From Escherichia coli (GTDB taxonomy: Bacteria > Pseudomonadota > Gammaproteobacteria > Enterobacterales > Enterobacteriaceae): a DNA stretch of 64,000 nucleotides. The translations under genes and the position numbers were made by a program. Location of the stretch: assembly GCF_002854065.1 (NCBI RefSeq), contig NZ_CP024147.1. The stretch is one strand, 5' to 3'. How positions within the stretch are numbered: position 1 is the stretch's first letter; the number at the start of each line of letters is the position of its first letter. Below, piece by piece: positions 1 through 64,000 of the stretch. Under the pieces are notes generated by a model. The model had not been told where the DNA came from, searched no databases, and saw only the letters and a program-made list of their open reading frames with translations.

Positions 1-33255: not shown

Positions 33256-34410
33256 ATGCCAGAAAATTACACCCCTGCTGCCGCCGCAACCGGTACATGG
33301 ACTGAAGAAGAGATCCGCCATCAGCCTCGCGCATGGATCCGTTCACTCACCAACATCGACGCGCTACGTTCCGCGCTCAATAACTTCCTTGAACCGTTAC
33401 TGCGCAAAGAGAATCTGCGGATCATCCTGACCGGAGCCGGAACCTCAGCATTTATCGGTGACATCATCGCACCGTGGCTCGCCAGCCATACCGGTAAAAA
33501 CTTCAGCGCTGTACCAACCACCGATCTGGTCACTAATCCGATGGACTACCTGAACCCAGCCCATCCGCTGCTGTTGATCTCCTTCGGTCGATCCGGCAAC
33601 AGCCCGGAAAGCGTCGCAGCCGTGGAACTGGCAAATCAATTTGTACCGGAATGCTATCACCTGCCGATTACCTGCAACGAAGCGGGCGCTCTTTACCAAA
33701 ACGCGATCAACAGCGATAACGCGTTTGCCCTGCTGATGCCCGCAGAAACGCACGATCGCGGCTTTGCGATGACCAGCAGCATTACCACCATGATGGCCAG
33801 CTGCCTCGCGGTTTTCGCACCTGAGACGATCAACAGCCAAACCTTCCGCGACGTGGCGGATCGTTGCCAGGCGATCCTGACCTCACTGGGCGATTTCAGC
33901 GAAGGTGTGTTTGGTTACGCACCATGGAAACGGATCGTTTATCTCGGCAGCGGTGGCTTACAGGGCGCAGCACGCGAGTCGGCGCTGAAAGTGCTGGAAC
34001 TGACGGCGGGTAAACTGGCGGCCTTTTATGATTCTCCAACCGGATTCCGTCATGGACCAAAATCGCTGGTCGATGACGAAACGCTGGTGGTGGTATTTGT
34101 CTCCAGCCACCCTTACACCCGTCAGTATGATCTTGATCTGCTGGCTGAACTCCGCCGTGACAACCAGGCAATGCGCGTAATCGCCATCGCCGCGGAAAGC
34201 AGCGACATCGTCGCTGCCGGTCCACATATTATCCTGCCACCGTCACGTCACTTTATCGACGTTGAGCAGGCATTTTGCTTCCTGATGTACGCCCAGACGT
34301 TTGCACTGATGCAGTCGCTGCACATGGGCAATACGCCGGATACCCCATCAGCCAGTGGCACCGTTAACCGCGTGGTGCAAGGCGTAATCATTCATCCATG
34401 GCAGGCATAA
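33256..34410 (+). CDS. agaS: SIS-domain sugar-phosphate isomerase/deaminase (galactosamine-6-phosphate)
   Basis: 384-aa ORF at the agaS position. Confidence 0.92.
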   Translation: MPENYTPAAAATGTWTEEEIRHQPRAWIRSLTNIDALRSALNNFLEPLLRKENLRIILTGAGTSAFIGDIIAPWLASHTGKNFSAVPTTDLVTNPMDYLNPAHPLLLISFGRSGNSPESVAAVELANQFVPECYHLPITCNEAGALYQNAINSDNAFALLMPAETHDRGFAMTSSITTMMASCLAVFAPETINSQTFRDVADRCQAILTSLGDFSEGVFGYAPWKRIVYLGSGGLQGAARESALKVLELTAGKLAAFYDSPTGFRHGPKSLVDDETLVVVFVSSHPYTRQYDLDLLAELRRDNQAMRVIAIAAESSDIVAAGPHIILPPSRHFIDVEQAFCFLMYAQTFALMQSLHMGNTPDTPSASGTVNRVVQGVIIHPWQA

Positions 34411-35283
<873 letters not shown>

Positions 35284-35449
35284 TCATTAGTTTTTTATGA
35301 TTTATCCCAATGTACTTCCCGATTAATATCGGGGAGTGCCTTAATGGAAAAGGAGATGACTAAACCTTAATAAATACATCAGTACAATATTGCAACAATA
35401 ATATATTTAAAAAAATTATATTATTCAACTTTATGGTGAGGATTACACA

Positions 35450-35926
35450 ATGAGCAGTCCAAATATTCTCTTAACCCGTATTGATAACCGTCTGGTTCAC
35501 GGTCAGGTTGGCGTGACCTGGACATCCACCATCGGTGCGAATCTGCTGGTAGTCGTGGATGATGTTGTCGCTAACGATGATATTCAACAGAAATTAATGG
35601 GTATTACCGCAGAAACCTACGGCTTTGGCATTCGTTTCTTTACTATCGAAAAAACCATTAACGTCATCGGCAAAGCTGCACCGCATCAGAAGATCTTCCT
35701 GATTTGCCGTACGCCACAAACGGTACGTAAATTGGTAGAAGGTGGCATTGACCTGAAAGATGTCAACGTCGGCAATATGCATTTCTCGGAAGGGAAAAAG
35801 CAAATCAGCAGTAAAGTTTATGTCGATGACCAGGATCTCACGGACTTACGTTTTATTAAACAACGTGGCGTGAATGTTTTCATTCAGGACGTCCCTGGCG
35901 ATCAAAAAGAACAAATCCCTGACTAA
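35450..35926 (+). CDS. agaB: PTS EIIB (galactosamine)
   Basis: 158-aa ORF with the same N-terminal RIDNRLVHGQVGV pattern as agaV. Confidence 0.92.
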   Translation: MSSPNILLTRIDNRLVHGQVGVTWTSTIGANLLVVVDDVVANDDIQQKLMGITAETYGFGIRFFTIEKTINVIGKAAPHQKIFLICRTPQTVRKLVEGGIDLKDVNVGNMHFSEGKKQISSKVYVDDQDLTDLRFIKQRGVNVFIQDVPGDQKEQIPD

Positions 35927-36140
35927 ATCTAAAATCGCCTTAATATTGGTTTGAGGTAATAAAAATGCATGAAATAACCCTACTTCAGGGATTATCCCTG
36001 GCGGCGTTAGTTTTCGTTCTGGGGATTGATTTTTGGCTGGAAGCCTTATTTTTATTCCGCCCGATAATCGTTTGTACCCTAACTGGGTGATGCTGCCAAC
36101 TTACTGATTTAGTGTATGATGGTGTTTTTGAGGTGCTCCA

Positions 36141-36416
36141 GTGGCTTCTGTTTCTATCAGCTGTCCCTCCTGTTCAGCTACTGACGGGGTGGTGCGTAAC
36201 GGCAAAAGCACCGCCGGACATCAGCGCTATCTCTGCTCTCACTGCCGTAAAACATGGCAACTGCAGTTCACTTACACCGCTTCTCAACCCGGTACGCACC
36301 AGAAAATCATTGATATGGCCATGAATGGCGTTGGATGCCGGGCAACTGCCCGCATTATGGGCGTTGGCCTCAACACGATTTTACGTCACTTAAAAAACTC
36401 AGGCCGCAGTCGGTAA
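36141..36416 (+). CDS. insA: IS1 InsA
   Basis: 91-aa [46 protein letters not shown]..., matching IS1 InsA from memory. Confidence 0.9.
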
Positions 36417-36838
36417 CCTCGCGCATACAGCCGGGCAGTGACGTCATCGTCTGCGCGGAAATGGACGAACAGTGGGGCTATGTCGGGGCTAAATCGCGCC
36501 AGCGCTGGCTGTTTTACGCGTATGACAGTCTCCGGAAGACGGTTGTTGCGCACGTATTCGGTGAACGCACTATGGCGACGCTGGGGCGTCTTATGAGCCT
36601 GCTGTCACCCTTTGACGTGGTGATATGGATGACGGATGGCTGGCCGCTGTATGAATCCCGCCTGAAGGGAAAGCTGCACGTAATCAGCAAGCGATATACG
36701 CAGCGAATTGAGCGGCATAACCTGAATCTGAGGCAGCACCTGGCACGGCTGGGACGGAAGTCGCTGTCGTTCTCAAAATCGGTGGAGCTGCATGACAAAG
36801 TCATCGGGCATTATCTGAACATAAAACACTATCAATAA
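36335..36838 (+). CDS. insB: IS1 InsB (made as InsAB fusion by -1 frameshift)
   Basis: 167-aa ORF in the -1 frame relative to insA; slippery motif TTAAAAAAC at 36390..36398. Confidence 0.85.
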
Positions 36839-37534
36839 GTTGGAGTCATTACCCCCTAACTGGCGCTATTCTCGGTGATATTCAGACTGGCTTAATTACC
36901 GGTGGTCTGACAGAGTTGGCTTTCGCCGGATTAACCCCTGCAGGTGGTGTTCAGCCGCCCAACCCGATTATGGCGGGTCTGATGACCACCGTCATTGCAT
37001 GGTCTACGGGCGTTGATGCCAAAACAGCAATTGGTCTTGGCCTGCCGTTTAGTTTGTTAATGCAGTACGTCATTCTGTTCTTCTATTCCGCTTTCTCATT
37101 ATTTATGACCAAAGCCGATAAATGCGCGAAAGAGGCGGATACGGCAGCGTTTTCCCGACTTAACTGGACAACGATGCTCATCGTCGCTTCAGCGTATGCG
37201 GTGATTGCTTTCCTCTGTACTTACCTGGCACAAGGGGCGATGCAGGCGCTGGTGAAAGCGATGCCCGCCTGGTTGACCCACGGCTTTGAAGTGGCTGGCG
37301 GTATTCTGCCTGCCGTTGGTTTTGGCTTGCTGCTGCGCGTGATGTTCAAAGCACAATATATCCCTTACCTGATCGCCGGCTTTCTGTTTGTTTGCTACAT
37401 CCAGGTCAGCAACCTGTTGCCGGTTGCCGTACTGGGCGCAGGCTTTGCGGTGTATGAGTTTTTCAATGCGAAATCCCGGCAGCAAGCGCAACCGCAGCCC
37501 GTTGCCAGTAAAAATGAAGAAGAGGACTACAGCA

Positions 37535-38326
37535 ATGGGATCTGAAATCAGTAAAAAAGATATCACCCGTCTGGGCTTTCGTTCGTCGCTGCTGCAAGCG
37601 AGCTTTAACTACGAAAGGATGCAGGCGGGCGGTTTTACCTGGGCGATGTTGCCGATCCTGAAAAAGATTTATAAGGATGACAAACCGGGCCTAAGCGCAG
37701 CGATGAAAGATAACCTCGAATTTATTAATACCCACCCGAATCTGGTCGGATTCCTGATGGGGTTATTAATTTCGATGGAAGAAAAAGGAGAAAACCGCGA
37801 CACCATTAAAGGCCTCAAAGTGGCACTGTTTGGCCCAATCGCCGGGATTGGCGATGCGATTTTCTGGTTTACTTTGTTGCCGATTATGGCGGGAATTTGC
37901 TCATCATTTGCCAGCCAGGGAAACCTGCTGGGGCCGATTCTATTTTTCGCCGTTTACCTGCTTATCTTTTTCCTGCGCGTCGGCTGGACCCACGTCGGTT
38001 ATTCAGTCGGCGTGAAGGCGATCGATAAAGTGCGAGAGAACTCGCAGATGATTGCTCGCTCGGCAACCATCCTCGGGATCACGGTAATCGGCGGGCTGAT
38101 CGCTTCGTATGTGCATATTAACGTGGTGACATCGTTTGCCATCGACAGTACCCACAGCGTTGCGCTGCAGCAGGATTTCTTCGATAAAGTCTTCCCGAAC
38201 ATTTTACCGATGGCCTACACCCTGCTGATGTATTACTTCCTGCGGGTGAAAAAAGCGCATCCGGTGCTGTTAATCGGCGTGACTTTTGTGCTCTCTATTG
38301 TTTGTTCCGCATTCGGCATTTTGTAA
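37535..38326 (+). CDS. agaD: PTS EIID (galactosamine)
   Basis: Track ORF from 37388; start set to ATG 37535 (MGSEISKKDITRLGF) giving 263 aa; overlaps the agaC stop. Confidence 0.92.
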   Translation: MGSEISKKDITRLGFRSSLLQASFNYERMQAGGFTWAMLPILKKIYKDDKPGLSAAMKDNLEFINTHPNLVGFLMGLLISMEEKGENRDTIKGLKVALFGPIAGIGDAIFWFTLLPIMAGICSSFASQGNLLGPILFFAVYLLIFFLRVGWTHVGYSVGVKAIDKVRENSQMIARSATILGITVIGGLIASYVHINVVTSFAIDSTHSVALQQDFFDKVFPNILPMAYTLLMYYFLRVKKAHPVLLIGVTFVLSIVCSAFGIL

Positions 38327-39094
38327 ATGGAACGAGGCACTGCGTCTGGCGGTGCCTCTTTACTTAAGGAATTTCATCCTGTGCAAACCCTTCAGCAAGT
38401 TGAAAACTATACGGCGTTAAGTGAACGTGCCAGCGAATATTTATTGGCCGTGATCCGTAGCAAACCGGATGCCGTGATTTGCCTGGCGACCGGAGCCACG
38501 CCATTACTGACGTATCATTATCTGGTAGAAAAAATCCACCAGCAGCAGGTTGATGTCAGCCAGCTGACCTTCGTCAAGCTCGACGAATGGGTGGATCTGC
38601 CATTAACTATGCCTGGCACCTGCGAAACTTTCCTGCAACAGCATATCGTGCAGCCGCTGGGGCTACGTGAAGACCAGCTCATCAGCTTTCGCTCCGAAGA
38701 GATAAATGAGACAGAGTGCGAACGGGTAACGAACCTGATTGCGCGCAAAGGCGGTCTGGATTTATGCGTTCTCGGATTGGGGAAAAACGGTCATCTTGGG
38801 CTGAACGAACCGGGAGAAAACCTGCAACCGGCCTGCCATATCAGTCAACTTGATGCCAGAACACAGCAACATGAGATGTTAAAAACCGCGGGTCGCCCCG
38901 TGACTCGTGGGATCACCTTAGGCCTGAAGGATATTCTCAATGCCCGCGAGGTTTTGTTACTGGTGACTGGCGAAGGAAAGCAGGATGCGACAGAACGTTT
39001 TCTCACGGCTAAAGTCTCCACCGCTATCCCGGCTTCGTTTTTATGGCTGCATAACCATTTCACATGCGTGATTGATGAGATGTGTCGTCGTTAA
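38327..39094 (+). CDS. agaI: Galactosamine-6-phosphate deaminase/isomerase (NagB-like)
   Basis: 255-aa ORF; the extreme C-terminus may differ from the K-12 protein I recall. Confidence 0.88.
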   Translation: MERGTASGGASLLKEFHPVQTLQQVENYTALSERASEYLLAVIRSKPDAVICLATGATPLLTYHYLVEKIHQQQVDVSQLTFVKLDEWVDLPLTMPGTCETFLQQHIVQPLGLREDQLISFRSEEINETECERVTNLIARKGGLDLCVLGLGKNGHLGLNEPGENLQPACHISQLDARTQQHEMLKTAGRPVTRGITLGLKDILNAREVLLLVTGEGKQDATERFLTAKVSTAIPASFLWLHNHFTCVIDEMCRR

Positions 39095-39217
39095 CATCCC
39101 CCTTAGCCCGGAAAAATAAGAAAAGTGCTCATGAGTTTTGAGCACTTCGTTCCGGTTCAGTATGAACGTCCTCCGTTATTATGCCATCACAATGTAAACC
39201 TAAAGGTTGACAAAAAG

Positions 39218-39577
39218 ATGGTGAAAAATCAGACTAACAAAAAACGTGATAAAAATCTTCCAGTCATGCTGTTAAGTGTGGCCAGAAAGGAATTGTTTGA
39301 TCTTAGTGCAATCGATCGAGCGGAATTCATTGCTGCTATTGACGATTTCGAAGAGTTAGGTCCCTGCTCTTCCCTGGTGAATACCGAAAAAGTTCAAGGG
39401 GATATGTATGAAATTAAAACACATAGTCAGAGCCATTGGTTAAGGGGTTTTTATTTTCACTTTCATCAAGGGCTATGGGTCATCACACATATCTTTGCTA
39501 AAAAAACGAACAAAACGCCTAAAGCCAACATCGAGTTAGGTTTAGCACGTTATAAGGCCTTACTTTCGACAAACTAA
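39218..39577 (+). CDS. Putative type II toxin, RelE/ParE superfamily (Gp49/HigB-like)
   Basis: Track ORF 39125..39577 (GTG start inside a hairpin); likely start ATG 39218 (119 aa) or 39266 (103 aa); C-terminal motif WVITHIFAKKTNKTPKANIELGLARYK resembles the phage Gp49/HigB-like toxin family; about 38% GC by eye. Confidence 0.55.
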   Translation: MVKNQTNKKRDKNLPVMLLSVARKELFDLSAIDRAEFIAAIDDFEELGPCSSLVNTEKVQGDMYEIKTHSQSHWLRGFYFHFHQGLWVITHIFAKKTNKTPKANIELGLARYKALLSTN

Positions 39578-39600
39578 GCAAGCTTCCAGGAGAAATAGAA

Positions 39601-39903
39601 ATGAAGAAAAATAACGAGTTACATCACTGGGAAGACGTGAAAACAGAATTACTTAAGGACGAAGCAACCGCTAATGCTCTTGATGTTGTTGTACAACGCA
39701 AAGCGGTTCTTTCCCAACTCGTGGAAAAACGCAAAGCCCTCAATCTGAGCCAAACTGCCGTGGCGAAGCAACTTGGTGTTACCCGACAAGCGGTGAGTAA
39801 ATTTGAAAAAGGAGAAAGTTCACCAACATTAGATGTTGTTTTTAGCTATGCAAATGCTATCGGCATCGATCTGTTCGGCTCACTAAAAAGACTGATTGTT
39901 TAG
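39601..39903 (+). CDS. Putative antitoxin, XRE-family helix-turn-helix DNA-binding protein
   Basis: 100-aa ORF 24 bp downstream of the toxin with AGGAG-type ribosome-binding site; helix-turn-helix LSQTAVAKQLGVTRQAVSKFEKGESSPTLD. Confidence 0.6.
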   Translation: MKKNNELHHWEDVKTELLKDEATANALDVVVQRKAVLSQLVEKRKALNLSQTAVAKQLGVTRQAVSKFEKGESSPTLDVVFSYANAIGIDLFGSLKRLIV

Positions 39904-39945
39904 CAGGCGGCCCCAGGGTTCTTCAAACGGGGCCACGGAGAGATA

Positions 39946-40809
39946 TCACTCTCCCTGCTGCTCCAGCGCATACTTATACAGCGCATTTTTCTTCACGCCG
40001 TGAATTTCTGCGGCCAGCGCCGCCGCTTTTTTCAGCGGCAGTTCTGCCTGTAGCAGCGCCAGCGTGCGCAGGGCATCGGCGGGTAAGTCTTCTTCCTGTG
40101 CTTTATGACCTTCGACAATCAGCACCATTTCGCCTTTGCGGCGGTTTTCATCTTCCTTTACCCACGCCAGCAGCTCGCCAACGGGCGCGCCGTGAATGGT
40201 TTCCCAGGTTTTGGTTAGCTCACGCGCCAGAACCACATAACGGGATTCGCCTAATACCGCAACGATATCTTCCAGGCTATCTAACAGACGGTGGGTAGAT
40301 TCATAAAAAATCAGCGTGCGCGGCTCCGCTTCAATGGCTTTTAGCGCATCACGGCGGCCTTTTGATTTGGCAGGTAAAAAGCCTTCGTAACAGAAACGGT
40401 CAGAGGGTAAACCTGCGGCGCTTAACGCAGTGATAGCAGCACACGGCCCGGGTAGCGGCACCACGCGAATCCCCGCTTCACGGCAGGTACGCACCAGATG
40501 GTAGCCAGGATCGTTAATTAGCGGCGTTCCGGCATCGGAAACCAGCGCAATGTTTTGCCCCTCTTGCAGCTTCGCCAGCAGCGTTTCGGCTTTTTGTTGT
40601 TCGTTATGGTCGTGCAGTGCAAACAACCGGGCATTAATCCCAAAATGTTGCAGCAATAAACCGGTGTGACGAGTATCCTCGGCGGCAATCAGATCAACGG
40701 CCTGTAATACCTCTAACGCACGCTGGGTGATATCCGCCAGATTGCCGATTGGCGTCGGTACAATGTAAAGCTGGCCCTGAGAATTATCCGCCGATTGGTG
40801 TTGTTTCAT
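39946..40809 (-). CDS. rsmI: 16S rRNA 2-prime-O-ribose C1402 methyltransferase
   Basis: 287-codon ORF beginning [28 protein letters not shown]. Confidence 0.93.
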
Positions 40810-40873
40810 TGTGTCGTCCGTATTGCCGATTTAATATTGAGCATTGCGTAAAAAAAATATCACTGGATACATT

Positions 40874-42910
40874 ATGGTACCCTCAACATTTTCTCGTTTG
40901 AAAGCCGCGCGTTGTCTGCCTGTTGTTCTGGCAGCCCTGATTTTCGCCGGTTGTGGCACCCATACTCCCGATCAGTCCACTGCTTATATGCAGGGCACGG
41001 CGCAGGCTGATTCTGCCTTTTATCTTCAGCAGATGCAGCAAAGCTCTGATGATACCAGGATCAACTGGCAATTACTCGCCATTCGTGCACTGGTGAAAGA
41101 AGGTAAAACCGGGCAGGCGGTTGAGTTGTTTAACCAACTACCGCAAGAACTGAATGATTCTCAGCGTCGCGAGAAAACACTGCTGGCGGTAGAGATTAAA
41201 CTGGCGCAGAAAGATTTTGCTGGCGCGCAAAACTTGCTGGCGAAAATTACACCCGCCGATTTAGAACAAAACCAGCAAGCCCGTTACTGGCAGGCAAAAA
41301 TCGATGCCAGCCAGGGGCGTCCTTCCATTGATTTACTGCGCGCGTTAATTGCTCAGGAACCGCTGCTTGGCGCGAAAGAAAAACAGCAGAATATTGATGC
41401 CACCTGGCAGGCGCTCTCCTCCATGACTCAGGAGCAGGCGAATACGCTGGTGATCAACGCCGACGAAAATATTCTGCAAGGCTGGCTGGATCTGCAGCGC
41501 GTCTGGTTTGATAACCGTAACGATCCCGACATGATGAAAGCCGGGATCGCCGACTGGCAGAAACGTTATCCGAACAACCCGGGCGCGAAAATGCTGCCAA
41601 CGCAGTTGGTTAACGTAAAAGCGTTTAAACCAGCCTCGACCAACAAAATCGCCCTGCTGTTGCCACTGAATGGCCAGGCAGCGGTATTTGGTCGCACTAT
41701 TCAGCAAGGCTTTGAAGCGGCGAAAAATATCGGCACTCAGCCAGTGGCAGCTCAGGTAGCTGCCGCACCTGCCGCAGACGTAGCAGAACAACCTCAACCG
41801 CAAACCGTGGATGGCGTTGCCAGCCCGGCACAAGCCTCGGTTAGCGATCTGACCGGTGAACAGCCTGCAGCCCAGCCGGTGCCTGTAAGCGCCCCGGCGA
41901 CAAGCACCGCAGCGGTAAGCGCACCCGCAAATCCATCCGCAGAGCTGAAAATCTACGATACCTCATCACAACCACTTAGCCAGATCTTAAGCCAGGTTCA
42001 GCAGGATGGCGCGAGTATTGTGGTCGGTCCGTTGCTGAAAAATAACGTTGAAGAGTTGCTGAAGAGCAACACTCCGCTGAACGTACTGGCACTGAACCAG
42101 CCGGAGAATATCGAAAATCGCGTCAATATTTGTTACTTCGCGCTTTCACCGGAAGACGAAGCGCGCGATGCAGCGCGTCATATTCGTGACCAGGGTAAAC
42201 AAGCGCCGCTGGTGCTGATCCCACGCAGTTCATTGGGCGATCGCGTAGCCAATGCGTTTGCGCAAGAGTGGCAGAAACTGGGCGGCGGCACCGTTCTGCA
42301 ACAAAAATTTGGTTCCACCAGCGAATTACGCGCGGGTGTTAACGGCGGTTCTGGTATCGCTTTAACGGGTACCCCGATTACTCTCAGAGCGACAACCGAC
42401 TCCGGCATGACGACCAACAATCCAACGCTGCAAACCACGCCAACCGATGACCAGTTCACCAATAATGGCGGTCGTGTCGATGCGGTGTACATTGTGGCAA
42501 CGCCGGGTGAAATCGCTTTTATCAAACCGATGATCGCCATGCGTAACGGTAGCCAGAGCGGTGCAACGCTGTACGCCAGCTCCCGCAGTGCGCAAGGGAC
42601 CGCTGGCCCGGATTTCCGACTGGAGATGGAAGGCTTGCAGTACAGCGAAATCCCGATGCTGGCAGGCGGTAATCTGCCGTTAATGCAGCAGGCGCTCAGC
42701 GCGGTGAACAACGATTATTCGCTGGCTCGCATGTATGCGATGGGCGTTGATGCCTGGTCGTTGGCAAATCATTTCTCACAAATGCGCCAGGTTCAGGGTT
42801 TTGAAATCAACGGTAATACCGGAAGCCTGACGGCTAACCCGGATTGCGTGATTAACAGGAAGTTATCATGGCTACAGTACCAACAAGGTCAGGTAGTCCC
42901 CGCCAGTTAA
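40874..42910 (+). CDS. lpoA: Penicillin-binding protein 1A activator lipoprotein
   Basis: Track ORF from 40844; start set to ATG 40874 ([28 protein letters not shown], lipobox) giving 678 aa. Confidence 0.93.
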
Positions 42911-43263
42911 CCACCAAACAGACCGGCGATGCGTGGGAAGTACAAGCGCGTCGCTGGCTGGAAGGCAAAGGACTGCGATTTGTCGCCGCTAACGTGAACG
43001 AGCGTGGCGGCGAGATCGATCTGATAATGCGTGAAGGCCGGACCACCGTTTTTGTCGAGGTGCGTTACCGCCGTTCTGCGCTTTATGGCGGCGCGGCAGC
43101 CAGTGTGACCTGCAGCAAACAACACAAATTATTACAGACTGCCCGCTTGTGGCTCGCGCGTCATAATGGGAGTTTTGATACTGTGGATTGCCGGTTCGAT
43201 GTGGTAGCCTTCACCGGGAATGAGGTTGAGTGGATTAAGGATGCCTTTAATGACCACTCATAA
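42868..43263 (+). CDS. yraN: UPF0102 family protein
   Basis: 131-aa ORF overlapping the lpoA 3-prime end by 43 nt in another frame. Confidence 0.88.
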
Positions 43264-43282
43264 TTAAGGTTTAAGGATTAGC

Positions 43283-43873
43283 GTGCAAGAAAGAATTAAA
43301 GCTTGCTTCACTGAAAGCATTCAAACTCAAATTGCGGCGGCAGAGGCGCTTCCGGATGCCATCTCCCGTGCGGCCATGACGCTGGTTCAGTCTCTGCTCA
43401 ATGGCAACAAAATCCTCTGTTGTGGTAATGGAACTTCCGCTGCCAATGCACAGCATTTTGCTGCCAGCATGATCAACCGTTTCGAAACGGAGCGGCCCAG
43501 CTTACCTGCCATTGCACTAAATACTGATAATGTTGTCTTAACGGCGATTGCCAACGATCGCTTACATGATGAAGTGTATGCAAAACAGGTGCGGGCGCTG
43601 GGTCATGCGGGAGATGTATTGTTAGCCATTTCCACCCGTGGCAACAGCCGCGATATTGTAAAAGCGGTAGAAGCTGCCGTTACGCGTGATATGACCATTG
43701 TGGCATTAACCGGCTATGACGGCGGTGAACTTGCAGGTTTGTTAGGGCCACAGGATGTGGAAATCCGCATTCCTTCGCATCGTAGTGCTCGCATTCAGGA
43801 AATGCATATGCTGACGGTAAATTGCCTGTGCGATCTGATCGATAACACGCTTTTCCCTCACCAGGATGATTAA
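43283..43873 (+). CDS. diaA: DnaA initiator-associating protein (SIS domain)
   Basis: 196-aa ORF with GTG start ([16 protein letters not shown]...). Confidence 0.93.
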
Positions 43874-43882
43874 GGAGAATAC

Positions 43883-44458
43883 ATGAAGGCATTATCGCCA
43901 ATCGCAGTCCTTATTTCCGCGCTGCTGTTGCAAGGTTGTGTTGCCGCTGCCGTAGTGGGTACTGCTGCTGTGGGTACCAAAGCCGCAACTGACCCACGCA
44001 GTGTCGGCACCCAGGTGGACGATGGTACCCTGGAAGTGCGCGTGAACAGCGCATTGTCGAAAGACGAACAGATTAAGAAAGAAGCGCGTATTAATGTAAC
44101 GGCCTATCAGGGCAAAGTGCTGCTGGTTGGGCAGTCACCAAACGCTGAACTTTCGGCTCGCGCCAAACAGATTGCTATGGGCGTAGACGGTGCCAACGAA
44201 GTGTATAACGAGATTCGTCAGGGCCAGCCGATTGGTCTGGGCGAAGCGTCTAACGATACGTGGATCACCACCAAAGTGCGTTCGCAGCTCTTAACCAGCG
44301 ACCTGGTGAAATCGTCCAACGTGAAAGTGACCACCGAAAACGGTGAAGTGTTCCTGATGGGGCTGGTGACTGAACGTGAAGCGAAAGCGGCGGCAGATAT
44401 TGCCAGCCGGGTGAGCGGCGTGAAGCGAGTAACTACGGCGTTTACGTTTATTAAATAG
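43883..44458 (+). CDS. dolP: Outer membrane lipoprotein with BON domains
   Basis: 191-aa ORF with lipobox LLLQGC. Confidence 0.93.
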   Translation: MKALSPIAVLISALLLQGCVAAAVVGTAAVGTKAATDPRSVGTQVDDGTLEVRVNSALSKDEQIKKEARINVTAYQGKVLLVGQSPNAELSARAKQIAMGVDGANEVYNEIRQGQPIGLGEASNDTWITTKVRSQLLTSDLVKSSNVKVTTENGEVFLMGLVTEREAKAAADIASRVSGVKRVTTAFTFIK

Positions 44459-44470
44459 CAGCCCCTTGTA

Positions 44471-44547
44471 ATGCCTGATGCGACGCTTGCCGCGTCTTAT
44501 CAGGCCTACAACGATGCAAACCGTAGGTCGGATAAGGCGTTTACGCC
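44471..44547. repeat. REP elements
   Basis: ATGCCTGATGCGACGCTTGCCGCGTCTTATCAGGCCTAC and GTAGGTCGGATAAGGCGTTTACGCCGCATCCGACATG. Confidence 0.65.
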
Positions 44548-44571
44548 GCATCCGACATGTTTTCCCTCAAA

Positions 44572-64000: not shown

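Follow-up and report, generated by a model that had tools for sequence, protein, structure and literature searches.

An IS1 insertion with a 9-bp target duplication interrupts agaC, the gene for the galactosamine transporter subunit IIC, in Escherichia coli

The aga locus and its interrupted agaC gene

For description of the aga locus, the open reading frames of a 64-kb stretch of E. coli DNA (the window, to which all positions refer) were read together with NCBIfam models and with the annotation of colinear relatives. The gene order agaS-kbaY-agaB-agaC-agaD-agaI could be followed along the plus strand from these three sources, which identified AgaB, AgaD and AgaI by their NCBIfam models. Within this order, agaC is split into two fragments by a copy of IS1. 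The genes and features at the break are as follows.

33256-35283, plus strand: agaS and kbaY, both intact; they precede the insertion in the operon and are unaffected by it (open reading frames; annotation of colinear relatives)
35450-35926, plus strand: agaB (IIB, 158 aa), intact and preceding the insertion (NF007288, 282 bits, cut-off 180)
35965-36090, plus strand: 5' fragment of agaC, in the open reading frame list a truncated frame of 41 aa that ends in CTLTG and is then closed by a TGA from the left end of IS1
36077-36085: left copy of the 9-bp target-site duplication, CCCTAACTG, covering part of agaC codons 38-41
36086-36853, plus strand: complete IS1 of 768 bp (IS1A type), reading in the direction of the aga operon
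36854-36862: right copy of the 9-bp target-site duplication, CCCTAACTG
36862-37545, plus strand: 3' fragment of agaC, codons 41-267 and the stop, lacking the start codon of the gene; the earliest start in frame is the TTG at 36916
37535-38326, plus strand: agaD (IID, 263 aa), intact (NF007359, 456 bits, cut-off 400)
38327-39094, plus strand: agaI (255 aa), intact, with which the operon ends (NF007291, 472 bits, cut-off 271)

The start of agaD overlaps the end of agaC by 11 nt. When the two agaC fragments were rejoined as described below, the restored protein scored 407 bits on NF007289, 'PTS galactosamine transporter subunit IIC' (equivalog cut-off 300), and 411 bits on TIGR00822 (cut-off 340); AgaC belongs to the mannose/fructose/sorbose PTS family. 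The model for AgaW gave 233 bits with the same protein, below its cut-off of 300. Over residues 3-258, the restored protein can be aligned end to end with ManY, which is the IIC subunit in the mannose permease structure 6K1H; the part paired with ManY 'RPLIACTLVGIVLGD' contains the break. In published work, the products of agaBCD are the galactosamine-specific EIIB, EIIC, and EIID that serve uptake of D-galactosamine (Gam), agaI is dispensable for the use of both Aga and Gam, and agaS with the genes downstream of it is under the AgaR-repressed promoter Ps (PMC3668189).

Upstream of the operon, agaA (the Aga-6-P deacetylase gene, labelled nagA in RefSeq; 31772-32905) was found to carry an in-frame TAG at codon 238 (32483-32485), where the intact protein has Trp. 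The same pseudogene is annotated in E. coli 100416 and CUWW06, the closest relatives of the source strain, and it is therefore older than the IS1 insertion. Because NagA is able to replace AgaA (PMC3668189), the source strain may still use Aga despite this stop codon. At the other end of the operon, agaI is annotated with 768 bp (255 aa) in the window and its closest relatives, versus 756 bp in ST361, ET490, and SW071610. The allele (38327-39094) differs at its 3' end or at the downstream junction, where it adjoins the region in which yraH-K is replaced. Most E. coli have the yraHIJK fimbrial operon between agaI and rsmI; in its place, the window carries a toxin-antitoxin-like gene pair (39125-39903). 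One of the two genes encodes a 150-aa Gp49-like protein of the RelE superfamily (PF05973, E = 1.6e-20), the other an XRE-type HTH protein of 100 aa. This arrangement between agaI and rsmI was seen in 12 of 5,426 complete genomes.

Anatomy and identity of the IS1 element

The element in agaC was examined for the parts expected of IS1, which are listed here in order of position.

36086-36108, plus strand: left terminal inverted repeat (IRL), 23 bp, GGTGATGCTGCCAACTTACTGAT, exact match
36141-36416, plus strand: insA, 91 aa, with a GTG start (open reading frame list)
36141-36838, plus strand: InsAB' reading frame, 232 aa, formed by a -1 shift in which base 36395 is read again, with 0 internal stops
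36392-36398, plus strand: A6C motif (AAAAAAC) for programmed -1 frameshifting; the codons in the insA frame are TTA AAA AAC (36390-36398)
36831-36853, minus strand: right terminal inverted repeat (IRR), 23 bp, GGTAATGACTCCAACTTATTGAT in reverse complement, exact match

A first-pass annotation of the sequence had proposed that a complete 768-bp IS1 lies in agaC, and this was borne out by both exact ends, insA, the A6C motif, and the open InsAB' frame. Read on the plus strand (window sequence 35800-37100), the element begins with GGTGATGCTGCCAACTTACTGAT and ends with ATCAATAAGTTGGAGTCATTACC. The canonical IS1 ends GGTGATGCTGCCAACTTACTGAT and GGTAATGACTCCAACTTATTGAT each gave one match in the 64-kb window at 0 mismatches, where shuffled sequences gave an expectation of 0, and the window therefore holds a single IS1. 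The InsAB' product scored 243 bits against NCBIfam NF033558, the IS1 family transposase equivalog (cut-off 100). All of the features by which the family is recognized were found, namely a length of about 768 bp, imperfect inverted repeats of about 23 bp, insA and insB' joined through A6C, and a 9-bp target duplication. Over its whole length (768/768) the element is identical to IS1 copies in E. coli SUISSEKPC3NDM5 and SW071610, which carry the RefSeq label 'IS1-like element IS1A family transposase, programmed frameshift'. In a consensus scan, a promoter-like site (CTGCCA-16-TATGAT) was seen at 36093-36120, overlapping IRL and facing insA; we take it to be the IS1 insA promoter. The copy is thus a standard IS1 and, judging by its intact sequence, presumably active.

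Target-site duplication and restoration of agaC

The two copies of CCCTAACTG that flank the element are identical, in agreement with the perfect 9-bp direct repeat reported in the first-pass annotation. A script that searched both strands of the 64-kb window found no further copy of the 9-mer, and the probability of a 9-bp match at two fixed positions by chance is about 4e-6. A repeat search returned a length of 10 bp instead of 9; the extra base arises only because IS1 begins with G and a G also follows the right copy. The insertion had been placed 40 codons into agaC; the splitting of the gene was confirmed, and the position needs correction, as the break lies within codon 41, behind its first base, and not after codon 40. 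Removal of IS1 together with one copy of the repeat (deletion of 36086-36862) gave a continuous 267-aa AgaC starting at 35965, as had been anticipated.

Empty site in close relatives and age of the insertion

The closest relatives were traced through the rare region downstream of agaI (39050-39960). They are E. coli 100416, from human stool in the Gambia, and CUWW06, from wastewater in Thailand, both of which align with the window at 99.95-99.96% identity, colinear and without gaps over about 47 kb (window 1-34185 and 31273-46960), with some 20 substitutions in this length. For 100416, window positions 1-34185 were colinear with 13 mismatches and 0 gaps; positions 31273-36086 and 36854-46960 also aligned, and the overlap of these last two segments corresponds to one copy of the duplication. 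In 100416 and CUWW06 alike, agaC is an uninterrupted gene of 804 bp with a single CCCTAACTG at the empty site, and the window sequence from 36000 to 36950 matches both exactly once the element and one repeat copy are excised. The comparison with other strains suggested at first pass thus led to near-identical genomes that carry the empty site. With colinear and gap-free relatives at this level of identity, about 47 kb thus contain no structural difference apart from IS1.

The same alignments bear on whether IS1 is here the end-point of a rearrangement, such as an IS1-mediated deletion or inversion or one part of a composite transposon, rather than a simple insertion. IS1-bounded deletions are known at this locus in other strains, from yhaV to agaB in JP538 and MB50 and from agaD to yraJ in PRO_A-1412. 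In the window, however, the 9-bp duplication is perfect, the flanks are colinear with those of the uninterrupted relatives with no bases missing or extra, and no second IS1 end lies within the 64 kb. The exact match of the excised sequence to the loci of 100416 and CUWW06 refutes a rearrangement end-point, to which we leave a vanishingly small probability.

Searches for the junction were made in complete RefSeq E. coli genomes, in GTDB representatives, and in JGI metagenome contigs. With a strict limit on the E-value, a 60-nt query centered on the left junction gave 0 spanning matches in 5,426 complete E. coli genomes. A 34-nt junction pattern gave 0 matches in the GTDB representatives (one genome per species) and likewise 0 matches in the JGI metagenome contigs. 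A 100-nt junction query was uninformative, its halves being joined across the offset of the insertion found in ST361 genomes (see below), and presence was settled with the 60-nt query. Taken together, the empty site in the relatives and the absence of the junction from these collections point to an insertion that is recent and, within the collections searched, private to the strain. The description of the event at first pass as relatively recent and unrearranged fits these data, with flanks colinear to 100416 and free of gaps, an element still identical at 768/768 positions to copies elsewhere, and a junction absent from all three collections. The junction sequence of the source strain, ATCGTTTGTACCCTAACTGGGTGATGCTGCCAAC, is strain-specific and could be used for typing.

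It could be argued that the insertion is old and inherited within a lineage, looking private because the relatives that carry it are outside the collections searched, for example among draft assemblies or Shigella. Clonal inheritance of this sort is seen for other IS1 insertions in agaC, which have been passed on to dozens of genomes, for example in the ST361 clade. Against this, the two nearest genomes lack the insertion at a distance of about 20 substitutions in 47 kb, the copies of the duplication are identical, and the element has itself not diverged from copies elsewhere. An old insertion is thus considered improbable, and a recent one is preferred.

Other IS1 insertions at the aga locus

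To place the insertion among others at the locus, a 1.6-kb query was used, which returned 81 genomes with IS1 in or near agaB-agaC; their insertions were mapped onto the empty-site reference. In every genome inspected among the 81, IS1 lies at another position than in the window and represents an independent event. The insertions and deletions were as follows, with positions given as window equivalents.

ST361 clade: IS1 in agaC, duplication at 36888-36896, same orientation as in the window; 34 bp downstream on the empty site, about 47 genomes
ET490: IS1 in agaC, duplication AATCGTTTG at 36066-36074, same orientation; 11 bp upstream of the window site
Strain 3045 group: IS1 in agaC, 36056-36064, opposite orientation (minus strand); a second IS1 in the kbaY-agaB spacer
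SW071610, 1296KP, and JBEHAAB-19-0176: IS1 in agaB, with two copies in JBEHAAB-19-0176
Group of at least 14 genomes: IS1 in agaB, one shared event
CUWW06: IS1 in the kbaY-agaB spacer
JP538 and MB50: IS1-bounded deletion, yhaV to agaB
PRO_A-1412: IS1-bounded deletion, agaD to yraJ

ET490 had been a candidate for the same insertion, as it matched the query in a single piece at full length; it was rejected on account of its position and its different duplication. The insertions of the ST361 clade, ET490, and the strain 3045 group share the type of element and the gene with that of the window, lie within 11-34 bp of it, and in two of the three cases have the same orientation. Their duplications, TGGCTTAAT, AATCGTTTG, and TCCGCCCGA, differ from CCCTAACTG, and they have yraHIJK downstream, whereas the window has the toxin-antitoxin pair. 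With different duplications and different genomic backgrounds, these are therefore independent events, so that four independent IS1 insertions, that of the window included, have their duplications within 64 bp.

Over the wider region from the kbaY-agaB spacer to agaD (35358-37702), independent events involving IS1, either insertions or IS1-bounded deletions, numbered at least 13 in complete E. coli genomes. Point nonsense lesions also occur nearby, with an internal stop in agaC of JP538 and another in agaB of ET490. The agaC::IS1A allele was present in all inspected genomes of the carbapenemase-associated ST361 lineage (e.g. NZ_CP083701.1, 4293296-4293993), and the junction type was found in about 47 genomes. 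This allele could serve as a marker for the clade, and it implies a Gam-negative clone.

Such recurrence raises the question whether the 5' end of agaC is a true hot-spot for IS1, or whether positive selection favors loss of the galactosamine transporter, with the window as one convergent case. In favor of this are the four insertions within 64 bp and the 13 or more events between the kbaY-agaB spacer and agaD. IS1 was found near the agaC site in 81 genomes, versus 4 and 9 for arbitrary sites in garD and tdcC that were used as in-silico control chimeras. Further lesions in the same genes, namely the agaC amber of O157:H7 (PMC3668189) and the stops in JP538 and ET490, point the same way. The 81 genomes are, however, mostly clonal, with about 47 of the ST361 type and at least 14 in one agaB group, and when counted as events the excess over the garD and tdcC controls is only about two-fold. 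A Monte Carlo estimate for the clustering within 64 bp gave p values of about 0.02-0.1, depending on the denominator, and local GC around the insertion (39-45%) is unremarkable. The IS1 hot-spot of pBR322 provides a lead to IHF. No match to the IHF-type consensus WATCAANNNNTTR with up to 1 mismatch was found between 35900 and 36250, and an IHF site was dropped as an explanation of the clustering.

Clustering of IS1 at the 5' end of agaC is accordingly only marginally above chance. Because the excess is mostly clonal and the Monte Carlo p value lies between 0.02 and 0.1, a hot-spot or convergent loss is judged unlikely as the setting of the window's insertion. More doubtful still is the broader proposal that the first 150 bp or so of agaC, or all of agaBCD, is a preferred IS1 target, or that loss of the PTS membrane subunits has been selected recurrently in gut or clinical lineages such as ST361. 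If this were true, the private insertion of the window would be one more replicate of a convergent event. As a speculative reason for such selection, IIC/IID complexes of the mannose family might act as receptors for the entry of bacteriocins or phages.

Proposed event and predicted consequences

Taken as a whole, the data are best explained by a single, simple, and recent transposition of IS1 into agaC with loss of galactosamine uptake, a reading that we hold with high confidence; for its structural part, no contradicting evidence was met in the analysis. In this reading, one transposition put an intact element of the IS1A type behind the first base of codon 41, in the direction of the agaS-kbaY-agaBCDI operon, producing the usual 9-bp target duplication, and it dates from after the split from the closest sequenced relatives. 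What remains of agaC is a stub of 41 aa and a 3' fragment with neither promoter nor start. Whereas the anatomy of the element, the continuous agaC obtained by excision, the uninterrupted site of the relatives, and the private junction were read directly, phenotype and polarity are predicted from them.

The galactosamine PTS would be left without its IIC membrane subunit, and the strain is for this reason predicted to have lost D-galactosamine uptake (Gam-). On the basis of what is published for agaBCD (PMC3668189), uptake in the source strain is almost certainly abolished. The genes behind agaC would be affected as well. Transcription from the agaS promoter would have to cross IS1 and then about 690 nt of untranslated agaC before reaching agaD, and translational coupling of agaD would be lost. 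IS1 insertions are strongly polar in either orientation, and the element contains a transcription terminator, reportedly the subject of Hubner, Iida & Arber (1987). IS1 is therefore likely to be polar on agaD and agaI, which the first-pass annotation had reasonably suggested. With agaD lying behind IS1 and untranslated agaC, and with its start overlapping the end of agaC, low expression of agaD and agaI is to be expected, probably a strong reduction through IS1- or Rho-type polarity in addition to the loss of coupling.

A crude consensus scan showed no outward promoter at the right end of IS1 at the consensus threshold, and promoter-like sites overall were no more numerous than in shuffled sequences. 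Insertions of IS1 can sometimes create hybrid promoters, as reportedly documented by Prentki et al. (1986), and given the crudeness of the scan some residual expression of agaD and agaI may persist. N-acetylgalactosamine catabolism should escape the agaC lesion, because agaS and kbaY lie upstream of it and agaVWEF forms a separate operon; use of N-acetylgalactosamine should thus be unaffected by the insertion. Since agaA already carries its TAG, the aga pathway may have been under relaxed selection before IS1 arrived, and the added effect of the insertion on fitness may be nil. For the source strain, a simple metabolic marker is predicted, a Gam-negative phenotype.

Comparison with known systems

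In a literature search on agaC and IS1, PMC3668189 was the sole relevant paper, and nearly all other matches were primer strings. The insertion is an ordinary disruption of a gene by IS1, of an already known kind, and involves no new type of element. As a type of event, a gene of a catabolic operon interrupted by IS1 with a 9-bp duplication belongs to the textbook, and only the junction is unrecorded in the collections searched. No new biology is involved; the recurrence of independent IS1 events in agaB and agaC is mildly interesting and statistically marginal.

When compared with the IS1A/IS1R type of E. coli and Shigella, the element is alike in size, ends, insA, A6C motif, 232-aa InsAB', and 9-bp duplication. 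It shows no difference of any kind, and its insertion site alone is new relative to the searched collections. At the level of the operon, the classical polar IS1 insertions in gal and lac likewise struck a promoter-proximal gene of a polycistronic catabolic operon and left the distal genes intact; for agaC, polarity is a prediction.

The nearest functional parallel is provided by O157:H7 strains EDL933 and Sakai, in which an amber at agaC codon 8 is responsible for the Gam- phenotype (PMC3668189). The same gene is cut early in both cases, at codon 8 there and at codon 41 here, with loss of EIIC-Gam, and the same phenotype would be expected, Gam- with the use of Aga independent of agaC. The two lesions differ in kind: that of O157:H7 is a point nonsense mutation, whereas the one described here is an insertion of an IS, which would in addition be polar on agaD and agaI and could in principle revert if IS1 were excised precisely.

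Follow-up and report, generated by a model that had tools for sequence, protein, structure and literature searches.

A probable chromosomal toxin-antitoxin operon of the Gp49/HigB1-like branch in the agaI-rsmI slot of Escherichia coli

Two small co-oriented ORFs lie between agaI and rsmI in the stretch of E. coli DNA analysed here (64,000 nucleotides, referred to below as the window), as an initial annotation of the sequence had described (Table 1). The toxin gene precedes the antitoxin gene, which bears out the HigBA-type order proposed there, while the gap between the ORFs measures 23 nt rather than 24 bp. The C-terminal peptide quoted from the first ORF, WVITHIFAKKTNKTPKANIELGLARYK, was located in it and is followed by ALLSTN. 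The reported AT-richness is also real, with GC of 0.40-0.42 in 300-nt windows over 39000-39900 versus 0.49-0.58 on either side, and 0.404 for the cassette versus 0.526 for 6 kb of flank. Judged from their sequences, these are not chance ORFs, given Pfam E-values of 1.6e-20 (Gp49) and 6.8e-16 (HTH_3) and dN/dS of 0.05-0.07 against orthologues.

Table 1. Coordinates of the module, its neighbours and associated sequence features in the window.
Feature	Coordinates	Strand	Description
agaI	38327-39094		5' flank of the module
Hairpin 3' of agaI	39123-39147		9-bp stem AAGTGCTCA/TGAGCACTT, 7-nt loop
Toxin ORF, longest form	39125-39577	+	GTG start, 150 aa
Putative operator	39194-39211	+	18-bp imperfect palindrome GTAAACC-TAAA-GGTTGAC
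Toxin gene, most likely form	39218-39577	+	119 aa plus stop; from Pfam Gp49, AF2 model and start-codon evidence
Antitoxin Shine-Dalgarno GGAG	39589-39592	+	Read from the sequence, 8 nt before the ATG
Antitoxin gene	39601-39903	+	ATG start, 100 aa plus stop; HigA-like XRE protein
Antitoxin domains			HTH_3, residues 42-91; N-terminal segment, residues 1-38
rsmI	39946-40809	-	Convergent, 42 nt past the antitoxin stop

The hairpin downstream of agaI is terminator-like on the minus strand only, and is also found in GF4-3, which lacks a toxin gene. It belongs to the conserved agaI-distal spacer and is not toxin coding sequence. On the plus strand, no intrinsic terminator was found after agaI or after the antitoxin gene, and no third ORF follows the antitoxin before the convergent rsmI. 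The folding of a GC hairpin at 39909-39934 does not surpass that of shuffled sequence (z -0.73), and an Rfam scan of 38900-40100 returned only a sub-threshold chance match.

Three candidate starts had been proposed for the toxin, namely GTG 39125 inside the hairpin, ATG 39218 and ATG 39266. GTG 39125 does sit within the hairpin, as does the RefSeq start at ATG 39131, yet both forms (150 and 148 aa) were rejected. The frame is mostly closed upstream in orthologues, being interrupted 3-4 codons before the toxin ATG in four of five orthologous or homologous loci, and the 31 extra codons (29 from ATG 39131) are spacer DNA with approximately 92% identity to GF4-3. In the 150-aa form, the Pfam domain begins only at residue 55. 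ATG 39266 (103 aa) is less likely, as Yersinia, Pantoea and other homologues have no Met at this position; no sequence resembling a Shine-Dalgarno element precedes it. Homologues share the basic N-terminal segment and upstream ATG of the 119-aa protein, and on this comparison ATG 39218 is most likely the toxin start. In the RefSeq protein WP_223719239.1 (148 aa), the first 29 residues are most likely spurious and stem from the agaI-distal hairpin region.

The assignment of the first ORF to the Gp49/HigB-like toxins of the RelE superfamily was upheld by the Pfam search, in which the toxin covers the whole Gp49 model (PF05973; E 1.6e-20, 73.4 bits, model positions 1-90 of 90). Gp49 is the sole Pfam-A family reported at an independent E-value of 10 or below, and all homologues of the toxin carry PF05973. 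The HMMs of PF05015 (HigB-like) and PF09907 (HigB) do not match the toxin, nor does any NCBIfam model, and the term "HigB-like" holds only if taken to mean the Gp49 branch that includes Mycobacterium tuberculosis HigB1 and Streptococcus pneumoniae HigB. These two proteins were also matched by sequence in the PDB (HigB1 7nbu/7awk, E 5e-4; S. pneumoniae HigB 6af3_A). An AF2 model (pLDDT 88.3) predicts the element order beta1-alpha1-alpha2-beta2-beta3-beta4-beta5-alpha3, preceded by a disordered basic tail at residues 1-15. Foldseek placed 6af4, 7awk and 7nbu first (TM about 0.65-0.68), followed by RelE and Vibrio cholerae HigB2, with a probability of 1.0 for 6af4, 7awk, 7nbu, 1wmi and 5jaa. The model shows a RelE/BECR fold, a type in which two or three helices pack against an antiparallel sheet of four to five strands, with the long terminal helix of the Gp49 branch; the nearest structures are those of S. 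pneumoniae HigB and M. tuberculosis HigB1.

The active site of HigB1 comprises K58, E66, R68, N73, R77, F93, K95, Q98 and K99, and also K113 (PMC9098466). Seven of the first nine residues align directly in the E. coli toxin (E65, K67, R76, F93, K95, N98 and K99 in the numbering of the 119-aa form), with HigB1 K113 aligned to K113. These aligned positions are mostly invariant or nearly so across the subfamily. In the HMMER alignment, HigB1 K58 and N73 fall one position away from K58 and H73 of the toxin, both of which are invariant.

The second ORF had been described as a 100-aa XRE helix-turn-helix protein with a good ribosome-binding site, and both points agree with the HTH_3 match (E 6.8e-16) and with the GGAG motif. 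Full-length homology was detected between the antitoxin and S. pneumoniae HigA (6af3_B), with residues 3-89 aligned to residues 2-85 at an E-value of 1.3e-8. Residues 1-38 correspond in this alignment to the toxin-binding beta1/alpha1/alpha2 segment of HigA. As the toxin matches chain A of the same structure, both partners fit one solved toxin-antitoxin pair.

Upstream of the toxin, the imperfect palindrome ends 6 nt before ATG 39218 and overlaps a Shine-Dalgarno-like AAGG (39203-39206). It is the sole match in the 64-kb window, and this single occurrence by itself is not significant (15 of 100 shuffles). The degenerate motif GTMAACY-N4-RGTTKAC is present as a single copy in 16 of 25 loci, 15 of which are toxin-homologue loci, unrelated genomic contexts included, where it lies 4-101 nt upstream of the toxin ATG; in the sixteenth, GF4-3, it survives as a scar. 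By this recurrence, GTAAACC-N4-GGTTGAC is the likely operator, to which the antitoxin would bind. A weak -10-like CACAAT (39188-39193) abuts the palindrome on the left, and TAAAAT in locus L004 and TATTAA in Yersinia were read by eye at this position. Nothing passed a scan of the upstream region for a sigma-70 consensus promoter. The putative operator overlaps the ribosome-binding site of the toxin and probably also the start of transcription, so antitoxin binding there would make the operon autorepressed.

[quoted passage not shown] Its mechanism is taken from homologues. For the gp49 family, Table 1 of PMC11980606 lists ribosome-dependent mRNA degradation and a toxin-first gene order. By analogy, the 119-aa toxin would enter the ribosomal A site and cleave mRNA, arresting translation. 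An antitoxin dimer would neutralise it through the N-terminal strand and helices in a 2:2 complex, while the HTH domains would bind the palindrome; should the labile antitoxin be lost, the toxin would be released.

Two members of the same Pfam family, HigB2 and HigB3 of M. tuberculosis, were non-toxic (PMC9098466), so membership in the Gp49 family does not guarantee activity. This raises the alternative, judged unlikely, that the pair is an attenuated or domesticated toxin-antitoxin homologue, non-toxic and kept as a small regulator or a neutral remnant. Such a state would agree with the shortened C-terminal tail of the E. coli toxin, which ends 3-16 residues before the ends of its homologues, and with the toxin stop codon, which has lost the overlap with the antitoxin start seen in the homologues. 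The missing consensus promoter and the loss of the module from more than 99% of E. coli without obvious consequence point the same way. However, alpha3 is predicted to run in full to residue 118, and the homologue from Yersinia exceeds the E. coli toxin by just 3 residues. Most of the catalytic residues that align are kept and do not vary within the subfamily, and both the antitoxin and the putative operator are intact. Additionally, dN/dS against same-slot orthologues is 0.054 for the toxin and 0.060-0.066 for the antitoxin, indicating at the sequence level that both genes are under strong purifying selection. An active toxin-antitoxin operon remains the preferred reading.

Among 5426 complete E. 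coli genomes, the agaI-rsmI slot holds yraHIJK in approximately 3388, is empty in 1808, contains a LysR+MBL gene pair in 64 and the module in only 12. The expectation of fimbrial genes here was K-12-centred. In the 64 LysR+MBL genomes, these genes are flanked by precise scars of the module, the left one being the operator and the right one the final antitoxin codons. Inspection by eye of the empty variant (49-bp spacer, L026) and of the K-12 variant revealed no such scars. An orthologous pair occupies the same slot in another genus, where the housekeeping flanks share approximately 77% nucleotide identity, and its synonymous divergence (pS 0.63-0.75) is equal to that of agaI and lpoA.

Outside this slot, relatives occur downstream of deaD in Yersinia, in an ICE-like region of Pantoea, in Erwinia, at locus L013 and upstream of dnaK. 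A 98-103-aa HTH_3 gene follows the toxin gene in every context fetched via the toxin protein (L004-L014), and an adjacent 100-aa ORF lies beside the toxin homologue in L015. At least six genomic contexts that are unrelated to one another preserve the pairing of toxin and HTH genes.

The low GC relative to the flanks had been taken as a sign of horizontal acquisition, and could be extended to the view that the pair is a remnant of a prophage or mobile element, with a phage Gp49-like protein and a Cro/CI-like repressor, inserted recently. The Pfam family is named after a phage protein, the PHROG family phrog_2523 was matched (E 1.5e-12), relatives occupy different slots in Yersinia, Erwinia and others, and the one in Pantoea is accompanied by TraG/TrwB-family and ICE-type DUF genes. 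Yet the cassette is AT-richer than its own flanks in every host examined, and no integrase, transposase or repeats flank the module within the window. Searches of 50,697 phage and 72,556 plasmid records found no relative at 60% identity or above. Together with the same-slot orthologue, whose pS equals that of flanking genes, and the scars around the LysR+MBL cargo, these results leave a recent mobile insertion highly improbable. From these comparisons, recent horizontal acquisition is not supported, and the module has apparently long resided between agaI and rsmI and was lost or replaced in most E. coli.

A separate question concerns biological role, as the pair had also been put forward as a possible defence-related module. 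In that case it would act mainly against phages by abortive infection, the infection setting the toxin free, and not primarily in addiction or stress response. This possibility is compatible with the toxin-antitoxin mechanism and is a rival on biological role only. Other RelE/ParE-superfamily toxins are implicated in defence (PMC11980606), and PADLOC returned a weak partial match between the toxin core and the C-terminus of NsnC (E 2e-5, 52 residues). Against this, neither protein has a full-length match to a PADLOC system model, and the antitoxin gave generic HTH matches only. Furthermore, the neighbours agaI, rsmI and lpoA are housekeeping genes and form no defence island, and the module has been inherited vertically for a long time in one slot. 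The PADLOC search produced no evidence for a defence role beyond the NsnC match, and such a role is considered quite unlikely as the main one.

The precise scars flanking LysR+MBL suggest that cargo was swapped at the edges of the module. A broader and unlikely proposal is that the module is the ancestral tenant of a four-state slot (module, LysR+MBL, yraHIJK or empty) and that its edges serve as break points for cargo swaps. A recombination hot spot would then be marked or stabilised by the module, or by the antitoxin bound to its operator; alternatively, the module would serve additionally in defence through abortive infection.

In summary terms, the pair is an ordinary chromosomal RelE-superfamily toxin-antitoxin module that is rare in E. 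coli. It cannot be called the least characterised element of the window, as RefSeq already annotates it as a RelE/ParE toxin and an HTH protein. New with respect to that annotation are the probable toxin start at 39218, the candidate operator and the apparently long residence in the slot. For biology at large, one more RelE-superfamily pair carries little weight. More specifically, GTAAACC-N4-GGTTGAC provides a concrete operator candidate for a small, purely chromosomal enterobacterial Gp49/HigB1-like subfamily, which would offer an E. coli-native model of an M. tuberculosis HigB1-type mRNase without a chaperone. The four alternative states of the agaI-rsmI junction show that the fimbrial operon of K-12 cannot be taken as the default, and the history of the locus indicates that clean replacement of a toxin-antitoxin module is possible, with scars left behind.

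Among known systems, HigB-HigA of E. coli K-12 (YgjN-YgjM) and HigBA of Proteus Rts1 resemble the module in their toxin-first order and XRE antitoxin, and their toxins are ribosome-dependent mRNases from the same superfamily. These toxins, however, belong to Pfam families PF09907 and PF05015, whereas the toxin described here matches Gp49 only. Gp49/HTH pairs are also known from Tn3-family transposons and from Paracoccus as Tad-Ata, the latter presumably carried on plasmid pAMI2. These pairs likewise combine a PF05973 toxin with an HTH antitoxin in toxin-first order (PMC7157771), and "tad" is among the names given for PF05973 in Table 1 of PMC11980606. They differ in being transposon- or plasmid-borne with HTH_37 antitoxins, while the E. 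coli pair lies on the chromosome without mobile-element genes nearby, and its antitoxin matches HTH_3 best.

V. cholerae HigB2-HigA2 (5JAA, 8A0X) resembles the module in the RelE fold with a C-terminal helix (Foldseek E 6.5e-4), in the toxin-first order, and in an antitoxin that neutralises through its N-terminal segment and binds operator DNA through a C-terminal HTH. HigB2 has been grouped with "closely related Gp49-like toxins" (PMC9098466), and the name HigB2 is listed under Pfam RelE PF06296 in Table 1 of PMC11980606. Unlike the closer relatives, it was not detected by sequence search, and its TM-score is only about 0.5.

M. tuberculosis HigB1 (Rv1955; 7AWK, 7NBU) is a ribosome-dependent A-site mRNase and the toxin of the TAC system (PMC9098466). 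Among solved structures it gives the best sequence match (E 5e-4, identity about 25-27%). It is also a member of Pfam Gp49, and most of its catalytic residues align with those of the E. coli toxin, although HigB1 R117 has no counterpart. In contrast to the E. coli module, which has no third gene, TAC has three components, among them a SecB-like chaperone and an antitoxin addicted to the chaperone.

S. pneumoniae HigBA (6AF3/6AF4) differs in that toxin identity is only about 17-21% in structural alignment, and in lacking the 15-residue basic disordered N-terminal tail of the E. coli toxin. Its antitoxin binds palindromes in its own promoter, four of which have been reported (PMC7984235); these are unrelated in sequence to the single 18-bp palindrome found here. 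Despite these differences, it shares the toxin-first order and an XRE HTH antitoxin with the module, and its HigB is matched in profile (E 8e-3) and is the best fold match, with the same order of secondary-structure elements (taken for HigB from PMC7984235), including the long C-terminal helix, while the antitoxins are homologous over their full length.

The two genes between agaI and rsmI on the E. coli chromosome form a real, intact and ordinary Gp49/HigB1-type toxin-antitoxin pair that is annotated already, RefSeq/PGAP naming the toxin 'type II toxin-antitoxin system RelE/ParE family toxin' (WP_223719239.1) and the antitoxin 'helix-turn-helix domain-containing protein' (WP_032281646.1). Useful additions are a corrected toxin start, a candidate operator and a history of the agaI-rsmI junction, here called the slot. 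Both ORFs are present where the initial annotation had placed them, 23 nt apart, and the C-terminal toxin peptide it quoted is found in ORF1; the hairpin around GTG 39125 and the good antitoxin ribosome-binding site are likewise borne out.

Features of the toxin-antitoxin pair and its immediate surroundings (window coordinates)
Feature	Coordinates	Strand	Remarks
agaI	38327-39094	+	end of aga operon; left neighbour of the pair
Hairpin	39123-39147		9-bp stem; encloses GTG 39125
ORF1, toxin as first described	39125-39577	+	150 aa from GTG
Imperfect palindrome GTAAACCTAAAGGTTGAC	39194-39211		directly upstream of ATG 39218; arms GTAAACC / GGTTGAC, 6/7 positions match
Antitoxin GGAG			8 nt ahead of antitoxin ATG
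ORF2, antitoxin	39601-39903	+	100 aa
rsmI	39946-40809	-	right neighbour of the pair; lpoA on the same side

The proposed family identities were upheld in searches against Pfam. The Gp49/HigB-like toxin covers the entire Gp49 model (PF05973; positions 1-90 of 90, E 1.6e-20), with no other family reported, and residues 42-91 of the XRE-type antitoxin match HTH_3 (E 6.8e-16). Among solved structures, the best sequence matches of the toxin are Mycobacterium tuberculosis HigB1 (7nbu, 7awk; E 5e-4) and Streptococcus pneumoniae HigB (6af3_A), while nearly the full length of the antitoxin (residues 3-89) aligns to S. pneumoniae HigA (6af3_B; E 1.3e-8); both proteins are therefore homologous to the two chains of one solved toxin-antitoxin complex. 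The AlphaFold2 model of the toxin, built from a 64-sequence alignment, has a mean pLDDT of 88.3 and the element order β1(16-18)-α1(20-28)-α2(31-47)-β2-β3-β4-β5-α3(102-118). In a Foldseek search of the PDB with this model, 6af4, 7awk and 7nbu lead (TM about 0.65-0.68, probability 1.0), followed by archaeal and bacterial RelE and Vibrio cholerae HigB2.

The toxin start had been called ambiguous between GTG 39125, ATG 39218 and ATG 39266, and though several candidates do exist, the evidence converges on ATG 39218. Homologues in other genera measure 122-135 aa; most start where M32 lies in the long ORF (ATG 39218) or only a few residues away from it, and they carry a basic segment (consensus xxKxxKxxPV) ahead of the first strand. 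Several lack a Met where ATG 39266 would fall (e.g., Yersinia ...PIRLL, Pantoea ...PVKLM), and in the sequence as read, nothing resembling a Shine-Dalgarno precedes that codon; ATG 39218 has AAGG 11 nt upstream. The RefSeq product of 148 aa starts at ATG 39131, within the hairpin. Against this start stand the homologue N-termini, the frame upstream of the toxin ATG, which closes after 3-4 codons in four other loci (L004, a metagenomic enterobacterium; L007, Yersinia pseudotuberculosis; L014, upstream of dnaK; L015, a Pseudocitrobacter MAG), and the spacer at 39095-39216, which is ~92% identical to DNA of strain GF4-3, where there is no toxin gene. Since these three lines of evidence agree and ATG 39131 lies inside a hairpin, 29 residues of the RefSeq toxin are most likely spurious. 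Residues 1-15 of the resulting 119-aa toxin are predicted to be disordered (AlphaFold2, pLDDT about 55).

The palindrome directly upstream of this start occurs once in 64 kb, which alone is not significant (expected 0.15; at least one in 15 of 100 shuffles). Across the 25 loci compared at that stage, the motif GTMAACY-N4-RGTTKAC is present exactly once in 16. Fifteen of these loci have a toxin homologue, and there the motif precedes the toxin ATG by 4-101 nt, ending within 10 nt of it in 12 and lying ~100 nt away in an ICE-like region of Pantoea and a Klebsiella sp. locus; the sixteenth is GF4-3, where the palindrome is left as a scar. Because it recurs with the cassette in unrelated contexts, including downstream of deaD in Yersinia, in Erwinia by sugar and cytochrome genes and in L014 upstream of dnaK, the palindrome travels with the cassette and is a natural candidate operator, to which the HTH antitoxin would bind. 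A -10-like hexamer adjoins its left arm (CACAAT in the window, TAAAAT in L004, TATTAA in Yersinia), so bound antitoxin would mask the transcription start and ribosome-binding site. Nothing passed a promoter scan upstream of the toxin, the promoter being weak by consensus, and read-through from agaI is possible, as no T tract follows the hairpin on the plus strand.

The slot is polymorphic across 5426 complete E. coli genomes, with four states: the yraHIJK fimbrial operon of the K-12 type (about 3388 genomes), an empty 49-bp spacer as in Nissle 1917 (1808), a LysR regulator with an MBL-fold hydrolase (64) and the intact pair (12). The pair is 98.4-100% identical among its 12 genomes; identity of their flanks to the window is about 100% in one group and about 96% in the other, so at least two lineages carry it. 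The LysR+MBL variant, represented by GF4-3 (L002), retains the 122 bp that precede the toxin ATG, operator included (L002 6100-6117), and the final seven codons and stop of the antitoxin (CACTAAAAAGACTAATTGTTTAG). These scars flank the cargo at L002 6001-6122 and 8359-8423, the left one running to 1-2 nt short of the toxin ATG position. They are cassette sequence, given that the operator accompanies the cassette in other loci and that SLKRLIV, the end of the antitoxin, has a homologous counterpart in Yersinia NMKKIF; the LysR+MBL state therefore stems from a module-bearing ancestor, and the replacement of the module by the cargo was very precise.

The four states were observed at window 39051-39953 by comparison with L003, GF4-3 and an empty-slot locus (L026). 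In K-12, the yra insertion also replaces part of both neighbours: the final ~14 codons in agaI and the end in rsmI.

The pair is AT-richer than its neighbours, as first noted (GC 0.404 vs 0.526 over a 6-kb flank; 0.40-0.42 vs 0.49-0.58 in windowed GC). The horizontal acquisition drawn from this is not supported as a recent event: L004, of another genus and ~77% identical in its housekeeping flanks, has the window's order of agaI, toxin (79% amino acid identity), antitoxin (85%), rsmI and lpoA, and synonymous divergence of toxin (0.75) and antitoxin (0.63) resembles that of agaI (0.76) and lpoA (0.64). In every host examined, the cassette itself is low in GC (0.43-0.47 vs 0.50-0.64 in flanks). 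In L015, the toxin is 83% identical and the pair adjoins a convergent 287-aa ORF of rsmI length; dN/dS against the L004 and L015 orthologues is 0.054-0.066. Antitoxins of Escherichia sp. E4385 and E4742 are 97-98% identical. Together, these comparisons indicate a long-resident, vertically inherited module, since lost or replaced in most E. coli.

Over deeper time the cassette is mobile, turning up in at least six different contexts. Plasmid (72,556) and phage (50,697) records held no relative at 60% identity or above, and only two 50%-identity clusters among 1.84 billion representatives scored below 1e-10; the subfamily is small, enterobacterial and essentially confined to chromosomes. In Pantoea cypripedii (L010, 1-6387), a 63-65% identical toxin-HTH pair, its palindrome not adjoining the toxin start, lies in the ICE-like region between TraG/TrwB-family and ICE-type DUF genes, a possible vehicle for movement among contexts. 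In Y. pseudotuberculosis (L007), a ~47-bp direct repeat (3783-3830, 4703-4750), unusually long for a target duplication, brackets the homologous cassette downstream of deaD; it comprises a terminator-like hairpin and then a T run, with the antitoxin stop inside the second copy.

Elsewhere in the window, a 768-bp IS1 copy interrupts agaC (36087-36854), and K-12 sequence resumes past it with a 9-10-bp overlap, consistent with target-site duplication. In this strain, the galactosamine PTS IIC component is thus probably non-functional. In the nearly identical strain CUWW06, IS1 lies between kbaY and agaB, and the insertions are thus independent.

The catalytic pocket of HigB1 consists of K58, E66, R68, N73, R77, F93, K95, Q98 and K99, with P-site tRNA contacts K113 and R117 on helix α3 (PMC9098466; residue numbers in the PDB chain differ by 6, K95A appearing as Ala89). 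In HMMER alignments with a single gap set ahead of the conserved KTPK, E66, R68, R77 and Q98 correspond to E65, K67, R76 and N98 of the 119-aa toxin, and F93, K95, K99 and K113 to residues of the same number; K58 and N73 of HigB1 are displaced by one from the invariant K58 and H73 of the toxin, and R117 has no counterpart. Most mapped active-site positions are invariant or nearly so among 18 subfamily members, a retention that supports, by inference from these alignments, an active ribosome-dependent mRNase. Activity is not assured, since M. tuberculosis has non-toxic Gp49 paralogues (PMC9098466). The E. coli toxin stop (TAA 39575-39577) falls 3-16 residues short of the homologues' ends, and α3 is complete in the AlphaFold2 model despite it. 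Toxin stop and antitoxin start overlap in several relatives (L004, L011, L015); this overlap is gone in the window, the two apparently having been separated by a nonsense change. At 39575-39600, similarity to the C-terminal tails of the homologues persists in the frame past the TAA (ASFQEK*).

Established for the pair are the family membership of both proteins and the predicted fold; most active-site residues are kept, selection is purifying, the pairing is obligate and the palindrome is conserved. A possible defence role is not supported, and a TAC system is ruled out because the locus has no chaperone gene. The gp49 family is characterised by ribosome-dependent mRNA degradation and toxin-first order (PMC11980606). 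By analogy with HigB1 (PMC9098466), S. pneumoniae HigBA (PMC7984235) and this family summary, the N-terminal strand and helices of the antitoxin would pair with β1/α1/α2 of the toxin in a 2:2 complex, and an antitoxin HTH dimer at the palindrome would repress the operon; loss of antitoxin would free the toxin, which on the ribosome would cleave A-site mRNA. The topology of the toxin model is the same as that described for S. pneumoniae HigB (PMC7984235).

What the first reader, a model, noticed from the sequence alone, without database searches (positions are those of the whole stretch)
39095..39945. Locus between agaI and rsmI is about 0.85 kb and lacks the yraHIJK fimbrial operon
In K-12 as I remember it, a chaperone-usher fimbrial operon (yraH, yraI, yraJ, yraK; several kb) lies between agaI and rsmI. 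Here only 851 bp separate the agaI stop from the rsmI stop, and it is filled by the toxin-antitoxin-like pair. That makes this a variable region with an alternative occupant, typical of a replacement or ancestral-versus-inserted polymorphism.
Basis: partly seen in the sequence, partly recalled or inferred. Interest (0 to 1): 0.5.

Follow-up and report, generated by a model that had tools for sequence, protein, structure and literature searches.

The report
Rare toxin-antitoxin allele at agaI-rsmI junction
Where E. coli K-12 carries the yraHIJK fimbrial operon, this strain carries a small intact toxin-antitoxin gene pair, the rarest of four interchangeable inserts at this site; this is ordinary hotspot biology, now mapped to the base.

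Summary
agaI ends at 39094 and the rsmI stop codon starts at 39946. The 851 bp between them hold no fimbrial sequence, whereas K-12 has 5,484 bp with yraHIJK at the same place.

The interval carries an intact two-gene operon. The first gene is a gp49/HigB-type RelE-superfamily toxin (39218-39577; the database start at 39131 is probably too far upstream). The second is an XRE helix-turn-helix, HigA-like antitoxin (39601-39903). Both are under strong purifying selection.

Among 5,426 complete E. coli genomes the junction has four mutually exclusive states:
- yraHIJK: 3,523 genomes
- a bare 49-bp hairpin spacer: 1,823
- a LysR regulator plus MBL-fold hydrolase: 64
- this toxin-antitoxin pair: 12

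E. albertii and a second Escherichia-like lineage carry the same 49-bp spacer, so the bare state is ancestral. Both yraHIJK and the toxin-antitoxin pair are derived replacements. The LysR/MBL state keeps remnants of the toxin-antitoxin pair at both ends and so derives from it.

Orthologous pairs lie next to rsmI in Pseudocitrobacter and other enterobacteria. Within E. coli the cassette is nearly invariant on divergent flanks, which points to spread by homologous recombination through conserved neighbours. This is a new member of a known kind, of modest interest.

The parts
38327..39094 (+). agaI (galactosamine-6-phosphate isomerase), 255 aa. It forms the left border of the variable site.
   Evidence: ORF. 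RefSeq annotation of the 100%-identical strain 100416 is. K-12 AgaI is 251 aa because the yra-state divergence starts inside the gene.
39052..39952 (.). Segment with no homology to K-12: 901 bp here against 5,484 bp with yraHIJK in K-12.
   Evidence: blastn of window against NC_000913: 36854-39051 at 98.9% and 39953-41474 at 99.0%, with nothing in between.
39095..39945 (.). The 851-bp occupant, lying stop codon to stop codon. It takes the place of the ancestral 49-bp hairpin spacer.
   Evidence: Junction alignments. The full-length occupant is present in 12 of 5,426 genomes.
39123..39147 (.). Perfect 9-bp inverted repeat AAGTGCTCA-N7-TGAGCACTT. On the minus strand it reads as an intrinsic terminator followed by a T-run. 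It could instead be an operator.
   Evidence: The arms are conserved and the loop varies in E. coli, L023, L024 and L026. Its function is inferred.
39190..39217 (+). Block upstream of the toxin gene that is conserved across genera. It includes TTGACA at 39207-39212. A TATTAT motif lies at 39177-39182.
   Evidence: Cross-genus homology begins at 39190. The consensus promoter scan found no site at its threshold, so the promoter assignment is unresolved.
39218..39577 (+). Toxin gene, gp49/HigB-like member of the RelE/ParE superfamily, 119 aa. Alternative starts are 39131 (RefSeq/PGAP, 148 aa) and 39266 (103 aa).
   Evidence: Pfam PF05973 matches at E = 1.5e-20 over the full model. Homologues begin at the position equivalent to 39218. 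The AlphaFold2 model has pLDDT 83, and its best PDB fold matches are S. pneumoniae HigB and M. tuberculosis HigB1. By sequence, M. tuberculosis HigB1 matches at E = 7e-4. dN/dS is about 0.04-0.05.
39601..39903 (+). Antitoxin gene, XRE-type helix-turn-helix protein, HigA-like, 100 aa. AGGAG lies upstream of its ATG.
   Evidence: Pfam HTH_3 matches at E = 6.8e-16. NCBIfam gives only sub-threshold antitoxin-family hits. The best PDB sequence match is S. pneumoniae HigA 6af3_B at E = 1.3e-8 over residues 3-89. dN/dS is about 0.1.
39880..39945 (.). Right-hand piece also retained in the LysR/MBL state. It comprises the last 7 codons of the antitoxin gene, its stop codon and the GC hairpin.
   Evidence: O145 locus L019 matches window 39880-39945 at 98.5%. 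The sequences are shown.
39909..39934 (.). GC-rich hairpin GGCCCC-N14-GGGGCC between the convergent antitoxin and rsmI genes. No T-run follows it on either strand.
   Evidence: Sequence. Conserved in L005, L006 and L026. The terminator scan did not call it.
39946..40809 (-). rsmI (16S rRNA C1402 2'-O-methyltransferase), 287 aa. It forms the right border and is the constant neighbour of this toxin-antitoxin family.
   Evidence: It is 84-89% nucleotide-identical across genera.

Best explanation
The interval is one allele of a four-state replacement hotspot between the convergent genes agaI and rsmI.

The ancestral Escherichia state is a 49-bp hairpin spacer. In different lineages that spacer was replaced by the yraHIJK fimbrial operon or by this 851-bp cassette. 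A later event replaced the coding part of the cassette with a LysR regulator plus an MBL-fold hydrolase.

The cassette is an intact bicistronic type II toxin-antitoxin operon with the toxin gene first. The toxin has a gp49/HigB-like RelE fold. I infer that it is a ribosome-dependent mRNA endonuclease. I also infer that the XRE helix-turn-helix HigA-like antitoxin binds and neutralises it and probably represses the operon.

The cassette has no mobility genes of its own. It moves between strains, and apparently between genera, by homologous recombination that uses the conserved neighbours as arms, rsmI-lpoA above all.

Shown here: the anatomy, the population frequencies, the polarity of the states, purifying selection, and the recombination tract. 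Inferred: the toxin's activity, neutralisation by the antitoxin, and autoregulation.
For: Census of 5,426 complete E. coli genomes: toxin-antitoxin state 12, yra 3,523, LysR/MBL 64, empty 1,823.

Polarity:
- E. albertii has agaI, 49 bp, rsmI in all 21 places retrieved among the 24 contigs read. Its spacer differs from E. coli empty spacers at only 1-3 positions.
- A second Escherichia-like lineage (agaI 89% identical) has a homologous 50-bp spacer.
- Citrobacter farmeri is also empty at this junction.

The LysR/MBL state derives from the toxin-antitoxin state:
- It keeps the equivalents of window 39095-39217 and 39880-39945, including the last 7 antitoxin codons.
- The left breakpoint lies directly upstream of the toxin ATG.
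- Its left allele matches that of toxin-antitoxin strain L017 at all but one or no positions.

Gene identity: PF05973 at E = 1.5e-20 and HTH_3 at E = 6.8e-16. The toxin fold matches solved HigB structures, and the antitoxin matches solved HigA. Published work describes gp49 toxin modules as toxin-first and the toxins as ribosome-dependent mRNases (PMC11980606, PMC5906591).

Selection: toxin pN is 0.065-0.105 against pS 0.63-0.84; antitoxin dN/dS is about 0.1.

Recombination: the toxin-antitoxin coding region differs at 0-3 of 686 positions among E. coli strains whose agaI and rsmI differ by 2-5%. Strain L016 shows a tract of about 1.1 kb (38951-40050) of window-like sequence inside B2-like flanks.

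Other genera: orthologues with 73-85% amino-acid identity lie next to rsmI in Pseudocitrobacter and other enterobacterial contigs. Two of them carry an rsmI 3'-end fragment upstream of the cassette, which in the one complete locus forms a direct repeat with rsmI and looks like a scar of homology-facilitated illegitimate recombination.
Against: - No experiment supports toxicity, neutralisation or autoregulation.
- The consensus scan found no sigma-70 promoter in the interval.
- The toxin start codon is ambiguous among 39131, 39218 and 39266.
- No donor lineage with more than 85% identity was found, so the source of the E. coli cassette is unknown.
- Two left-intergenic alleles differ by about 10% over 39019-39192 while the adjoining coding region is nearly identical. 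A single recent introduction does not explain this.
- All 73-85% orthologues lie next to rsmI. A functional tie could explain that as well as a recombination anchor does.
Confidence: 0.8

Rival explanations
1. The toxin-antitoxin pair is the ancestral occupant of the agaI-rsmI junction. It would have been inherited vertically since before Escherichia split from Pseudocitrobacter-like genera, and 99.8% of E. coli would have lost it.
For: The order agaI, toxin-antitoxin, rsmI recurs in several non-E. coli lineages. Nucleotide divergence of the cassette (76-84%) is similar to that of the flanks.
Against: E. albertii and a second Escherichia-like lineage carry the same 49-50-bp spacer as empty E. 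coli, so that spacer predates E. coli. The toxin-antitoxin coding region is almost invariant in E. coli, while flanking synonymous divergence is 6-9%. The Pseudocitrobacter locus L005 and locus L027 keep an old rsmI 3' end upstream of the cassette, which marks an insertion.
Confidence: 0.06
2. The cassette is the remnant of a site-specific integrative element (prophage or integrative conjugative element) that targets the 3' end of rsmI.
For: In Pseudocitrobacter locus L005, direct repeats of 47 and 34 nt from the rsmI 3' end flank the cassette. A 63-65% identical homologue in Pantoea lies inside an integrative conjugative element. The Pfam family is named after a phage protein, and the toxin matches phrog_2523.
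Against: There is no integrase, no tRNA gene and no flanking repeat in the window. No relative above 40% amino-acid identity was found in 72,556 plasmid records or 50,697 phage records. In E. coli the boundaries coincide with the two stop codons. Transfer within E. coli shows homologous-recombination tracts.
Confidence: 0.08
3. This strain simply deleted yraHIJK, and the toxin-antitoxin pair is what was left behind.
For: None beyond the smaller size of the interval.
Against: K-12 has no sequence homologous to the 851 bp, and the window has no yra remnant. The ends of agaI and rsmI here match the empty-state and E. albertii alleles, not the yra-state alleles.
Confidence: 0.01
4. The two ORFs are decaying or non-functional leftovers, not a working toxin-antitoxin module.
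For: The E. coli toxin lacks the 11-12-residue C-terminal tail of its closest relatives, and its stop codon no longer overlaps the antitoxin start. No promoter passed the consensus scan. The state is very rare.
Against: Both ORFs were annotated as intact coding sequences in the seven toxin-antitoxin-state genomes whose annotation was inspected, and in the orthologous loci. dN/dS is 0.04-0.1. The Pfam model is matched end to end. Twenty-three columns are invariant across 18 homologues, including H73, R76, Y79, H81, H91 and K96.
Confidence: 0.05

Closest known systems
Streptococcus pneumoniae HigBA (PDB 6af3/6af4), a gp49-type HigB with an XRE-HTH HigA
   Same: It gives the best fold match for the toxin (Foldseek E = 3.9e-5, TM about 0.6). 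It also gives the best sequence match for the antitoxin, over nearly its full length (E = 1.3e-8). The gene order is toxin first, as here.
   Different: Toxin identity is only 18-20%. The host is a Gram-positive bacterium. The window toxin has a lysine-rich N-terminal extension that the model predicts with low confidence.
Mycobacterium tuberculosis HigB1 (Rv1955; PDB 7awk, and ribosome-bound 7nbu)
   Same: It belongs to the same Pfam family and is the best sequence match among solved toxins (E = 7e-4). The fold TM-score is 0.65-0.67. The solved complex shows the toxin on the ribosome with its mRNA target.
   Different: It is part of a three-component toxin-antitoxin-chaperone system, and no chaperone gene is present here. 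Identity is 25-27%. The catalytic Lys95 mutated in those structures appears to align with the invariant His91 here. That alignment is my own reading and is not verified.
gp49-domain HigBA/Tad-Ata modules of plasmids (for example Acinetobacter baumannii pAB120 HigBA2)
   Same: The toxin has a gp49 domain, the operon is in reverse order (toxin first), and the antitoxin is an XRE-HTH protein (PMC5906591).
   Different: Those modules are plasmid-borne and stabilise the plasmid. This one is chromosomal, and its closest plasmid relatives are below 40% identical.
E. coli K-12 agaI-yraHIJK-rsmI locus
   Same: The flanking genes and chromosomal position are the same, with 98.9-99.0% identity outside 39052-39952.
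   Different: K-12 carries a 5.5-kb chaperone-usher operon instead of the toxin-antitoxin pair. It also has divergent 3' ends for agaI (251 aa) and rsmI (286 aa). The uneven distribution of YraJ across E. coli is already published (PMC5717340).

Membership tests
gp49/HigB-like toxins (Pfam PF05973) of the RelE/ParE superfamily | Significant match to the family profile over the whole domain | tested here: met
   PF05973 at E = 1.5e-20, model positions 1-90 of 90.
gp49/HigB-like toxins (Pfam PF05973) of the RelE/ParE superfamily | RelE/HigB fold: beta strand, two helices, four-stranded antiparallel sheet, C-terminal helix | tested here: met
   The AlphaFold2 model has pLDDT 83.2 and shows that order of elements. 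The top Foldseek PDB hits are all HigB, RelE or YoeB toxins, with TM up to 0.67.
gp49/HigB-like toxins (Pfam PF05973) of the RelE/ParE superfamily | Toxin-first bicistronic operon with a downstream XRE-HTH antitoxin | tested here: met
   Toxin at 39218-39577, then antitoxin at 39601-39903 on the same strand. HTH_3 matches at E = 6.8e-16. The family's gene order is given as toxin/antitoxin in PMC11980606 and PMC5906591.
gp49/HigB-like toxins (Pfam PF05973) of the RelE/ParE superfamily | Conserved catalytic residues | tested here: inconclusive
   H73, R76, Y79, H81, H91 and K96 are invariant in 18 homologues. The site mutated in M. tuberculosis HigB1 K95A appears to align with H91. I could not confirm the residue numbering.
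gp49/HigB-like toxins (Pfam PF05973) of the RelE/ParE superfamily | Ribosome-dependent mRNA cleavage, and growth arrest that the antitoxin relieves | not testable with these tools
   This needs expression and cleavage assays.
HigA-type XRE-HTH antitoxins | XRE helix-turn-helix domain, plus similarity to a solved HigA beyond the HTH | tested here: met
   HTH_3. Residues 3-89 align with residues 2-85 of S. pneumoniae HigA 6af3_B at E = 1.3e-8. The NCBIfam antitoxin models score below their curated cut-offs.
Site-specific integrative element (genomic island or prophage remnant) | Integrase or recombinase gene, attachment-site direct repeats, often a tRNA target | tested here: not met
   The interval holds only the two ORFs. 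No flanking direct repeats were found in the window. No tRNA gene lies in 33000-46000.
yraHIJK chaperone-usher fimbrial operon | Usher, chaperone and fimbrial subunit genes between agaI and rsmI | tested here: not met
   tblastn of the four K-12 Yra proteins finds nothing in the window at E <= 1e-3.
Known anti-phage defence systems (PADLOC) | Match to a defence-system protein model | tested here: inconclusive
   The toxin gives a weak partial hit to NsnC (E = 1.5e-5, 51 residues). The antitoxin hits only generic HTH models.

The most novel reading that the evidence does not exclude
The cassette may be functionally tied to rsmI rather than merely parked beside it.

All seven independent lineages whose toxins are 73-85% identical keep the cassette convergent with rsmI, although the left neighbour changes (agaI, agaD or gatR). 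No canonical terminator separates rsmI from the antitoxin gene. A conserved minus-strand terminator lies at the far end of the cassette.

Read-through from rsmI could therefore produce an antisense RNA across the whole toxin-antitoxin operon. Alternatively, the HigB-like toxin could sense the 16S C1402 methylation state that RsmI sets in the ribosomal P site.
Probability: 0.06. Interest if true: 0.6.

Novelty: new member of a known kind. Interest (0 to 1): 0.28.

Why it matters
The result turns a remembered difference from K-12 into a fully resolved locus history. It covers four alleles, their frequencies in 5,426 genomes, base-level breakpoints, and a polarity set by outgroups.

It gives a clean natural example of cassettes being swapped at a hotspot without any mobility genes, using conserved neighbours as recombination arms.

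It also flags an uncharacterised chromosomal subfamily of gp49/HigB toxin-antitoxin pairs that is always found beside rsmI, and a probable mis-called start codon in RefSeq.

None of this changes current understanding of toxin-antitoxin systems or of genome plasticity.

Tried and rejected
- I first favoured the toxin-antitoxin pair as the ancestral occupant, because it is syntenic in other genera with flank-like divergence. I dropped this after E. albertii and a second Escherichia-like contig showed the same 49-50-bp spacer as empty E. coli.
- I searched for close relatives on plasmids and phages. None exceeded 40% identity.
- The genome-contig scan returned one locus only, a Pseudocitrobacter metagenome-assembled genome.
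- The promoter scan found no site at its threshold.
- Rfam found nothing meaningful; the only hit was snoR35 at E = 0.74.
- The 49-bp spacer query undercounted the empty state (1,104), because megablast needs a 28-bp exact word. A junction query gave 1,823.
- The hairpins next to rsmI in K-12, in empty E. coli and in Pseudocitrobacter look alike. They are too short for a homology claim, so I make none.
- The chaperone-usher review PMC3559732 does not name Yra in its searchable text.
- I did not find the window strain itself. Strains 100416 and CUWW06 are identical across the interval but lack the IS1 in agaC.

Full report
**Observation.** The window is E. coli. agaI occupies 38327-39094 (+) and rsmI occupies 39946-40809 (-), so 851 bp (39095-39945) separate the two stop codons. 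In K-12 MG1655 the annotated order is agaI, yraH, yraI, yraJ, yraK, rsmI. Direct alignment shows 98.9% identity up to window 39051 and 99.0% from 39953 onward. In between, K-12 has 5,484 bp and the window has 901 bp. No Yra protein finds anything in the interval (best E = 0.76) or in the whole window at E <= 1e-3, and the two spacers share no DNA similarity.

**What fills the interval.** Two same-strand ORFs fill it.
- The first ORF matches Pfam Gp49 (PF05973) at E = 1.5e-20 over the complete model.
- RefSeq calls it a RelE/ParE-family toxin of 148 aa starting at 39131. Homologues from Pseudocitrobacter, Pantoea, Yersinia and Erwinia begin at the position equivalent to ATG 39218, with a lysine-rich N-terminus.
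- The 87 nt upstream of 39218 are also present in genomes that have no toxin gene. I therefore take 39218-39577 (119 aa) as the gene.
- In three relatives only the Met equivalent to 39266 is usable, so the start remains uncertain.
- An AlphaFold2 model built on 18 homologues has pLDDT 83 and shows the RelE/HigB order of secondary-structure elements. Its best PDB matches are S. pneumoniae HigB, M. tuberculosis HigB1, V. cholerae HigB2 and RelE proteins. By sequence, M. tuberculosis HigB1 matches at E = 7e-4.
- The second ORF (39601-39903, 100 aa) has an HTH_3 domain at E = 6.8e-16. It aligns over nearly its whole length with the solved S. pneumoniae HigA at E = 1.3e-8.
- Published surveys describe gp49 toxins as ribosome-dependent mRNases encoded ahead of their antitoxin (PMC11980606 and PMC5906591).
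- Against orthologues from other genera, toxin pN is 0.065-0.105 against pS 0.63-0.84, and antitoxin dN/dS is about 0.1. Both genes are therefore maintained by selection.

**Non-coding features.**
- A perfect 9-bp inverted repeat lies at 39123-39147. Its arms are conserved and its loop varies across genera. On the minus strand it reads as an intrinsic terminator. It could equally be an operator.
- The block 39190-39217, with TTGACA at 39207-39212, is conserved in every orthologous locus.
- The consensus promoter scan found nothing at its threshold, so the promoter is unassigned.
- A GC hairpin (39909-39934) without a T-run lies between the antitoxin gene and rsmI.
- Rfam and tRNA searches were negative.

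**Population census.** Among 5,426 complete E. coli genomes:

| State of the agaI-rsmI junction | Genomes |
|---|---|
| yraHIJK DNA present (3,264 with at least 80% of it) | 3,523 |
| agaI and rsmI separated by about 49 bp | 1,823 |
| LysR regulator plus MBL-fold hydrolase | 64 |
| the full 851-bp cassette | 12 |

The four states sum to 5,422. The 64 LysR/MBL genomes are the ones that matched only the first 122 nt of the interval.

**Breakpoints.**
- The toxin-antitoxin and empty states share agaI and rsmI right up to both stop codons and differ only in what lies between.
- The yra state also replaces the last 43 nt of agaI and 7 nt of rsmI. This gives K-12 a 251-aa AgaI and a 286-aa RsmI.
- No direct repeats flank the cassette in the window.

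**Polarity.**
- E. albertii, whose flanks are about 91% identical to the window, has agaI, 49 bp, rsmI in all 21 places retrieved among the 24 contigs read. Its spacer differs from E. coli empty spacers at 1-3 positions.
- A second Escherichia-like metagenomic contig (agaI 89% identical) has a homologous 50-bp spacer.
- Citrobacter farmeri is also empty at this junction.
- The bare spacer is therefore ancestral in Escherichia, and yraHIJK and the toxin-antitoxin pair are both derived replacements.
- The LysR/MBL state is in turn derived from the toxin-antitoxin state. It retains the equivalents of 39095-39217 and 39880-39945, including the last seven antitoxin codons. Its left breakpoint lies directly upstream of the toxin ATG. 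Its divergent left allele matches that of toxin-antitoxin strain 23S01245-7 (L017) at all but one or no positions.

**How the cassette moves.**
- Within E. coli the toxin-antitoxin coding region differs at 0-3 of 686 positions between strains whose agaI and rsmI differ by 2-5%.
- Strain 2018-05-2CC (L016) shows about 1.1 kb of window-like sequence (38951-40050) embedded in B2-like flanks.
- This is the signature of transfer by homologous recombination through the flanking genes.

**Orthologues outside E. coli.**
- Pairs with 73-85% amino-acid identity lie beside rsmI in several contigs: agaI, cassette, rsmI in L006-L008, L023 and L024/L025; agaD, cassette, rsmI in L026; gatR, cassette, rsmI in L005 and probably L027, whose contig ends inside the antitoxin gene.
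- L005 and L006 are Pseudocitrobacter.
- The two gatR-linked loci keep a 37-51-nt fragment of an old rsmI 3' end upstream of the cassette. In L005, the one complete locus, it forms direct repeats of 47 and 34 nt with rsmI. This is the scar expected from homology-facilitated illegitimate recombination anchored in rsmI-lpoA.
- More distant homologues (57-65% identity) lie elsewhere: in an integrative conjugative element in Pantoea, and between deaD and a luciferase-like gene in Yersinia.
- Plasmid and phage collections hold nothing above 40% identity.

**Unexplained.**
- Two left-intergenic alleles differ by about 10% over 39019-39192, yet they adjoin an almost identical coding region.
- No donor lineage close enough to be the source of the E. 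coli cassette was found.
- The constant linkage to rsmI may be no more than a recombination anchor. A functional tie is not excluded.

**Comparison with what is known.** The variable distribution of yraJ among E. coli lineages is published (PMC5717340). So is yra expression restricted to phylogroup A/B1 isolates (PMC4128348). The toxin-antitoxin proteins are already in RefSeq under generic names. In the four literature searches I ran I found no description of the four-state locus or of this rsmI-linked subfamily of toxin-antitoxin pairs.

**Verdict.** The cassette is a new, uncharacterised member of the gp49/HigB plus HTH toxin-antitoxin family, sitting in a well-behaved replacement hotspot. 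Interest is modest.

Noticed in passing
window 36087-36853: An IS1 copy interrupts agaC, and a 10-bp repeat (CCCTAACTGG) flanks the insertion. The strains that are otherwise identical here lack it: 100416 has an intact agaC, and CUWW06 has an IS1 between kbaY and agaB instead. The window strain therefore probably cannot import galactosamine through this PTS.
   Followed up: partly
L003 6123-8357; L018; L019 (E. coli LysR/MBL state): A third occupant of the junction is found in 64 genomes, including O145:H28 and O169:H41. It consists of a divergently transcribed LysR regulator and an MBL-fold metallo-hydrolase, about 2.2 kb in all. Remnants of the toxin-antitoxin cassette border it on both sides.
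   Followed up: partly
L019 2016-5040 (E. coli O145 RM9872): In O145:H28 the genes agaB to agaI are replaced by malX-like and malY/patB-like genes plus a truncated PTS IIB pseudogene. The left border of the hotspot is therefore also rearranged in that lineage.
   Followed up: no
L005 1945-2008 and 2861-2939 (Pseudocitrobacter metagenome-assembled genome): Direct repeats of 47 and 34 nt derived from the rsmI 3' end flank the toxin-antitoxin cassette. The left copy has a 15-nt deletion and lies next to what looks like the old rsmI terminator hairpin. L027 has a similar 37-nt fragment upstream of its cassette.
   Followed up: yes
window 39131-39217: The RefSeq/PGAP toxin start at 39131 adds 29 residues encoded by DNA that is also present in genomes without the toxin gene. 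This stretch is not an ORF in other genera, so the start is probably over-extended.
   Followed up: yes
L024 about 975-995; L023; L027: In three orthologous loci the lysine-rich N-terminal extension of the toxin cannot be translated from the ATG equivalent to 39218; in L024 an extra A in an A-run shifts the frame. The downstream codons nevertheless remain conserved, which hints at a constraint on the DNA or RNA, or at an alternative start.
   Followed up: partly
window 39019-39192 compared with L017, L003 and L018: Two alleles of the agaI 3' end and left intergenic region differ by about 10%, far more than typical E. coli divergence. The adjacent toxin-antitoxin coding region is nearly identical between them.
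   Followed up: partly
L026 1-921: One orthologous contig lacks agaI altogether: agaD is followed by about 220 bp and then the toxin-antitoxin cassette.
   Followed up: no
L032 (GCA_014857645.1): A yra-state genome in which agaS, kbaY, agaC, agaD, the yra chaperone and the yra usher are all split into fragments. This looks like widespread pseudogenisation, as in a Shigella-like lineage.
   Followed up: no

Follow-up and report, generated by a model that had tools for sequence, protein, structure and literature searches.

The lpoA and yraN genes lie side by side on the plus strand of the window, a 64,000-nt stretch of Escherichia coli DNA (contig NZ_CP024147.1), and the end of the first gene runs into the beginning of the second. 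The lpoA (yraM) coding sequence was placed at 40874..42910 (+) by the list of open reading frames, Pfam, and RefSeq, and it encodes 678 aa followed by a TAA stop. Its product is an outer-membrane lipoprotein that activates PBP1A, and it matched the Pfam family PF04348 (LppC) with an E-value of 2.1e-134 up to residue 672, where the profile ends. The yraN coding sequence (42868..43263, +) begins with ATG and encodes 131 aa plus a stop; the product is a UPF0102 protein, a PD-(D/E)XK nuclease. Further downstream are diaA (43283-43873, +), whose GTG start lies 19 nt past the yraN stop, and dolP (43883-44458, +), the last listed gene of the cluster. The rsmI gene occupies the minus strand, and lpoA-yraN-diaA-dolP form a cluster on the plus strand, which has been described (PMC7806268).

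The overlap spans 42868..42910 (+) and comprises codons 666-678 and the stop of lpoA as well as codons 1-14 of yraN. The third codon position of lpoA serves as the first codon position of yraN and, as a result, the two genes are read out of frame with each other. The yraN start, ATG at 42868..42870 (+), takes its A from the wobble position of the lpoA Ser665 codon (TCA) and its TG from Trp666 (TGG). The lpoA stop TAA (42908-42910, +) lies 40 nt downstream of the yraN start. A sequence-only reading of this DNA had described a 43-nt out-of-frame overlap between the two genes, and that description is exact to the base. The same junction is annotated in RefSeq: in an E. coli genome that is 100% identical here, PGAP places lpoA at 1275-3311 and yraN at 3269-3664, which also share 43 nt. 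When a 701-nt query across the junction was used, 5424 of 5426 complete E. coli genomes carried the region at ≥95% identity. The overlap is therefore already annotated, and it is an ordinary member of an uncommon but documented class of overlaps rather than an annotation error.

A start codon and Shine-Dalgarno motif inside lpoA

An open second frame says little by itself about whether such an overlap is real, as a run of 14 stop-free codons has a chance of about (61/64)^14, or roughly 0.5. The overlap was judged real because of comparative evidence, and not because both frames are open. This evidence concerns two elements, the Shine-Dalgarno (SD) motif and the start codon of yraN, both of which are spelled by codons of lpoA. 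The SD region (42854..42862, +) reads AAC AGG AAG, which are the lpoA codons for Asn661-Arg662-Lys663, and its AGGA core (42857-42860) precedes the ATG by 7 nt. The duplex predicted with the anti-SD is moderate only (-4.6 kcal/mol). A TAA in the yraN frame at 42853..42855 (+) bars any start further upstream in E. coli, and the frame is open from 42856.

The codons that spell the SD and the start are unusual for lpoA. Arg662 is encoded by AGG in 27 of 30 loci, compared with 8 of 748 Arg codons (1.1%) elsewhere in the same lpoA genes. Likewise, Lys663 is AAG in 24 of 27 loci, compared with 27% elsewhere in these genes, and AAG accounts for only 2 of the 25 Lys codons of E. coli lpoA. Asn661 is AAC in all 28 of 28 loci (61% elsewhere in the same genes), and Ser665 is TCA in 19 of the 21 loci that have Ser at this position (11.5% of Ser codons elsewhere). 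Neighbouring synonymous sites of lpoA are well diverged, with a normalised third-position entropy of 0.67-0.70. Close relatedness by itself therefore does not account for the conservation of the SD and the start codon, even though the counts are phylogenetically non-independent.

Further evidence comes from the way the start codon itself changes. TGG at Trp666 is invariant in the 30 aligned loci (30/30), and in these loci the homologous start site reads ATG, GTG, or TTG, with the LpoA residues unchanged across the switches. The identity of the start depends on the wobble base of lpoA codon 665. An A gives ATG in most loci, a G gives GTG in Phytobacter massiliensis, and a T gives TTG in Cedecea, Serratia, Zophobihabitans, Acerihabitans, and two isolates labelled Enterobacter. 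The arrangement is not universal. A wobble C gives CTG at the homologous codon in Dickeya, Pectobacterium, Brenneria, and locus L024, and in the three named genera AGG is mostly lost. In Dickeya, CTG is the sole kind of start codon on offer at both -43 and -4. Among the six loci with CTG (Pectobacteriaceae together with L024), AGG is kept in only one, and the start and the SD appear to have been lost together. The codon preferences indicate that the SD and start codon of yraN are maintained by selection on synonymous codons of lpoA. This comparative support for the yraN start, that is, an SD made of a rare codon and a start built on Trp666, was worked out here from alignments, and no discussion of either feature was found in the literature searched.

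Could yraN start elsewhere? The sequence-only reading had suggested that the yraN start might be mis-called and that an internal ATG shortly downstream could be the true one. The ATG in question (42929..42931, +) sits within GGC GAT GCG, and its distance of 61 nt from 42868 puts it in a different frame from yraN, so that it is no candidate for a yraN start. The ATG at 42868 is the sole ATG, GTG, or TTG ahead of the conserved YraN core in E. coli. The codons that follow it are GCT ACA GTA CCA ACA AGG TCA GGT AGT CCC CGC CAG TTA ACC ACC AAA CAG ACC GGC. Direct reading of this stretch found no in-frame ATG, GTG, TTG, CTG, or ATT/ATC/ATA between 42871 and the codon for G20 (42925). The next in-frame Met of yraN is M54 (43027), which is located within the nuclease domain (PF02021), and a start at M54 would delete the first helix and the first beta-strands, through the conserved GEID motif. 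By this reading of the frame, ATG 42868 is the sole E. coli start able to yield a complete YraN.

The view that the overlap is an annotation artefact holds that E. coli YraN begins at or after the lpoA stop and has ~117 aa, as in Yersinia. This view draws on the finding that the first 13 residues are dispensable elsewhere, because Yersinia, Morganella, Photorhabdus, Xenorhabdus, and Providencia have starts without an overlap. Both 130-131-aa and 117-118-aa YraN models exist at NCBI for Serratia, Dickeya, Brenneria, and Pectobacterium, and in Serratia plymuthica a TTGA start is served by a stronger SD (-8.4 kcal/mol). However, codon 14 of E. coli yraN is TTA, and no start codon is in frame from 42871 to the core. 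A start at M54 would cost the protein the parts named above, and there is a clear signature of selection on the SD and the start at 42868. The yraN gene does resemble genes with over-extended, mis-annotated N-termini in that the residues overlapped by lpoA are poorly conserved and are missing in some orthologues, such as the 117-aa protein of Yersinia. It differs from them because it has no alternative downstream start, and because its upstream start and SD are conserved in position and carry a codon-usage signature. A mis-called start is thus very improbable for E. coli, and the suggestion of the earlier reading does not hold in the face of a conserved SD, a position kept across many genera, and a frame without a usable downstream start.

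Conservation of the junction and the YraN tail

The wider history of the junction was followed by a locus scan that used one genome per species and a 12-sequence YraN alignment, and yielded 80 loci. At each locus, LpoA and YraN were placed by tblastn, and in-frame canonical starts were listed from the upstream stop to the codon aligned with E. coli G20. The next gene upstream of yraN was lpoA in at least 73 of the 80 loci, and a 74th (Dickeya oryzae, L029) was recognized by eye. In 28 of the 80 loci, no canonical start before the core overlaps lpoA less than the one at the homologous site, which gives an overlap of exactly 43 nt; this count, like the other comparative counts, is phylogenetically non-independent. 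The group of 28 includes Escherichia (Escherichia albertii among them), Citrobacter, Enterobacter, Kosakonia, Pluralibacter, Kluyvera, Phytobacter, Pseudocitrobacter, and Superficieibacter. It also includes Cedecea, Mangrovibacter, Erwinia, Pantoea, Rosenbergiella, Budvicia, Zophobihabitans, and Acerihabitans. Conservation in related species had been named in the sequence-only reading as a check on the overlap, and this spread of genera bears the overlap out.

Other lineages have solved the junction differently. In Yersinia, Rahnella, Rouxiella, Morganella, Providencia, Xenorhabdus, and Photorhabdus, the two genes are separated by 30-360 nt and YraN is shorter. Aeromonas and Vibrio display other overlap lengths (14 to about 83 nt), and Xanthomonadales and other groups have either a short gap between the genes or an overlap of 1, 4, or 14 nt. 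Judged by these loci, the lpoA-yraN order is ancient and the geometry of the junction is plastic, and the 43-nt form is typical of Enterobacteriaceae, Erwiniaceae, and some of their neighbours.

What does the overlap encode in each frame? On the LpoA side, it encodes a conserved C-terminal segment, W666-x-x-Y-x-Q-G-x-x-V-P, in which W666 and G672 are present in 30/30 loci, Y669 in 27/30, and V675 in 28/30. This segment aligns residue for residue with the C-terminal end of the LpoA crystal chains from H. influenzae (3CKM and 5KCN). On the YraN side, it encodes residues that lie outside the conserved part of the protein. YraN matched PF02021 over residues 24-114 (E = 3.7e-24; 85.3 bits compared with a cut-off of 23.6). 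In all, 6693 YraN homologues were found. Homologues from a library of 1.8 billion representatives align from query residue ~12-20 onwards, and many of them are 115-125 aa long. The solved homologue PDB 3FOV aligns from YraN residue 14 (E = 2.5e-10). In a 40-sequence alignment, G20 is the first invariant column and the N-terminal columns differ in length and sequence, which places the beginning of the conserved core near residue 17-20. Residues 1-13 differ between genera, and the Yersinia protein (117 aa) starts at the equivalent of residue 14. The AlphaFold model of YraN has a mean pLDDT of 86.8, but residues 1-10 are at about 55 and lack secondary structure, with the first helix beginning at residue 12; the N-terminal tail is probably disordered.

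If the tail mattered to YraN, synonymous variation in lpoA would be expected to be suppressed across the whole overlap, because the third positions of lpoA codons 664-678 are the first positions of yraN codons. No such suppression was seen in codons 664-678, whose third-position entropy was 0.65 compared with 0.67-0.70 for the controls. The third positions of the overlap are as variable as the controls, which argues that the tail is unconstrained and that LpoA dictates this stretch. These comparisons indicate that YraN begins with ~13 passenger residues that are free of constraint and arise as a by-product of the position of its start within lpoA. The same kind of explanation covers the recurrent Leu at YraN position 14, whose codon joins a single base to the TA or TG with which the lpoA stop begins (NTA or NTG); as judged from this codon structure, the residue is a by-product as well. 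The overlap is best explained by geometry: just 15 nt separate the lpoA stop from the conserved YraN core, too few for a ribosome-binding site and start codon to fit in between.

One may also ask whether yraN is meaningfully translated in E. coli at all, or is a decaying gene whose overlap has no functional content. E. coli is not known to be naturally transformable like the species that have been studied for YraN. One E. coli strain has an 81-nt in-frame deletion of the yraN catalytic core. The role described so far for YraN is in natural transformation, where a preprint reports that YraN and the ComM helicase resolve the D-loop (bioRxiv 10.1101/2024.02.06.579203). These observations would fit a gene that is being lost. 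Against decay, the open reading frame is intact at ≥95% identity in 5424 of the 5426 genomes, and E. coli YraN has all family-invariant residues (G20, E24, E49, D51, E64, and R109-F110-D111), including the active-site acidic residues D51 and E64, which are invariant in the 40-sequence alignment. The ribosome-binding site of yraN is under selection, and phenotypes have been reported for yraN knockouts, with complementation from a plasmid. Hence there is very little chance that yraN is a decaying gene.

Mode of yraN initiation

Taken together, the evidence supports a genuine same-strand overlap in which yraN is translated from the AUG at 42868 by means of an SD inside lpoA, a reading to which we give a probability of roughly 70%. 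The AGG-AAG sequence of lpoA Arg662-Lys663 would form the SD and, through its 7-nt spacer, would drive initiation at this AUG. Selection would hold particular synonymous codons of lpoA at the SD and the start, and the other 40 nt of the overlap would be under LpoA constraint alone. Initiation probably occurs mainly de novo on the lpoA-yraN-diaA-dolP transcript. Elongating ribosomes on lpoA would transiently occlude the site and would probably hold YraN output low.

A scan of the junction for consensus motifs turned up neither promoter-like nor terminator-like sites. No Rfam RNA family matched the locus. Structure-mediated coupling between the two genes was considered and rejected: the region 42820-42940 folds no better than shuffled sequence (minimum free energy of -32.1 kcal/mol compared with a shuffle mean of -31.0; z = -0.31), and no stable structure that would hide the yraN ribosome-binding site was found in it. 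A full-text literature search for yraN and ribosome profiling returned nothing.

How do ribosomes reach the yraN start? An alternative to de novo initiation is that ribosomes ending lpoA at the TAA at 42908 move back ~40 nt and reinitiate at the AUG at 42868, in which case YraN synthesis would require lpoA translation and scale with it. Some features of the locus agree with this model. The two genes belong to one tightly packed same-strand cluster that lacks promoter-like and terminator-like sites at the junction, and the phase of the overlap is the same as that of -4/-1 overlaps. Reinitiation in E. coli is aided by SD motifs, which mattered in 4 of 5 tested pairs (PMC6728339). Because SD motifs also support reinitiation, conservation of the motif cannot separate reinitiation from de novo initiation. 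A precedent for a long backward movement comes from the coat/lysis pair of phage fr, whose 34-nt overlap prompted a bidirectional scanning model (Adhin and van Duin (1990), per PMC10666635). In addition, Serratia and L024 carry a TTGA (NTGA) option for a 4-nt overlap at codon 14.

However, reinitiation measured on native E. coli pairs is local. It works within a window of -8 to +6 nt, drops by 40-80% at +14 nt, and is nearly abolished at about 38 nt (+38 nt) (PMC10666635). The spacing between the stop and the start at lpoA-yraN is 40 nt, which lies outside this window, so that the two sites lack the proximity seen in coupled pairs. Moreover, overlaps of 10-60 nt are approximately four times rarer than the -4/-1/-8 class, and long overlaps in the phase of the 43-nt overlap (phase 2) are a depleted class because one mutation is enough to turn them into a -4 overlap (PMC10666635). 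For lpoA-yraN, this conversion would take a single TAA-to-TGA change, giving a 4-nt overlap at TTGA. The change is missing from E. coli and about 20 relatives, which argues against strong selection for tight coupling. The products also differ from those of typical coupled genes. Coupling is usually explained by products that assemble into one complex, but LpoA, a periplasmic lipoprotein, and YraN, a cytoplasmic nuclease, do not form one. Nothing suggests that the two proteins work together, and stoichiometric coupling would therefore have no obvious rationale.

Among known systems, the lpoA-yraN pair is like the -4/-1 coupled pairs (Huber et al. 2019, PMC6728339; Huber et al. 2023, PMC10666635) in that both genes are on the same strand, in the same phase, with an SD embedded in the upstream gene. 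It is unlike them in that the overlap is 43 nt long, the products are not subunits of a complex, and the overlap belongs to the depleted long phase-2 class. With the phage fr coat/lysis pair (Adhin and van Duin 1990, per PMC10666635), it shares an out-of-frame start that lies tens of nucleotides upstream of a stop. The difference is that the published model for phage fr relies on post-termination ribosomes, whereas the conserved SD of lpoA-yraN suggests independent initiation. Reinitiation after lpoA is accordingly considered unlikely as the main route to YraN. As far as the arrangement of the site can tell, de novo, SD-driven initiation at the embedded site, and not classical termination-reinitiation, is most likely.

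Consequences for yraN and lpoA mutants

Since the two genes share 43 nt, envelope phenotypes that have been ascribed to yraN mutants should be re-checked against lpoA. Removing or adding bases anywhere within the first 43 nt of yraN changes the conserved C-terminus of LpoA as well. The Keio design of Baba et al. 2006 reportedly keeps the start codon of the deleted gene, which is then followed by ATTCCGGGG. If the Keio deletion of yraN follows that design, the lpoA frame would read TCA TGA, and LpoA would end after Ser665 and lose W666-S678. The 2009 update of the Keio collection contains no mention of overlaps or of yraN, and the literature searched gave no account of the way the design dealt with overlapping genes. 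It is conceivable, but somewhat doubtful, that the standard yraN deletion alleles are hidden lpoA mutants.

One published screen could be read in this light. In a search of the Keio collection for synthetic lethality with Lpp+21 (a lengthened Lpp), lpoA, lpoB, mrcA, and mrcB were among the matches (PMC8824477). The sole cytoplasmic match was yraN, which the authors set aside as a technical artefact (PMC8824477). If the yraN deletion does truncate LpoA, the yraN match in this screen could be an lpoA effect.

The overlap also points to ways of turning off yraN that are silent for lpoA. The change A42868C would convert the yraN start from ATG to CTG and leave Ser665 intact (TCA to TCC), and a change of AGG662 to CGT would remove the SD. 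More generally, the case illustrates the use of codon usage in the host gene to distinguish genuine long overlaps from mis-called starts. The biological weight of the finding is small: it confirms the annotation of an overlap of an uncommon but well-documented kind.

Start codons of yraN in other genera

In the Serratia plymuthica locus L025, a TTG (3001) occupies the -43 site, which is the position homologous to the E. coli yraN start, and its SD is -4.0 kcal/mol. A second TTG (3040) forms a TTGA that gives a 4-nt overlap with lpoA, and its SD is -8.4 kcal/mol. Both the 130-aa and the 117-aa forms of Serratia YraN are present in public records. In another homologous locus, L024, a TTGA (2993) is the sole start. 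This pattern looks like a lineage in transition from one overlap length to the other, long or short.

Candidate start sites consisting of CTG were observed in loci L028, L029, L033, L035, and L036. In Dickeya, the only near-cognate starts in the yraN frame before the conserved core are a CTG at the -43 site and a CTG at the -4 site, where it forms the 4-nt overlap CTGA; in Dickeya undicola (L028) these codons lie at 3001-3003 and 3040-3042, respectively. Both CTGs recur in Pectobacterium and Brenneria, where there is also a TTG 67 nt into lpoA. For all three genera, NCBI records give both a 131-aa and a 118-aa YraN, each with Met written at a CTG. Because the YraN core is undamaged in these loci, either CUG initiation is in use or the gene is silent.

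Deletions of yraN and the ends of lpoA

The standard Keio scar consists of ATG followed by ATTCCGGGG. If the yraN deletion follows this standard design, lpoA would acquire an in-frame TGA directly after TCA (window 42866-42871), and LpoA would end after Ser665. In a search for Keio mutants lethal with a lengthened Lpp (Lpp+21), yraN was a hit alongside lpoA (PMC8824477). Truncation of LpoA by the yraN deletion might be the reason for this hit.

At the other end of the gene, the lpoA frame is open for 10 codons further upstream to a TTG (window 40844-40873), making an ORF of 688 aa; the RefSeq start is the ATG at 40874 (678 aa).

A deletion is also found in one complete genome, that of E. coli TUM9757, whose yraN has lost 81 nt in frame (equivalent to window 43005-43085). 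The deletion is bounded by two GGCGGCG repeats and takes out the catalytic core GEIDLIM...VFVEVRYR. What is left, 104 aa, still carries the annotation 'YraN family protein'.

Rfam features and a possible lpoA-yraN fusion

Rfam matches at the gathering threshold elsewhere in the window are RNase P RNA (19191-19567, minus strand), the SraG sRNA (58700-58871, plus strand), the S15 leader (59101-59215, minus strand), and naRNA4 (60728-60798, minus strand). These are ordinary in E. coli and have no relation to the lpoA/yraN overlap.

An NCBI E. coli protein of 160 aa (P0004) matches both the LppC and the UPF0102 Pfam families, to which LpoA and YraN belong, respectively. Its sequence is that expected from one extra C in the CCCC run at window 42898-42901, inside the overlap, an insertion that would put lpoA in frame with yraN. 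P0004 may be the result of a homopolymer sequencing error. It illustrates that one +1 frameshift within the overlap suffices to fuse lpoA and yraN.
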